NCBI GenBank assembly: GCA_964452935.1
Contig: CAYVNO010000003.1
Coordinates: forward strand, 18,163 to 82,162
Source of the DNA: an uncultured Methanosarcinales archaeon
GTDB taxonomy: Archaea; Nanobdellota; Nanobdellia; Woesearchaeales; DSVV01
Direction of reading: 5' to 3'
Length of the DNA: 64,000 nt
Every line of letters begins with the position of its first letter. The stretch's first letter is position 1. Made by a program: the position numbers and the translations under genes. The notes under the pieces were generated by a model. That model saw only the letters and a list, made by a program, of their open reading frames with translations, ran no database searches and was not told the origin of the DNA. This document shows positions 1 through 64,000 of this stretch, in pieces.

Positions 1-295
1 ATTTAAACATTCCTGCAAAAGTAGCTGTTGTTCCATCCTCAAGTGGAGAAGAAGATCTTACAGCAACAGGTTTTCTAAGTTCATCAAAATATTTTTCAAC
101 AGTTTCATTATCATCAAATCCTCTGCTAACATGTCCTGAAGCACAATCTTTTGGAATAATAAAAAACCTAGGAACATTATACCATTCAGAATTCTGTGCA
201 GCATTATAAAGTCTATGCAAATTAATTCCTTTACCTCCTAGCTGACCTACATTATTATACCTGCCAGGATCCTCCCCGCACCTTATAACTCCCAT
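1..295 (-). CDS. PEP/pyruvate-binding (PPDK_N-type) domain protein, N-terminal fragment truncated by window edge
   Basis: My own minus-strand translation from ATG 295-293 gives MGVIRCGEDPGRYNNVGQLGGKGINLHRLY...KPVAVRSSSPLEDGTTATFAGMFK. The VRSS..ED...FAG block is the N-domain signature of PEP synthase / pyruvate phosphate dikinase-family enzymes. It is absent from the ORF track because it is open at position 1. Confidence 0.5.
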   Translation of the reverse strand, partial: MGVIRCGEDPGRYNNVGQLGGKGINLHRLYNAAQNSEWYNVPRFFIIPKDCASGHVSRGFDDNETVEKYFDELRKPVAVRSSSPLEDGTTATFAGMFK

Positions 296-340
296 ATTAT
301 AAAGAACTCGTTACCTATTTTTAAATTTAATTACATAAAT

Positions 341-1177
341 TCAGAAGAAATTCAACGTCTTCTGCCTTAAATTCACAGAATAAGACAACGGATTAATAAC
401 CATCCCATCTTTTGCAGCAATTGTTTGTACTCCTGTAGCTCTCTGTATAGCTCTTGCCTCTTCTAACGGATCTCCTTGAACCATTTTAACACCAAATCCC
501 GTAAGAATAGCTAACTTAGGTTTAACATTACTAATAATCTTCATAGCATCTTCTGAACTTAAACTTCCTTCTTCTTTAAAATCCTTTGGCGATACTACTT
601 TCATAATCAACAAATCAACACCCTTAAACTTTTCAATCAATCCATTATAATATGCAGTATTTGAGATATAACCTAAACTAAAATAAGGAGTTAAGAATCT
701 CAAGATAATTCCGTTATTATCAATACCTTCTCTTGTTTCAAAGGATTTAATCTCAATATTATTAATTCCTACTCTGTTTCCAGGTTCCATTGTAATAATC
801 TTTTCAACACACTTCCTATGATGTCTTGTAAGAAATGGATAATTGTTATCATCTCCATGTATAACTGATTTATTTCCAATAAAAACCCCCTTTCTATCAA
901 GTCCTCCATGAGTCATCGCATCAATTGCTGCATTAATATCATTACAATTATTTACTAAATTATTTGTAGCAACAATCGCCATAGAGTTCCTAGGATTAAC
1001 ACCATAACATCTTGCACATGTCAAAGAACCTGGTCCTGGATCAATATGGAACTGATTATTATCTGTCTGAATAATTAAACCACCAGAAGTTCTCATCTGC
1101 TTTCCAACAACTAAAGAATCTCCCCCTGTTCCTAAAAATATAAGCTTTGGTTCCACATTACATCCCCCTGAAACCAA
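341..1177 (-). CDS. Metallo-beta-lactamase-fold-like hydrolase (divergent, tentative)
   Basis: 278-aa ORF. The LIFLGTGGD...FHIDPGPGS start and later His/Asp-rich segments (AMTHGG, VIHGDD) resemble MBL-fold proteins. The canonical HxHxDH motif is not evident. Confidence 0.4.
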   Translation of the reverse strand: MVSGGCNVEPKLIFLGTGGDSLVVGKQMRTSGGLIIQTDNNQFHIDPGPGSLTCARCYGVNPRNSMAIVATNNLVNNCNDINAAIDAMTHGGLDRKGVFIGNKSVIHGDDNNYPFLTRHHRKCVEKIITMEPGNRVGINNIEIKSFETREGIDNNGIILRFLTPYFSLGYISNTAYYNGLIEKFKGVDLLIMKVVSPKDFKEEGSLSSEDAMKIISNVKPKLAILTGFGVKMVQGDPLEEARAIQRATGVQTIAAKDGMVINPLSYSVNLRQKTLNFF

Positions 1178-1273
1178 GAACTATCTAAAATTAATAAATC
1201 TTTTGCTTAACTCTCCAAAACTATATATAAATGCCCTAAAAACATTTAAAAATATGAAGACCACACCAAATTC

Positions 1274-2413
1274 ATGCCAGGAGCAGCAACAGCTGAAAAA
1301 TTAGAACAACCTAAATCTTTAGAAAACATTGGGTTAGAATTACTAAGACAATACCAAGATTCTCAAGTAGATAAAGCAGCAAACTTAGCAATAAAAATTT
1401 TAGTGCCAGGAGCAGTTGCAGTAGGGGTAGTAGCTACAGCATTACATTTAATAGCTAATCCTCCAGATGCTCCAATTTATCAATCAAAAGAATTTCGTTC
1501 TATAGGTAATTATGCTGGGGCCACCACATTATTGGCAATGATATCAGTAGGAGTATCAAAAGGAGTCGCCTATGTATTAAACAGATCAAGAAATTCAAAC
1601 AATGACGAAGATGATGTTCGCTACGCTCCAATACATTCTGATATCTCAGCACATTTTGATGAATTTGGAGGATTCACTCAAGGATCTTCAGGTATGAATG
1701 AAGAAGACCATGTGGACGATGTATTAAGTGATACTGTAGCTCAAGATGCATTCAGATTATTAAGTCCAGATCACAAAGATGCAGTTTTACTAGACATGTT
1801 ACATTACAGATTATCTATGGGAGAAACAGATTCCATCGACACATTTCGTAACTATATCGAGCATCGTAATCAAGGTGCAGTAGACTTATTAGTACAAAAA
1901 GTTATAGATGGATGCCAAGACGACCAACTACCACAATATCATGATTTATTACAAGGTAAACAAGTTACAAGAGCAATAGATCACTATCTTTCAACTAATG
2001 ATACACAATCGGCATGGAGAATTGTTGGTTGTAATATGCCTATTACTAATAATAAACTTGTCTACGTCGTAGAGATTATAGACCAATTCATTGAACAAGG
2101 ATCATATGATGGTGCATATAATATCTTGATGAATTATGACAGAATACTGCCAAGCGTTTACAAACGTAATCAAGATGGTACATTTGACAGAGATACCCAA
2201 ATCACTACTTGTGATTTATTAGAAAGAATTACAGATGGATTCATTAAAGAAGGCAATTTATTAAACGCTGTGTCATTAACAACATGTAAACTATTCAGAA
2301 AAGTAATGCCTTACGATGAACGTAAAAAATACAGACAAACTCTTTTTGATCATTCTGAAACTTCTCCTATGAGGGAGCAAGTTAGAGCTAAATTATACAA
2401 AGAAGCAATTTAA
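1274..2413 (+). CDS. Hypothetical membrane protein (two N-terminal hydrophobic helices, soluble C-terminal domain)
   Basis: 379-aa ORF with hydrophobic stretches ILVPGAVAVGVVATALHLI and GATTLLAMISVGV. No family recognised. Confidence 0.45.
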   Translation: MPGAATAEKLEQPKSLENIGLELLRQYQDSQVDKAANLAIKILVPGAVAVGVVATALHLIANPPDAPIYQSKEFRSIGNYAGATTLLAMISVGVSKGVAYVLNRSRNSNNDEDDVRYAPIHSDISAHFDEFGGFTQGSSGMNEEDHVDDVLSDTVAQDAFRLLSPDHKDAVLLDMLHYRLSMGETDSIDTFRNYIEHRNQGAVDLLVQKVIDGCQDDQLPQYHDLLQGKQVTRAIDHYLSTNDTQSAWRIVGCNMPITNNKLVYVVEIIDQFIEQGSYDGAYNILMNYDRILPSVYKRNQDGTFDRDTQITTCDLLERITDGFIKEGNLLNAVSLTTCKLFRKVMPYDERKKYRQTLFDHSETSPMREQVRAKLYKEAI

Positions 2414-2470
2414 CCATTTCTACACATAATCCCCAAAACATTTAAAAAGCCCTTTAAATTCTATCCTATT

Positions 2471-2740
2471 GGACAGGCTATACCGGGTGGTTAGTCCTCA
2501 CCTATACCTTTAACGGACTTATGGAGGGGTTATGTCTCTGGAGCGGTATGTGTTTCCAGTATTAGTCCTGATTTCAACTGTGAAATCTCGTCCTGCAGGA
2601 TTGGTTCTTAGAGGAACCGTGTCAGGGCAGGAATGCAGCAGCACTAACTGTAAGATCTGGTGCTTGCAGGGTCGCGGGAATGAGGAGAAATTAGGATTCA
2701 CTAATATTGGGAATGTGTATCCATCCAGAGATGCTTGTCC
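2471..2740 (+). ncRNA. ffs: Signal recognition particle RNA (archaeal 7S/SRP RNA)
   Basis: A GC-enriched island in an AT-rich genome. The 5' end GGACAGGC pairs with the 3' end GCTTGTCC. Internal GUCAGGGCAGGAAUGCAGCAGC matches the universally conserved helix-8 motif (GUCAGGUCCGGAAGGAAGCAGC in 4.5S RNA), including the GGAA tetraloop and AGCA. A T-rich tract follows. Confidence 0.75.
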
Positions 2741-2831
2741 ACTTTATTTTCTATTATCTAACTGCCAATTTAAGCAAAAAAACCGAAAGATTTAAATATG
2801 TGTTAACACATAATACACATAGGTGATATAA

Positions 2832-3053
2832 ATGGTAAACATGACATTATCAATACCTGAGGAAATACATAAAGAAATGGCAGTTCATTCAGAAATAAAG
2901 TGGAGTGATGTAGCTAGAACTGCATTCGAAAAAAAGATTAAAGAACTTCACTGGACAGATAAACTTTTAGAAAGAAGTACAATGACAGAAAAAGATGCAG
3001 AAAAGATTGGTCACAAAATAAAACATCAGATCAGAAAAAGGTTTTCTAGATGA
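2832..3053 (+). CDS. Putative antitoxin (small VapB/CopG-like protein)
   Basis: 73-aa ORF whose stop overlaps the start of the downstream PIN gene by 4 nt (ATGA). The size and position are typical of VapB-type antitoxins. Confidence 0.5.
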   Translation: MVNMTLSIPEEIHKEMAVHSEIKWSDVARTAFEKKIKELHWTDKLLERSTMTEKDAEKIGHKIKHQIRKRFSR

Positions 3054-3475
3054 GGTTAGTTGTAGATACAAACAGGATAATTGCTGCGTTAATCAAAGAT
3101 TCAACTTCCAGGAGAATAATCACACACATAGATGCAGAATTAATCACAATTGGTTTTTCAGACAAGGAAATACAAAAATATAAAAAATTAATTCTAAAAA
3201 AAGCAAAAATAACTGAAGAAGAATTAGAACTCATCTTAGAAAAATTAAAAGAAAAATTAACTATCCTTGATGATAACATAATAAATTTAAGAATAAAAGA
3301 AGCAAGCAAAATAATGGACAAAATTGATCCTGATGACACACCATTTATAACTGCAGCATTGGCAACTAAGTCTGATATTTGGTCTGATGATAAACATTTT
3401 GAAAAACAAAATAAAATTAGAGTCAAGAAAACATCTGATTTAGTTAAGTATGTTCAGTTCTCCATTGATATATAA
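3050..3475 (+). CDS. PIN-domain ribonuclease toxin (VapC-like)
   Basis: Starts MRLVVDTN. Later acidic positions DPDDTPF and SDDKHF fit the PIN catalytic quartet. Length is 141 aa. Confidence 0.7.
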   Translation: MRLVVDTNRIIAALIKDSTSRRIITHIDAELITIGFSDKEIQKYKKLILKKAKITEEELELILEKLKEKLTILDDNIINLRIKEASKIMDKIDPDDTPFITAALATKSDIWSDDKHFEKQNKIRVKKTSDLVKYVQFSIDI

Positions 3476-3521
3476 ATCAACCATTAACTTTATAAATAAA
3501 CCTGAATAATCTAATATTGCA

Positions 3522-4922
3522 ATGGCTAAACTATCAAAAAGATACTTTAAGCCAAGGTGGAGTTATCTGTCGCAAGACAGGTGGGGTGATTTAGTAATTG
3601 AAGACCATTCAGTTTGGGATCTATCTAAAAAATATGGTACTCCTCTCTACATCTTGGTTGAAAGCGAAATAAGAAAAAATCTACGAAGATTCAAAAAAGC
3701 TTTTCCATACAAAAATCTTCGCCCACAATACGCTTCTAAAAATAACACTAATCTAGAAATTCTAAAAATAGCCAGAGAAGAAGGTTTTGACATTGATGCA
3801 AGTAGCACAGGAGAAATAATTCTCGCATTACTAGCAGATTTTGAACCCCATCAAATAACATTCACAAATTTATACAAATCAGGACAAGATATAAGCTTTG
3901 CAGCAAAAGTTGGTGTGCAAGCAATAACAGCAGATTCAATTGAAGAAATAAGAAGAATAGCGTTAGTAGGAGAAAAACTAGGAAAAAAGATTAGACTCTT
4001 CCTAAGAATTAACCCTTTAATAAAATTAAATGGTGGATACACAACAAAAGATCAACAATACGGAATCCCGTGGACACAAGCAAAAGAAGCAATCGAACTA
4101 GCTAAAAAAAGAAGATACATACAACTAATCGGATTCCATTTTCATGGTGGTTACATTAAGTCACCAAAAGTTTATCATGCAGCAGCTAAAAAACTATTAT
4201 ACTTAATGAAACACAGTAAAGATAGAAACATAAACATAACTCACATTGATTTAGGTGGAGGATTCCCGATACAGTACAGAGATGAGGACATATTCACACC
4301 AGAATCTATGGGAAAACCTTTCATAAGATATTTCAAATCTCTACTAAAAAAACATAATTTACTCCCACCAACCCTAATCTTTGAACCAGGGAAACTGATT
4401 ACAGCAAATACTGGGATTGGACTTATGAAAATAGTGAGCGATAAACAAATAGGAAAAAAGAAAATACTAGTTACAGACGGATCAACATACGCTTTTGTAC
4501 CAGACCCATTAATCTATGGTTGTGAATATGAAATACTTCCTGCAACAAGCATGAAAGGAAGAAGAACTAAAAAATACCAAATTGCGGGTTGCACATGCGA
4601 CTCAATAGATATCATAGGAAAAAATATACTTCTCCCAGAGATGGAAGCAGATGATTTACTAGCAGTAATGGACTGTGGTGCTTACAGCAACGTAATGGCC
4701 TCAAACTTTAACACACTAAAAAAAGCTCCAATGGTAATGATCAAAGAATCAGGTAGAGCAAAACTTATAAGAAGAAGAGATCGTTATTCAGAAATGTTTG
4801 CTCCAGAACTAAATGTACTAAAAAGAGCAGATCCATACCAACTAAAAAAGTTCTATAACTTAACAAGAACAAACATAGACAAAGTATGGCAAGACGATGC
4901 ATATAAGAGGAAAAGAAAATGA
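3522..4922 (+). CDS. PLP-dependent group IV decarboxylase (Orn/DAP/Arg family), probable arginine decarboxylase
   Basis: Motifs YASKNN (PLP lysine region), HFHGG, DLGGGFP, FEPGK and CTCDSID. A 4-nt overlap with the downstream agmatinase suggests arginine as substrate. Confidence 0.75.
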   Translation: MAKLSKRYFKPRWSYLSQDRWGDLVIEDHSVWDLSKKYGTPLYILVESEIRKNLRRFKKAFPYKNLRPQYASKNNTNLEILKIAREEGFDIDASSTGEIILALLADFEPHQITFTNLYKSGQDISFAAKVGVQAITADSIEEIRRIALVGEKLGKKIRLFLRINPLIKLNGGYTTKDQQYGIPWTQAKEAIELAKKRRYIQLIGFHFHGGYIKSPKVYHAAAKKLLYLMKHSKDRNINITHIDLGGGFPIQYRDEDIFTPESMGKPFIRYFKSLLKKHNLLPPTLIFEPGKLITANTGIGLMKIVSDKQIGKKKILVTDGSTYAFVPDPLIYGCEYEILPATSMKGRRTKKYQIAGCTCDSIDIIGKNILLPEMEADDLLAVMDCGAYSNVMASNFNTLKKAPMVMIKESGRAKLIRRRDRYSEMFAPELNVLKRADPYQLKKFYNLTRTNIDKVWQDDAYKRKRK

Positions 4923-5782
4923 ATTACCTAGATATTGAACCAAACCCAGAACTAAGAAAATCAAAAGTAGTTATACTTCCTGTGCCATATGAAGGAACAG
5001 TTACATACGGAAAAGGAACATCAAAAGGTCCACAAGCAATTATAGATGCTTCATCACAACTAGAAACATACGACGAGGAACTAAGAGTAGAAAACTTTGA
5101 CAGAATAGGAATCCACACCACAAAACCACTAAAACTAGACAAAGATCCTAAAAAAACAGTACAAATTATCAAAGAAGCATGTAAAAAATTTATAGATGAT
5201 GAAAAATTTGTAATAATGCTTGGTGGAGAACACTCAATCTCTTTTGGTTATTACTGGGCTCTGAAAGAAAAATATCCAGATCTAGCAGTTATCCAACTAG
5301 ACGCACACGCAGATCTAAGAAATGAATACGAAGATTCAAAATTCAGCCACGCTTGTGTTATGAGGAGAATCAGAGAGACATGCAAAGACACACTACAGAT
5401 TGGAATAAGGAGTCATTCAAAAGAAGAATCAGATTTAATAAGGAAAGAAAAAATACCAATGTTCTACGCACATTATATCTACAATAAAAACACAGGATGG
5501 CTAAACGCAGCTATAAAAAACATGCCTAACAATGTATTCTTAACAATAGATGTAGATTTCTTTTCATGGGATGTAATATCAGACACAGGAACCCCAGAAC
5601 CAGGTGGAATCCACTGGTACAAAGCTTTAGAAATACTGAGAACAATCTTTGAAAACAAGAATGTAGTTGGCTTTGATATAGTTGAACTATCACAAACACA
5701 AAACTCCAACAACTCAGCATTCGCTTGCGCAAAATTAATTTATAGATTAATTAATTATAAGTTTACACCAAGGAAAAAGTGA
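4919..5782 (+). CDS. speB: Agmatinase (arginase/ureohydrolase family)
   Basis: Arginase-family metal motifs GGEHSIS, QLDAHADL and TIDVDFF. Length is 287 aa. Confidence 0.85.
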   Translation: MNYLDIEPNPELRKSKVVILPVPYEGTVTYGKGTSKGPQAIIDASSQLETYDEELRVENFDRIGIHTTKPLKLDKDPKKTVQIIKEACKKFIDDEKFVIMLGGEHSISFGYYWALKEKYPDLAVIQLDAHADLRNEYEDSKFSHACVMRRIRETCKDTLQIGIRSHSKEESDLIRKEKIPMFYAHYIYNKNTGWLNAAIKNMPNNVFLTIDVDFFSWDVISDTGTPEPGGIHWYKALEILRTIFENKNVVGFDIVELSQTQNSNNSAFACAKLIYRLINYKFTPRKK

Positions 5783-6748
5783 TTATGTTTCAAAATGATC
5801 ATACCCTTTCCCTAACTCTTCTTTCTTTTCTCCATCAATCAACCAGATTCCATCCTCTTTATCAATTATCTTTCCAACAACAAAACAATCCTTAAACAAA
5901 TCCTTATTCTCCTCAAATACATTCTCAGAAACAGTAAATAACAACTCAAAATCCTCTCCACCATTCAACGCAAAGTCATAAGCATCTTTCCCAACCAATG
6001 AAGCACTCTTTAAAGTACACTCTTTAATCGGAATCTTCTCTTTATACACAATAGCTCCAACATTACTCATCCTACAAATATGTTTAACCTCACTAGCTAA
6101 CCCATCTGAAATATCAATCATCGCATTCACCTTTCCAGCAATCCTGGAAGAAACATCTAACCTATGTTTAGGTTCTTTGTGATCAATAACATCCTCTCCT
6201 TCATAAACACCATCCAATAATAAATTCAATCCAGCAGTACTTCTCCCTAAATAACCACTCACTAAAATAAGATCATTTTTCTTAGCACCAGACCTCAAAC
6301 ATAACTTATCCTTCTCAACAAAACCAATCATTGTTAAATTAAACACCAGTGATCCACCATGTGTTGTATCTCCTCCAATTATCTCAACACCCAACTTATC
6401 ACCAACAGATTTCATACCTCTAAACATCTCTTCAACAAACTCAACACTAACATCTTTTGTCAAACAACCTGCAACAACACAATACTTTGGTTTCCCACCC
6501 ATTGCAGCAATATCACTAATATTAATTGACATCAACTTAACACCAATCTGAAAAGGAGAACTCCACTCTGTTCTAAAGTGATCCTTCTCAACAATCATAT
6601 CAGTTGTAACTAACATGTATTCTTCTCCACCAATCTCTAGAACACTACAATCATCACCTATGCCAACTACAACTTTCGCATCCTTATTATCTCCTTTAAT
6701 TCTATCAATAAGAGCAAACTCTCCTCCAATATCTTTAATATCTGTCAT
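5783..6748 (-). CDS. thiL: Thiamine-monophosphate kinase
   Basis: AIR-synthase-related fold with the typical ThiL start GEFALIDRI...GIGDDCSVL...TTDMIVEKDHF. It lies in the thiamine cluster. Confidence 0.85.
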   Translation of the reverse strand: MTDIKDIGGEFALIDRIKGDNKDAKVVVGIGDDCSVLEIGGEEYMLVTTDMIVEKDHFRTEWSSPFQIGVKLMSINISDIAAMGGKPKYCVVAGCLTKDVSVEFVEEMFRGMKSVGDKLGVEIIGGDTTHGGSLVFNLTMIGFVEKDKLCLRSGAKKNDLILVSGYLGRSTAGLNLLLDGVYEGEDVIDHKEPKHRLDVSSRIAGKVNAMIDISDGLASEVKHICRMSNVGAIVYKEKIPIKECTLKSASLVGKDAYDFALNGGEDFELLFTVSENVFEENKDLFKDCFVVGKIIDKEDGIWLIDGEKKEELGKGYDHFET

Positions 6749-6787
6749 ATCCTAAAGGAAAGAATTAGATTTTATAAAAGTTGTTGA

Positions 6788-7786
6788 TTAAGCCACCTTG
6801 TCAATCCTGCAGACTTTTCCTAACTGTAGATCTGTTCCTACCCAGTGCATAGAAGGGTACATTGTTCCATCAGCACAAACATACAATTCTTCGTGTGAAG
6901 AACACAACTCATCACTCCTTTCATATGCTCCTTCAATCCCTTTTGCAGAACCAATTGCACAAACAGCAGATTTATAGACACGGAAATGTGGTTCCTTCTC
7001 TCCTAAATTTGCAACAACATAAGCATACGTATCATTTATTTCATGAGTTAGTCCACCAACCCTTATTGTAACATTTATCCCTATCTCTTGAGCCACCATT
7101 TTTACTAATCCTATTTTATATAACAATGGATCATCTCTATCGGGTATTTGGTAATAGTGACTTTGTTCTCCCCTATGCAGTTTATATTGTGCTCTTAACG
7201 GATTATTAAATGATAATTGCCAATTTACTCTTTTGTCAAATCCTCTAAGCGTTTCTTCAAGCTCCATCTCATCAATTGGAAAAACAGTAGCATTTGTTGC
7301 AACCTCCACATAATTTCTCCCCCCAAGCGCTGTTAAATAATCTGTTATTGTTACAAGTTTATCAATATCCAATGTTGGTTCTCCCCCACTTACACATATG
7401 TTTCTTGTCCTACGTGCAAACGGATTATCTCCCAATAATTGAGCAAGTTCTGAAGCAAAACCTAGACCCATATATTGGATATCTTCAGATCTGATATGTC
7501 TCCTGTTTGATTCATTAAAACAAGTGTGGCAGGCAACATTACAATTAGGAGTTACCTCTATCGCAATATACTCTCCAGAACGTGTTTTAATTAATGTTGG
7601 ATCTTCAAGAACAAATACTCCGTTTAATGTCTTTCTTTCTCCTAGCGGATCTTGGATTGTTAACTTATCTGTTAGCCTTGTTTTTACTCTATCATATCCA
7701 AAATAGTTCCCATTACGTCCAGGATTTCTTCTCCCTGATTCTGCCTGTCTTTCTAATTGTTCTGGTGTAAATACAGCTGTTAGCAT
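6788..7786 (-). CDS. Radical SAM protein of unknown function (partial SPASM/twitch-like C-terminus)
   Basis: Has the CNVACHTC (CX3CX2C) cluster motif, VSGGEPTL, and a C-terminal LYVCADGTMYPS segment. It sits between thiC and thiL. Confidence 0.7.
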   Translation of the reverse strand: MLTAVFTPEQLERQAESGRRNPGRNGNYFGYDRVKTRLTDKLTIQDPLGERKTLNGVFVLEDPTLIKTRSGEYIAIEVTPNCNVACHTCFNESNRRHIRSEDIQYMGLGFASELAQLLGDNPFARRTRNICVSGGEPTLDIDKLVTITDYLTALGGRNYVEVATNATVFPIDEMELEETLRGFDKRVNWQLSFNNPLRAQYKLHRGEQSHYYQIPDRDDPLLYKIGLVKMVAQEIGINVTIRVGGLTHEINDTYAYVVANLGEKEPHFRVYKSAVCAIGSAKGIEGAYERSDELCSSHEELYVCADGTMYPSMHWVGTDLQLGKVCRIDKVA

Positions 7787-7847
7787 GTTAACAGATAATT
7801 GATTAAGGTTTATAATACATCATGAAATAATTATTCCAAAAAGAATA

Positions 7848-9110
7848 TTAATTTTTCAAATCCCTAATTCTTTTCACAGAACAGAACTCTCCACACATAC
7901 TACAAACATCATCTTCAGGATTGTCCTCTTTTCTCATTTTGATTGCAGTCTCTGGATCAATTGCTAACTTCAACTCATTCTCCCAATCAAGCTTTGCCCT
8001 TAATCTACTTAACTCATCATCTCTTTTACGTCCTAACCCCCGAGCAACATCAGCAGAATGTGCAGCTATTTTTGTACAAACAACTCCTTCTTTAACGTCT
8101 TCAACACTAGGCAATCTCAAATGCTCTGCTCTTGTAACATAACATAAAAAACTTGCTCCATAATAAGCAGCCATTGCTCCACCAATTGCTGACGTAACAT
8201 GATCATAACCAGGTGCAATGTCTGTAACAATTGGTCCTAAAACATAAAACGGTGCAGAATGACAATACTCTTTCTGTAAATCCATATTTTTCTTAATCTG
8301 GTCCATTGGAACATGTCCAGGTCCTTCAATTATCACCTGTACACCTTTCTCCCACGCTCTTAACGTCAACTCTCCTAAAACTTTCAACTCATGAATCTGT
8401 GCTTCATCAGTTGCATCTGCTAAACATCCAGGCCTTAAACCATCTCCAAGACTCAAAGTCATATCATACTTATTACAAACATCCAAAATCCTATCAAAAT
8501 ACTCATAAAGAAAATTCTCTTTATCATTATCCTTCATCCATTTGATTAAATAACTTCCTCCTCGACTAACAACACCACCGATCCTACTATCCAACATAGG
8601 AACACAATCTCTAACAATTCCGCAGTGTATTGTAACAAAATCAACTCCTTGTTCTCCTTGTTCCTCTAAAATCTTCAAAAACTCCTCAATTCCAACATCT
8701 GTTCTATTCTCATAATCAACCATTAACTGATAAATTGGCACAGTACCTAACGGAACATCACTATTTTTAATCATTTCCTCTCTTATCTTATTCAAATCTC
8801 CACCAGTACTCAAATCCATAACAAACTCTGCACCATTTTCAACAGCAACCTTTAACTTCCTCAACTCAGTATTCATACAATTCTTTAGAGGAGAACTACC
8901 AATGTTTGCATTTATTTTAGTCCTCAACAATCTTCCAACACCAAAAACCTTTTTAACAGAGTTCTTATTACACGGAATAACAAGCCTACCTTTTGCAATC
9001 TCTTCTCTAACTACTTCACTATCAATTTCTTCATACCTAGCAACCTCTTCCATCTCTTTAGTAATTATTCCATTCTTAGCTGAAATTAACTGCGTCATTT
9101 TAACACCCAT
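7848..9110 (-). CDS. thiC: Phosphomethylpyrimidine (HMP-P) synthase
   Basis: Strong ThiC-like sequence (GPGHVPM, C-terminal CSMCGEFCS). The likely true start is ATG at 9098, which forms an ATGA overlap with the thiF stop. Confidence 0.95.
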   Translation of the reverse strand: MGVKMTQLISAKNGIITKEMEEVARYEEIDSEVVREEIAKGRLVIPCNKNSVKKVFGVGRLLRTKINANIGSSPLKNCMNTELRKLKVAVENGAEFVMDLSTGGDLNKIREEMIKNSDVPLGTVPIYQLMVDYENRTDVGIEEFLKILEEQGEQGVDFVTIHCGIVRDCVPMLDSRIGGVVSRGGSYLIKWMKDNDKENFLYEYFDRILDVCNKYDMTLSLGDGLRPGCLADATDEAQIHELKVLGELTLRAWEKGVQVIIEGPGHVPMDQIKKNMDLQKEYCHSAPFYVLGPIVTDIAPGYDHVTSAIGGAMAAYYGASFLCYVTRAEHLRLPSVEDVKEGVVCTKIAAHSADVARGLGRKRDDELSRLRAKLDWENELKLAIDPETAIKMRKEDNPEDDVCSMCGEFCSVKRIRDLKN

Positions 9111-9688
9111 TCCAATATAACATTTGCCTGTTTTGCTGCAGCAATATTAACTCTTGGTGATATTGGTGCAACACACTCTGAACTAGTTTGCAAATCTCCG
9201 ATCATTATTAAATTTTCTCTTAATCGATGAACTTTGATATCATCACTTTTTCCAACCCCACATAAACCGGATGCTGTAACAATGAGTTTACCAGTTGGAA
9301 TCATCTTTCCAACAATCATACTCTTATACTCAGGAGTATCAAAAGCCTCAACTATTACCTCACAATCACTAAACGTCTCAAGAACATTCTCTTCTTCAAC
9401 TCTACCACAAACTTCAATCTCTAAATCAGGATTTATACGAAGTAAATTCTCTCTTAACACCTCTGTTTTCCTCCTTCCAACCTGATCAAAAAAATAAAAC
9501 TGCCTATTTAGATTTGATAACTCTATCTGGTCATGATCTGCAATAATAAACTTTCTAAACCCAGCTCTGACTAAATTAAACGCACAATTCGAACCTAAAC
9601 CACCACAACCAGCAATTCCAATCTTCACAGACCTAACTTTTTCATACCCTTTCTCACCGATTGCATCCTTAATAATTTCTTCAAACAT
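9095..9688 (-). CDS. thiF: ThiS-adenylyltransferase (E1-like ThiF/MoeB family)
   Basis: Has the GIAGCGGLGSN nucleotide-binding loop. Length is 197 aa. Operon context supports the call. Confidence 0.8.
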   Translation of the reverse strand: MFEEIIKDAIGEKGYEKVRSVKIGIAGCGGLGSNCAFNLVRAGFRKFIIADHDQIELSNLNRQFYFFDQVGRRKTEVLRENLLRINPDLEIEVCGRVEEENVLETFSDCEVIVEAFDTPEYKSMIVGKMIPTGKLIVTASGLCGVGKSDDIKVHRLRENLIMIGDLQTSSECVAPISPRVNIAAAKQANVILEWVLK

Positions 9689-9689
9689 C

Positions 9690-10688
9690 TTAACACCAAT
9701 CCTTCAGCACAGGCTGATAACCTTTTGATAATAATAAATTTTTAATTTCCTCAACACCTCTTTTATCAGAGATATCAAACTGTCCAACATCATCATTCAT
9801 AATACGTCCACCAACCTTTGTACAAGAACCAGCAGACATCTTTGTAATTCCTAACCCAATAACATTATCCCTTATATGATCTCTTTCTCTAGTGGATAAA
9901 GTAATCCCCACTCTAGGTAAAAAAATCCTAAGAGCCAATATTATCTGTATTAAATCTTTATCACTAACTTCTTTTATATCATCAAACTCTCCTTCATGTG
10001 GTCTAATTCTTGGAACACTTACACTTAACTCAACATCAGGATATTTGTCCTGCAAATATTTAGCATGCATCCCCACATTTAAAACATCATCTCTCCATGA
10101 CGACAAACCCAACAAACATCCAATATTAACAGTACGCATTCTAGCTTTACACGCTCTCTCTGCCGCTTCTAATCTATAATCATAATCAGTCTTTGGCCCA
10201 GACAAATGAACCTCTTTATATTTTTCCCCATCATATGTTTCTTGATAAATTGTTAATCCATCAACACCAACTTCCACTAACTCTTTATACTCTTCCTCAC
10301 TCAACGGATAAACCTCAATAGATATAGAAGTAAAATACTTTTTCAACACTCTAACACACTCCTTAATATATGAAACAGGACTCATCTCTCTTGACTCCCC
10401 TGTAAGAATTAAAACATGCTTAAGTCCAGTAGATGCAATCACCCTCCCTTCTTCCTCAACATCTTCTAAACTTAACTTTCTCCTCTTTATATTATTGCTA
10501 ACATTAAACCCACAATAAGAACATTTGTTATCACAATAATTTGATAAATACAACGGTGTGTAAAGAAGAACAGCTTTCCCAAAATACTGCAAAGAAATTT
10601 TCTGCGCCTCTTGAGCCATCTCCTCTAAATAATTCTGCGCCTCCTTAGACAACAACGCTTTCAAATCTTTATCAATAATTGCTTTCAT
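9690..10688 (-). CDS. thiH: 2-iminoacetate synthase (tyrosine lyase, radical SAM)
   Basis: Has [10 protein letters not shown] (CX3CX2C) and the BioB/ThiH-like fold. It is adjacent to thiG. Confidence 0.8.
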
Positions 10689-10689
10689 A

Positions 10690-11460
10690 CTATTCCCTCA
10701 GAAAACCAGTAAGTGGAGATGAAGCTGTAGCATTCCTCTCTCTCCCCAACCCAGATAAATAAGCAAGTCTTCCAGCTTTTACTGCCATAGAAAATGCCTT
10801 TGCCATTCCAACAGGATCTTTTGCAGTAGCAATAGCAGTGTTTAATAAAACAGCATCACAACCCATCTCCATACAAAGTGCAGCATCTGATGGCTTTCCT
10901 ATTCCTGCATCAACAATAACCGGAATCTTAATCTCATCTATTATTAACTTAACAAGCTCTTTTGTTTTTACACCACGATTACTTCCGATTGGTGCACCTA
11001 ACGGCATAATTGCTGCAGCTCCTGCCTCTTCCATCTTTCTCGCCATAACTAAATCAGGTGTTATATAAGGCAAAACAATAAATCCTTCTTTTGATAAAAC
11101 TTCAATCGCCTTCAACGTCTCTAAATTATCAGGCATTAAATATTTACTGTCAGGAATAATCTCAATCTTTATCCAATTACCACAACCAGAAGCTTTTGCT
11201 AATCTTGCAATCCTTATTGCTTCTTCTGCATTCCTTGCTCCAGATGTATTTGGCATTAATATCTTTCCTTCAGGAATATGATCTAAAATATTTTGATCTT
11301 CTGAATCTTGATCTACCCTCCTCAAAGCCACAGTAATAATCTCTGCCTCAGACTCTAATAAGATATCTTTAATCATCTTTTTATCAGGAAATTTACCAGA
11401 ACCAATAAGTAACCTACTTTTTACCTCTCTTCCACCAATAATTAATTTATCCAAACTCAT
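10690..11460 (-). CDS. thiG: Thiazole synthase
   Basis: 256-aa TIM-barrel ThiG-like sequence ([25 protein letters not shown]). Confidence 0.9.
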
Positions 11461-11654
11461 CCTCCTCCAACAAAACTAACAATCTCAATAACATCTCCTT
11501 CTTTCACCTGAACATTCTCCCACTCTTCTTTAGGAACTATTTTCATATTATGTTCAACAACAATCCTATCATCATTTAACCCCTTATTATTAACAATCTC
11601 TCTAATAAACTCACCACTAATATCCTCTAACTTCCCATTTATCTTTAATTGCAT
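11457..11654 (-). CDS. thiS: Sulfur-carrier protein ThiS
   Basis: 65 aa with a ubiquitin-like size and a C-terminal GGG. It overlaps thiG and thiE. Confidence 0.8.
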
Positions 11655-12229
11655 TTTAATTCCTCAATAGCTGCTTTAACATCTTCTGCTTTAGTTATCG
11701 CAGTAATTACTGCAATATTTTCTGCACCTAATTCATACAAACTTTTAACATTCAACTCTTTAATCCCTCCTATAAAAAATACAGGATGTTTAGACAACTC
11801 CACTACTTTCCTAACATCATCTAACCCAACATTATACTCCTTTGTCTGTGTAGAAAAAACAGGACCAAAACCAATATAATCAATATCTAACTCATTTGCT
11901 TCTCTAACTTGTTCTAAAGAATGTGTAGACAAACCAATTATTTTATCTCCAACAACTTCTCTTATCTTTTCAATAGAAAACTTCTGAATATCTTCTTGCC
12001 CAACATGTACTCCATCTGCATCTAAATCTTTTGCTAGATATGGATCATCATTAACAATAAACTTAACTTCTCTACAAATCTTCTTCAACTCTCTGCCTAA
12101 CTTAAGCAACTCTTCTCTACTTTTTCCTTTCTCTCTCATCTGAACATAGTCTACACCAGAAACCGCTTCTTTAACTATCTCTAAAGTCGATCTATCAGAA
12201 TATTCCTCGCTTGTAACTAAGTATATCAT
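11645..12229 (-). CDS. thiE: Thiamine-phosphate synthase
   Basis: Has VQMREK, GVHVGQED and FGPVFST motifs. Length is 194 aa. Confidence 0.9.
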   Translation of the reverse strand: MIYLVTSEEYSDRSTLEIVKEAVSGVDYVQMREKGKSREELLKLGRELKKICREVKFIVNDDPYLAKDLDADGVHVGQEDIQKFSIEKIREVVGDKIIGLSTHSLEQVREANELDIDYIGFGPVFSTQTKEYNVGLDDVRKVVELSKHPVFFIGGIKELNVKSLYELGAENIAVITAITKAEDVKAAIEELKCN

Positions 12230-12325
12230 CTCTCAAAATGGAAGATTTAGTCTTTTTTAAATATATCCCTATCATTAATATTTCAAACATAAACATTTAT
12301 AAATACTTCAAGCAAACTCAACCTT

Positions 12326-12607
12326 ATGGCAGAAACAATAACAAAAGACATGAATATCACTGAAATAGTTCAGAAATACCCACAAGTAGCTGAAGTATTT
12401 TTCAAGCATGGAATGCATTGTTTAGGTTGTGCAGCAGCTCACTTCGAAACACTAGAACAAGGTTGCACAGCACACGGAATAGATGTAGAAGCAATCCTAA
12501 AAGACTTAAATAAGGCTATAGAGAATAAATCTGAATCAAAACTTTTGAACGAAAGTGAAAACGGTTTACAGAAATCGGAGATTTCTGAAAAACCAGAAGA
12601 AGATTAA
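12326..12607 (+). CDS. DUF1858 / hybrid-cluster-protein-associated redox disulfide domain protein
   Basis: Has ITEIVQKYPQVAEVFFKHGMHCLGCAAA...TLEQGCTAHGID, the characteristic CxxC-containing small domain. Confidence 0.6.
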   Translation: MAETITKDMNITEIVQKYPQVAEVFFKHGMHCLGCAAAHFETLEQGCTAHGIDVEAILKDLNKAIENKSESKLLNESENGLQKSEISEKPEED

Positions 12608-13710
12608 TTCTTTTCTTGTTCAATTCTTTCAATAACTGATCTAAGTAATAATGGCCAGACTATTGTTGCATCTGCATGAACTTCTGCCCACATTCCGCCT
12701 TCTTCTTTAGGAACAAACTTCCCCCAAGAAACACCTTCTTCGTATGTGCAACCACTTAATCCGCCCCAATGTACCGGTTCTGGACAGATTCTAACTCCGT
12801 AATAAAATCTTTTATTCCAAGGACTGTCTTTTGGAGCATAATACCTACCTGATTTTGAGTTATCAATTAACCTAAACCTAATAATGTCTAAATATGGTGC
12901 AACCTGTTGTGCCCAATTCCTTGGAACACCGCCACCAATCGTAAATATCCCAATCTTCTTTGCATTGTAAATCATATCAGTATACTTTTCCAAATCTAAG
13001 AACGGATTAAACATCAACTCTTTCTTCCCATCCATCTTCTGTTTTCTATTAAACAAACCAAAATCTAACCCAAACTCAGAATCAGTAAACGCAGGAATAA
13101 ACACAGGGACATTTTTCTCAAACGCAGACTTCAAAACACCTCTGCCTTCAAATTTTTTAACTAAAAACTCGCCCAACTTATTATTTAATTCATAACTGCA
13201 CGTAATAGCTCCTTCTGGAAATGATTCTAAAACCTCATTTACCATAACTTCAGCATCATCAAGATTCTTTTCTAACTCCAAAGTATCATAAACTCTATTG
13301 TAATCCTTCTTAAACAACTCTTTATCATCCATCTGTCCAAATTCATACTTAAAATGCTCCATACCTGCTGCTTCAACAAATCCGTGAGCCATAAGTGCAC
13401 CAGTACTAACAATAGCATCAACATAGCCTCTATCAATCATCTCAGAAATAACTAAACCCATCTTTGCAATAGTCATCGCACCTGATAAAGTCATAACAAC
13501 TGTACAATCAGGGTCTTTTATCATCCTATATAAAACTTCATGTGCCTCTCCAACTGTTCTTCCACCAAAAGAAGTTTTGCCCATAGCTTGCACTAGTTTC
13601 AACGCACTATCACATTTATTCACATCTAAAGATTCCAACGGTTTCAATCCCAATTTATGTGGATCAACAAACCCACACTTTAGGTCTTCTTTTTCACATC
13701 CCATAATCAT
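12604..13710 (-). CDS. dys: Deoxyhypusine synthase
   Basis: DHS-like throughout (TLSGAM, IGGGVPRNW). The start was moved to the internal MIMGCEK methionine because a TATA-like CTTATATAT sits on the track start, which suggests a leaderless mRNA. Confidence 0.9.
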   Translation of the reverse strand: MIMGCEKEDLKCGFVDPHKLGLKPLESLDVNKCDSALKLVQAMGKTSFGGRTVGEAHEVLYRMIKDPDCTVVMTLSGAMTIAKMGLVISEMIDRGYVDAIVSTGALMAHGFVEAAGMEHFKYEFGQMDDKELFKKDYNRVYDTLELEKNLDDAEVMVNEVLESFPEGAITCSYELNNKLGEFLVKKFEGRGVLKSAFEKNVPVFIPAFTDSEFGLDFGLFNRKQKMDGKKELMFNPFLDLEKYTDMIYNAKKIGIFTIGGGVPRNWAQQVAPYLDIIRFRLIDNSKSGRYYAPKDSPWNKRFYYGVRICPEPVHWGGLSGCTYEEGVSWGKFVPKEEGGMWAEVHADATIVWPLLLRSVIERIEQEKN

Positions 13711-13752
13711 AAAGAATACTGCTACCATATATAAGCTTTACTCTCAGAAAAA

Positions 13753-13923
13753 GCTCTGTAGAATTGCTATTTAAAGCACCTGCCTAGGGGAGGTGGGTGG
13801 GAAGAATAAGATTCAAGAATAAACTAAACCCGAGCATTAAAATTTCTATTGAAATTTTAATTATTGCGATGGGTTTGACTTTATGTCTGCTTCGGTGCTA
13901 TTTTTAAAGCAATTCTACAAAGC
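13753..13923. other. Long-helix-closed intergenic element E1 (structured RNA or MITE-like insertion)
   Basis: 13753-13780 pairs with 13894-13923, a helix of about 28 bp with an internal loop. There is an inner perfect 10-bp hairpin ATTAAAATTT/AAATTTTAAT and a G-run GGGGAGGTGGGTGGG. The element is flanked by the direct repeat CTCT(C)AGAAAAAGCT at 13741-13755 and 13924-13937. Confidence 0.45.
13797..13907 (+). CDS. Candidate small hydrophobic peptide ORF inside E1 (36 codons, GTG start)
   Basis: My own translation gives MGRIRFKNKLNPSIKISIEILIIAMGLTLCLLRCYF. GGAGG lies immediately upstream of the GTG. The stop codon lies in the 3' arm of the closing helix. It is below the ORF-track length cutoff. 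Confidence 0.25.
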   Translation: MGRIRFKNKLNPSIKISIEILIIAMGLTLCLLRCYF

Positions 13924-13925
13924 CT

Positions 13926-14720
13926 CTAGAAAAAGCTTTTCATAATCAAATTAATTATTTTATCATCAACACTGAAAACTATCTTCTGCCCGTTCTTCAA
14001 ATTCAATCTAAATCCAATACTATCAGCTATTAAAATAAGATTATCTGACTTTGAGTCTATCTCCACTTTCTTATCTTTCTTCAACACATCTCTTGTCATC
14101 TTTGCTTTTGTTAATCTTCCAGAATAAGCATCTCTAACAACATACTGAAATTTATCAGAGTTTAAACTTAACTTTTTCCCACCAGCACTATATATCCAAG
14201 CAGTTGACCCAGCAGCAGCCCCTATTAAAACACCACTACTTTTCTGTTCCTCTTCTTTCTTACCAACTCTCAATACATACCTCGATGTTCCGCTAACATC
14301 TTTATGTCCAATATAAAATTCATTCAAAGCTCTCCCAACAAACTTTCCATCAACTTCTGCTTTCAAGCGATGTAACTTAAAATTTCTAAATTTTCCTTTC
14401 AATAGTTTTCCAAAAATCTTCTCAAAATTACCTTTATCACAACAAGTAAAATTACCTTCAGTCTCTTCAATGTTAGAATTAACACCCATCGTCGGAGTCT
14501 CATCTAAAACAAACTGAGCAGCTTTCAAGAAAGTACCATCTCCTCCTACAACCATGATTAAACTAACATTCTTAACACAGTCCTTTGTTAGTTTGCTTCT
14601 ACAAACCTCATTATAATTGATATTATTTTTCTCTAGAACACTCTTAACAATATTGGTAGTCTCATTCCCTATATTACACATATCCTGTTTATGTACTAAT
14701 AATACGTTCTTTACATCCAT
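13926..14720 (-). CDS. nadK: NAD kinase
   Basis: Has the MVVGGDGTFLKAAQ (GGDG) motif and the ATP-NAD kinase fold length of 264 aa. Confidence 0.85.
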   Translation of the reverse strand: MDVKNVLLVHKQDMCNIGNETTNIVKSVLEKNNINYNEVCRSKLTKDCVKNVSLIMVVGGDGTFLKAAQFVLDETPTMGVNSNIEETEGNFTCCDKGNFEKIFGKLLKGKFRNFKLHRLKAEVDGKFVGRALNEFYIGHKDVSGTSRYVLRVGKKEEEQKSSGVLIGAAAGSTAWIYSAGGKKLSLNSDKFQYVVRDAYSGRLTKAKMTRDVLKKDKKVEIDSKSDNLILIADSIGFRLNLKNGQKIVFSVDDKIINLIMKSFF

Positions 14721-14777
14721 AGAACAAGATAACTGTGAGCATTTAAAAAGTTTACTCTCATTAAGCAGCCAGGAGAC

Positions 14778-17612
14778 TCAATCAACTAGCACTCCAACCT
14801 TTCCAGGTGCTGCTTGTAGGGCTTTCTTTTCAGCAGCATCTTCTGCCTTGATCACATCAACAACACAATCAAACTCTTTCTCTAAGAATCCTTTTGCCTC
14901 CATTAAATAATCAAACTCTTCTTGACAACTACTAACTCTATCAGAAACCTTTCCAGATGCAACCAATTTAGGAACAAATTTGGATATTTCTCCACCATAC
15001 CTCTTAAACTCATTCTTACTCATAACAACCTTCATTACCTCTCCAGGATTCCTTGTCTTCTTCATCTCCTCGCCCAACAATTTAAACAACTCATATTTCC
15101 AAGGCAATGAAACAAATAATCTAATCCTTTTTGGCTTAATCTTAACTAATTTCAATACAGAATTAATATCAGAAACACTATTCCTAACCATGTCTTCCCC
15201 CAAATCAAGTTTATAGTTAATTTTTTTCTTATCAACACCAGGCCATTTACTCAATGACACATAACCACCGATCTCTAATTTCTCCCATATTTCTTCGCAA
15301 ATAAACGGACAATAAACAGATAACATTAAAAGCTGACTTTCAATAACTTTTTTCATAAGATCTTTATTATAATCTCCATTACATCTTCTAATATACCATC
15401 TCAACGAATTTCCTAACTCAAAATAAATCTGTTGTGCAGAACTTCTAAATAATGTCGCCTCCATAAATGAATTAACTTTCAACACAACCTCATTCAGCTT
15501 TGACTCCATCCATCTATCCACTTTTTTATACTCTTCTCTTCCTTTTCCATAGTGCTCAACACAAAAATTATAGAATTGATCTAATTTAACAATAAATGTC
15601 TTAGCAAACTCACTGTCCCAATTTGGATCATCCATCCCTTCTCCACCATTCAGTATAGTAAACCTAGCAGAATCAACTGAAAATTTAGATGACATATCAC
15701 GAAGAGGAATCATATTACCTAAACTTTTGCTCATCTTCTGCCCGTCGACAGTCACCCAACCATTAACACCAATACCTTTTGGCCATTTGTCCTCTGGAAA
15801 AATAGCGCAATGATTAAAAACATAGAATGTTAAATGATTTTGTACTAAATCTTTGCCAGAGTTTCTAAAATCAACAGGATACCAATAATCAAACTCATCT
15901 TTCATTCTAAGAACCAAATCACTATCAACTTTAATATCATCCAATTTACCTTTCCCTAATAAAACATAATCAAAGAAATTATCATCAATATCATAAGGAT
16001 CAACATCTTTTAATAAATGTACAATTGTATAATAAGCCATGTAGATAGTACTATCACTAAGACTCTCAATTAACCATTTCTCATCCCAAGGTAATCTTGT
16101 ACCCAATCCTTCTTCTCTTGTGCAAGCCCAGTTATGCAACCAACCTATTACATACTCGAACTGAGGTCTTACCTTTTCTGGATATAATTTCATTTTACCA
16201 AAAGCGTCACGAACAGTATCTTTCCACTCTTTATCTCCATAGGCCATAAACCATTGATCTTCAACAATCTTAATAACACACTCATTCAAATCCCTAGAAA
16301 CAACCTTCCCATCTAACTCATAAAACATAATAGCATCTTTGTCGTCTATCAGTTTTTTCTTTAATAATTCTTGAGCCTCAGGAACACTCATCCCTTTACA
16401 CACTCCACAATTATCTTTCATAACTCCCTTTCTAAAGACCCTTTTATTCAACTCACCTTTTGCTTTCTCTAATTTAGCAACATCTTTTGCAGACTTAACT
16501 CCAAACTCTTCTCCAATATCTCTTCCTAAATCATCTCCCATGCCAGGGATCTTAATTATACTAATTGGAGCGAGCTTTGCAACAACATCTTTATCTAAAT
16601 TATATTTTTCTTGCGTCTCAACATCCTTTTGTATCTTATCTAATTCATATAAATCAACAGGATCTTCAAGAGCAGAATAAACAATACCTGATCCAACATT
16701 CGAATCAATAAAACCTGCAGGTAAAATATATAATCTCCTATTAACTAATGGACCTTGCACCCATTTTCCAATTAACTCTTCAGGTTTAATATCCTCAATA
16801 ACTTTTACGTCAGTATGTTGGTCTTTTATCTTATCAACAACACCATTTCCTACAACCCATTTCTCACCGTCAACTTCAACAATAACATACTCTCCTTCAG
16901 GATCAATCCATAGATTAGATTGCCCATATAATGCATCTGGTCTTGTCGTACCAGACATTATAATCAAATCAGAATCATCAATCTTAAATTTTGCCCAAAT
17001 AAAATCTTTATGGGTTACGCCCTCTCCTTCTGCCCTATCATGATCACCAACAGGACACTTCTTTACGGGATCCCAAACAACAGGGAATTTTCCTTTAACA
17101 ACATACCTCTTCTCTTTCAACTTATTAAACTGCCATCTAATAAATTTATCATAATGTTTATTAATATCTGTTGTAAAGAATTGTCTTCTCCAATCTATAC
17201 TTAACCCCATCTCTCTAAAATCTTTCTCAAACTCAGGTGCAAAATAATCTAACCATTCTCTAGGCTCTTCAAACTTCTTAATCTCTTTATCATTAAATCC
17301 CATATCTTTCATTATTTTGATCTGCTTCTCTTCCTTCTCTTTGACTCTATTTGCAGCAGAAACAATTGGACTACCAGTAGCATGCCATCCTTGAGGAAAT
17401 AAAACATTAAACCCCTTCATTCTTTTATATCTAGCAAGAGCTTCTACTCTCATTAGTGTATACAAATGTCCAATGTGAGGATATGCATTGATATATGGGT
17501 AAGGAAATGTAAGAAAGAACTTATTCTTCTTCTTATTGACATTAGACTCAAAAACCTTATCTTTCTCCCACCTATCTCTCCACTTCTTCTCAATCTCTTG
17601 CGTATTGATCAT
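14778..17612 (-). CDS. leuS: Leucyl-tRNA synthetase (archaeal type)
   Basis: 944 aa, with a HIGH motif (PHIGHLYT) and a KMSKS motif (QKMSKSLGN). Confidence 0.97.
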   Translation of the reverse strand: MINTQEIEKKWRDRWEKDKVFESNVNKKKNKFFLTFPYPYINAYPHIGHLYTLMRVEALARYKRMKGFNVLFPQGWHATGSPIVSAANRVKEKEEKQIKIMKDMGFNDKEIKKFEEPREWLDYFAPEFEKDFREMGLSIDWRRQFFTTDINKHYDKFIRWQFNKLKEKRYVVKGKFPVVWDPVKKCPVGDHDRAEGEGVTHKDFIWAKFKIDDSDLIIMSGTTRPDALYGQSNLWIDPEGEYVIVEVDGEKWVVGNGVVDKIKDQHTDVKVIEDIKPEELIGKWVQGPLVNRRLYILPAGFIDSNVGSGIVYSALEDPVDLYELDKIQKDVETQEKYNLDKDVVAKLAPISIIKIPGMGDDLGRDIGEEFGVKSAKDVAKLEKAKGELNKRVFRKGVMKDNCGVCKGMSVPEAQELLKKKLIDDKDAIMFYELDGKVVSRDLNECVIKIVEDQWFMAYGDKEWKDTVRDAFGKMKLYPEKVRPQFEYVIGWLHNWACTREEGLGTRLPWDEKWLIESLSDSTIYMAYYTIVHLLKDVDPYDIDDNFFDYVLLGKGKLDDIKVDSDLVLRMKDEFDYWYPVDFRNSGKDLVQNHLTFYVFNHCAIFPEDKWPKGIGVNGWVTVDGQKMSKSLGNMIPLRDMSSKFSVDSARFTILNGGEGMDDPNWDSEFAKTFIVKLDQFYNFCVEHYGKGREEYKKVDRWMESKLNEVVLKVNSFMEATLFRSSAQQIYFELGNSLRWYIRRCNGDYNKDLMKKVIESQLLMLSVYCPFICEEIWEKLEIGGYVSLSKWPGVDKKKINYKLDLGEDMVRNSVSDINSVLKLVKIKPKRIRLFVSLPWKYELFKLLGEEMKKTRNPGEVMKVVMSKNEFKRYGGEISKFVPKLVASGKVSDRVSSCQEEFDYLMEAKGFLEKEFDCVVDVIKAEDAAEKKALQAAPGKVGVLVD

Positions 17613-17673
17613 AGAATAAACAATACTCTATGATTATATAAATATTACTATTAACAGAAGACATAAACACATG

Positions 17674-17812
17674 GGATGAGAACTGACTGGAGAAGGGATT
17701 TCCATGATCAGATTTTACGTAGTGAAATCTGAGTTTGGCACAAAGTGACAAACTTATTATGGAAATCTCTTTTCGGAATAGGGCATGCGTAGCATGACCG
17801 TATTCGAATCCA
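17674..17812. ncRNA. Unclassified structured RNA-like element, copy B (139 nt; paralog of 56080-56173)
   Basis: A 34-nt 5' block and a 52-nt 3' block are near-identical to copy A. It contains the GATTTCC/GGAAATC stem and a roughly 17-bp irregular hairpin TTCGGAATAGGGCATGC-loop-GCATGACCGTATTCGAA. An extra 45 nt sits in the first stem's loop. Confidence 0.4.
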
Positions 17813-17863
17813 ATAACTTCTAATAATCTATAAAATAATAAACAAAACAACTAAAGAATCAAA

Positions 17864-18061
17864 TCAAACCTTCTTGAACTGAGCAATTGTGTCAATTAAC
17901 TCAACTTGTCCTAAAAACATCTGTCTACAACAGTATCTTTCTAAACCTAAGCTATCTAGCACCTTCTTTCTATCTTCGCCATCTCCAACTCTTTCTCTGT
18001 ACTCATCCCAGCATTGCGCAATTGGTTTCCCACAGCTTATACATCTTATTGGAATCATCAT
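17864..18061 (-). CDS. rpoN: DNA-directed RNA polymerase subunit N (Rpo10)
   Basis: 65 aa, MMIPIRCISCGKPI...CCR zinc-binding pattern. It sits at the end of the r-protein block. Confidence 0.9.
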   Translation of the reverse strand: MMIPIRCISCGKPIAQCWDEYRERVGDGEDRKKVLDSLGLERYCCRQMFLGQVELIDTIAQFKKV

Positions 18062-18068
18062 TTTTAAA

Positions 18069-18470
18069 TCACCTATAGGATTTTTGTCGTTTTGATCTAG
18101 CCTTAGAATGGCTATTTGGTTTTACACATTCTCTTCTTCTACTATCAGCAACTAAAAGATTTCTATCATATTCTAAATACGCACTTTTCAATACATCACT
18201 TTTTGTATACTCAACAAATGCCTTTGCAATTGCTAATCTTGCAGCCTCAGTTTGACTACTTCTTCCACCACCCATAACATTGATACTAATATCTACTTTT
18301 GCACTAAATTTATCAGCAATTAATAGTGGTTCCATTAATTTTAATCTATGCATTCTAGGTGAATACTGTTCTAGCGCAATATTATTAATCTTTACTCTAC
18401 CACTTCCTTCTCTTAATGTTGCTCTTGCAATAGCTGTTTTCCTTTTTCCTGACGCATGAACTATTTTCAT
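18069..18470 (-). CDS. rps9: 30S ribosomal protein S9 (uS9)
   Basis: 133 aa, ends ...RSKRQKSYR. Conserved operon position. Confidence 0.95.
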   Translation of the reverse strand: MKIVHASGKRKTAIARATLREGSGRVKINNIALEQYSPRMHRLKLMEPLLIADKFSAKVDISINVMGGGRSSQTEAARLAIAKAFVEYTKSDVLKSAYLEYDRNLLVADSRRRECVKPNSHSKARSKRQKSYR

Positions 18471-18883
18471 AATTTTCCACCCATTATTCTACAAATATCT
18501 CCAATACACATATACTTTAAGTTTGGAACTTTCTTAACATTTGCTTTTTCAAATGTCTCTTTTTCTTGATCTTTAAAATTATCTGGAACACCAATATAAC
18601 ACATGATTCTCTTAAACGCTTCTCTCCCTTTAGCTTGTCTATGCGGAAGCATACCTCTAATCACTCTTCTAACAAATCTGTCTGGCATTCTAGGAATAAA
18701 TGGACCTTTTGAAGGTATACCCATTGCTCTCTTTTTTTTATATCTCTCGACAATCTCTGCTCTACTGCCTGTCATAAACGCTTTTTCACAATTAATAATA
18801 TCTACTTTCTCTCCTAATAAAGCATTCTTTGCAGCGACTGTTGCAAATCTTCCAACAATTAAATTTGATGCATCGATTATCAT
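18467..18883 (-). CDS. rpl13: 50S ribosomal protein L13 (uL13)
   Basis: 138 aa with a typical uL13 sequence. It overlaps the S9 start. Confidence 0.95.
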   Translation of the reverse strand: MIIDASNLIVGRFATVAAKNALLGEKVDIINCEKAFMTGSRAEIVERYKKKRAMGIPSKGPFIPRMPDRFVRRVIRGMLPHRQAKGREAFKRIMCYIGVPDNFKDQEKETFEKANVKKVPNLKYMCIGDICRIMGGKL

Positions 18884-18884
18884 T

Positions 18885-19235
18885 TTATCCTATAATCCTC
18901 ACTTGTTTTCCTTTTGGATTTATTTTTACTAAATCTAATATAGATAACGCTTTTCCATTTGCTTTCTGTATTTTCTCTTTTGCTTGCGAAGAGAAATTAA
19001 ATGCAGCGACATTAACAGTATGATCAATATCTCCAGCTCCCAAAACTTTTCCAGGAACAACAATAGTTTCATTCTCTTTAGTAAATCTCTGTATTTTAGC
19101 TAAATTTACAATTCTTCTTCTAGAAGTAGGTTTTTCTAAATCACTTGCAACTCTTTTCCAAATCTTAGCACCCTCTTTATTTGAATGCTTCCTTAACTCT
19201 ATTACCAACATTTCTAGATATTTATTTGTTTTCAT
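18885..19235 (-). CDS. rpl18e: 50S ribosomal protein L18e
   Basis: 116 aa. Archaeal/eukaryotic L18e pattern and operon position. Confidence 0.9.
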   Translation of the reverse strand: MKTNKYLEMLVIELRKHSNKEGAKIWKRVASDLEKPTSRRRIVNLAKIQRFTKENETIVVPGKVLGAGDIDHTVNVAAFNFSSQAKEKIQKANGKALSILDLVKINPKGKQVRIIG

Positions 19236-20029
19236 TTGAGTTCTTTTACCTTGTCTGCAAATTCATCAAGAGTTTCATTAAATAATTCTACTCCTTTTCC
19301 AATAATGTCTCTTGCATTCAATTGGCCCCATGATTCTAAACTGAATATGAATGTATCTTCTCCTTTTTCTGCATAAACATCTCCATTTGTTAAATCTTTA
19401 CAAGCATCACATAATGTACATTTCAATAAATTATCTTGTACAACAGTCAGTTTCCCTTTTTTTAACTGGAAAATCTTTGCATGGCAACATTTAACAACAT
19501 CGTTTGCATTATCAACATCTTTTTTTATTTTAACATCTGATTTATGCTTATAAAAAACTAAGCCAGGACACCATTTAATGTGTTCTTTCCCAACTCCTAA
19601 AACAGCTGTTGCTTCAAACTCTATATCTTGATTTTTTAATAACTTAACAATAGGTGTGTCTGGATATGCTGGCATTACTTTAGGGTCTGCTGATTTAAGA
19701 TCTGACGCATAAATCACTTTTGGACCTTTTCCTTTCAATGTTAATTTGCATTGACATTGTGCACAACCTTTTCCTTCACACTTGCATTTTTTTAATAGGT
19801 TATATGACTTCAAGTCTGTCTTTAGGGGTATTAAACCCAACCTATGTGCAACAACTTCATCATATAATGCAGAGTTATTCTTCTTAAACTCAACATCTTC
19901 AATAGCCATTGTTGGTACTTTATTTATCAATACCCTCCTTATGCTATTTGCATATGCAGGAGTAATCCCTTTAACCATAAATGAAAGCTTTGTTTTATCC
20001 TTATTTTTTTCTAAAAGCCTTATTTCCAT
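19232..20029 (-). CDS. rpoD: DNA-directed RNA polymerase subunit D (Rpo3)
   Basis: 265 aa with Cys clusters (CKCEGKGCAQCQC, CTLCDACK) typical of archaeal subunit D with an Fe-S domain. Confidence 0.9.
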   Translation of the reverse strand: MEIRLLEKNKDKTKLSFMVKGITPAYANSIRRVLINKVPTMAIEDVEFKKNNSALYDEVVAHRLGLIPLKTDLKSYNLLKKCKCEGKGCAQCQCKLTLKGKGPKVIYASDLKSADPKVMPAYPDTPIVKLLKNQDIEFEATAVLGVGKEHIKWCPGLVFYKHKSDVKIKKDVDNANDVVKCCHAKIFQLKKGKLTVVQDNLLKCTLCDACKDLTNGDVYAEKGEDTFIFSLESWGQLNARDIIGKGVELFNETLDEFADKVKELK

Positions 20030-20031
20030 TT

Positions 20032-20496
20032 TTATACCCTTCTCCCTCTTTTTCCACCTTTTTTTCTGCAGCCATCATGAGGTATGGGTGTAACATCCTC
20101 AATTATGCCAATTCTTAGGCCCATTCTTGATATTGCTCTAACAGCTGCTTGAGCTCCTGGCCCAGGATTAGTCGGACCATTATGTCCTCCTCTTGCCCTT
20201 ATCTTAACATGTATAGCATTAATTCCTCTTTCTTTTGCAGTTTCAGCTGCTCTTTTAGCAGCAGTCATTGCTGCAGTAGGAGAACTTTCCATTCTATGTG
20301 CTTTCACAACTTGTCCTCCTGAGCATCTAGATATTGTTTCTGATCCTGTTATATCTGTAATATGGATTATTGTATCATTATACGAAGCATAAATATGACA
20401 TAAACCCCATCTCATGGGTCTTCTTTCCCCTCTATTAAAATTGCCACCTTTTCTCTCATAGGTATTATGTTTTTTGAATCCTTTTCTTGCTTCCAT
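20032..20496 (-). CDS. rps11: 30S ribosomal protein S11 (uS11)
   Basis: Conserved uS11 core ([15 protein letters not shown]...GPGAQAA). The start was set at the ATG (20496) just after the S4 stop; the upstream extension in the ORF track overlaps S4. Confidence 0.95.
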
Positions 20497-20497
20497 T

Positions 20498-21034
20498 TTA
20501 TTTTTTCTTCTCCACTTTTTCAGGTATTGATCTTTCAGGATGTTCTGAGTTTGACAAACTTGATCTATCCATAAAGCAGATAGTCTCTTCATCACTCACA
20601 GGAACAAGAAAACTTGGTGAATCAATAAGTTTATCTCCAACTTTAACATGTCCATGAACAATAAATTGTCTTGACTGTTTTACAGTTCTTGCAAGTCCTC
20701 TTTTCAATAAGATTGATTGAAGTCTTCTATCTAAAATATCTTTAAGTGTCAAACCAAGAATGTCTTCTATTGATGAACTTTCACTTACTAATCCGTATCT
20801 CTTAAGCTTGTTTACTAGATTCTGTTTTTCAATCTCTGCTTGTTTAGTTGTTGTAACAATAAGTCTCTTTGCTTGCATCTGAGCATTCTTAAGAAATGAT
20901 GCCATTCTCCATACTTCTTTCTTATTCCTTAATCCATAATCTTTTACCAAAGCTTTTTCTTCTTCAATTCTAGCTTTATTCCACGGATGTCCTGGAGTTG
21001 TATATTTTTTCCTTGTTTTTCTTGGATCGCCCAT
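20498..21034 (-). CDS. rps4: 30S ribosomal protein S4 (uS4)
   Basis: 178 aa with an S4 RNA-binding domain ([28 protein letters not shown]). Confidence 0.95.
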
Positions 21035-21040
21035 TTTTTA

Positions 21041-21526
21041 TCACTTTTTCTTCTTACTTTGTGCCGGTTTTGCTCTTTTTACACCAACAGCCTTTCCTTT
21101 ACTCTTTCTGAAATTTGATCTTGTTCTTTGACCTCTAACAGGTAAGCCCCATGAATGTCTTAGTCCTCTATTAGATTTTATTTTTTGTAATCTTCTTAAA
21201 TCATTATCTTGAACATATTTTAAATCAGGCCCTAATAAGTGTTTATCTTCTCCGGTCTCATAATCTTTTCTTCTATTAAACATCCATGAAGGAGTTCCAG
21301 CCACTTTTGGATTCTCAATAACTTTTTGTATCTGTTCAATCTCTTGATCCATTAGCTCTCCTGTCTTCTTTCTTTTATTAACTCCTGCTAATTTACATAC
21401 CATATTTGCATAAACAGGACCAACGCCTTTTATTTTCAACATAGAATTACCAATTGATCTATTTCCATCTAGATCTGTGTTAGCTATCCTAACAATATAC
21501 CTGAAATTTGACTTTTCTTCTGCCAT
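21041..21526 (-). CDS. rps13: 30S ribosomal protein S13 (uS13)
   Basis: Typical uS13 sequence (FRYIVRIANTDLDG...). The start was set at MAEEKSN (ATG 21526) rather than the track start 21550. Confidence 0.95.
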   Translation of the reverse strand: MAEEKSNFRYIVRIANTDLDGNRSIGNSMLKIKGVGPVYANMVCKLAGVNKRKKTGELMDQEIEQIQKVIENPKVAGTPSWMFNRRKDYETGEDKHLLGPDLKYVQDNDLRRLQKIKSNRGLRHSWGLPVRGQRTRSNFRKSKGKAVGVKRAKPAQSKKKK

Positions 21527-21552
21527 ATTATTATACACCTTGCACTTCATAT

Positions 21553-21596
21553 AGTCATAAGAATTAATAGGTTTGCCCTAAATACGCCTTATGACT
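21553..21596 (-). promoter_or_regulatory. Leader hairpin upstream of the S13 r-protein/RNAP operon
   Basis: A 9-bp perfect stem AGTCATAAG/CTTATGACT with a 26-nt loop. It lies between a TATA-like CATTTATAAATG and the S13 start on the minus strand. Confidence 0.3.
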
Positions 21597-21650
21597 CGGG
21601 TTAATAGGATGGATTAATATATCATTTATAAATGTTACCATTATTTCCCT

Positions 21651-21763
21651 CTACTGTAACGCTAGTGCCAAGCGGAGTTCATGGGAATAATAGCACTTAA
21701 GCTAAAAGTTACTGACAATATGTGTTCAATACATAGACACGAAGCGCACTAGCGTTACTAGTA
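21651..21763. other. Long-helix-closed intergenic element E2
   Basis: CTACTGTAACGCTAGTGC (21651-21668) pairs with GCACTAGCGTTACTAG (21746-21761), giving a 13-bp perfect core. The interior is about 77 nt. Confidence 0.3.
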
Positions 21764-21797
21764 AAACTACAAGAAAAATAGAAAAAAGAAGGAAAAA

Positions 21798-22289
21798 TTA
21801 AGTTCTTTTTGCTCTTAATATCCCTTTGACACTATGTACTAAAGATGTATCTATATTTGTATATGACACATCAATGTTTGCTTCAAGATCCCCAGATATT
21901 GCCATGTCTCCTCCGCAAACTATAGTGAATATAGCTTTCTCAGAAGGTTGGAATGGTGTAGTTGCAGTTAAATCAACAGAGTTATTACCCATAAGATTCA
22001 CACTTGTAACAGACAAAGTTGAACAATCTCCATCTCCAGTAATTGTTGCTCCAACATAATTCACAGGAATTCCTAAATCATTCTTAATAGCAAACTGAAT
22101 TTGTCCAGTATTAAAGTTTACAACAGGCTTATCAATGCAATCAAAACCAGCTACAAAAGCACATTTATCAGGCAATAACTGCCCAGGTTGAAGAATCCCA
22201 AAATAAGCTACAGCACCAATAGCTGCTAATACCACTAGAATTGCCCAGCCATAAGTCATCAGAAACTCCATAGCTGCCTGTCCTTTCAT
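21798..22289 (-). CDS. Archaeal type IV pilin (class III signal peptide), paralog 1
   Basis: Starts MKGQAAMEFLMTYGWAILVVLAAIGAVAYF, a class III signal of the form K-G/Q plus a hydrophobic helix. The start was set at the internal ATG 22289. It aligns along its whole length with the next ORF. Confidence 0.75.
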   Translation of the reverse strand: MKGQAAMEFLMTYGWAILVVLAAIGAVAYFGILQPGQLLPDKCAFVAGFDCIDKPVVNFNTGQIQFAIKNDLGIPVNYVGATITGDGDCSTLSVTSVNLMGNNSVDLTATTPFQPSEKAIFTIVCGGDMAISGDLEANIDVSYTNIDTSLVHSVKGILRAKRT

Positions 22290-22454
22290 TTGAAAATGTA
22301 ATTTTCTAATGTGCTCCAAAATCTTTGATTTTAGACATTTTAACATAATAATCACCTCTTTAAATATAATATAGAATTTATTGAAGTATTTATATATAAA
22401 TCTTGCTATTTAGTCATGACAAAAATAGAAAGATAAAAAAAATTAAAAATTTAT

Positions 22455-22949
22455 TTATGGTCTCTTTGCTCTCAATGCGCCTTTTGCAGTGTGTGTTAAC
22501 GATGTTTCTGTATTAACATATGTTAACTCAATATCACTTTCAAAGTCACCTGAGATACCTGATCCGCCGCCGCATGCAAATGTTACGGTTGCTTTTCCAC
22601 CTTGTTGGAGATCAGTGGTTCCTGTATAATCCAATGATGTGTTTACTGGATCAGTTACACTTGTTAATGATATAGTTTCACAATCACCGTCTCCTGTAAG
22701 TGTTGCTCCAATTGTATCAATTGGATAACCAACATCATTCCTGATAGCTAACTGTACAACACCTGTATCAAAGTTTACAACTGGTTTATCAACACAGTCA
22801 AAACTTGCAGGGAATGTACATTTATCAGGTAACAACTGACCTGGGTTTAACACACCGAAGTAAGCTAATGCACCAATTGCTGCCAATACTACTAGTATTG
22901 CCCAGCCGTAAGTCATCAGAAACTCCATAGCTGCTTGACCTTTTCTCAC
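22455..22949 (-). CDS. Archaeal type IV pilin (class III signal peptide), paralog 2
   Basis: Has (M)RKGQAAMEFLMTYGWAILVVLAAIGALAYF. A GTG at 22949 is preceded by GAGGTGAT. It shares Cys positions and a C-terminal ...GxLRAKR with paralog 1. Confidence 0.75.
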   Translation of the reverse strand: MRKGQAAMEFLMTYGWAILVVLAAIGALAYFGVLNPGQLLPDKCTFPASFDCVDKPVVNFDTGVVQLAIRNDVGYPIDTIGATLTGDGDCETISLTSVTDPVNTSLDYTGTTDLQQGGKATVTFACGGGSGISGDFESDIELTYVNTETSLTHTAKGALRAKRP

Positions 22950-23074
22950 AAATATCACCTCTTTTTTATACACTAATTAGCACGATATCATGCTTTTAAA
23001 CTATCTAACGTCATTTATCAACTACTTACTATATAAATGTTTCGATTATATATAGTAGTAGGGTATTTTGTATA

Positions 23075-24622
23075 CTAAAACATTCCGCCAAGCATTAAAC
23101 CAAGTATAAAATACCCGATTAGGTACGTAACTTGAGAAGTCACAATGAATATAGGGATATAATGTGCAGTCTCTTTAATATTGCCCTTTGTAATCGTTCC
23201 TACAATCATACTAGAGAATATTGCAGTTAATAATAAACTAACTCTTGAAAACCACTTATAATCACCTAGATTAATCCCTCCTTCTGTACTAACAGATAAC
23301 ATAAATGATCCTCCAGCAGTACTAGTTGTGTCCAAGTTGGCAGTAATACTATTAACAACTATCAACAAATGAGTTGATAAAGCAAACAACACAGGGGCAG
23401 CAACAATTGATGCAAACCCAATAAATATGACATATGTTGTAACATTCGCACTCATCTCTTTTTTCATCGAAGAAATCTCTTGTATGTTAATAGAAATTTT
23501 ATTTAATAAATCTCCAACATCTCCTCCTGCCTCTACTCCTTCAATAAGAATATCAATAGATCTTTTTAATATTGTAGAATCATATTTATTAGCAAATAAT
23601 TTTAAACTATCTTTCAAAGGTTCCCCACTCAATGTTCTTTTTGCAACCTCTTCAATCTCTTTAGCTAAAACACCAAATCTTGGCCTAACTGCAAACCACA
23701 ACGCTCTATCAATAGTCATCCCTGCCCGAATATTGGATGATGTAAGCTGTAAAAAATCAGGCAAAACTGCCTCAATGGCCAATCTTCTCTTGAATATTCT
23801 AATATCTACATAAATAACAAACGCCATCCATAAAACAATCAATGTAATTAAAAATACAGGAACCCAGATTATTACAGCAATTGCTATAACATATTTTATT
23901 GATTCTGCACTATGTGTGATAGAAAAATAAGCTAACTGATAAACTGTTATAATTCCCATCAAAATAATAACTAATCTAAAGATGTGTTTTGAAGCATGAT
24001 AAAAATCAAACGCATAATCTGCTTTTTCAAAATACCCATGCATCCTTCTAATCCTATCATGTTTAGTTATCTTTTGTTTTTGTACCTCAAATTTAATCTC
24101 TTTTTCTTCCTCTTCTTTATTTTCTCCTTTTTTCTTAAACATCCCTGCAACTTTTGCTACAACAGATTTCCTCCATAAAATTGGCTTCACTTCTTTCTTC
24201 ATGTCTTTTTCTTCATCACCTCCCTTAACAATGTTGTGAAGTCTACTCAACTCTTTCTTTAATTTGATCTTTCTTAAATCCAAATAAAAGAAAAATCCCA
24301 TCCACAACAACAGCAAAAACAAAACAAATGAGAGAATCCAAACAACTCCTACATAAACAGCAATATCTAAATAAGATTCAACACCTTCCATCATAAAAAA
24401 ATAAATCTCAAAGAGAGTTAGTGTCATGCTTAAAGCAATATCAGTAGATAATATTGCTTTTGAAACTTGGTCTGTTGTTAAAGGCAAACCTGCAGCATCA
24501 ATCATATGCTGTAATTTATCTCTACCAGCCTGCATCCTAGTGGGGGAAATAGCATTGAAAAACCTCCCAAAAAGTTTATACACATTATTCTCTTTATCTA
24601 TCTTTATCATTTTACATCTCAA
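23075..24622 (-). CDS. Type II secretion system F-domain membrane protein (FlaJ/TadC-like platform, large half)
   Basis: 515 aa, polytopic. Has a T2SSF-like block LPDFLQLTSSNIRAGMTIDRAL...GGDVGDLL. Confidence 0.8.
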   Translation of the reverse strand: MRCKMIKIDKENNVYKLFGRFFNAISPTRMQAGRDKLQHMIDAAGLPLTTDQVSKAILSTDIALSMTLTLFEIYFFMMEGVESYLDIAVYVGVVWILSFVLFLLLLWMGFFFYLDLRKIKLKKELSRLHNIVKGGDEEKDMKKEVKPILWRKSVVAKVAGMFKKKGENKEEEEKEIKFEVQKQKITKHDRIRRMHGYFEKADYAFDFYHASKHIFRLVIILMGIITVYQLAYFSITHSAESIKYVIAIAVIIWVPVFLITLIVLWMAFVIYVDIRIFKRRLAIEAVLPDFLQLTSSNIRAGMTIDRALWFAVRPRFGVLAKEIEEVAKRTLSGEPLKDSLKLFANKYDSTILKRSIDILIEGVEAGGDVGDLLNKISINIQEISSMKKEMSANVTTYVIFIGFASIVAAPVLFALSTHLLIVVNSITANLDTTSTAGGSFMLSVSTEGGINLGDYKWFSRVSLLLTAIFSSMIVGTITKGNIKETAHYIPIFIVTSQVTYLIGYFILGLMLGGMF

Positions 24623-25427
24623 CCGCCGGTCTAGAAGATTTTATGGCCGCATAAAACATGAATTGCAAAAACGCAATCAATCCAGCAAGTGTTAACAAAA
24701 ACGGAAGTCTTAACTCAAGACCAATAAATACAGCAAATATAATTAACATAGTTATACCTAAAGATGGAATAATAACAGCAATCATCATATAAAACATTGC
24801 CAAAGGATTTAATTTTCTACCATACTGTTCTACTTCAATTTGTTGTTCTTTTATAATCTGATTTAATGTTGCATTAAGAGAACCTTCAACATCTGCTCCA
24901 GTTCTAATAGAATTCAAAAGCTGCCAAAATATTCTTCTTAAACTATCGGATGGCACTAACTCTCCGACCTCACTAAGGGCATCCTCAAAACTAGTACCTA
25001 AATTAACTTTATCAACTATGGCTTTAAAATATCTTCCAATCTCTTTATATTCTCTTGCGATATTAACAAACACATCATAAATTGGCACACCACTTCCAAC
25101 TTCAATAAGTAAAAACCTAGTCGCAAAAACAATCTCCTTATTAACTGCTTTCTCTTTTTGTCTAATCTTAAAATCAGGAAACTTAAGTAGATAAAAAGTC
25201 ATTACAGTAAAACCAATCGGAAATAAAAGAAAAAGAAATTTTATTGAGATCTCTAAGGAATGTAACACTGGGGCAAGAAACAAAATAAAAAAACCAAACG
25301 ATATCATAAACGAAGTCATTATAGTTTTTTTAATAAAAACATGAGGTGAATCACTCATCTCTGCTTGAGCAAGTTTAAATTTTAGATTAGGCATACTAAG
25401 AGCTATCTTTCTATAAATAACATTCAT
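24612..25427 (-). CDS. Type II secretion system F-domain membrane protein (FlaJ/TadB-like platform, small half)
   Basis: 271 aa. Has a T2SSF-like block FATRFLLIEVGSGVPIYDVF...IRTGADVEGSL. It overlaps the downstream gene by 11 nt. Confidence 0.8.
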   Translation of the reverse strand: MNVIYRKIALSMPNLKFKLAQAEMSDSPHVFIKKTIMTSFMISFGFFILFLAPVLHSLEISIKFLFLLFPIGFTVMTFYLLKFPDFKIRQKEKAVNKEIVFATRFLLIEVGSGVPIYDVFVNIAREYKEIGRYFKAIVDKVNLGTSFEDALSEVGELVPSDSLRRIFWQLLNSIRTGADVEGSLNATLNQIIKEQQIEVEQYGRKLNPLAMFYMMIAVIIPSLGITMLIIFAVFIGLELRLPFLLTLAGLIAFLQFMFYAAIKSSRPAVEM

Positions 25428-25492
25428 TACTTGTTCACCCCTTCTTTAATCGTTTGTGTCACACCCATCCTTAATGTAGGGGCGGGACACGA

Positions 25493-27133
25493 TTATAACC
25501 CTTCTCTAAAATCTGCAGGAACCTTATTTGACCTAACTAATTTCATTAAGTTACTCTGATTAGTATAATATTCTGCCATTACTCTTCCTACTTGATCTAC
25601 TCCTTCTAAATTATTTTTTACAAGGTATTTTAACACATCAGATTTCCCATGAAGTGCCTTCTTAATTTCTTTTGGAGTATCACCTGTGTATAATTGAAGA
25701 GTACTTAACAATGATTTTGATTTATTTGTATTCACTAACACGTCCTTTTTTGCATTATACTGCATAAGTAAATTTGTTCTTGAATCAGGTAGAATTTCTG
25801 CAACCTGGAACGTCCTTCTGATACCTGATCTTCTATTTCTGAACTGTACAATTACCATAGAGATTGCAGGCAATAGTGATTCAGGAACATTAATCGGCGG
25901 ATGAGTTAATCTATTAATGGTCTCGTTTACATTATTAGCGTGGAACGTTGCATAACAACTATGGCCTGTATGAATAGCTTCAAATAATGTTTCTGCTTGT
26001 TTCTGTCTTCTAATCTCACCAACTAAAATTCTATCTGGTCTCATTCTTAATGAATTAACTAACAAATCTTCCATAGAAACTTCTCCCTTTCCTTCAGGAT
26101 TTGGTTGTCTAGTCTGCATAGGTACCCAATGTAAAAATTTTGGAAGTCTCAACTCCCTAGTATCTTCAATAGAAACAACTCTCTGATTAGGTGGAATAAA
26201 ACTTGCAAGTACATTTAATGTAGAAGTTTTACCTGAAGCAGTTCCTCCGGTTATCAAAGCACTCATCTCATACTGCATAGCCATCCATATTAATGCAGCA
26301 GAATCCACACTTATTGTTCTGAATTTTAAAAACTTAGTAATTGTAAACGGATCTCTGGAAAACATTCTTATTGTTATTGTGTTTCCTCCTGAAGAAATAG
26401 GCATCAATGTAGCATTAACCCTATCTCCTTGTCCCAAATGAGCATCTAACAATGGCTCTAAGACTGTTAACTGTCTTCCAACTTTTCTCCCAATCATAGA
26501 TGCATAATTCTTTATCTGATCTTCATTCTCTATCTTTAATGTTGTTTTCAACCATCCATGTTTTTTATGATAAACCCAAATATACTCTCCTGCAGAGTTA
26601 ATAGTTATCTCTTCTAACTTAACATCATGCATAAGGATATCAATAGAACCAAGACCTAAACTTTTCTGTGCAAGGTATGTTGTCAAATATTTCCTTGTTG
26701 CTTCATCGACATCTGGAAAATACTTCTGGATAAGGACATAAATTGCGTCATGAAATTTCTCATCAACAACATTTGTTTTTTTCAACTCAGTTATATCGAT
26801 CATGCCCAAACTTACTTCACTAACTAACTTCTTCCTTATTCTCTCAAGAATCATCTCTGTTGTTTTAGAAATACTTGCAATATGAACACTATATGTTGGA
26901 ACAAACTCGTTAGGTTTTAAAATAACCTTAATATTTATCGGCATATTATCAGAATTAAAGGAATATTCATCAATAACCTTTTCTTTATTTACTCCACCTT
27001 GTTTTCCAACAGCTTTTACCTTCCTGACAACCACTACCTTCTTCTTTGATTTAATCTTTACTTTCTTCTTTCTTTTAACAGTCTTACCCTTAGTTTTTTT
27101 GGGTTTACCCTTACCTCTTTTTTTATTCTTCAC
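25493..27133 (-). CDS. Type IV pilus/archaellum-family assembly ATPase (FlaI/PilB/VirB11 superfamily)
   Basis: Has Walker A GGTASGKTSTLN, SIEDTREL and LVGEIR motifs, plus a Lys-rich N-terminal extension. Length is 546 aa. Confidence 0.9.
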   Translation of the reverse strand: MKNKKRGKGKPKKTKGKTVKRKKKVKIKSKKKVVVVRKVKAVGKQGGVNKEKVIDEYSFNSDNMPINIKVILKPNEFVPTYSVHIASISKTTEMILERIRKKLVSEVSLGMIDITELKKTNVVDEKFHDAIYVLIQKYFPDVDEATRKYLTTYLAQKSLGLGSIDILMHDVKLEEITINSAGEYIWVYHKKHGWLKTTLKIENEDQIKNYASMIGRKVGRQLTVLEPLLDAHLGQGDRVNATLMPISSGGNTITIRMFSRDPFTITKFLKFRTISVDSAALIWMAMQYEMSALITGGTASGKTSTLNVLASFIPPNQRVVSIEDTRELRLPKFLHWVPMQTRQPNPEGKGEVSMEDLLVNSLRMRPDRILVGEIRRQKQAETLFEAIHTGHSCYATFHANNVNETINRLTHPPINVPESLLPAISMVIVQFRNRRSGIRRTFQVAEILPDSRTNLLMQYNAKKDVLVNTNKSKSLLSTLQLYTGDTPKEIKKALHGKSDVLKYLVKNNLEGVDQVGRVMAEYYTNQSNLMKLVRSNKVPADFREGL

Positions 27134-27142
27134 TTTTTGTAC

Positions 27143-28291
27143 CTAAATCTTTCCCGATACAATGCAAACCAATTTAAACAATTTACTTTTTAACGACTTC
27201 TTTTTCTTATCAATCTCGTTAAATCTCTTCTCTAACTCCCTGATATGTTTCTTTACATCTGTACTCTTAGATATTAAGTTAAATGCAACAGCTTTTTTTA
27301 TAAGATCATTTAGATCTTTCTTCATATTATTTCTTTCTGATTCTACTTCTTTAATCATATTCTCAATCTTATTCTTTTTATCAAAGAGTTTCTTAAATCT
27401 AGTAATGACCTTATTATAACTGCCAACTTTCACATCTATCTCATTCTGTTTATCAATTATTTTCCCTAAAACCTCTTTTTTAATATCATTTATTTTCTGT
27501 TTATGTTGTTTACTCTCTTCAACTAAAGGATCAAGAGACCCTTTCCTTTTCTCGATAGTATTTTCTATATTTGTTGCTAATTTTTCTAATTTAGTTATAT
27601 GATTTTCACTTACATCTATTTTCTGATCCTCTTTTTTAATAATCTCTTTTAATCCTTCAATCTGTTTGCTAAATTCTACAACCCTTTTCTTTAATTTCTC
27701 TTCATAATCTTTTAATGAGTCTAAATCCTTTCTTTCTTCCAGCAAATGATCTTTCTCTATATTTATTTTATCTAATAAATCAACATATTTTTTTTGCTCA
27801 GAGAAAACCATCTTATCAAAATCGCCCATCTTTTTCTTAAAGAATTCTTGCTGTTGTGATACTCGTTTATCGACATTTCTCTTAAATTTTTCATAGTCTT
27901 CTAGTTTTACTAATTCATCTTTGACCATCTCGATCTCTTTACCTACCTCTTTTTTCAAATCAGAAAACTGCTCTTTTAAATCAGTCAACCCTTTTGTGTC
28001 TTTATCTAATTTATGAATACTGGATTCAATCTTTCTAACAAATGCATCTTTATTACTGTGGAACTCTTTAGTCTTTGTTACTACCTCTTTTTTGGTTAAC
28101 TTTCTTTCAACAAGAAATGTTTTAGATAGATTATAATCAATACTAATAAGTCCTTCTTCTTCAAGAAAATCAGCCCATTCTTCAACAACTACTTTTGAAA
28201 CACCTAGTTTCTTAGCAGCTTCCCCTATTTCTATCTTCTTCTTGTCTTTGATAATGTGAACTAACTTATCAACACCTGTTTCTATCTTCAT
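27143..28291 (-). CDS. Coiled-coil protein with N-terminal winged-helix-like domain (pilus-locus associated)
   Basis: The N-terminus IGEAAKKLGVSKVVVEEWADFLEEEGLISIDY is followed by about 300 aa of K/E-rich heptad-like sequence. Confidence 0.5.
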   Translation of the reverse strand: MKIETGVDKLVHIIKDKKKIEIGEAAKKLGVSKVVVEEWADFLEEEGLISIDYNLSKTFLVERKLTKKEVVTKTKEFHSNKDAFVRKIESSIHKLDKDTKGLTDLKEQFSDLKKEVGKEIEMVKDELVKLEDYEKFKRNVDKRVSQQQEFFKKKMGDFDKMVFSEQKKYVDLLDKINIEKDHLLEERKDLDSLKDYEEKLKKRVVEFSKQIEGLKEIIKKEDQKIDVSENHITKLEKLATNIENTIEKRKGSLDPLVEESKQHKQKINDIKKEVLGKIIDKQNEIDVKVGSYNKVITRFKKLFDKKNKIENMIKEVESERNNMKKDLNDLIKKAVAFNLISKSTDVKKHIRELEKRFNEIDKKKKSLKSKLFKLVCIVSGKI

Positions 28292-28400
28292 CTATTTCCC
28301 ACCTTCCTTTTATAATAGCATTAATCCTATTAATATCTAATAAAATGAATTTTCTACTATTATTTCAACTATTACCATTTATATATCTTTCTATATTATT

Positions 28401-28544
28401 GGCAAAGTCAACTAATGTGTGGTGGCGTCAGCCGTCACCAGGACCAGCGTTTGCAAATGCAAACCTGGTCGACGCTGACGTGGTCGGGGGACGCCCCCTT
28501 TGGGGTGACCCGTAGCCGCCAAACACACTTAACTTGACTTTGCC
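28401..28544. ncRNA. GC-rich long-helix-closed structured element E3
   Basis: GGCAAAGTCAA...TGTGTGGTGGC pairs with GCCGCCAAACACA...TTGACTTTGCC, about 25 bp with bulges. The core contains the nested hairpin GTCAGC(C)GTC..GACCAG..GTTTG-CAAATG-CAAAC..CTGGTC..GACGCTGAC. It also contains competing GGGGG-ACG-CCCCC and CCCC-TTT-GGGG pairings. It is far more GC-rich than its surroundings. Confidence 0.45.
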
Positions 28545-28613
28545 CAGTATATTAACCTAAATAAGAAATACACCAAACAAAACATATCAATAATCACTCA
28601 GAAGGAGCACCCA

Positions 28614-29609
28614 TCAAGGAATTGCAAGATCTCTAACATCATACAGATCTAAATGTGCATCACTATCATTAATCTGGATATCATCTAACTTAAACCAACT
28701 ATATGTGTTATTAATTAAATAACTGGTTGTGTCTTCACAAGAATCATTAAAATAAACAAAATCAACAATACTGCACTCATCTTTTATAACAATCCCATAA
28801 CCTTCAAGACTCTCAAACTCTTGTAAATTGACAAGACTTTCAATTCCGTACGGAGATGGATCAAGTCTTCCTTCTATCCTATACAAATAACTTGGAGAAA
28901 TATTTGAAGCAATAAACAAAGTGTTACTCATATGGTTGATTAAATTACTCATACCATCATCACCTACAACAAAATCAGTAACATTAGCTCGTTGTATTGT
29001 TTTAATTATTCCTCCATTACTATTAACTAAATATAATGGATCTTCAAAATCAGTTATATCTATATTAGAAATGATTGTACTATTCCTCTGCCACTCTGCA
29101 GTCCCTTTTGTATCTGTTATATTCAACATTACATCAATCTCAATAACAATTCTCCAGGGCGTTTCATGCATAACTCTAATATTCAAGATTTCATACTCTA
29201 AATCAATTAGTAATTCTTCTGCCTTTTCTCCTATTCTTTCTATCCATTCATTCATCTCTGCATCATCAATAACATCTACATAATCTCCATCCATTGTTCC
29301 ATTCATAACCAACTCTTCAAATGTACTATTCAAATTTGTTACAAACTCGCCTGTCTCAGTCATCTGTTGCTGTAACCCGAGCAAAGCCCTAAAAGAAGCA
29401 ATATATAATCCTCTCGAAATATCTCTCTCTAAATCTCCAATAAAATTATCAACAGAGTTTACCCTCGCCTCGACAGGTAATCTTTTTTCTTTTAATCTTG
29501 TTTCTGTTTCAATAGTTAAACCATAAATTACAACTGATAATAATATTATGCTGATGATGGTAAACAAAACCGCTTTTTTATTTTTCATTACTCTCATTTT
29601 TATTGCCAC
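28614..29609 (-). CDS. N-terminally membrane-anchored extracellular protein (possible minor pilin-like)
   Basis: Starts KNKKAVLFTIISIILLSVVIYGL. It overlaps the upstream giant gene by 10 nt. Confidence 0.45.
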   Translation of the reverse strand: MAIKMRVMKNKKAVLFTIISIILLSVVIYGLTIETETRLKEKRLPVEARVNSVDNFIGDLERDISRGLYIASFRALLGLQQQMTETGEFVTNLNSTFEELVMNGTMDGDYVDVIDDAEMNEWIERIGEKAEELLIDLEYEILNIRVMHETPWRIVIEIDVMLNITDTKGTAEWQRNSTIISNIDITDFEDPLYLVNSNGGIIKTIQRANVTDFVVGDDGMSNLINHMSNTLFIASNISPSYLYRIEGRLDPSPYGIESLVNLQEFESLEGYGIVIKDECSIVDFVYFNDSCEDTTSYLINNTYSWFKLDDIQINDSDAHLDLYDVRDLAIP

Positions 29610-32600
29610 GCCCTAAACTCAATTACTGATGGCCCCCATAAATAAGGTATTCTCTCGACAGCTAAAGTCTCTATAATTAAATCACTTGACTCAAAGTTCA
29701 AATAAACTCTTCCATCTTGATCAAAATCAAGATAATTAAATAAATTGTATGCAGCTTCATCATATGAATCTGTCGAGTCATAAGATATGCTACTGCTTGT
29801 ATAATTGCATGTTTTGTTCCCAGTATAATTTGTCGGAATTAAAATATTTGTAGTAGAACCGTCATCAAATTCAACTTCCCAACTGCATCCAATCCCTAAC
29901 GGCAAAACAGTGCTATAAGGAAGAGAAATATTCAACAAGTTAATCAACCCAGTGTACATAAATGAATCATTTATTGAACATAAACCGGTGTTTGTTCCAT
30001 TAACACCTAAACTAATTCCTAAATCATTATTCCCTCCAACAAAAACGTCAGGATCAATATTAACAATAAACGGATCCCCTAAATCAGTATAATCAGAACC
30101 AAAACCACTAAGATTAAATATATTATTTGAATTTACCTCTACAAAGTTTGTCCAATATGATCCAGAATAAGATGTAAACTTCGACTCAATTACTCTAACC
30201 TCTTCTGGAATATCAACACTAGGACTACACGAATCAGTAAATGATCTTTCTTCAAAATAAATTGGCATCTCACCATATTCAAGAGTCGTCAAAATCCTGG
30301 AGTAATTCAATAAAATATATGAATCAGAATAAAGTGTGTTTTCACTAAAATTCCCACTAACAGTTATAACTTGTGCTTCTTGCTCGACAAACATATCAAC
30401 CATGCTCTCTGCAATATCTTGATAAATCTCTTGCAAACCACTAACATTATCACTCTGATAAAAATGACTTGAATTATCACAATCAGCAATAGACTGTAAA
30501 GTAGATGTATCTGCACTCGCACTAAACGCAACAGCATAAATACTAATATTATAATTTGTATGGGCATAACATGCAAAATCAATAGCCTCTTGTTTTGAAT
30601 TACTTGACCCACAACTACCACTCCACCCATTATTATCCATTAAACCGTCATCAGGCCCATGACATCTATTTGCTTCTCCATCACTCATAACAAGCATCGC
30701 CCTTACTCTCCCACTTGAATTTGCTTTCAATTCCAAATCAAACTTCGCACTAGTTGAATCATTATTATACAATTTAACAGCCATAACATTATCTCCTTCA
30801 ACAAGATAACTTTTGTTAACAAAAACATCTCTATTCCAATAACTAGCATTATGTACAGTTGTATCATTATCGATTAAATTTCCATTCAAATAAACCTCTG
30901 CTCTGTCGTCAGAATAAACATATAAATCCATATCAGATAACACATCTAAATCCTCAACTTCAAAATGATCTCTGAAATATAAATCTCCTACATTATTTCT
31001 TACAGAAAACAAAATATTATCAAAATAAAAATATCCATACTCCCAATACCAACTTCTATCCAACTTTCCACCAAAATCTAAATAATAATAACCTGGTCCT
31101 TCAATCCATTCTGAAACATCCTGTGAAAAACTATCACTAAAATCATTGTCAGGATTATTTTCTGTATCAATCTCAAAAGTACCATCACTATGTGAATGCC
31201 CACTATCAAGAGTTGAACCTAGATAATGTGTTCCTGAAGTAGGACTTGTCCACCTTCCTTTAATCCAAACCTGATCAGAACTCTCAAAATAAGGATTTCT
31301 TCCATCCCATTCATAATCAAATGAAACTAACGCAACAGCTCCACTACTGATTAAGTCATAAGCCTCTTGAGTGATATTAATTTGTATACCATAAGCAGCA
31401 GAAGTATCATAATAATGAGTACTATATTGCCTCAATCTTCCTGAAACAACACCATCATTCTGTCCATTAGAATAATCATAAATCCCTGTATCCCAATCCC
31501 ATCCGTCGTCCGTATATGCATCTAATGATCCTATAAATGTATTTACACTAGAATTAATTCCTGACGTAAAATCAACTTCTGGAGTTGAACTATCTGCAGC
31601 CATGTCCCATAAATTTAGATAAGTGTTTGTTGTATTAACTTCAGTATCAACACCAGTACCAAAACCTAACACAACACTACCTGCACTCCAATTACTGTCA
31701 TCAAACCCACTCTCTGTCCAATTACTTGGTGGAGAAACATATTGATAATCTGAATTATAAAGCCATGTATCATTTTGTAACTCTACTTGAATTTCTGATA
31801 ATAATAACTGTGTTGCAGAGTAAATTCCACATGAAATACATGTTGCTCCAGTTGCAGAATATCCTTCAATATCATCTTCTAACGCTTCAATATCTGTAGT
31901 TAAAGAAGTATTCTCGTTAGCATAATATGCATAACTTACTAAACCAACCCTATTTCCTGTAACATTTTCAAGAACATTCCTAACAAAATCTTTAGCAACA
32001 CATTTAGCAACACTCATTCTGCTTGTACTATCTTCTTCCAAATCAGCATCATCACAATCTCTTGTATAACCATAATTATTATTATCCATTCTCCACGCCA
32101 TACTTCCACTCTCATCAGTTATAAGTACAGCATCTCCTCTACCTTCTCCTCCAGCAACAACCTGTTGAAATGAAAGATTTTCAAACCCAAGTCTCAAAGG
32201 AAGTGTGCTACCATTTATACTATTATAATCCAAAATTGAAGAAAGATTAGAATTATTTATTGTCGTAGTTACAACACCGCTAGTCCCTCTATCCTCATAA
32301 ACAGTTGTATTCCCTATATTCAAAAAAAGAACATTAGATGTATTACTATTATTAATCTCATAATGTAAATATATTTCCATATTATTTAACTCACCAGGAA
32401 CATACATCGAAGAATACAAGTTAATAATTCCTATAATCCCTGGAAAATAATAATTATGCGAATTAAAATCTCTTGAATATAATTCACTCGTACTATATTC
32501 AATTTTAATAAATCCTCCTCCGATATATGACTCATTTAGTGAACCCTCAAAGTCAACTGTAAAATAATTATCTGTATCAGAAATCAGCGACTCATTACAA

Positions 32601-33334
32601 CTCATTAAATCAAATCTCTCGGCAACAATTGCAGACTCATTAGATGTATTAACATCAATATTCATACAAAAATCTCCGTTAATATAAAAATCAAAATCAG
32701 CTCCAGAATCAATCTCAATCTCTAACTCTTCTATTCCAGTAAATGTAGGCAAATCAATAAATTTTGTAATATTTCCTTCCCCTTCAAAACCACCAAAATA
32801 AATATATTCCACTCTAGATTGTTCGTCCATCTCTGCTAAATAAATTCTAGAACTTGTTCCCCTTATCGGTCTTGCAAGAGCTATCCCACTAATTAAAGAT
32901 TTAGAACTTACTAACTCTTTTGCTTCATCTGAATCAGTTGTATTAAACGAATATATCTCAGACTCTTCAGCAAACATTCTCAAACCCATATTTCTTGGAA
33001 GTATCCCTTCTGTAACATTACTTGCAATTGCTAACGCCATCTCAGTATTATTCTCCGCCCACAAATAACCAATCTGTTCAATAACAGAAATGTTTAATTC
33101 AGTAATTACTCCTTCATTAATTAATTCAATAACATAAGGATTTTTACACTCCCCTATTTTTGTATTTGCAAAATAATTAGTAATGTCTTCTGAGATATAA
33201 GAGACTTGTTTATTGGGTTGTGTTTCAATATAAGTAATCTTTGAGATGATTATTATCCCCATAATTAAAAGTGTAAGACCTAAAATAGCATCAATCGTAA
33301 AAATAAACCCTTTCCTTGATTTATTCATTCCCAT
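29600..33334 (-). CDS. Giant pilin-like surface protein with split von Willebrand A domain (candidate tip adhesin)
   Basis: The N-terminus SRKGFIFTIDAILGLTLLIMGIII is class-III-signal-like. It has the vWA MIDAS motif DAVLITDESGSM and a distal LVMSDGEAN...IYAVAFS, separated by about 365 residues. There are very many N-x-S/T sequons. Confidence 0.75.
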   Translation of the reverse strand: MGMNKSRKGFIFTIDAILGLTLLIMGIIIISKITYIETQPNKQVSYISEDITNYFANTKIGECKNPYVIELINEGVITELNISVIEQIGYLWAENNTEMALAIASNVTEGILPRNMGLRMFAEESEIYSFNTTDSDEAKELVSSKSLISGIALARPIRGTSSRIYLAEMDEQSRVEYIYFGGFEGEGNITKFIDLPTFTGIEELEIEIDSGADFDFYINGDFCMNIDVNTSNESAIVAERFDLMSCNESLISDTDNYFTVDFEGSLNESYIGGGFIKIEYSTSELYSRDFNSHNYYFPGIIGIINLYSSMYVPGELNNMEIYLHYEINNSNTSNVLFLNIGNTTVYEDRGTSGVVTTTINNSNLSSILDYNSINGSTLPLRLGFENLSFQQVVAGGEGRGDAVLITDESGSMAWRMDNNNYGYTRDCDDADLEEDSTSRMSVAKCVAKDFVRNVLENVTGNRVGLVSYAYYANENTSLTTDIEALEDDIEGYSATGATCISCGIYSATQLLLSEIQVELQNDTWLYNSDYQYVSPPSNWTESGFDDSNWSAGSVVLGFGTGVDTEVNTTNTYLNLWDMAADSSTPEVDFTSGINSSVNTFIGSLDAYTDDGWDWDTGIYDYSNGQNDGVVSGRLRQYSTHYYDTSAAYGIQINITQEAYDLISSGAVALVSFDYEWDGRNPYFESSDQVWIKGRWTSPTSGTHYLGSTLDSGHSHSDGTFEIDTENNPDNDFSDSFSQDVSEWIEGPGYYYLDFGGKLDRSWYWEYGYFYFDNILFSVRNNVGDLYFRDHFEVEDLDVLSDMDLYVYSDDRAEVYLNGNLIDNDTTVHNASYWNRDVFVNKSYLVEGDNVMAVKLYNNDSTSAKFDLELKANSSGRVRAMLVMSDGEANRCHGPDDGLMDNNGWSGSCGSSNSKQEAIDFACYAHTNYNISIYAVAFSASADTSTLQSIADCDNSSHFYQSDNVSGLQEIYQDIAESMVDMFVEQEAQVITVSGNFSENTLYSDSYILLNYSRILTTLEYGEMPIYFEERSFTDSCSPSVDIPEEVRVIESKFTSYSGSYWTNFVEVNSNNIFNLSGFGSDYTDLGDPFIVNIDPDVFVGGNNDLGISLGVNGTNTGLCSINDSFMYTGLINLLNISLPYSTVLPLGIGCSWEVEFDDGSTTNILIPTNYTGNKTCNYTSSSISYDSTDSYDEAAYNLFNYLDFDQDGRVYLNFESSDLIIETLAVERIPYLWGPSVIEFRAWQ

Positions 33335-34482
33335 GCATAAACCACCATTGAAATTGGTTCTCCCTTATAATTTACTAATCTTATCATTTTAACAACATTG
33401 TCTCTCTGAACATTTTCCATTGAAATATTTCCTCCGAAATGATTTATCTGCACAAATCTTTCTGAAGCATCATACAGAATATATTGAAAGTCTGTTTCTC
33501 CTCCATTATTAAACTCTGTCTGAAAATTACAAAAATAATAAACAGTACCGTTTCCATACTCCCAGCTAGCAATTGCTGTCTCTCCAGAATTATCATACTC
33601 AGCAAGTATCTGGAAATTACTAGCATTAGGATCTCCAACATAAGAACTATCGACAGCATAACCGTCAGAACAATTCATTGTATCCCCTATCTCAAGATCA
33701 AGATACTGGTCTAACGCAGTAACAGTAACTCCTCCAGTTCCAGAAGACTCTTGACTATGACGAACTCCAAACAAATTAGTTCCACTCTGGAACATCTTAT
33801 CTGAGATAAAAACATTTCCTCCTCCATAAACATAATCTTCAACCTGTTCTTGTTGGTCTGGGGAACCATCAGTTAATTCTGGAGATTCCATTATAATAAA
33901 ATCATAATCACTGATTGTATTAAGATTAGTAACAACAGATGTATTAAATTCGTCAACATTAATGTTAAAGTTGTTATTATCATAATGATTAAATAAGTAA
34001 TTCTGTTTTGTATCTCTATAATAATAAGCTAAATTAAGATCACTGGCATTAGACTCATAATTAACATCACTCTCTCCAATGTAGTAAGTTCCATTAATGT
34101 TTCTCAAATTTCCATTTGTATCAACAAAAAACACAACAAACTCAGATCTAATCCCAAGTAAATTCTTTGCAGAGTCATAATCAGCATTAGCAAAATTCTT
34201 AAATCTACCAACTAACGTCTCATTCAAATAAGAACCATTGCTAACAACCCCTATCTTAATAACATCAACAGCAGTCCAGTTATAGGGAAGACCAGGGGTC
34301 ATTAAAGATTCAACAATAAACTGCGAATCAAGGTAAATGTCATCCATAGCATTTAACTCTTGGTTATTGACATTAGGGAGATAAATAAAATAAATCACTA
34401 TCATAATTGAAAATACAATTACTGCAACAACAAAATCCATATACCATGCCTGCCCTATTTTTCCCTTAATCATATTCATCAC
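33325..34482 (-). CDS. Pilin-like protein (class III signal-like N-terminus), 385 aa
   Basis: Starts IKGKIGQAWYMDFVVAVIVFSIMIVIYF. Operon context supports the call. Confidence 0.55.
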   Translation of the reverse strand: MMNMIKGKIGQAWYMDFVVAVIVFSIMIVIYFIYLPNVNNQELNAMDDIYLDSQFIVESLMTPGLPYNWTAVDVIKIGVVSNGSYLNETLVGRFKNFANADYDSAKNLLGIRSEFVVFFVDTNGNLRNINGTYYIGESDVNYESNASDLNLAYYYRDTKQNYLFNHYDNNNFNINVDEFNTSVVTNLNTISDYDFIIMESPELTDGSPDQQEQVEDYVYGGGNVFISDKMFQSGTNLFGVRHSQESSGTGGVTVTALDQYLDLEIGDTMNCSDGYAVDSSYVGDPNASNFQILAEYDNSGETAIASWEYGNGTVYYFCNFQTEFNNGGETDFQYILYDASERFVQINHFGGNISMENVQRDNVVKMIRLVNYKGEPISMVVYAWE

Positions 34483-34490
34483 TAAAATTT

Positions 34491-34883
34491 TTATGTATTC
34501 AAATAGATAGTTCCATTAATCTTTCTAACAATATTATCCCCTTTTTGTACATTCCCGACAATGTAAGGGATGTGAAATACCTCTTCATAATCTTCCCCAC
34601 TAACAACTAGTTTATTACTAGCTAAAATAGTGATGGTATATGTTATCATATCTGACTGTTCAGGGATGTTAAATGTCCTAATGTATCCATCATGAACTCC
34701 TGCAGCTAACACTAACTCTCCTTGAACAAAAAACCCCACGTCATCCATTGCCTCTTTTCTTTTCTCTCTAACTCCGTCTCTTAAATCACTAGCAATAAAA
34801 CTAAGTAAAATTACAGCAATTATGAATATAACACCAATGAACATAAAAAATTCTGGCGTAACTTGGCCTTTTTTCATCCCCAC
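34491..34883 (-). CDS. Small pilin-like protein (class III signal peptide)
   Basis: Starts MGMKKGQVTPEFFMFIGVIFIIAVILLSF. Confidence 0.6.
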   Translation of the reverse strand: MGMKKGQVTPEFFMFIGVIFIIAVILLSFIASDLRDGVREKRKEAMDDVGFFVQGELVLAAGVHDGYIRTFNIPEQSDMITYTITILASNKLVVSGEDYEEVFHIPYIVGNVQKGDNIVRKINGTIYLNT

Positions 34884-34910
34884 CCTCCTTTTAAAACTAA
34901 TTTAATAAAC

Positions 34911-35327
34911 TCAGTTATAGACTAACACATCATTCTCTCTAGCTTCAATATTTATGAACTGAAAACCAGCATTCGTTGTCAAATTTTCAGTAATATTAAC
35001 CAAACAAACATTTGGGATCTCTGTTACACTATCTCCTGCCATTACATCAAAAATGAGTGTATTATTAATAAAATAAATATCTTCCACATATTTAGGCATA
35101 TAAACTTTCAATCTTGTTTTAGACGGCTCACCCAAATAAAAAACAGATTCAGCAGAATCACAAATCTTTCTCAAAATAATCTGAGCCTGATTACTATTTA
35201 CTTTTATATCTAAATCACTTTTCTCATTAGCATAAATAAGCAATAAAGGAATAAGCAATAATACAGAGAAACCTATTATAACCATATACTCTAAACTAGC
35301 TTGACACCTCTTTTTCCTTACTACCAT
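34911..35327 (-). CDS. Small pilin-like protein (class III signal peptide)
   Basis: Starts MVVRKKRCQASLEYMVIIGFSVLLLIPLLLIY. It is the first gene of the block. Confidence 0.6.
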   Translation of the reverse strand: MVVRKKRCQASLEYMVIIGFSVLLLIPLLLIYANEKSDLDIKVNSNQAQIILRKICDSAESVFYLGEPSKTRLKVYMPKYVEDIYFINNTLIFDVMAGDSVTEIPNVCLVNITENLTTNAGFQFINIEARENDVLVYN

Positions 35328-35492
35328 TCTATTTATAAAGTTATGAGTGCGTTTATATATAAATTTATTGATAAATTATGTTTATTCTTCAAATAACTTT
35401 TTTTCACTCTAGAGGAAACGCATTTTAAATCTTGTGATCAGTTTAGCCTGATAGCACAAAATATAAATATTAATAACTTATTCAAAATTGAA

Positions 35493-36506
35493 ATGAAAAA
35501 AAGAATATTGTTTCCAAAGAATAAACAAAAACAATTTTTAGAAAACACAGTATCCAATCTGGATATAACTTGGCAGGATTTAGCAAAAAAAATGGATGTG
35601 AACATAAACACATTCTCTAAAACATATAGATTTGAAAAATCCAGAATACCTGAAAAGATATTTCTAAAATTATGCAGCCTACTCAACGCAGATAGCAAAG
35701 AAATTTTAAAATTATACAATGGGAAGATCACAAATGATGGAAACATTAGGATCAGAAAAGTGTTGGGTGAAACAAGAACAAAAATAAATAATATCAAGAT
35801 AACATTCAGGAATTGTGATGACTCATTAGAAATAAGAAATATAAAATATTCAAATGCTGACAGAGAAAAGAACCTACTTCTTCCTAATAAATTAACTGTT
35901 GAATTAGCAGAGGAGATAGGGATGCATATTGGTGACGGTTACTTGTCCGGGAAGAAGAATGATTACAGATTAAAAGGCAATAAACATGATGAAAAAGAAT
36001 ATTACAACACCCATGTAAGAAATTTATACAAAAAATTATTCAATCTAAACATAAAAATAAAAGAGTATGATTCAACATATGGTTTTGAGGTTTATTCAAA
36101 GGCACTACATGAATTCAAATCAAATGTACTGAAATTGCCAAAGGGAAGAAAATCAGACATAAGGATACCTGAGAAAATTAAAATAAATAATTCTAAAATA
36201 TTGGCTTCTTTTTTGAGAGGATTATTCGATACCGATGGTAATATTTACTTCCAGTCTAGGTATGGTTATAGACATTATTATCCTAGGATATCCGTAGCTC
36301 AAAAATCAGAAAAACTTATAAAAGAAGTGGCATTAATACTCAAAATGTTAGGTTTCAGGCCATCAATATATGTTGGCAAGGAAGCTACGAGCGTTAGCCT
36401 ACATGGATACAATTCCTTGAAACACTTCATGGATATCGTTGGATTCAATAACCCAAAACACTTGAAAAAAGTGAGGAAATGGGAGGAAATGTATCCCAAA
36501 ATTTAA
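35493..36506 (+). CDS. Free-standing double-motif LAGLIDADG-family protein with N-terminal HTH-like region
   Basis: Two LAGLIDADG-type motifs: LAEEIGMHIGDGYLSG and LASFLRGLFDTDGNIYF. It is not inside an intron or intein. Its stop lies 1 nt before the tRNA gene. Confidence 0.7.
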   Translation: MKKRILFPKNKQKQFLENTVSNLDITWQDLAKKMDVNINTFSKTYRFEKSRIPEKIFLKLCSLLNADSKEILKLYNGKITNDGNIRIRKVLGETRTKINNIKITFRNCDDSLEIRNIKYSNADREKNLLLPNKLTVELAEEIGMHIGDGYLSGKKNDYRLKGNKHDEKEYYNTHVRNLYKKLFNLNIKIKEYDSTYGFEVYSKALHEFKSNVLKLPKGRKSDIRIPEKIKINNSKILASFLRGLFDTDGNIYFQSRYGYRHYYPRISVAQKSEKLIKEVALILKMLGFRPSIYVGKEATSVSLHGYNSLKHFMDIVGFNNPKHLKKVRKWEEMYPKI

Positions 36507-36507
36507 T

Positions 36508-36644
36508 GGTGGTAGTGGTGTAGTCTGGCAGCACATAGGACACGTTTTTAACGCCTGAATGTGGATCGCCAGAGCAGATATCCTATAGCTCGGGAGACCA
36601 TTAACATGAGTTGTGGTCCGAGAATTCAAATCCCGACTACCACC
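36508..36644 (+). tRNA. Intron-containing tRNA (about 137 nt); identity unresolved, tRNA-His(GUG) is a candidate
   Basis: Acceptor GTGGTAG/CTACCAC, with an extra G-1 opposite discriminator C. D-arm GTGT-AGTCTGGCA-GCAC. Anticodon stem TAGGA/TCCTA encloses 40 nt. T-stem TCGGG/CCCGA with T-loop TTCAAAT, preceded by a 30-nt insert. A T-run follows. Confidence 0.7.
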
Positions 36645-36660
36645 CTCTTTTTTCAAAAAA

Positions 36661-37419
36661 ATGTACATTGACCTACACGCACACCTGGACTACGAAGGAA
36701 TTATAGAAAGAATCGATGAAGTAATTAAAAACGCAGAAAAAGCTAACCTGAAAATAATTCTAGCAAACGGCACTCATCCTGAGGCAAATAGGAAAGTTCT
36801 CGAACTAGCAAAAAAATACAAAATAGTAAAAGCAGCTCTAGGCTCATACCCAACATTTGCTCTAGAAAACGAAACAGGCAACAAGTACAGATATAATCTA
36901 GACAAAGAGTTAGAATTCATAAAAAAGAGTAAAGACAAGATTTTTGCATTAGGTGAAATCGGCTTAGATTACAAAATGACTGAAGACAGAAAACACCAAC
37001 AAGCCAATTTCAAAAAAATAATTGAGTTATCAAAGAAAATAAAAAAACCAATGATCATTCACTCAAGAAAAGCAGAGCTAGATGTTTTAGACATGTTAGA
37101 AAACACAAAAGCAAAGTTTGTTTTGCATTGTTTTTCAGGAAGAAAACATTTAGTACAAAGAGCTATTGATAACGGCTATTCGTTTTCAATCCCAACAAAT
37201 GTTGTAAATTTAATACAATTCCAAGTTCTGATTGAAAAAACACCATTATCTCAACTATTCTGCGAAACAGATGCCCCTTTCCTATCTCCATTCAAAGACA
37301 AAAGAAATGAACCAGCATTTGTTGTTGAATCTTATAAAAAAGTAGCAGAAATCAAGAAAATGGATATAGAAGAAGTTTCTAGAGTAATATATAACAACTG
37401 GCAAAGAATGTTTGAGTGA
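36661..37419 (+). CDS. tatD: TatD-family metal-dependent hydrolase/DNase
   Basis: Has MYIDLHAHLD, EIGLDY, IIHSR, HCFSG and ETDAPFL motifs. The start was moved to ATG 36661 because the track ORF start overlaps the tRNA. Confidence 0.85.
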   Translation: MYIDLHAHLDYEGIIERIDEVIKNAEKANLKIILANGTHPEANRKVLELAKKYKIVKAALGSYPTFALENETGNKYRYNLDKELEFIKKSKDKIFALGEIGLDYKMTEDRKHQQANFKKIIELSKKIKKPMIIHSRKAELDVLDMLENTKAKFVLHCFSGRKHLVQRAIDNGYSFSIPTNVVNLIQFQVLIEKTPLSQLFCETDAPFLSPFKDKRNEPAFVVESYKKVAEIKKMDIEEVSRVIYNNWQRMFE

Positions 37420-37884
37420 TTATTTTTCTCTATACTCAACAGGTAACTCACTAACAGGACATGCTTCTCTAACCAAAGAATAATCTTCTTTAGGAATCCC
37501 ATCACAACCAATTCTCAAATGCTTAATCCTTCCAGAATGTCCTCTTTCCTTACTTTGCCAAGATGCAGGATTTAATTGATCAAAAGAAACTCTTTCTCCG
37601 TCATTCAACTCAATCTCTCCACTAACTAAATAACCAATAATTTCAGCATAACTTACCGTACTCATATCTTCCTTTCTTTGCCCTCTTTGATGGTAAACAT
37701 AAACAACATCTTTATCACCAACAGGAAAAATATAAACATCATTACTAGGAAAAGGGGTTCCACCACAAGTACCATGAATCTGTTGCCCACTAAATTCATA
37801 AGGATTATCTGCAACTATGTGAGTACCTTCACTAATCTCTAACTCATGAACTTTAATTATTCGTTCTATTCCATTAGCTACCAT
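37420..37884 (-). CDS. Hypothetical protein
   Basis: 154-aa ORF with no recognisable motifs. Its stop abuts the tatD stop. Confidence 0.45.
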   Translation of the reverse strand: MVANGIERIIKVHELEISEGTHIVADNPYEFSGQQIHGTCGGTPFPSNDVYIFPVGDKDVVYVYHQRGQRKEDMSTVSYAEIIGYLVSGEIELNDGERVSFDQLNPASWQSKERGHSGRIKHLRIGCDGIPKEDYSLVREACPVSELPVEYREK

Positions 37885-37978
37885 ATATCAAAGGTTTGTA
37901 TTACCATATATAAATTTAACTTCAATCCCACCTAAAACCATCAAAAACTATTTATAAAGGCTATACATACTATATTCT

Positions 37979-38704
37979 ATGGCAGAAGAATCATTTGTAA
38001 TGGTATCTCTGAAAGATGAGAAATCTAAAAAACTAGCCGAAGTAATTAGCAACAAAACAAGCAGAAAAATCCTAGATGCCTTATCAAAAAAGGAATACTC
38101 AGAATCAGAGCTAGCAAAAGAATTAGGCATAGCAATCTCAACAATACATTACAACCTAAAACACCTTATGAAAGCAAAACTTGTAACAGTGGATGAATTT
38201 CATTACAGCGAAAAAGGTAAAGAAGTGAATCATTACAAACTAGCTAACAAATATGTTATAATCACTCCATCAGAAACTCCACCCTCATTTATGGAAAATC
38301 TAAAGAAAATTATCCCAGTAACAATTGTTGTAGCAGCAGGAGCAGTCTTACTCAAGGCTTTTAATTTCCTAAACTTTGGATCAACAAAAATGTTATCAGC
38401 TCCAATCGAATCAAAAGCAGCTCCACTAACAGAAAGAGTGGCAACTGCAGGAGCACTAGAAGATGCTGATGTAATGGTCGCAGAAGCAGCCATGGATGAA
38501 GGTGCAGTAATGGCAGCAGATGCAGCACCAGAACTAGCAGAAGAAGTAACCAACGAAGTAATTCAAGAAACAGCACAAGCAATTCCAGAACCAATTACAC
38601 AATCAGAACCAAACTTGATTCTTTGGTTCATAATCGGAGCAGTATTCACATTAATAGTTTACACAATAATTGAATTCATAATGCACAAATGGAGAAGAAA
38701 ATAG
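37979..38704 (+). CDS. ArsR-type winged-helix protein with Ala/Glu-rich linker and two TM segments
   Basis: Has N-terminal ISNKTSRKILDALSKKEYSESELAKELGIAISTIHYNLKHL, followed by hydrophobic IIPVTIVVAAGAVLL and ILWFIIGAVFTLIVYTII. Confidence 0.65.
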   Translation: MAEESFVMVSLKDEKSKKLAEVISNKTSRKILDALSKKEYSESELAKELGIAISTIHYNLKHLMKAKLVTVDEFHYSEKGKEVNHYKLANKYVIITPSETPPSFMENLKKIIPVTIVVAAGAVLLKAFNFLNFGSTKMLSAPIESKAAPLTERVATAGALEDADVMVAEAAMDEGAVMAADAAPELAEEVTNEVIQETAQAIPEPITQSEPNLILWFIIGAVFTLIVYTIIEFIMHKWRRK

Positions 38705-38790
38705 CCATTACAACACATTTCTAATATTGGAAACGCCCATTACAACTCAAAATAACAACCTATTTAAAGAACTAGTGCCTAATTTCAACA

Positions 38791-39360
38791 ATGGCCTTCA
38801 TACGTAAAAAAAAGATTAAAAAAAAAGAGTATGCTTACTTAGTAAAGAACAAATGGACTAAAGTAGGCACCAGACAAAAAGTGCTTGGATACCTGGGAAG
38901 AGTATATAAAATCGACAAAATCAACGACCCAGAATTCCATGAATTTCTACCCAAAACAAGCAAGCCAAAACAGCTAATTACAAACTTAATCAAGTGGGAA
39001 TTACATAAGCACGGATTCAAAGAAATCAGCAGACAAAACATAAACCTAAAGCAATACATGAAACCAAATACATCCTTATCTCCAACATATCAAAAGCTAT
39101 GGATCAAAGATAGGATTACAGCAATACCAGAAAGAGGGGAAATCTCAGTACGTTCTAGACCTTGTGTTTTACACATAAACGATAACCACATGTGTGAACG
39201 CACACTAAAAAAACTATTGAAATTCAAGTCAGACGGAGACCAGGAAGCAGTAGCAGTAGACCTAGCAGAGGCCTTTGTCACAGCAGGAATAAAAATCCCT
39301 CAAGAGAATTTCATAGAGTTATTCCAACAAATATTCAATAAAAAGGAGACTAGAATATGA
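38791..39360 (+). CDS. Hypothetical protein (basic N-terminus KKEYAYLVKNKWTKVGTRQKVLGYLGR)
   Basis: 189-aa ORF with a 4-nt overlap with the next gene. Confidence 0.45.
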   Translation: MAFIRKKKIKKKEYAYLVKNKWTKVGTRQKVLGYLGRVYKIDKINDPEFHEFLPKTSKPKQLITNLIKWELHKHGFKEISRQNINLKQYMKPNTSLSPTYQKLWIKDRITAIPERGEISVRSRPCVLHINDNHMCERTLKKLLKFKSDGDQEAVAVDLAEAFVTAGIKIPQENFIELFQQIFNKKETRI

Positions 39361-39839
39361 TAATCGCAGTAACAGGCACACCGGGAACAGGTAAGACAAC
39401 ACTCTCAAAAAAGCTAGCAAAAGCACTTAATTACACATATTTGGATGTAAATAAGGTAATAGGAGAACACAATCTAAAGGGAGAATACGACCGTTCAAAG
39501 AGGTGTTATATCATAGATATAGATAAGCTAAACAAAGTATTGATTCAGATGATAAAGCAAGCAAATAAAGAAAAAACAAGTATCATTATAGACTCCCATC
39601 TTTCCCATTATCTACCTAAAAAATACATAAACCAATGCATTGTAACAAAGACTGATCTAAAAATCCTAAAAAAGCGTCTAGAAAAAAGAGGATATAACCA
39701 AGCCAAAGTCAGAGAAAATCTAGACTCAGAAATCTTTGATATCTGCCTAAATGAGGCAAAAGAAAACAAACATAAGATTAAGATAGTAATACTAAACAAA
39801 CTCTCTGACACAACCAAATTCTTAGAAAAGTTTATATAA
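39357..39839 (+). CDS. Adenylate kinase-like NTPase (AK6/Fap7 family)
   Basis: Has the P-loop GTPGTGKTT at the N-terminus. Length is 160 aa, typical of the archaeal Fap7-like kinase. Confidence 0.7.
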   Translation: MIIAVTGTPGTGKTTLSKKLAKALNYTYLDVNKVIGEHNLKGEYDRSKRCYIIDIDKLNKVLIQMIKQANKEKTSIIIDSHLSHYLPKKYINQCIVTKTDLKILKKRLEKRGYNQAKVRENLDSEIFDICLNEAKENKHKIKIVILNKLSDTTKFLEKFI

Positions 39840-39863
39840 TTCTACTATTATTAATCCTTTGGG

Positions 39864-40694
39864 ATGGGGTTTTTTGACATATTCAAACCAAGATCAGAAG
39901 ATCAAGCTATAGCTAAATCTAAACTACATGAGTTAAACAGTAGACTAATGGAGTCATTCTCAGCCATAAAACAAGACATATCTCAACAAGCAGAATGGAT
40001 AGATTATCTTCATAAAAACACCCAAAATATACATAAAAAACACGATTCTCATAAATCTGAAGTAACAGTTAACCTAAATAAACTCAATAAATGGGTCAAA
40101 CATCTTCATTCTTCTTCAAAGAGCCAAACAGAGAATATTGAAGCTTTAGAGACTGCTATGCTCAGAGCATTCGAATTATACAATAAACATATACTAGACT
40201 TACATAAGAAGGTAGAGATGGTTCAGCCACAAGAGGTAGACACAGATAATCTAAAAAGAGAGGTTGTCGCACACATTAAACCACTTATGGAAGCACACCA
40301 AAACGATACTAAACATATACTAAGAAACCATCTAGAAAGACATACAGAGTCATTGATTACATCAAAAATAAAGGACTTCAAACCAAAGGAAGTTATACGT
40401 GAAAAACCAGTAATAACACCTTCTGAGCCTAAGATAGTACATCACTATTCTAACGCTCCATTGTCTAATCCAGAGAAAAAGCTCTTGACAATGCTGTTTA
40501 ATTCATCAGATCCTTTGTCTTATCAACAGGTATCTGACCAAACAGGGCATAGCGTTAACACTGTACGTGTTAATATGAATTTGCTAAAGAAGAAAAACCT
40601 AGTTGAAGAAAACACACTGCCCTCCGGAGTTAAATTATTCAATATTTCTAACAAAGAAAAGATCAAAAAGATGTACAATCTCCAAATGATCTAA
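39864..40694 (+). CDS. Coiled-coil protein with C-terminal winged-helix DNA-binding domain
   Basis: The C-terminus LSNPEKKLLTMLFNSSDPLSYQQVSDQTGHSVNTVRVNMNLLKKKNLV is MarR/wHTH-like. It lies directly upstream of the repeat-rich non-coding region. Confidence 0.55.
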   Translation: MGFFDIFKPRSEDQAIAKSKLHELNSRLMESFSAIKQDISQQAEWIDYLHKNTQNIHKKHDSHKSEVTVNLNKLNKWVKHLHSSSKSQTENIEALETAMLRAFELYNKHILDLHKKVEMVQPQEVDTDNLKREVVAHIKPLMEAHQNDTKHILRNHLERHTESLITSKIKDFKPKEVIREKPVITPSEPKIVHHYSNAPLSNPEKKLLTMLFNSSDPLSYQQVSDQTGHSVNTVRVNMNLLKKKNLVEENTLPSGVKLFNISNKEKIKKMYNLQMI

Positions 40695-40732
40695 CATCTT
40701 GTTCTTTGTTAAAATTCTATTTCATGGTGCAT

Positions 40733-40855
40733 ATGCATTATAATGCATTATAATGCCTCTACAGAGCTTCTACTGCAAGAATTCGCCATATGCATTGGTA
40801 ATATTCATAATGTTTCCAATGTTAGAATGCCAATGCATCCAATGCATTGCAATGC
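40733..40855. repeat. Perfect palindromes ATGCATTATAATGCAT (40733-40748) and GCATTGCAATGC (40844-40855) with flanking partial copies
   Basis: Read directly from the sequence. Related half-sites (AATGCAT, CATTGG, GCATTATAATGG) are scattered through 40733-41025. Confidence 0.7.
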
Positions 40856-41225
40856 CCTAATTACTGTTGTTTCTTTGAGGATCCGACACACACAATCTAT
40901 GTTTTCTCCATATTAACCCTCACTTCCACTTAAATTCGGCATTTTCAGCGCTTTTTGCCTATATTTCTAGGTATAATGCCTCACTTTCAATATACTTTAT
41001 TATTTTTACGCATTATAATGGCCATTAGCAAAAAATGCCTCAAAATAGACCCTCACTTTTGCCAAAAATAAGCTTATTTTTGGCAAATTTCCCTTAAATT
41101 GACCCTCACTTTTGTCCTATTTACACCTATTCAGCCTCTAAAATACACTATTTTCACACCTTTTACCATATTTACACTAAAAATACCTATATTTTTCGTA
41201 AAAATGTCCCTAAAAAAATCTGGTG

Positions 41226-41292
41226 CCCATTGCAATGCATTACAATGCCCATTGCAACGCATTACAATGCATTGCAACGCATTACAATGCCC
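41226..41292. repeat. Tandem repeat, three copies of CATTGCAA(T/C)GCATTACAATGC (period 20-22 nt)
   Basis: The sequence reads cccattgcaatgcattacaatg cccattgcaacgcattacaatg cattgcaacgcattacaatg ccc. Each unit contains the palindromic half-sites seen at 40733-40855. Confidence 0.8.
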
Positions 41293-41525
41293 AATTCAGC
41301 CTAAAAAATCAAGATTTATGCATAATCTCACCAAAATATACACTTCAAAAATCAAGAAAATCAGCCTCAAAAATAGATAAAATAATCCTCCAAAATCAGC
41401 TTCAAAATCCACAAAAAATCAGTTAGTGAGGGATGAAATCTAGTAAAAAATCCGTCAAATACTAAAAATCTCCAAAAAACACTCAAAAACACACCAAAAG
41501 TGAGGCTTTCCAGCGAATTAATTAC

Positions 41526-41572
41526 TTTGCGTCAGCAAATGTCTTATAATGTCGATCTTTAGTCGGCATTAT
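41526..41572. repeat. Two-hairpin module, copy 1
   Basis: TTTGC-GTCA-GCAAA, then ATAATGTCGA-tctttag-TCGGCATTAT (10-bp stem including a T-G pair). ATATATAT follows. Confidence 0.7.
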
Positions 41573-41638
41573 ATATATTTTCATACTTAGCTATATATAA
41601 AAATCTATATTTAACCCTCACTTTTACTTATTTTCATA

Positions 41639-41685
41639 CTTGACGCTAGTCAAGTTTAATAATGTCGATCTTTAGTCGGCCTTAT
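41639..41685. repeat. Two-hairpin module, copy 2
   Basis: CTTGAC-gcta-GTCAAG, then ATAATGTCGA-tctttag-TCGGCCTTAT. TTTATATATA follows. It lies 113 nt from copy 1. Confidence 0.7.
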
Positions 41686-42117
41686 TTATATATAAAATGA
41701 GTATTTCACACATAATTCTCTAAAAATGGGCTTATTTTGACGAAAAATCAGGTAAAAAATACCTATTTCTCACAATTGAATTACTTTCATACATAAAACA
41801 CCCCCTAAAAGTGAGGGATAATTCATAGAGTAAACAATCCACACATAGCATCAGATTATCCAGAAAATCACACTTAAAACTCACTTTTGCCCCAAAATAC
41901 ACTATTTTTCACTAAAAATCACCCAAAAATACACACTTCAGCATCAAAAAACACTATAATCACACTAAAAGTGAGGACTAAACCGCATATTCGCAACTAA
42001 ATCAGCAAAATATCACAATTTCCTATACTCAAAGCCAAAATTAGGCACTCGGAATTTCCCCTTATTTTGCCCATAAAAGAAGTGAGTTTTAGCACATTTT
42101 CATATATGAAATTGACT

Positions 42118-43257
42118 CTAACCCAACACTTCCCTCAAAGCATTAACTACTTCATCTATTTGTTCTTTTGTAATGACCAAAGGAGGCAAAAACCTTATCA
42201 CACTAACTCCTGCAATATTTGCCATCACTCCTCTTTCCATGAGTGCTTTCAAATACTTACTTGGTTTTTCTTTTAATTCAACCCCAATCATTAAACCTTC
42301 TCCCCTTACATCTCTTATTTTATCTGAATCAATCTTTCTCAACTCTTGGATAAAATATTCTCCCATCTCATTAACATGTTCAAGAATATTCTTATCTCTA
42401 ATAAAATCAATCGCTGCAGATGAAGCAGCACATGCAACTGGATTCCCACCAAAAGTTGAGCCATGTAACATTTTTGGAATCTCAACATTCATTGCAACAG
42501 CACCCATTGGAATTCCTCCAGCCATAGACTTTGCCATTGTTATCATATCAGGAACAACCACACCGTCAGAAGCAAAAAACCTTCCAGTTCTACCAAAACC
42601 TGTTTGAACCTCATCGATTATTAGCATAACTCCTTTTTCATCACATAACTCTCTAACCTGTCTGAAATACTCATGATCACCAATAATAATTCCACCTTCG
42701 CCTTGAATAATCTCAAGAATAACTGCAGCAGTATTTTCATCTACATTCTCTTTCAAATCATTTATATCATTATAATTCACAAACTTGAAACCAGGAACTA
42801 GCGGTTCAAACGGCTGTCTATACTTCAACTTATGCGTCGCACTCAACGCTCCCATTGTTCTTCCATGAAATCCTCTTTTAGCAGAAACTATCCCACTCCG
42901 ACCAGTCAAAACTCTAGCAAACTTTATTGCAGCCTCATTTGCTTCTGCGCCAGAATTACAAAGGAAAAATCTACTAAATGAACTAACTTCAGCTAACCTC
43001 TCCAATAATTCAGCCCTTGCGTCATTATAAAAAATCTCAATACAAGTTATTAACTTTCCACACTGTTCTCTAACAGCATTAACAACATACTCATTACAAT
43101 GCCCTAAATTAACACTACCAATTCCTCCAACACAATCAATATATCTTCTTCCCTCTGAATCATAAATATACACTCCTTCCCCACGAACTATAGCTACCTC
43201 TCTTTTAGGGTATACTCCTGAGGTAAATCCTCTCTCAATCTCAATCATATTTCTCAT
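42118..43257 (-). CDS. lysJ: Class III aminotransferase, LysW-gamma-L-lysine / acetylornithine aminotransferase (LysJ/ArgD)
   Basis: Has LIIDEVQTGFGRTG, and the PLP lysine region MAKSMAGG. Length is 379 aa. Operon context supports the call. Confidence 0.9.
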   Translation of the reverse strand: MRNMIEIERGFTSGVYPKREVAIVRGEGVYIYDSEGRRYIDCVGGIGSVNLGHCNEYVVNAVREQCGKLITCIEIFYNDARAELLERLAEVSSFSRFFLCNSGAEANEAAIKFARVLTGRSGIVSAKRGFHGRTMGALSATHKLKYRQPFEPLVPGFKFVNYNDINDLKENVDENTAAVILEIIQGEGGIIIGDHEYFRQVRELCDEKGVMLIIDEVQTGFGRTGRFFASDGVVVPDMITMAKSMAGGIPMGAVAMNVEIPKMLHGSTFGGNPVACAASSAAIDFIRDKNILEHVNEMGEYFIQELRKIDSDKIRDVRGEGLMIGVELKEKPSKYLKALMERGVMANIAGVSVIRFLPPLVITKEQIDEVVNALREVLG

Positions 43258-44045
43258 TCTATTATTGTCCTCTCACCATTCAAAGCATTTGTAACAGGAT
43301 TCTCGACATTAGCTGAAGCAAAAATAACTCTACTAACACCATTTTGCAAAGCTTCTTGAGCAGCCATTATCTTTTTCTTCATCGTACCTTTTGCATACTG
43401 CACATACTCACCTAAGTCAGCCTTACCAATCTCACGAATCAAACTAGTCTCATCATTCACATCTCTCAACAACCCAGGAACATTTGAAAATAATATCAAC
43501 GTATCGCCATCAATAGACGAAGCAATCAGCGCTGCCATTCGATCTCCATCAATATTTATCGGTTCATTATTATAACTAATTCCAGGAGGAGTAATCACAG
43601 GTACTAAACCATTATCTAACAAACTTCTAATCAAATCAACATTAACTTTTTCAGGCTTTCCAGTATATTGGTCTCTTAATAATTTCTTTTTACCATTCTC
43701 AACTATCCTCAACACATCTTTCCTTCTCCCTTCAACCAACCTTCCATCCATTCCAGATAACCCAATAGCATTAACACCTAAATTCTGCATTTTCTCAACA
43801 ATCATCTTATTCATTCTTCCACAATAAGTCATCTGAAATAAATCCATAGTCTCTCTATCAGTATACCTGCTAGTATGTCCACTAACAGATGTAACCCATC
43901 TAACCTCTCTATTCATCTCTTCGCAAATCCTCTTTAACTCATCCTTTCCACCATGCACTAAAATAAAATTCTCCTGTCTAACTAAATCTTGTAAAAGATT
44001 ATCATAATCAATTCCTGCTGCTCCACCAACTTTAACAACTAACAT
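43254..44045 (-). CDS. lysZ: Amino-acid kinase, LysW-aminoadipate/glutamate kinase (LysZ/ArgB)
   Basis: Has the AAK-family start MLVVKVGGA and LVHGG. Length is 263 aa. Confidence 0.85.
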   Translation of the reverse strand: MLVVKVGGAAGIDYDNLLQDLVRQENFILVHGGKDELKRICEEMNREVRWVTSVSGHTSRYTDRETMDLFQMTYCGRMNKMIVEKMQNLGVNAIGLSGMDGRLVEGRRKDVLRIVENGKKKLLRDQYTGKPEKVNVDLIRSLLDNGLVPVITPPGISYNNEPINIDGDRMAALIASSIDGDTLILFSNVPGLLRDVNDETSLIREIGKADLGEYVQYAKGTMKKKIMAAQEALQNGVSRVIFASANVENPVTNALNGERTIIE

Positions 44046-44656
44046 TCTATCAACTCTCCATTATTCATAATCTCCGGAGTCAAATCCAAAAACGGCTCTG
44101 AACAAACTACTTCACCATACCTAATCTGGAAAAAATCCTCTTCCTCTGAATACCTACAATAAACATAAGTTTTCTCTTTATTTGATATCATTAAATTAAA
44201 TGCTCTGATGTACCTAACATTATCTTGAACATAATCAATAGCTTCTCTAACCCCTTCATCAAAACCCAATCTATCAATATGGTCCAAAAACACATTAAAC
44301 AACTTATGTGCTCCTGTTTCTCCCTCAGCACTAATCCTAACTCCTTTCAACCTTCCGTTAAAGGCAAAAGCATACTCCTCCCTAACAAAAGGCATATTAT
44401 TCTCAGCATTAATAGTATGCAACCTAAGTGCATCTCTAACATGTGCAATAATCACTCTCGAACTAACCTCAGGTATCTCATCTTCCCACATTGGTTTAAC
44501 ACTTCTATGAAGTTTCCATGTATCACCATCCAAATAACAAAAACCCCACCCATCTCTCTGATTGTGTCTTGCATTCTTTGCTATTCTTGAAAATTCCTCT
44601 AAATAACTCACAACATTAAACTCTTCCTTCTTCCTAACAAACAACATTCTGCACAT
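44039..44656 (-). CDS. Class II (Ntn) glutamine amidotransferase-like protein, YafJ/EgtC-type
   Basis: With the start at ATG 44656 the protein begins MC (N-terminal nucleophile Cys). It has DGWGF, AHVRDA...NNMPF and FAFNG motifs. It is translationally coupled on both sides inside the lysW operon. Confidence 0.7.
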   Translation of the reverse strand: MCRMLFVRKKEEFNVVSYLEEFSRIAKNARHNQRDGWGFCYLDGDTWKLHRSVKPMWEDEIPEVSSRVIIAHVRDALRLHTINAENNMPFVREEYAFAFNGRLKGVRISAEGETGAHKLFNVFLDHIDRLGFDEGVREAIDYVQDNVRYIRAFNLMISNKEKTYVYCRYSEEEDFFQIRYGEVVCSEPFLDLTPEIMNNGELIEC

Positions 44657-44658
44657 TT

Positions 44659-45687
44659 TCACACCGGATGTAAACCACTAAATTCTAACCCTCCTTTCTC
44701 ATCAAAACCACACATTAGATTCATACATTGAACAGCACTTCCTGCTGCGCCTTTCATAAGGTTGTCAATTGCACAAATAACAACTAACCTATTACTATTC
44801 TCATCTCTTTCAAACCCAATATCGCAGTAATTCGAACCAGCTAATATTTTTGGTTCAGGATATCGATAAACACCTGAAACATCTTTTACTATTCTAATAA
44901 ACGGTTCACTACCATACGCTTCCCTGTAAATCTTTCTTATCTCAAGTTCACTCAAATCCCGATTCAAAAAAACATGTGATGTAGATAAGATTCCTCTAAC
45001 CATTTCAATAGATGTTGCTGAAAAATGAATTCTATCTCTATCAACACCTAACTCTTGCACCATTTCTGCAACATGCCTATGAAATGTTGGAGCAAAAGAT
45101 CTTACAGCTCTGCTTCTTTCAGGATGATGACTTCCCAAATTTGCTTTATTACCAGCTTCTGATGATCCAACTTTTACTTCTACAACAACCTTATCAACAA
45201 CACCAGCTTTAAACAACGGATACAAAGGTAGATTAACAGATGTTGCATTACAACCAACTCCTGAAATATAATTTGCATTCCTAATATCTTCTCTATGCAA
45301 TTCTGGAAGACCATAAACAAATTCACTCAACATCTCAGCACATCCATGCTCTTCTCCATACCACTCCTTATACAAACTAGAATCATTCAACCTAAAGTCT
45401 GCACTCAAATCAATAATTTTTGGAGCAATCTCTCTAAATCTGGAAATATTTTCCTGAGCTTTTCCATGAGGCATTGCTAAAAACAACAAATCACATGGCT
45501 CTAAGTCATTTACACTACAAAACTTCAACATAGTTTGTCCTCTTAAATTAGGATGAATCCTAAAAACAAACTTTCCAGTATTACTTTCTGAAGTAACTTG
45601 TGCAACCTCTATTTGATTATGTCCTAACAATATCCTCAACAACTCTCCTCCGCCATATCCTGACGCTCCAACAATACTAACTTTCAT
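44659..45687 (-). CDS. lysY: LysW-aminoadipyl/glutamyl-phosphate reductase (LysY/ArgC)
   Basis: Has N-terminal [16 protein letters not shown] and the active-site region GVGCNATS. Length is 342 aa. Confidence 0.9.
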
Positions 45688-46525
45688 TTTCAGCCACCTT
45701 TAAAACATAATCAACAATCTTTGCAGGGATATTAACTCCTGTTGTTTCTATGCTGTTCCTAAACTCCATTGTGTAATTAACCTCATTAACTAAATATCCT
45801 CCATCAACTTCAAACAGATCAATCGCAACAACTCCTCCACCTACAGCCTTAGCCGCATTTACAGATATTTCTGCAATTTCCGGAGTTACAACACAATTCT
45901 CTGCCTTTCCTCCTCTCGAAGTATTTGTAATCCAATGTTCTGACGATCTATAAATCGCAGCAACACATTCACCACCAATAACAAAACTTCTTATATCTCT
46001 TTTTTGAGGTTTATCAACATACTCTTGAATATAAAATATTGAATGATGATAACTTCCTAAGATCTGCTTATGTTCTAAAATACTTTCAGCAGTCTCTCTA
46101 TCATTAACTTTTGAAATCAATCTCCCCCAAGAACCAACTGCAGGCTTTAAAACACAAGGATAACCTAACTTTTCCATCGCCTCTAAAGCTGACTCTGGTG
46201 TAAAAGCTATAAAACATCTTGGTGTCGGAATATTATTTCTAATCAAAGCTTGCGTTGTTAGGAATTTACTCCCACATGTCTCTGCAACATTATAATTATT
46301 CACAGTTTTTATCCCTTTGTCATTAAAGATTTTCAACGCATGCAAAGCTCTTGCATGATTAACACATCTTTCTAACACAACATCTACACCATTCTCTAGT
46401 TCATGCAAATCAAATGATAGTTTTCTATCATCTAAGTCCACAATCTCAACATCTCTTCTCCTTAACTCTTCTAACAAAAGTTTTTCTTCTTTCCTAACAA
46501 TCGATCTCAAAAATCCAACTCTCAT
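45677..46525 (-). CDS. lysX: ATP-grasp ligase LysX/ArgX (RimK family)
   Basis: Has the ATP-grasp fold ([20 protein letters not shown]). ATG 46525 forms an ATGA overlap with the lysW stop; the ORF track uses a TTG at 46534. Confidence 0.85.
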
Positions 46526-46686
46526 TCTCCCCAATCCTCTTCCTCTTGCGGAGCTAACTGAAACGCAATAGGATCAACATTAGTAATCTCTAACTCAACC
46601 CCGCACTCAGGACACTCAATTAACTCTCCATTTTCTACACTCTCTCCTAGCGGAACATCTGCCCCACATTCTGTACATTCTGCCAT
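46522..46686 (-). CDS. lysW: Amino-group carrier protein LysW
   Basis: My own translation gives [54 protein letters not shown], 54 aa. It has a CxxC...CxxC zinc ribbon and the diagnostic acidic C-terminal EDWGE. It is below the ORF-track cutoff. Confidence 0.85.
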
Positions 46687-46708
46687 ATTTACCACCTTCG
46701 CCTATTTT

Positions 46709-46811
46709 AGCACTACTGCCAAGACCGGCCTTGAAATCAATGCGAACAACGACGGTTCAACTCGGTTTCGGCTTCGAAACACCGAATCGAGCAATCGGTC
46801 GCAGTAGTGCT
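46709..46811. other. Long-helix-closed intergenic element E4 immediately upstream of lysW
   Basis: AGCACTACTGC (46709-46719) pairs with GCAGTAGTGCT (46801-46811). Inner stems are GACCG/CGGTC, a CTCG..TTCGG/CCGAA..CGAG hairpin and a TTGAA/TTCAA hairpin. Confidence 0.35.
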
Positions 46812-46873
46812 AATTATATATAGAAGTAGTAACAATTCATCAGATATAAACATTATGTTATTATAATAACAAA

Positions 46874-47812
46874 TTACTCTAAGATCTCAACAGAATCAAT
46901 ATGTCCATCTCCATCTAAATCAAAGCCTTGCACAACAGAAACAAAACTCTTCTGTCCTGAATATCTAACTAATATTTCTTTATAATGTCTAGTCAACCCA
47001 ATCACTGCAGCCTTTGTACCAAGAGAACTAATTCCAGCTAAAAATAAAACACTCTTTGATTTATCTAACGGATTAGGAATCTTTGCAATCATTCCAACAC
47101 TTTCATCATTATACCGGCCTTTTTTAGAAACCAACTCCCAAGGTTGAGTATCACTGAACTTAACAGGTAAATGTTCATTCAAAGAATCAGAAATTAAATT
47201 AGTAACAGGCCCACCAACAACAACTAAATTTTCTTTCTCAATACCTCTTGATTTCAAGTCAACATCCAATGAAACAGAAAAGTTCTCAGGCACAGCACAG
47301 ATCTTTCCAAAAAACAACGCCAAATCAATAGTATAATGTCCATCTCTAGCTCTTGCTTTCTGTGGTCCATGAGGATCAGGACTTCCGACGACAAAATAAC
47401 CACTAAATCTTCCATCAGAAACAAAATCAGATAAAAAATCCCTCAACTCTGAATCAATTTTCTTGCCAAACAGTTCTCCAGCATTTTTCCAGTTTTTTTC
47501 CAACGCAACAACGAAATTAAGATTTTTAGGCCTAAACTTCTTCGCTACTGTTCCTCTTATTTCTTTCTTCTCAACTATATCTAAAATTCCTGCATTATTC
47601 AACTGTTTGATGTGATAATATACTTTTTGTTCATGCATCTTTAATTTCTTAGCAATCTCAGCAGGATACAACGGTTCTTTAGACAAAAGTTTCAATATCT
47701 TAACTCTAATCTCATTATTAACTAACTCAATACTCCCAGGATTATCTAGCATAGTTGCATCATTATACACTAACCCTTTCTCACTCTCCTTCAAAATATA
47801 CACTTTTGCCAT
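46874..47812 (-). CDS. ArsR-type winged-helix protein with uncharacterised C-terminal domain
   Basis: Has VKILKLLSKEPLYPAEIAKKLKMHEQKVYYHIKQLNNAGIL, followed by a C-terminal domain of about 200 aa. Confidence 0.6.
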   Translation of the reverse strand: MAKVYILKESEKGLVYNDATMLDNPGSIELVNNEIRVKILKLLSKEPLYPAEIAKKLKMHEQKVYYHIKQLNNAGILDIVEKKEIRGTVAKKFRPKNLNFVVALEKNWKNAGELFGKKIDSELRDFLSDFVSDGRFSGYFVVGSPDPHGPQKARARDGHYTIDLALFFGKICAVPENFSVSLDVDLKSRGIEKENLVVVGGPVTNLISDSLNEHLPVKFSDTQPWELVSKKGRYNDESVGMIAKIPNPLDKSKSVLFLAGISSLGTKAAVIGLTRHYKEILVRYSGQKSFVSVVQGFDLDGDGHIDSVEILE

Positions 47813-48081
47813 ACAAAGTAGAAAACACCACCATTATATATACTTTTCTATTATTATGAACAGATTTATAATATTATTATAACTTTCTATATATGATAAC
47901 GTATGAAGTCTCCTCCATAGCCTCAAAAAACCAAAAAAACAACAAAAAACTAAGGAAAACCAAAAAAACACTCAAAAATCGCCTTAAAACACAAACAACC
48001 AATAAAACACCTCCCAAGACAGCTATTACTATAAACTTATTTTGAATTAACTATATAAATCATACTGAAGTCAGAATTCAC

Positions 48082-49473
48082 ATGGAAAGAAAGCTATTTG
48101 GTACAGACGGAATCAGAGGAAAAACAAACAGATATCCAATGACTGCAGAACTCGCATTAAAGCTTGGAATAGCTGCAGCTAAAGTAATTACAAAGAACAA
48201 TCACAAAAGACATAAAGTAATCATAGGCAAAGACACAAGAATCAGCGGATACATTTTCGAGTACGCTTTAGCCGCAGGATTAACCTCAGCAGGTGTTGAT
48301 GTATATTTTGTCGGACCAATGCCAACCCCTGCAATTGCTCATCTAACCAAATCATTCAGAGCAGACGCAGGAATAGTAATCTCTGCTTCACATAATCCTG
48401 CAGGAGATAACGGAATAAAGTTCTTTTCAGCAGAAGGTTTCAAACTTCCAGATGAAGTTGAATATGAAATAGAACAACTAATCTTAAACAATGATCTTTC
48501 AACAGAAGATCTTCCAATTGAAAAAGCTGGTAAAGCTTACAAAATCCAAGATGCAAAAGGAAGATATATCCAATACGCAAAAGGGACCATGCCTCACTCA
48601 TTATCAAAACTAAAAATTGTTCTAGACTGTGCAAACGGAGCAACTTATAATGTCTCTCCATTAATCCTAAGGGAGCTAGACGCAGACATAGTAACACTAA
48701 ACAACAAACCAGACGGATTAAACATAAACAAAGAATGTGGCTCACTTCATCCAGAAATTCTAAAAGCAGCAGTTCTAGGACACAAAGCAGACATAGGTAT
48801 TGCATTAGATGGAGATGGAGATAGAGTTATATTAGTAGATGAAAAAGGAAATATTGTAGACGGAGATCATATTCTTGCACTCTCAGCAATCCATCTAAAG
48901 AATAAAAACAAACTAAACAAAAACACATTAGTCACAACAGTTATGGCTAACATAGGACTAGACCTTGCTATGAAAAACAACGATATAAATATAATCAAAA
49001 CAAAAGTTGGAGATCGTTATGTAACAGAAGAAATGAAAAAGAACAACTACAATTTAGGAGGAGAACAATCTGGCCACATTATATTCTCAGACTACTCAAC
49101 AACAGGAGACGGAACAATAAGTGCTCTGCAAGTCCTTAAAATAATGAGAGAAACCAATAAACCACTCTCAGAACTAGCTAGCTGTATGAAAAAGTTCCCA
49201 CAGACATTAATTAACGTCAACGTAAAAGAAAAACCAGATGTTAAAACTCTCAAAGCACAAGAACTAATCAAAGAAATAGAAACAAAATTAGCAGAAAAGG
49301 GACGTGTTCTAGTAAGATACTCCGGAACACAAAATAAATGCAGAGTAATGATCGAAGGAGAGAACCAAGAAGATATAAACAATTATGCAAAACAAATAGC
49401 AAATAAAATAAAAGAAGAAATAGGCGAATCTAATTTTGCAAAGCAAAATTCAAATTCACCAGAGGTGAATTAA
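48082..49473 (+). CDS. glmM: Phosphoglucosamine mutase
   Basis: Has the active-site SASHNPAGDNGIKF and the metal site DGDGDR. Length is 463 aa. Confidence 0.9.
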   Translation: MERKLFGTDGIRGKTNRYPMTAELALKLGIAAAKVITKNNHKRHKVIIGKDTRISGYIFEYALAAGLTSAGVDVYFVGPMPTPAIAHLTKSFRADAGIVISASHNPAGDNGIKFFSAEGFKLPDEVEYEIEQLILNNDLSTEDLPIEKAGKAYKIQDAKGRYIQYAKGTMPHSLSKLKIVLDCANGATYNVSPLILRELDADIVTLNNKPDGLNINKECGSLHPEILKAAVLGHKADIGIALDGDGDRVILVDEKGNIVDGDHILALSAIHLKNKNKLNKNTLVTTVMANIGLDLAMKNNDINIIKTKVGDRYVTEEMKKNNYNLGGEQSGHIIFSDYSTTGDGTISALQVLKIMRETNKPLSELASCMKKFPQTLINVNVKEKPDVKTLKAQELIKEIETKLAEKGRVLVRYSGTQNKCRVMIEGENQEDINNYAKQIANKIKEEIGESNFAKQNSNSPEVN

Positions 49474-50660
49474 TGCAAGCAGTACTACTAGCGGCAGGTT
49501 CTTCAACAAGAACACAACCATTAACATTAACAAGACCAAAACCATTACTAAAAGTAGCTAATAAAACCATTCTGAAGCACAACATCGAACAATTAGAAGG
49601 ATTAGTAGAAGAAATAATAATAGTTGTAGGCTACAAAAAGGAAATGATTGAAGAACACCTAAAGAATTACACTAAAACCAAGATTACATTTGTAGAACAA
49701 AAAGAACAACTAGGTACAGCACACGCACTTCTACAAGCAAAAAGTCACATAACACAAAACTTCTTATTCATGGTGGGGGATGATTTATTATCAAAAGAAG
49801 ATTTAACAAAACTTCTGAAATATGACTGGGCAGTTCTTGCAAAAAAAGTAGAAAATCCAGAAAATTTTGGAATCTTTGAGTTAGACGAAGAACAAAACAT
49901 AACAAATGTCGAAGAAAAACCAAATAATCCAAAATCAAACCTAGCAAATACTGCATGTTATATGTTCCAAAAAGAAGTTCTAGAAAATTTAGAAACACTT
50001 CCAAAAACAGAAAGAGGTGAATACGAAGCAACAGACGCATTAAACATAATCGCAAAAACACACAAAGTAAAATGTATTCAAGCACAGAACTGGATCCCAA
50101 TAACATTTCCATGGAGTCTTTTAGAAGCAAACGAATTCCTTCTCTCAAAACTAAAAGGAGAAAACAAAGGAACAATCGAACCAAATACGAGAATAAAAGG
50201 TGAGGTATTTATAGATACTGGCACAATAATAAAATCAGGGGCATATATCAAAGGCCCGGTATACATAGGAAAAAACTGTAACATTGGTCCAAACTGTTAC
50301 ATCCGTCCATCAACAACTATAGGAAATAACTGTAAAGTTGGAAACGCAGTAGAATTAAAAAACTCAATTCTCTTCGACAATACTTCAGTAGGACATCTAT
50401 CCTATGTTGGTGATTCTGTTTTAGGTTATAAAGTAAACTTTGGTGCAGGAACAATAACAGCAAACCTAAGACATGATAATAAAAACGTAAAAACTCCGGT
50501 AAAAGACACAATCATTGACACAGGTAGAAGAAAACTAGGAACAATCATAGGGGATAACGTTCACACAGGCATACACACATCAATATATCCAGGAAGAAAG
50601 CTCTGGCCAAACACATCAACACCACCTGGAGCAATAGTAAATAAAGATGTAACAGAATAA
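49473..50660 (+). CDS. glmU: Bifunctional sugar-1-phosphate nucleotidyltransferase/acetyltransferase (GlmU-like)
   Basis: Has N-terminal LLAAGSSTRTQPLT (NTP-transferase) and C-terminal left-handed beta-helix hexapeptide repeats. Confidence 0.85.
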   Translation: MQAVLLAAGSSTRTQPLTLTRPKPLLKVANKTILKHNIEQLEGLVEEIIIVVGYKKEMIEEHLKNYTKTKITFVEQKEQLGTAHALLQAKSHITQNFLFMVGDDLLSKEDLTKLLKYDWAVLAKKVENPENFGIFELDEEQNITNVEEKPNNPKSNLANTACYMFQKEVLENLETLPKTERGEYEATDALNIIAKTHKVKCIQAQNWIPITFPWSLLEANEFLLSKLKGENKGTIEPNTRIKGEVFIDTGTIIKSGAYIKGPVYIGKNCNIGPNCYIRPSTTIGNNCKVGNAVELKNSILFDNTSVGHLSYVGDSVLGYKVNFGAGTITANLRHDNKNVKTPVKDTIIDTGRRKLGTIIGDNVHTGIHTSIYPGRKLWPNTSTPPGAIVNKDVTE

Positions 50661-50672
50661 AGAGGCAAATAA

Positions 50673-51332
50673 ATGACAATAAAAGCAGTAATATTCGACA
50701 TGGATGGAGTTATAACTAACTCTGAACCTATCCACGAAAAAACATTTGATATGGTTATGGCAGAATATGGTGTAAAAAGAAACAAAGAGTTAAAAGCAGA
50801 AGTTGTAGGCATGCCCGAAAAAATAGAATGGGATCATTATAAAAAGATATTCCAAGAATTAAACGACTCAACAAAAATACTCTACGAAAAAAGAGAAAAA
50901 CTATTTGAAAAATACGCAGATAAAGTAAAACTATTTCCTGGATTCAACAAACTATTCCAAGACATAAAACAAAATGATCTAAAAGTTGCTTTAACAACCT
51001 CAAACACATCACATTACATCAGATGTCAACTACCAAATAAACTCAAAGAATCATTCGATGTTATAGTTAACGCCAACCAGATAAAAGTAGGAAAACCAGA
51101 CCCAGAACCGTACACAAAAACAATTAATAGACTAAAACTAAAACCAGAAGAGTGTGTTGTTATTGAGGATGCAATTAATGGAATTATTTCAGCAAAAGCA
51201 GCAGGAACAAAATGCATTGCAATAACAAACAGCTTTCCAAAAGAAAAACTAGAAAAACATTCCCCAGATTTAATAATAGATTCATTAGAAGAAATAAACA
51301 TTGAAATAATAATAAAACTAGGTGAAGAATAA
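50673..51332 (+). CDS. HAD-superfamily hydrolase (beta-phosphoglucomutase-like)
   Basis: Has FDMDGVITNSE (DxDG), TTSN and VIEDAINGIISAKAAG motifs. Confidence 0.8.
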   Translation: MTIKAVIFDMDGVITNSEPIHEKTFDMVMAEYGVKRNKELKAEVVGMPEKIEWDHYKKIFQELNDSTKILYEKREKLFEKYADKVKLFPGFNKLFQDIKQNDLKVALTTSNTSHYIRCQLPNKLKESFDVIVNANQIKVGKPDPEPYTKTINRLKLKPEECVVIEDAINGIISAKAAGTKCIAITNSFPKEKLEKHSPDLIIDSLEEINIEIIIKLGEE

Positions 51333-53080
51333 TGTGTGGAATTGTAGGAATAAACTCAGAAAAACCATTTTCAATAAAAGATAAACTAATTAAATCACTA
51401 AAAAGATTAGAATATAGGGGATATGATAGTGTAGGTTATGCAGAATTGAATGGAAACTATGACAAAGACATTGGTTATGTAGAAAAATTCAGAAAAACAA
51501 TAGATCCAGAATTAAAGACGACACTGGCAATCTCACATACTCGTTGGGCCACCCATGGCGGAGTAACAAAGATTAACTCCCACCCCCATTTTAACACAGA
51601 CAAAACATTATTCGCTATTCATAACGGGATTATAGAGAACTTCCAAGAAATAAAAAAACAACTCCAAAAAGAAGGCTACAAATTCATCACAGAAACAGAT
51701 TCTGAAATAATTCCACACTACTTTGACAACCAACTAAAGCAAGGAAATGATATAAAAACAGCAATAAATTTCATGAAGGAAATTCATGGAACATTCGCTA
51801 TTCTTTTATTCAAAAAAGATGAACAAACTATCTACGCTCTAAAAAGAGATTCTCCATTAGCACTAGGTGTCTGTAAAGACAAAATGATTCTTGGTTCAGA
51901 TATCTACGCATTCAGTAACGAAACTAACAAAGCAATATTCTTCGACGACAACGAGTTTGCTATTATCAAACCAACTTCATACCAATTCTACAATCAAGAA
52001 GGAAAAGAACTACAAAAACAACCAACAGAATTCAAGTGGAGCTCAGAAGAAGAAACAAAAGACGATTTCCCTCATTATATGATCAAGGAGATAAAAGAAC
52101 AACCAGAAGTAGCACAAAGATTACTAGATTCATTCACAACTACACAAAAATCAAAGATAGAAAAATTCATAGAACTAATAAAACAACATAAAAAAATACT
52201 ATTCTTAGCATGTGGCACTAGCTATCATGCATCATTAATTGGTTCTATTGTTCTTAATAGGCTTGGTTATGATGCAAGATCAATAATCGCATCAGAAGTA
52301 GAAACATTTGTAACATTTAACAAAGACACACTAGTTATAGCTATCTCACAATCTGGAGAAACAATGGATGTCATTGTCCCAATGAAGAGAGCAAAAGCAG
52401 CAGGAGCAAAGATTGTTTCAATAGTAAACGTTCCATTCTCAACCATCCAAAGACATAGTGAAACCTCTTTGGAAATACTTGCAGGACAGGAGATATGCGT
52501 TGCATCAACAAAAGCATTTACAAACCAAGTAATCACACTCTTAGAAATCGCAAGAAGATTAGGTTACAACATAAACTTAACAGATGTTCCTAGAAAAATT
52601 CAACAAACAATCGCACTAAACGAAGGAAAAGTAATAAAACAAGCTGAAAACATAAACAAACATCAAAATATGTTTGTTCTAGGAAGGGGGTTATCCTACC
52701 CTATGGCAAGAGAGATAGCACTAAAATTTAAGGAAATATCATATGTCCACGCAGAAGGAATGATGGGTGGTGAACTAAAGCACGGAACCATTGCACTGAT
52801 TGAAGAAGGAACACCAGTGATCTCATTAATTCCAAACAAAGATCCAGAAATGAGATCAAACTCAAAAGAGGTAGAAGCAAGGGGAGCAAAAATCTACGCA
52901 ATAACAAACACAGACATGAACTCTGGATATGAACAATTCAGAGTCCCAGAATCAGACAACGCAGAATTCGCTATCTATTCATGTATTATCGGCCATCTAT
53001 TGAGCTATTACATAGCCGTTATTAGGGGAAACGAAATAGATCGGCCTCGCAACTTGGCTAAGTGCGTAAGTGTTTTGTAA
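51332..53080 (+). CDS. glmS: Glutamine--fructose-6-phosphate aminotransferase
   Basis: Has an MCGIVG Ntn start and two SIS domains. Length is 582 aa. Confidence 0.95.
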   Translation: MCGIVGINSEKPFSIKDKLIKSLKRLEYRGYDSVGYAELNGNYDKDIGYVEKFRKTIDPELKTTLAISHTRWATHGGVTKINSHPHFNTDKTLFAIHNGIIENFQEIKKQLQKEGYKFITETDSEIIPHYFDNQLKQGNDIKTAINFMKEIHGTFAILLFKKDEQTIYALKRDSPLALGVCKDKMILGSDIYAFSNETNKAIFFDDNEFAIIKPTSYQFYNQEGKELQKQPTEFKWSSEEETKDDFPHYMIKEIKEQPEVAQRLLDSFTTTQKSKIEKFIELIKQHKKILFLACGTSYHASLIGSIVLNRLGYDARSIIASEVETFVTFNKDTLVIAISQSGETMDVIVPMKRAKAAGAKIVSIVNVPFSTIQRHSETSLEILAGQEICVASTKAFTNQVITLLEIARRLGYNINLTDVPRKIQQTIALNEGKVIKQAENINKHQNMFVLGRGLSYPMAREIALKFKEISYVHAEGMMGGELKHGTIALIEEGTPVISLIPNKDPEMRSNSKEVEARGAKIYAITNTDMNSGYEQFRVPESDNAEFAIYSCIIGHLLSYYIAVIRGNEIDRPRNLAKCVSVL

Positions 53081-53271
53081 ATGGCGTATTTTCTGGGTTT
53101 ATCAAAAATGTATCATTTTGGAAAAATTTCCAACAAATCAGGAAATTAGCACTGGACACCTAATGTCCACTGGCCTTAAACCATCAAATTCTACACTCTC
53201 AGCTCTTCTCTGACACCTCATTTTGCACTGGACATGCTGCTGTGAGGCTTATATATAATGAGTTCTTTCTA

Positions 53272-53318
53272 CTTTGCATAGCAAGCGTCTAATAATGTCG
53301 ACTTTAGTTCGGCATTAT
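53272..53318. repeat. Two-hairpin module, copy 3
   Basis: CTTTGC-ata-GCAAG, then ATAATGTCGA-ctttagt-TCGGCATTAT. TTTATAAATA follows. It is the same module as at 41526 and 41639. Confidence 0.7.
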
Positions 53319-53459
53319 TTATAAATACGAAAAAGACACGCAAATCTACTAAATAATATTTTTTGGTCAATAGACACAAAAAATAATTAAGTAGATTCGC
53401 TAGAAGTCTTTTTCTTAAAAAACTCCAAACTTAAGTATTGAAGTTTGGAGGTGTATAAA

Positions 53460-54935
53460 ATGAAATTTAAATCAATAGTTAAAAAAGGAAACAATAAAGG
53501 GGCATGCTTTGTAATTCTTCCAACTAATACAGGTTTAAACAAGAGTGACACTATATTGATTAAAATAAATGATTACAATGTAAAGTTTTATGCTAAAACC
53601 AGAATATATTACAATAAATTGGGTTTTTATATTCCAGCCAATATTGCAATTGATAATAATTTATTTGGAAAAACTTGTATTTTTTCAATTGAAAAAACTG
53701 ATGGTTTTTTTACAAAAACTTCAGATGATGGAAGGATTTATTTACCACAACAAAAAGCTGAAAAATTAAAACTAAAACAAAATGAGATTGTTTTAATTGA
53801 AGCCATAATAAATAAAGAAAAATATTCTGAGTTTTGTCAAGTAAAAATAAGAAAAAAACCTAAAACAACAGAATATTTCTGCATGTTCAACCCAAATATC
53901 ATAAAAAAAGAAGGAGTTTTCAATATTAAATCAATAATATCGAGAAGACAGTTTCATATCCTTATTTTAATAAAACATTTAATTGAAGGATTCAATTATG
54001 GATCTTTAGATAAAAACAAAATTATATTGTATTATGGAAATAGGGTCCCAATTTCAGTCAACACACAGCTTTATCTAAAAGATATTGCTTATTATCTTGG
54101 TTGTTATTTTTCAGACGGAACTAAAAAAGGAAATAGTTGGGGAATATGTGCGTCTACCTTTGAACAGGCTAATTTCTTTATCAAAATGCACAAAGCCCTA
54201 ATTAAAAATCCATTCATAAAAGTTGAACTTACTTATACTGATCCTCATAAAGAAAATGAAGATCTGTTAAGAACAAGATTAAGTAATATTTGGCTGCAAA
54301 AAACTGAGATTAGCATCCTAAAAAAGAAGATTTGGATTTATAAAACAGAAGCAAAAGATGCCCACAACAGGAATAAGTATGGTGCACTTTCTATTAGGGA
54401 ACACAGACAACTTGTTCTTCTGTATTATGTTAGATTATTGAACCACCTGATAAAAATAATTGTAGAAGAAAAAAATATTGAATTGGCTATTGACTTTGTA
54501 TGCGGTGTTCTAGAAGGAGATGGTTGTCCAAGCGCTAAACAAAGAGGACATATTGTGATCTCAAGTAATAAAAAAGAAGTAAAAACATTAATAAAAGTTT
54601 TCAAAGTTCTTAATTTCAATCATAAGGGATATCATGAAAAAGAAAATAAGTGTAGCATCAGGATTGGTTCAACAGAATTAATTGAAAATATATTGTTATT
54701 TAAGGATAAGCTATTCAAATATTATCCTAAGAGAAGGAGAAGAACAATAGACAGATTATTAAGGACAGGAGCCGCTATGTTTTTGATGGGGATATCAACT
54801 ACAACTTCTCATTGGATCCTAAAACGCTTCAGAGAAAAAGAAATCCTGAACAAAGACAACAAACTGACAGCAAAAGGTAAGAAAATCAAGAAAGCATTAC
54901 TAGAGCTAGCTAAGGAAATCAATCTAAACCTTTAA
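53460..54935 (+). CDS. AbrB/SpoVT-like + double LAGLIDADG-like + C-terminal wHTH protein (free-standing)
   Basis: Has N-terminal GRIYLPQQKAEKLKLKQNEIVLIE (swapped-hairpin-like), the motifs IAYYLGCYFSDGTKKG and AIDFVCGVLEGDGCPS, and a C-terminal HWILKRFREKEILNKDNKLTAKG. The start was set at ATG 53460, after GGAGGTG. Confidence 0.6.
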   Translation: MKFKSIVKKGNNKGACFVILPTNTGLNKSDTILIKINDYNVKFYAKTRIYYNKLGFYIPANIAIDNNLFGKTCIFSIEKTDGFFTKTSDDGRIYLPQQKAEKLKLKQNEIVLIEAIINKEKYSEFCQVKIRKKPKTTEYFCMFNPNIIKKEGVFNIKSIISRRQFHILILIKHLIEGFNYGSLDKNKIILYYGNRVPISVNTQLYLKDIAYYLGCYFSDGTKKGNSWGICASTFEQANFFIKMHKALIKNPFIKVELTYTDPHKENEDLLRTRLSNIWLQKTEISILKKKIWIYKTEAKDAHNRNKYGALSIREHRQLVLLYYVRLLNHLIKIIVEEKNIELAIDFVCGVLEGDGCPSAKQRGHIVISSNKKEVKTLIKVFKVLNFNHKGYHEKENKCSIRIGSTELIENILLFKDKLFKYYPKRRRRTIDRLLRTGAAMFLMGISTTTSHWILKRFREKEILNKDNKLTAKGKKIKKALLELAKEINLNL

Positions 54936-54960
54936 ATAAGACCTAATCTATTCTCCATAT

Positions 54961-56073
54961 ATGAAATCACAAATAGCATCAATAGAACTTGCAGCATTAA
55001 TTAAGGAATTAAATAAACTTCTAATAGGTGCAAAAATAGAAAAAATTTACCTAATCCCAGACAAAGAGTTAATTATACAACTTCATATACCAAACACTGG
55101 CAAAAGAGTGCTAAGAATTAACTGTCCAAAATATATGTATCTCTCAGAAACAAAACCAGAAACACCTCAAACACCTCATGGTTTCTGCCAGTTCTTAAGA
55201 AAAAGATTAAAAAATGCCAGAATAAGATCCATTCAACAACTAGATTTCGAAAGAATCTTTGAAATAGAATTCTCAACAAAAGATCACAACTACAAACTAA
55301 TAGTAGAAATGTTTAGTAAAGGTAATATCCTTCTCACAGATACAGAATATCAGATAATTTCTCCATTGGAAATACAGAAGTGGAAAGATAGAACAATTAG
55401 GGCAAAAACAGAATATATTTACCCCAAACAAAAATACAATATTCTAAAATTAACAGAAAATCAACTAAAAACATTATTCAAAGAATCAAAAAAAGAATCT
55501 GTTGTAAAAACATTAGCACTAGACCTAAATTTGGGAGGAGTTTATGCAGAAGAGCTATGTCTAAAAGCAAAGATAGACAAAAATAAGAAAACAGCAACTC
55601 CTCAAATGATCTCAAAAATCTTTGCAGCAATAAAAGAGCTGAGAAAACTAAAAATCTCTCCACATATAATAAAAAACAAAGACATTGTACCTTTTGAATT
55701 AGAATTCTACAAAGACAAGGAATCAACAAAAACAAAATCATATAATCAAGCATTTGATCAAATATTCACAAAGAAGGAAACAGAAAAAGTACTCACAGAC
55801 ACAAAATCAAAACACGAAAAGGAAATAGAAAAATTAAACAAAATCATAAAGAAGCAACAAAAACAAGTCGACAACCTAAAGAAACAATACAAAGACAACA
55901 CAGAAAAAGGAGAAATAATCTACAACAACTATCCACAAATCAAAGATATTCTTGAACAACTAAACATTGTTAGAAAACAGATGACTTGGAAAGAGTTAAA
56001 AGCAAAACTAAAAAATCACAAAGTAATAAAGAAAGTGAATGAAAAGAATTCTGAGATAATTCTGAAGATCTAA
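54961..56073 (+). CDS. NFACT-N domain protein (RqcH/Rqc2/FbpA family), short form
   Basis: The N-terminal ~150 aa (IASIELAALIKELN...KIEKIY...ELIIQLH...LRINCPKYMYL...FCQFLRKRL) match NFACT-N. A K/E-rich coiled coil follows. No NFACT-R region is present. Confidence 0.7.
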   Translation: MKSQIASIELAALIKELNKLLIGAKIEKIYLIPDKELIIQLHIPNTGKRVLRINCPKYMYLSETKPETPQTPHGFCQFLRKRLKNARIRSIQQLDFERIFEIEFSTKDHNYKLIVEMFSKGNILLTDTEYQIISPLEIQKWKDRTIRAKTEYIYPKQKYNILKLTENQLKTLFKESKKESVVKTLALDLNLGGVYAEELCLKAKIDKNKKTATPQMISKIFAAIKELRKLKISPHIIKNKDIVPFELEFYKDKESTKTKSYNQAFDQIFTKKETEKVLTDTKSKHEKEIEKLNKIIKKQQKQVDNLKKQYKDNTEKGEIIYNNYPQIKDILEQLNIVRKQMTWKELKAKLKNHKVIKKVNEKNSEIILKI

Positions 56074-56079
56074 ATTTCT

Positions 56080-56173
56080 GGATGAGAATTGACTGGAGAA
56101 GTGATTTCCATGATTTATTGTGGAAATCTCTTTTCGGAATAGGGCATGCAAAGCATGACCGTATTCGAATCCA
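56080..56173. ncRNA. Unclassified structured RNA-like element, copy A (94 nt; paralog of 17674-17812)
   Basis: Has the same two conserved blocks as copy B. It lies between two convergent genes. AT-rich TATA-like sequence is conserved on its right flank in both copies, which would fit minus-strand transcription. Confidence 0.4.
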
Positions 56174-56211
56174 TCGACTACTAATGAAAAAATAAACAGA
56201 AATAAAAATAT

Positions 56212-57192
56212 CTACTGCCCGCCAAACGCAGGCGGTGTTGGTGGTGGTGTTTTCGGACTAGAACTAAACCATCCCATGATAACATCTTTCTTCCAATAAG
56301 CAACTCCACCTAAGACAGCTAATATTAATAGAATTATCAGTAATAACCATAACCATGCATTACTAGCGCACTCAGCACAAGGTCCTCCACAGTCCACTCC
56401 TTCTTCTCCTTGATTCTGTACCTCATCCCAACATGTTTCTTCTGGTTCACTTGGAGGGGCTACATAACATGGACTACAAGGTCCTCCACAGTCTACTCCT
56501 TCTTCTCCTTGATTCAACAGACCATCAGAACATGTCTCTTGATAAACACAATCTTGACTTAATTCAGGATAAGTACCTTCTGCACTACAATCTCCGATAT
56601 AAATGCACTCTCTTGTCTGTAAATTATCATATCTACAATCACTCCAATCTCCACAATCCCAGTCATGTGCACATCCGCCAGATGACCTAACACCAACTTC
56701 ACATATTCCTACAATGCACACAGATCCTTCTCCACAATCCTCATCAGCATCACAACTATCTCCATCAGAAGAACTTGAGCTGTCACTACCACTATCACTT
56801 GGCGTATCATCATTATTATCAGAACCTGTATCAGACGTATTTGTGTCATTAGTACTGCTACTATCAATGCCCGTACAATCAATATCTAGTTTGGTAATAC
56901 CCATCTTTGCAAATGTTTCTGAACCAACTAATACATCACTAACATAAAATTCAACAGTATCTCCTTCATTTGCACCAGCAGTTTCTGCATCATACACTGG
57001 CACAAATAATAATGTATCATACCCATATTGATTACTAACAACAGAAACAGTCTCTTCATAATCATTAACACTGACCTTTATTTCACTACAATCTCCTGTC
57101 ACATCACCATAAAATTGGTGTCCTATTTCAGGTACAGCACTAACTACACTAACCAAAAATAAGAACATAAAAAAAATAACTAACCTTTTCAT
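56212..57192 (-). CDS. Secreted Cys-rich surface protein with C-terminal TM anchor
   Basis: Has a signal peptide, an S/D/T-rich linker, a duplicated QGEEGVDCGGPC module, a C-terminal hydrophobic helix and a Pro-rich tail. Confidence 0.6.
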   Translation of the reverse strand: MKRLVIFFMFLFLVSVVSAVPEIGHQFYGDVTGDCSEIKVSVNDYEETVSVVSNQYGYDTLLFVPVYDAETAGANEGDTVEFYVSDVLVGSETFAKMGITKLDIDCTGIDSSSTNDTNTSDTGSDNNDDTPSDSGSDSSSSSDGDSCDADEDCGEGSVCIVGICEVGVRSSGGCAHDWDCGDWSDCRYDNLQTRECIYIGDCSAEGTYPELSQDCVYQETCSDGLLNQGEEGVDCGGPCSPCYVAPPSEPEETCWDEVQNQGEEGVDCGGPCAECASNAWLWLLLIILLILAVLGGVAYWKKDVIMGWFSSSPKTPPPTPPAFGGQ

Positions 57193-57980
57193 GGTACAAT
57201 CACACCATCTGCATTCATATAAATCCAGTACGCTCTTGTAGGAATTATATTGTAATTCTCAGATATATCAACTTCTTCTAGATTTCCTGCGTCATTATAC
57301 ATCCACAGAGAAATATAACTTCCATCAATATTTGAGAACAGATCATACATTGGCTTCTCTTTATCCTCTTCATCACCATATGTATCTCCTATTAAATTCC
57401 ATCCAGCATATACTGCAGTACTGTGAGGAGACCTTGCTCCTGATTCAGTTGCAATAACTGCATCCATATTTGCTTTAATATCTGCTAAAGTAAAAGTAGC
57501 TGCACTTGCCATCACAAACACATAACCTCTACCTGCTTCTAGTGTATCAAGATCACTTGGTATTGTGTCATCAGCATGCCAAACTTTCCAAGTTCCATCA
57601 ACATATGTGTATATAGAAGTTATACTATCAGTTGATACAACATCTGCTACATTATCATTTAACTCAACATACGGGATAGACACATGATTCTTCCCTTCAT
57701 TAAGAGTAATCTCAGTTATATCATCTCCACATGTACCCTTACAACATTCATCTTGTAACCATATCCCTTCACACATATAACTTGCTGCAGAACACTCTCC
57801 ACCACCAAGATCTTCACATGTTTCAGTCAAACTACAGTCACTTGGACAGGTCTCATCTTCATCAGTCTCACATACGCCATTGCCACAAATAGCCATCTCA
57901 AAAGGCAAAACAAAGCTACAACCGCTTATATAAACTACTAATAGTAGTATTAATCCGAAAAATAGTATTTTTTGTTTCAT
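57189..57980 (-). CDS. Putative lipoprotein / secreted Cys-rich protein
   Basis: Has a lipobox-like LLVVYISGCS, CGNGVCETDEDETCPSDC, and a beta-rich C-terminal domain. There is an ATGA overlap with the downstream gene. Confidence 0.6.
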   Translation of the reverse strand: MKQKILFFGLILLLVVYISGCSFVLPFEMAICGNGVCETDEDETCPSDCSLTETCEDLGGGECSAASYMCEGIWLQDECCKGTCGDDITEITLNEGKNHVSIPYVELNDNVADVVSTDSITSIYTYVDGTWKVWHADDTIPSDLDTLEAGRGYVFVMASAATFTLADIKANMDAVIATESGARSPHSTAVYAGWNLIGDTYGDEEDKEKPMYDLFSNIDGSYISLWMYNDAGNLEEVDISENYNIIPTRAYWIYMNADGVIVP

Positions 57981-58077
57981 TGTACCTATTTTTCTGTTTA
58001 TCTAATATATAAATATTACTATTCATCATATACTCCTCATCAAAAACTATTTAAAACCAGCAATAACACTAAAAACC

Positions 58078-60669
58078 ATGAATAACAACGACCCATTTAT
58101 GCATGAGCTAGATGTAGGGAAGAAAATAGAAGCAGAAAAAAAAGAAAAGACACAAAAACATCACTCTTCGCCACACAAAGACAAAAAATCTAAGAAAAAC
58201 AAAGCTGAAGAACTTATAGAAAGTACTTATGATAATGTCTCTCCTTTTCTAAAAAAGTATGCAATTCCAATTTTACTAACAATCTGTATAATTCTTGCAG
58301 TTGGAATTAGACTACATGCAGCCGAAATACCACTTATGGATCAATGGGCAGAAGAATCCCTAGAAAACAGCTTAAGGCAACAAATAACTGCAGACCTAAC
58401 AGAACGTTACCAACTTATATTTTCTCAGGAAAAAGTCAAGGACATGATTGAACATGAAATCAAAGAAGAATCAAAAACTCAAGAATATCAAGAATGGAAA
58501 AACAATCATGCAAATGAATTAAGAGAAAGCTATCAAGACCCAAACGGGGACACATATCTGCTAGGAATAGATCCATATCATTATTATGATCAAGCACAAA
58601 AAAAGAAATTTGAATCATTTCTACCAGTTATAGAGCATTATTCACACAAAATAGTCTCAATATTCAACAAAGATGTGTCTCTTGTGCAAGTGGTATTCTA
58701 TCTACCAATATTATTTGCAGTATTAATCATAATAACTCTCTTCTTCATTGTAAAAAAGATTGCAGGAACTACTGCAGCCTTTATCTCTTCATTATTCATC
58801 TCCATTCATCCAGAATTTCTTGCCTTTTCCTTCCCAGGATTAACAGACACAAACGCATTAAACATCTTATTTACTCTACTAATAGCTTTATTGTTCCTCT
58901 ATTTCTTTGAATTTAAACTAAAAACATCAATTATAGCAGGAATTCTATTAATCCCTACAATTTTATTATTCAAATACACATGGTCAGGTTATTATAGTGT
59001 CCTGCTTTTCATTGTAGCAACAATTATGGTTTATTATCTCTTAAAACTATATTTCAATCTAACAAGAAACATAAAAAAATCAAACAGATACGTGATACTG
59101 GCGGGAACATTAATATTAATTATCTTTTCATTTATCATCTTCAAACCTTTCTTTGTAGAACATTTACCAGAAAAAGTTACAAATTACATGCATATAGGAA
59201 CTTCTTCAGGACTATTCCCCGACACTTTACTTTCAATAGCTGAGCTAAGACCTCTCTCAATATCAGAATTAGTATTCAAATTAGGGGGGAATATTATTAC
59301 ACTTTTTGCGTTAATTGGATTAATAACTTTGAGTTATACACATCTTTACAGAAAATATGATCAAGAATCAAAAAACACAATATTCATAATCATAATCTCA
59401 GTGCTTTTACTATTCTCAGCATTAAACGCAATAAGATTCTTGCCTTTCTTTATTCCATTCTTTCTTATGCTCTTTGGAATAGGTTTTTCTAAATCAATAA
59501 TATTCCTAACAAAAACATTAAAGAAGTGGTTCTCTACAGAAAGTAGAACAATAATAGCCATTTCTGCTATTGTCATGATATTCTTGTTATTAGTTCCAAT
59601 CACATTACCACTAAATACAAACCTGCAAAAAACATTACAGATTAAACCAATTACCGACGACGCAATTTATAATGCAGCAGTTTCTGTAAAGGAATACCCA
59701 AAAACATCCTCTTTTATTATTTTCATTAATGCTTGGTGGGATAAGGGTTACATTCTAGAATCTATAAGCGATACATTAGTTCTCCAAAGGGGATACCCTC
59801 AAACAGAAGTAGTTTACCTTCAATCATTAGCTCTTACAACTAACAATGAAACACTTTCAGCAGGCATAAATCACGCTTTATATTGCGATGCAGACATTTT
59901 AAAAAATTTAGTAGATTATGATAATTTATCCAACTTATTAACCAATATAAAAAATATTCTAGGAATGACTAAAGAAGAATATGAAGATTATGTCTTAAAA
60001 AATAATATATATAATCCATTAAAAACTCTTTTCTGCGAGAATTATGAAAATATGTTTATAATACTAACAGATGATTTAGCCCTTCGTTTTAATCTCCTCC
60101 AACATTATGCATCTTGGGATCCAGTTGTAAACGATGCAGCTTCAATAATTCAAGGTTTATCACCTTTAGATGCAGTAAATATGATACAAGAAACTTACAA
60201 CACAACACAAACAGAGGCTAACAACATCTACATAAAGACTGAAAAAATAAACACAATCCAAACCCCTCCAATAGATCAATACGATTGTCTAAAATCAGGT
60301 TCAAACGCAATATGCAGAATAGAAAACTATGATTTTGTTATAAATACAGAAACAATGGAAGCAACATACAAAAACTTTTACCCATTAAAATTTTATTTTG
60401 TAGAAAATGGAAATGTTTATCTGAATGAGTTCGACACCCCTAACCCTCTGCCCTATGTTTTAATTATGTACGAACGTGCAGGAAACTATCACGCAATACT
60501 TGTCGACGAGGAAACCTCAGAATCAATTTTCATAAAAATGCTCTACTTAGAGGGATATGGTTTAACAAAATTTGAAAAAGTTTATGAATATGTACAACCA
60601 GAAACAAAGAAAGCTGTTGTTTATAGGTTATTGCCAAAAACAAACTCAACCCAAAATGATAATCAATAA
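58078..60669 (+). CDS. aglB: Oligosaccharyltransferase AglB (STT3 family)
   Basis: 863 aa. It has a multi-TM N-terminal half followed by the WWDKG (WWDxG) catalytic motif and a soluble C-terminal domain. Confidence 0.85.
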   Translation: MNNNDPFMHELDVGKKIEAEKKEKTQKHHSSPHKDKKSKKNKAEELIESTYDNVSPFLKKYAIPILLTICIILAVGIRLHAAEIPLMDQWAEESLENSLRQQITADLTERYQLIFSQEKVKDMIEHEIKEESKTQEYQEWKNNHANELRESYQDPNGDTYLLGIDPYHYYDQAQKKKFESFLPVIEHYSHKIVSIFNKDVSLVQVVFYLPILFAVLIIITLFFIVKKIAGTTAAFISSLFISIHPEFLAFSFPGLTDTNALNILFTLLIALLFLYFFEFKLKTSIIAGILLIPTILLFKYTWSGYYSVLLFIVATIMVYYLLKLYFNLTRNIKKSNRYVILAGTLILIIFSFIIFKPFFVEHLPEKVTNYMHIGTSSGLFPDTLLSIAELRPLSISELVFKLGGNIITLFALIGLITLSYTHLYRKYDQESKNTIFIIIISVLLLFSALNAIRFLPFFIPFFLMLFGIGFSKSIIFLTKTLKKWFSTESRTIIAISAIVMIFLLLVPITLPLNTNLQKTLQIKPITDDAIYNAAVSVKEYPKTSSFIIFINAWWDKGYILESISDTLVLQRGYPQTEVVYLQSLALTTNNETLSAGINHALYCDADILKNLVDYDNLSNLLTNIKNILGMTKEEYEDYVLKNNIYNPLKTLFCENYENMFIILTDDLALRFNLLQHYASWDPVVNDAASIIQGLSPLDAVNMIQETYNTTQTEANNIYIKTEKINTIQTPPIDQYDCLKSGSNAICRIENYDFVINTETMEATYKNFYPLKFYFVENGNVYLNEFDTPNPLPYVLIMYERAGNYHAILVDEETSESIFIKMLYLEGYGLTKFEKVYEYVQPETKKAVVYRLLPKTNSTQNDNQ

Positions 60670-60997
60670 AACAAAAAACAGAAGAATCTCAAACACCCAC
60701 ACTAAATGCAATTCAATCTTCTCAAAAGCTTTAGGTTTAATGTTTTCTACAAAACCAAGATCATTAATATTCAACTACAACAGAGAAATAAAAGAATCAT
60801 TACATATGTTTTTTGTATTCTTTCCCATTGATGTTATTTTCTTAAACAAGAACAAAGAAGTCGTCGAATTAAAACAAAACTTCAGACCATTTTCTATTTA
60901 TTTTCCCAAAAACAAAGCAAAATACATAATAGAACTTCCTAACAACACAATAAAACAAACAAACACAGAAATAAATGATCTAATTGACTTCAGATGA
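60656..60997 (+). CDS. DUF192 (COG1430) family protein
   Basis: Has ALGLMF...SLHMFFVFFPIDVIFLNKNKEVVEL, typical of DUF192. The start was set at ATG 60656 (MIINKTK). Confidence 0.65.
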   Translation: MIINKTKNRRISNTHTKCNSIFSKALGLMFSTKPRSLIFNYNREIKESLHMFFVFFPIDVIFLNKNKEVVELKQNFRPFSIYFPKNKAKYIIELPNNTIKQTNTEINDLIDFR

Positions 60998-61201
60998 GTT
61001 ATTTGTTCTATTCAAATCAAGAGTCTTATTAACAACTTCTGTATGTAATACCTCTCCTGTTTCCTCATCAATAGTCTCAAGCACCACTGTTGTCTCTTCA
61101 ACATACTCTGTTTTTGTTGGCATATTGAAATCTATTCCAGTTAACTCTAAGAACAACACAACAAACACAAATACTAAAATCATTACAGTAAATGTCCTCA
61201 T
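60980..61201 (-). CDS. Small N-terminally anchored hypothetical protein
   Basis: The start was moved to MRTFTVMILVFVFVVLFL (ATG 61201) because the track ORF start overlaps the tRNA 3' end. Confidence 0.35.
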   Translation of the reverse strand: MRTFTVMILVFVFVVLFLELTGIDFNMPTKTEYVEETTVVLETIDEETGEVLHTEVVNKTLDLNRTNNSSEVN

Positions 61202-61249
61202 ATAGAACTCATAGTAATTAGGGTTTATATTTTTTATTAAAATAATGGA

Positions 61250-61520
61250 TGGGGTTGCTGGGACTTTCGTAACCACCTCTTTACTTGGTGACTAAGCGAG
61301 TGCACATGAGCGCATGTCGCCTTCGCTCCCAATCGGCGAAATGATTGATTCGAACCCAGATTTCAACTCCTAATAACTCAAATTACCAGGATCCGTTGGT
61401 ATAGCCCTTTGTAAGTCATCAGTCAAAAGACCTCATCGCTCCACAAAGTCTGGAGCCAACTATCTGCTCGGAAAAGGGTCTAAACCCATTTTCCTTCTAG
61501 CCAGGTTATACTACAACCCC
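61250..61520 (-). tRNA. tRNA-Trp(CCA) with multiple introns (271-nt gene)
   Basis: On the minus strand: acceptor GGGGTTG/CAACCCC with discriminator A. Anticodon stem GTTGG/CCAAC with loop CTCCAG^A (anticodon at 61453-61451), split by a 49-nt intron whose TGGAG pairs with CTCCA. T-arm CTGGG-TTCGAAT...CCCAG, split by about 85 nt. Extra inserts of about 30 nt lie in the D and variable regions. A TATA-like ATATTTATATAT lies upstream. Confidence 0.75.
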
Positions 61521-61561
61521 ATCTAAGAATTAAAAGAACTATCTGCCATATATAAATATTA

Positions 61562-64000
61562 TCATTTCCTGGCTGCAACCACTACATATATTAATAATAA
61601 CCAAACAGCTAACGCTGCTGCTACATACCCAAAAATCTTAAACCAGTTATATCCTTTTTTCTCATCTTCAACATATACAATTTCTGGTAACTCTTGAACC
61701 TCTTCAACAGCATCTACTAACATCTCTTCTTCATCTCCATTAACTTCCTCTACAATCTCTGCAACAATCTCTTGTGGCCCAAGAACCTCTTCCGCTTTAT
61801 CATTTACAAATATAACTACCTGGCCTTCTTCAACTCCTCCTTTGCCATCATCAGCTGTAAACACAGCACTTGTAGTTCCATACCAATCTTCTTCAGGAAT
61901 AAATTGTGCAATATTTCCTTCTATTTCTATCTTAACATTATCTGGCTCTTGAACACTAAATATTAACTCATCATTGTCTGCATCAATAAAATGTTCTCCT
62001 AAATCTAACTCATAAACTGTATTCTTATCCATAATCACAGCAAGTTTTTGTTCTTCAACTATAACCTCCTCAATCTCTTCTTCAATGACTTCTGGCTCAA
62101 ACACCTCGACCTCTTCCTGAAACCCCTCACTAATATCATTAAATATCACAGTTTTACCTTCATTTTCCAACAAGTCTTTCTCATACTCAAGGTCAGAACC
62201 ATCAGTTGTTACAAAGTCACTAATAACAACAATCCTTCCATCTCTCTCACCTAACAGATCTCCTGCTCTTCTCAAAGAAGCCCCAATACTTGACTCTTCA
62301 CCAAAAGGAATTAACCTATCTACAACATATTCAACTGCCTCTCTGTCTACCTCTCTTTCTAAAACAAGAGGATTCCTTCCAATGATTATGACTGTAAACA
62401 CACCCTCGTCATATCTATCTAAATAATTATAAACTGACTCAATAACTCTATCAAATCTAGTCCTACCGTTTTCCATAATCTTAGCACTAATACTTGTATC
62501 AATAACTAGCACAGTAACTTCAGGAAGATCTATCCTGCCATCAGATTCTACCTCTTCTAAAATTACATCAATAAACTCTTCCTCCTCTTCCATAACTTCT
62601 GTTCCTTCATCAGCTTCTTCTACCTCTTCTTCAACAATCTCTTCTTGTTCCTCATCTTCAGCAGTAATCATTGACTCAATTACACTCAAAAGTCTAGCAA
62701 CTTCTTCCTCTAATCCATCGATATCCTCTTCCAACTGGATTATTCTATTCTCATGATCATAAACCCGTGCTTCCAGTTCATCTCTCCTATCTCTTAAATC
62801 ATCTATCTCTTCTCCCAATTTTTCTATCTCTTCTTCTAATAAATCTGAGAATTCGTTCTCTTCAGAAATAAGGATAAGCTCTTCTTGCAACTCCTCAAGC
62901 TCACCCTCTCTATCATTTATCATTTCATCTAATTCATCTAACTCATTCAATAGCTCCTCAAACTCTTCCTCACTCATTAATTCATCAACAACTTCCTCGG
63001 TCTCATTAACACCTTCTTTAGAAAAATAACTACACTGCGGCAAAAATAAAAATCCTAAGAAAAGTACTCCAACTAATAATAAAAGTAATAACAACGGCAA
63101 TAACCATCCCCAAATACTCCTTCCTTTTTTAACAGTCTTTTCTTTCTTTACCTTTTCTACCTTAAATTTCTCTTTTTCTTTCTTCTCTTTTTTATCTCTA
63201 GAAAAATACCAAACTAAGAATATAATTAACAATCCTAATAATAAATATAACAACAGAGGAATCAAAATAAACCAAAAGAGTAAACTTTTCAATTTACCAA
63301 ACAATCCAGAAAATATTGAAGATTTCTCTTCCTCCTCGTCTTCTTCAACCACTTCAAGATCTTCTTCAGTTAAACCATACTGTTCTAATAATTCCTCTAG
63401 CTGCTCTTCTTTATCTTCAAGGGACATATTCAATAAATCTCTCTGAAGTTCTAACCCAATTAACTCTGCTTCAAGCTCTGCAACCTTATCTGCATCAGTA
63501 GCAGAAGCAATAATTTCATCTTCTACTTCATCAATCTGGTCCTCAACTGCAGCTATCTCCTCTTCTAACTTCTCAATATCATCTTGTAGATCTAAAATCT
63601 CTTGAGGTATCTCTCCATAAACAGGATCACTAACAACTTCTTCTGTCTCATTCACACCATCGCTAGGAACAAAAGTACAATAACTTAATGTTCCAAGAAG
63701 CAACAATAATAAAAGCAATAAAGGAAGCAACAACCATAACCATTTAAACTTGCCAGGTTCACTTTTCTTTTCAGCCTTTCTCTTCTCAATTACTAACCGG
63801 TCTTTTTTAACGGGCTTTGGTTTTTCTTCTGGTAAAGGCACAGCCGCATCATCTTCATCCTTTTCCTTAAAGAAAAGAAGATAAACTAAGAATGCAATGA
63901 TCCCAAGCACAAATAATAAGAGTAATAATAACAATAAGTACCACAATAAACTGGATTTCTTTTCCTGTTCTGCCTCTTCTACACAATCAACAACATCTAG
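61562..64000 (-). CDS. Acidic coiled-coil multi-TM surface protein with vWA and Ig-like domains (5' end probably beyond window)
   Basis: Has a repeated module of Leu-rich TM, K-rich linker, TM, C..DGVNETEEVV and E/D-rich coiled coil. Has the vWA MIDAS-like VLVIDTSIS...VVISDF, then a beta-domain, then a C-terminal TM. The frame stays open from the track TTG start (63946) to position 64000. Confidence 0.65.
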   Translation of the reverse strand, partial: LDVVDCVEEAEQEKKSSLLWYLLLLLLLLFVLGIIAFLVYLLFFKEKDEDDAAVPLPEEKPKPVKKDRLVIEKRKAEKKSEPGKFKWLWLLLPLLLLLLLLLGTLSYCTFVPSDGVNETEEVVSDPVYGEIPQEILDLQDDIEKLEEEIAAVEDQIDEVEDEIIASATDADKVAELEAELIGLELQRDLLNMSLEDKEEQLEELLEQYGLTEEDLEVVEEDEEEEKSSIFSGLFGKLKSLLFWFILIPLLLYLLLGLLIIFLVWYFSRDKKEKKEKEKFKVEKVKKEKTVKKGRSIWGWLLPLLLLLLLVGVLFLGFLFLPQCSYFSKEGVNETEEVVDELMSEEEFEELLNELDELDEMINDREGELEELQEELILISEENEFSDLLEEEIEKLGEEIDDLRDRRDELEARVYDHENRIIQLEEDIDGLEEEVARLLSVIESMITAEDEEQEEIVEEEVEEADEGTEVMEEEEEFIDVILEEVESDGRIDLPEVTVLVIDTSISAKIMENGRTRFDRVIESVYNYLDRYDEGVFTVIIIGRNPLVLEREVDREAVEYVVDRLIPFGEESSIGASLRRAGDLLGERDGRIVVISDFVTTDGSDLEYEKDLLENEGKTVIFNDISEGFQEEVEVFEPEVIEEEIEEVIVEEQKLAVIMDKNTVYELDLGEHFIDADNDELIFSVQEPDNVKIEIEGNIAQFIPEEDWYGTTSAVFTADDGKGGVEEGQVVIFVNDKAEEVLGPQEIVAEIVEEVNGDEEEMLVDAVEEVQELPEIVYVEDEKKGYNWFKIFGYVAAALAVWLLLIYVVVAARK

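Follow-up and report, generated by a model that had tools for sequence, protein, structure and literature searches.

Introduction

Several introns within one tRNA gene have been described in Thermoproteales, in Thaumarchaeota and in the Asgard lineages Atabeyarchaeia and Freyarchaeia. Reviews up to 2021 state three introns as the maximum per tRNA (PMC4033280, PMC8450103), and Supplementary Data 4 of a 2024 Asgard study contains four-intron tRNAs, including a 231-nt tRNA-Trp(CCA) (PMC11291895). Sites 37/38, 45/46, 59/60 and 22/23 are documented among archaeal introns (PMC4090602). In DPANN archaea tRNA gene disruption is reported to be heavy, with an increase noted for Woese- and Pacearchaeota, and Kaneta et al. 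(2018) suspected that incomplete DPANN tRNA sets hide disrupted genes that had escaped detection (PMC5829648). In Euryarchaeota, C34 of tRNA-Trp is methylated with the help of an intron (PMC4090602, PMC6313347), and the N+5 rule and the consensus C/D architecture have been laid out as well (PMC7994747).

Here we analyze a 271-nt locus in a window of 64,000 nucleotides, the whole stretch of DNA under study. The locus very probably encodes a functional tRNA-Trp(CCA) split by four BHB introns, in an AT-rich archaeon apparently of DPANN/Woesearchaeota type. Its likeness to the multi-intron tRNAs mentioned above is extensive: the introns are of the protein-spliced BHB/HBh' kind, there are several per gene, both canonical and non-canonical sites are used, simple tRNA finders do not see them, and their presence or absence differs between relatives. 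Sites 45/46 and 59/60 are shared, and the 22/23 site of those genes lies one nucleotide from the 23/24 site found here. The differences concern the host, which is AT-rich and DPANN-like (the nearest labelled orthologue comes from a Woesearchaeota MAG), the intron share of the gene (73%, with one exon of only 8 nt), and the 45/46 intron, which mimics an anticodon-stem strand and competes with the motif of the canonical intron. Four-intron tRNA genes are not new as such, being already known from Asgard archaea; in the literature searched, no published multi-intron count of such size was found for the DPANN-like/Woesearchaeota group. The initial annotation had singled out the intron density of this gene, and four introns are indeed present; the Asgard examples already tabulated make the number less exceptional.

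The locus can also be compared with other disrupted DPANN tRNAs, such as the split genes of Nanoarchaeum equitans and the non-canonical introns of ARMAN-2. Small AT-rich genomes, relaxed BHB motifs and tRNA sets reported as incomplete by prediction programs are common traits. The gene described here is, however, contiguous, neither split nor permuted, and its four introns are in cis.

Results

Exon content of the locus

The window sequence was compared with four orthologues (L049, L008, L042 and L013; n = 5 with the window included). The features of the locus are as follows:

61520..61250, minus strand: tRNA-Trp(CCA) gene, 271 nt
61496..61520, minus strand: exon 1, 25 nt, positions 1-23; acceptor 5' strand GGGGUUG, U8 A9, D-stem 5' strand GUAU, D-loop AACCUGGCUA, G22 A23; from the ARAGORN cloverleaf, identical to the uninterrupted L049 D-arm
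61464..61495, minus strand: intron 1, 32 nt, site 23/24, D-stem 3' strand; missing from L049
61450..61463, minus strand: exon 2, 14 nt; A24 U25 A26, anticodon-stem 5' strand GUUGG, C32 U33 C34 C35 A36 G37
61401..61449, minus strand: intron 2, 49 nt, canonical site 37/38; in 5/5 orthologues; holds the putative guide and the K-turn module
61438..61443, minus strand: antisense element UGGAGC of intron 2; invariant in 5/5, 100% paired
61413..61436, minus strand: K-turn module of intron 2; GA...GA arrangement kept in 5/5
61393..61400, minus strand: exon 3, 8 nt; A38, anticodon-stem 3' strand CCAAC, G44 G45
61362..61392, minus strand: intron 3, 31 nt, site 45/46; missing from L049, L008 and L042
61349..61361, minus strand: exon 4, 13 nt; A46 U48, T-stem 5' strand CUGGG, U54-A59
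61264..61348, minus strand: intron 4, 85 nt, 51% G+C, T-loop site 59/60; T-loop uninterrupted in L008, L013 and L042
61250..61263, minus strand: exon 5, 14 nt; U60, T-stem 3' strand CCCAG, acceptor 3' strand CAACCCC, A73
61549..61556, minus strand: TATA-like box TTTATATA, -36 to -29 from the mature 5' end, by direct reading

The five exons (25, 14, 8, 13 and 14 nt) amount to 74 bases, and introns account for 197 nt of the predicted precursor of ~271 nt. All the elements of a canonical tRNA-Trp(CCA) that the initial annotation had recognized are present on the minus strand: the acceptor GGGGTTG/CAACCCC followed by A73, the anticodon stem GTTGG/CCAAC, and the T-arm CTGGG/TTCGAAT/CCCAG. The anticodon loop, CTCCAG^A, has 7 nt (C32 U33 C34 C35 A36 G37 A38) with the anticodon CCA; the variable loop is a 4-nt GGAU, and the CCA end is not encoded in exon 5. 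The complete set of universal tRNA nucleotides is carried by the exons. Tryptophan identity in archaea and eukaryotes is set by the anticodon CCA, the discriminator A73 and the G1-C72 pair, and the latter two are read directly here. The cloverleaf has 7 bp in the acceptor, 4 in the D-stem and 5 each in the anticodon stem and the T-stem, with a single mismatch, A12.A23, in the D-stem; since 4/5 orthologues have the same mismatch, it looks like a feature of the clade and not like decay.

When the 74-mer left after removal of the four inserts was submitted to ARAGORN, tRNA-Trp(cca) was called under default settings. Partial splices gave no call unless the intron option was used; with option -i and introns 1, 3 and 4 removed, the program reported Trp(cca) with a 49-nt intron at 37/38, in agreement with the size and site first proposed. 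On raw sequence the result was different: neither in the window nor in the locus was tRNA-Trp found by ARAGORN with intron options and relaxed thresholds. Checking the gene with the intron options of this program, as had been suggested, thus succeeds only once the non-canonical inserts are taken out. The match obtained with -ps80 on the unspliced locus, a tRNA-Glu on the wrong strand, is spurious. Rfam searches of the raw sequence, both at the gathering threshold and at E<=10, returned chance-level matches only, and tRNA and C/D families were absent. No further tRNAs were detectable in the 64-kb window, and outside the locus it yielded no intact T-arm.

The locus stands out from its surroundings in composition (42-52% G+C vs 24-35% in the flanks) and in folding (z = -4.8), and its two ends pair as the acceptor stem. 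When the entire precursor was folded without constraints, the MFE structure contained the motifs at 45/46 and 59/60 as well as the acceptor stem and the guide hairpin, in which UGGAGC is predicted to take part. A 3-bp extension of the acceptor helix into the flanks (GAU/AUC) is not conserved in the orthologues and was dismissed as a coincidence.

Intron borders defined by orthologues

The borders in the D-arm and in the variable region, left unresolved in the initial annotation, could be placed at 23/24 and 45/46 with the help of the orthologues: each orthologue that is uninterrupted at a given site has the window sequence minus the insert. The D-arm of L049 equals that of the window minus the 32 nt of intron 1, and its variable loop is also uninterrupted. 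Both the variable loop and the T-loop are uninterrupted in L008 and L042. As GGAU CUGGG is contiguous in L049, L008 and L042, an alternative partition with a 5-nt variable loop (GGAUC) and an intron inside the T-stem was ruled out. The inserts that had been estimated at about 30 nt in the D region, about 30 nt in the variable region and about 85 nt in the T region measure 32, 31 and 85 nt, respectively.

Intron presence and absence differ among the orthologues, and unrelated sequences can be found at the same site. Across the set, introns occupy five sites or regions: 15/16, 22-24, 37/38, 45/46 and 59/60. At 59/60, L049 has a different, unrelated BHB intron of 31 nt. In L013, a homologous 31-nt intron is found at 45/46 (25/31 identical to that of the window), the D-arm has two introns of its own, and the T-loop is uninterrupted. 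For the D-region intron of L008, two registers score about equally well, which leaves its borders ambiguous.

The spliced cloverleaf is well maintained: pairing reaches 96% over the five orthologues, compared with 33-52% in slid controls. Changes on both sides of a pair are seen at 5:68 (UA, CG, AU, GU), 6:67 and 28:42, and none occur in the slid controls. L049 also shares its gene order with the window (STT3, DUF192, a small protein, the tRNA and a large acidic protein), and the AglB proteins of the two are only 32% identical. Around more distant AglB homologues (P0003-P0005), the genes are arranged differently and a tRNA is absent.

A region of 381 nt containing the gene is identical in two more independent metagenome assemblies, ENA ERZ23499057 and JGI 3300009374, where the flanking 7.5-10 kb are 99.9-100% identical. 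Pattern scans contributed further orthologues. In GTDB genomes, 20 matches to the exon pattern were obtained; 18 of them were bacterial chance matches, and the orthologues were L008 and L013 only. Of 25 matches in metagenomes, just two were real, L042 and L031, the latter identical to L013, and viral contigs yielded chance matches only. Such scans are not exhaustive, as the metagenome scan missed the JGI contig Ga0118720_1002464 (L047), which carries the sequence.

Splice motifs

A BHB scan run over the locus without constraints picks up many chance motifs and says little by itself, and scoring was limited to the comparatively defined sites and compared with shuffles. Under these conditions the four interruptions behave as BHB introns: for each insert, a single register among the sequence-equivalent ones yields a BHB with 3-nt bulges 4 bp apart, and the null fractions go from 0.0045 to below 5e-5. 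The individual motifs are as follows.

Intron 1 has a near-strict hBHBh' motif (CUG GCUA GA^A GGAAAA...UUUUCC GAGC AG^A UAG; register A3 B3 C6; null fraction 0.0045), with an outer helix that borrows U25-G27 and an imperfect central helix (3/4 pairs). The perfect hairpin noted early on in the D region, GGAAAA-TGGGTTTAGACCC-TTTTCC, lies within this intron.

Intron 2 has a relaxed BHB in which the anticodon stem acts as outer helix, followed by an AG^A bulge and an inner helix of 8 pairs, CUUUGUGG/UUACAAAG (register A5 B2 C8; null fraction 5e-5). Its central helix is imperfect, with 2/4 pairs.

Intron 3 shows a relaxed HBh' motif without outer helix (CAAC GG^A UCCUGGUAAUU...AGUUAUUAGGA GUUG AA^A; register B4 C11; null fraction 6e-4). 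In its central helix, exon positions 40-43 pair with the intron sequence GUUG, which mimics the anticodon-stem 5' strand.

Intron 4 has a near-strict BHB that is compatible with the cloverleaf (CUGGG UUCG AA^U (C)AAUCAUUUC...GAGGUGGUU(A) CGAA AG^U CCCAG; register A5 B4), with 9 inner pairs beyond a C.A mismatch and a null fraction <5e-5. The interior forms a long irregular hairpin, in keeping with the highly paired insert described at first.

Intron paralogues, a sign of intron transposition, were not found elsewhere in the window. A Pfam scan of the 59 ORFs in the 64 kb detected no gene for EndA, RtcB, L7Ae, Nop5 or fibrillarin.

A guide-like module in the canonical intron

The canonical intron of euryarchaeal pre-tRNA-Trp (Haloferax volcanii; sR50 in Pyrococcus) is a box C/D RNA that reportedly guides formation of both Cm34 and Um39. 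Intron 2 of the locus resembles a cut-down version of it. The tRNA and the 37/38 position are the same, the intron contains a K-turn, an antisense element faces the anticodon loop and puts C34 at N+5 relative to a D-type box, and the RNA can form either the guide structure or the splice motif, but not both at once.

Intron 2 varies between 45 and 61 nt across orthologues, and outside the hairpin the copies of the window and L049 are identical at 37 of 38 positions. A single K-turn made of AUGA, a hairpin and RAUGAYUU is kept in 5/5 orthologues; its layout of AUGA, hairpin, (G/A)AU and GA fits the tandem sheared G.A pairs of an internal C'/D' K-turn. In the window, its parts are a D'-like AUGA (61436..61433), the hairpin GGUC-UUUU-GACU (61432..61421) and a C'-like box GAUGACUU (61420..61413), which supplies a 3-nt bulge, GAU, and then GA. 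The hairpin stem shows compensatory variation (GGUC/GACU, GGC/GCC, GCA/UGC, GCUUU/AAAGC), a covariation that is statistically modest with n=5 orthologues. The D'1:C'6 pair is A-U and not C-G; the deviation of the boxes is compensatory and keeps the K-turn geometry. Upstream of the K-turn, UGGAGC pairs with G31-A36 (GCUCCA) in a 6-bp duplex flanked by G.G mismatches, so that the pairing of TGGAG with the anticodon region proposed in the initial annotation extends by one base and holds in 5/5 orthologues. Counted upstream from the D'-like AUGA, the nucleotide that pairs with C34 is the fifth, a G (N+5).

Differences from the euryarchaeal intron are also evident. One K-turn only is found here, of the internal C'/D' type and closed by a hairpin, and the boxes are AUGA/RAUGAYUU instead of CUGA/RUGAUGA. 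A terminal pair of box C (RUGAUGA) and box D (CUGA) is absent, the intron ends being ACUUUGU... and ...GGGCUAU. The guide has 6 contiguous base pairs next to the D'-like box, compared with the usual antisense element of 10-12 nt adjacent to D/D'. A second guide, directed at position 39 (a C), is also absent, as neither a D box nor complementarity was detected downstream of the C'-like box. Of the box C/D-like words that had been noticed in the intron, GCGATGA and CTGATGA are present and one K-turn is conserved; a full C/D RNA is not, and the CTGA word is not conserved among the five orthologues.

Discussion

Alternative readings

Could the locus be a decayed, insertion-riddled pseudogene, with a working tRNA-Trp gene elsewhere? 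The blindness of ARAGORN and Rfam to the locus and the A.A mismatch in the D-stem would fit such a view, and the visible genome consists of 64 kb only. We consider it improbable, however, as the mismatch is common to 4/5 orthologues and the acceptor and anticodon stems have been kept by compensatory changes, including U5-A68, whose partners lie ~260 nt apart. All universal nucleotides remain in the exons, each of the four inserts has kept a splice motif, in precisely the register needed to recover the mature sequence, and the gene occupies the same syntenic place in a relative as distant as L049. A different proposal is that one or more non-canonical inserts escape splicing and stay in an unusual tRNA, or in a tRNA-like RNA, as an expansion arm. 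The 31-nt variable-region insert and the 85-nt T-loop insert are stable hairpins and thus candidates, and the 45/46 motif has no outer helix. Against this stands the precise absence of these inserts from orthologues, which indicates that they are dispensable for the tRNA body. Besides, a T-loop split by 85 nt after A59 would be lost, together with its contact to the D-loop. Each of the two inserts has a pair of 3-nt bulges, spaced by 4 bp, in the restoring register, a rare event by chance, and 45/46 and 59/60 are documented intron sites (PMC4090602). Retention of an arm therefore appears just as doubtful as decay. The metagenomic source of the sequence also raises the question of an assembly or binning artefact, for instance a chimeric join of tRNA fragments. 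Two other assemblies, which differ in sample and source, agree base for base over the 381 nt, and the relatives have a similar architecture; both facts make this extremely improbable. The locus is best read as a tRNA-Trp(CCA) gene with four introns.

The function of the module in intron 2 is a matter of greater doubt. By analogy with Euryarchaeota, the module may well recruit L7Ae, Nop5 and fibrillarin in cis for 2'-O-methylation of C34 before splicing, a reading that we favor with reserve. A competing idea, which we find less persuasive and still plausible, is that the K-turn and UGGAGC do not constitute a methylation guide: the two might serve as an L7Ae-bound aid to folding or splicing, or UGGAGC might simply mask the anticodon in the precursor. 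The short duplex (6 bp) speaks for this idea, as do the lack of a terminal C/D K-turn and of a second guide, the departure of the D'-like box from CUGA and the absence of an Rfam C/D match; archaeal C/D RNPs, moreover, normally need both motifs for efficient methylation. On the other hand, N+5 from AUGA falls exactly on C34, the site of intron-guided methylation in Euryarchaeota, and the change of D'1:C'6 from C-G to A-U preserves the geometry of the K-turn. The module has also stayed invariant across genomes separated by deep divergence, in contrast to other introns, whose sequences at shared sites are no longer recognizable as related.

A tentative order of processing

If the gene is read as a four-intron tRNA-Trp, its expression can be pictured as follows. 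A precursor of ~271 nt would be transcribed, and the archaeal splicing endonuclease would excise the four introns, with cuts between the second and third nucleotides of each 3-nt bulge. A tRNA ligase would then join the five exons, and CCA would be added later. The 45/46 motif ties up the anticodon-stem 3' strand. As judged from motif geometry, the canonical motif should therefore be able to form only once the 45/46 intron has been removed or the RNA has refolded, which makes the canonical intron probably the last to be spliced.

The same geometry admits a more speculative view, in which the introns cooperate. By sequestering the 3' strand of the anticodon stem, the 45/46 intron could leave G31-A36 free to pair with the guide, and at the same time could block the canonical splice motif until its own removal. 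The canonical intron would then be a minimal cis guide with a single K-turn, seemingly conserved in the tRNA-Trp genes of a DPANN clade and licensed by the 45/46 intron in such a way that modification comes first and splicing last. We regard this scenario as unlikely, albeit worth stating.

Implications

A tRNA-Trp that appears to be missing from a DPANN annotation could be misread as a sign of host dependence or of codon reassignment, when the gene is merely fragmented. The five orthologues make up a compact natural series for the study of intron gain, loss and turnover outside Thermoproteales and Asgard. A module with one K-turn and C34 at N+5 suggests that a reduced system of intron-guided Cm34 formation may exist in DPANN-type archaea; if true, it would inform on the minimal requirements of box C/D guides.

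Two minor points can be added. A/T boxes are found in four orthologues at distances comparable to that of TTTATATA in the window, and the latter is possibly an archaeal promoter, with the caveat that such a box is weak support in a genome of 33% G+C. More speculatively, the T-loop intron of 85 nt might itself hold a nested, BHB-like element of 55 nt, an intron within an intron.

Structure of the tRNA-Trp locus

Read directly, the minus strand from window position 61520 to 61250 begins with GGGGUUG and ends with CAACCCCA, and all the tRNA-Trp elements listed in the initial annotation were found where it had placed them. The locus is a G+C island (42–52%, versus 24–35% in the flanks; 33.5% in the window overall) with a folding z of −4.8 relative to shuffles, and its two ends are paired with each other. 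The window is archaeal, as Rfam detects an Archaea_SRP RNA at 2471–2740. ARAGORN called no tRNA in the whole 64-kb window, intron options included, Rfam matched nothing at the tRNA-Trp locus, and an intact T-arm (5-bp stem plus TTCRA-type loop) sought on both strands of the window was not found. The exon and intron limits are as follows:

Exons and introns of the tRNA-Trp(CCA) gene (window coordinates)
61520–61496, minus strand: exon 1, 25 nt, tRNA positions 1–23
61495–61464, minus strand: intron 1, 32 nt, site 23/24
61463–61450, minus strand: exon 2, 14 nt, tRNA positions 24–37
61449–61401, minus strand: intron 2, 49 nt, site 37/38 (canonical)
61400–61393, minus strand: exon 3, 8 nt, tRNA positions 38–45
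61392–61362, minus strand: intron 3, 31 nt, site 45/46
61361–61349, minus strand: exon 4, 13 nt, tRNA positions 46–59
61348–61264, minus strand: intron 4, 85 nt, site 59/60
61263–61250, minus strand: exon 5, 14 nt, tRNA positions 60–73

The four-fold spliced product is 74 nt long and is called tRNA-Trp(cca) by ARAGORN under default settings. When the three non-canonical inserts were removed, ARAGORN reported Trp with a 49-nt canonical intron; partial splices submitted without the intron option were not called. The CCA end is not encoded in the gene. This is the sole tRNA gene recognised in the window. With the flanks GAU (61521–61523) and AUC (61247–61249) paired, the acceptor helix of the precursor reaches 10 bp in the MFE fold, probably by coincidence, as the extension is not kept in orthologues.

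Splice motifs at the intron borders

Because bases repeat at the borders, each insert admits several equivalent placements. Every placement was scored for an outer helix, a 4-bp central helix, a bulge of 3 nt with cleavage after the second base, an inner helix, and the mirrored arrangement on the opposite strand. Exactly one register fitted in each of the four inserts. The 23/24 motif is CUG GCUA GA|A GGAAAA...UUUUCC GAGC AG|A UAG. The 37/38 motif consists of the anticodon stem, CUCC, AG|A and an 8-bp inner helix, with a relaxed 3' half. The 45/46 motif is of the relaxed HBh' form (CAAC GG|A, 11-bp inner helix, GUUG AA|A; outer helix absent), and the 59/60 motif is CUGGG UUCG AA|U ... CGAA AG|U CCCAG, whose 9-bp inner helix begins beyond one C.A mismatch. 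The last two already appear when the full precursor is folded to its MFE without constraints.

The null came from dinucleotide shuffles in which an insert of equal length was placed at random, taking the best of four rotations each time; the observed score was reached in 0.45% (23/24), 0.005% (37/38), 0.06% (45/46) and <0.005% (59/60) of trials. Sites 45/46 and 59/60 are published positions of archaeal non-canonical introns, and 23/24 adjoins another, 22/23 (PMC4090602). Inserts of the orthologues themselves behave similarly: central pairs are 4/4 in the 15/16 and 22/23 introns of the orthologue L013, and the 59/60 intron of the orthologue L049 has 5 outer, 3 central and 9 inner pairs. The interruptions proposed in the initial annotation thus behave as introns, each having one bulge-helix-bulge (BHB)-type register that is rare in shuffles, at sites that (the canonical one excepted) are intron-free in one or more orthologues.

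A BHB-like motif is nested in the T-loop intron (85 nt), at 61278–61334 on the minus strand: AUCAUU UCGC CG|A UUGG ... CCAA GUAA AG|A GGUGGU. If its 55 nt were excised, a hairpin intron of 30 nt would remain, close in size to the one of 31 nt that L049 has at this site. With 3/4 pairs the central helix is weak, the MFE fold favours a 5x5 internal loop there, and the motif could be due to chance.

Orthologues and exon borders

An exon-only pattern (anticodon stem-loop, gap, 3' strand) scanned over GTDB genomes yielded L013, in a Candidatus Woesearchaeota MAG, and L008, in a MAG labelled Methanosarcinales with 29% G+C. A second pattern recovered L042 from a JGI metagenome, and L049 was reached through the neighbouring AglB/STT3 protein. 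Counting the gene in the window, the comparison involves only five orthologues, two of them found by patterns requiring parts of the conserved sequence. The putative placement of the source organism near Woesearchaeota is taken from the label of one orthologue. The L049 contig and the window have a common gene order (STT3, DUF192, small protein, tRNA, large acidic protein); their AglB proteins are only 32% identical, so the genomes are deeply diverged. Relative to these neighbours, the tRNA-Trp gene is oppositely oriented in L049 (4423–4574, plus strand) and in the window (61250–61520, minus strand), which implies a local inversion of the tRNA gene alone in one lineage.

The D-arm GUAUAACCUGGCUAGAAUAG is unbroken in L049, and that of the window is the same except for 32 additional bases. 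The variable region lacks an insert in L049, L008 and L042 (CCAxC-GGAU/UGCU-CUGGG), and the T-loop is unbroken in L008, L013 and L042. Together with the motif registers, these alignments place the D-arm and variable-region borders, left unsettled in the initial annotation, at 23/24 and 45/46. L049 carries a 31-nt insert at the exact T-loop site of the window, unrelated in sequence. L013 shares the variable-region insert (31 nt, 25/31 identical) and has two D-arm inserts of its own which, with the canonical intron, also give it four:

3458–3673 of L013, minus strand: tRNA-Trp gene, 216 nt; introns of 20 nt (15/16), 30 nt (22/23), 61 nt (37/38) and 31 nt (45/46)

Introns occur at five different sites across the five orthologues.

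An assembly artefact is excluded, as the window sequence is the same base for base in the ENA ERZ23499057 and JGI 3300009374 assemblies. The metagenome pattern scan missed JGI contig Ga0118720_1002464 (L047) despite an exact match in it. Since protein look-up reaches contigs outside the scanned collection, the pattern scans are non-exhaustive, and their negatives must be read with caution.

Selection on the gene

One blemish, the A12.A23 mismatch in the D-stem, might suggest that the locus is a pseudogene. The mismatch is, however, common to four of the five orthologues, and the universal tRNA nucleotides are complete (U8, A14, G18 G19, U33, U54 U55 C56, A58). Furthermore, pairing in the spliced cloverleaf reaches 96% across the orthologues, with changes on both sides at 5:68 (U-A, C-G, A-U, G.U), 6:67 and 28:42; control structures slid by 1–3 columns gave 33–52% pairing and no both-sided changes. 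In the U5-A68 pair of the window, both bases differ from those of the relatives, and in the gene the partners are separated by around 260 nt. The compensatory changes, the intact universal nucleotides and the sharing of A12.A23 make a pseudogene unlikely.

A reduced guide-like module in the canonical intron

Despite genome divergence, the canonical introns of the window and L049 are identical at 37 of 38 positions outside a short hairpin. All five orthologues share one layout: UGGAGCG, A(U/A)GA, hairpin, (G/A)AU-GA, (C/U)U(U/A). The hairpin shows compensatory stem variants (GGUC/GACU, GGC/GCC, GCA/UGC, GCUUU/AAAGC). A GA directly precedes the regular stem on the 5' side, and on the opposite strand a second GA follows the stem after a bulge of 3 nt; judged by sequence, this layout is a K-turn signature and corresponds in its arrangement to the D'/C' motif found internally in box C/D RNAs. 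Compared with the consensus (given, with the guide counting rule, in PMC7994747), the D'-like box reads AUGA where CUGA is expected and U replaces G in the C'-like box, so that the C-G pair between boxes is replaced by A-U.

UGGAGC pairs with G31–A36 in a hairpin that the MFE fold contains and that is 100% paired across the five orthologues, and C34 pairs with the fifth nucleotide upstream of AUGA. The nucleotide predicted as the target under the counting rule is hence the equivalent of the one that the tRNA-Trp intron guides for methylation in Haloferax and Pyrococcus (PMC4090602, PMC6313347, PMC7994747). The box C/D-like words of the initial annotation are real but fall short of a full C/D RNA. 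In contrast with a full C/D guide, the intron lacks a terminal C/D motif and a second guide for position 39, its antisense is 6 bp instead of 10–12 nt, and no Rfam family matches it. With several defining features missing, we do not file it as a C/D family member; we consider it slightly more likely than not to function as a C/D guide does.

Proposed order of processing

The four splice-motif geometries and the mature product are the part of the mechanism that is read directly. The enzymes would be EndA, RtcB, a CCA-adding enzyme and L7Ae/Nop5/fibrillarin; the 64-kb window carries no gene for any of them. The 45/46 central helix takes exon bases 40–43, the 3' strand of the anticodon stem, which the canonical motif requires as outer helix. 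Because both need this strand, the two motifs cannot coexist, and the 45/46 intron would probably be removed first and the canonical intron later. Sequestration of bases 40–43 would leave G31–A36 free for guide pairing, in which case methylation would precede canonical splicing.

Relation to known multi-intron tRNA genes

The intron density highlighted in the initial annotation exceeds the maximum of three per tRNA gene given in reviews of 2014 (PMC4033280) and 2021 (PMC8450103). It is not a first, however, as four-intron Asgard tRNAs were already tabulated by Valentin-Alvarado et al. 2024 (PMC11291895, Supplementary Data 4): a 231-nt tRNA-Trp(CCA) of Atabeyarchaeia-2, and Arg-TCT, Ile2-CAT and Leu-GAG of Freyarchaeia. 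Our literature search found no paper on four-intron tRNAs, nor on a reduced K-turn intron, in DPANN-type archaea. Kaneta et al. 2018 described heavier tRNA disruption in Woese- and Pacearchaeota, with disrupted genes probably undetected (PMC5829648). The gene described here is a clean, well-supported four-intron example overlooked by annotation tools, and the putative reduced guide module is an interesting addition.

Other features of the window

Three further features were observed:

35493–36503, plus strand: 337-aa ORF with a LAGLIDADG_3 domain (E = 2e-11)
28398–28552, plus strand: intergenic island, G+C up to 67% in a 33% genome
46704–46816, minus strand: intergenic RNA candidate of ~110 nt, z = −5.2

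The ORF could encode a homing endonuclease, a candidate free-standing, intron- or intein-associated one. For the island at 28398–28552, Rfam gave no match (E<=1) and ARAGORN no tRNA call. It is predicted to fold with a long closing stem around a branched interior (z = −7.8, MFE −80 kcal/mol) and has a TTTATATAT box directly upstream; we consider it a candidate unknown structured RNA. The element at 46704–46816, likewise unmatched in Rfam at E<=1, has a 12-bp closing stem (AGCACUACUGC.../...GCAGUAGUGCU), and a TATATATAATTA box abuts it upstream on the same strand.
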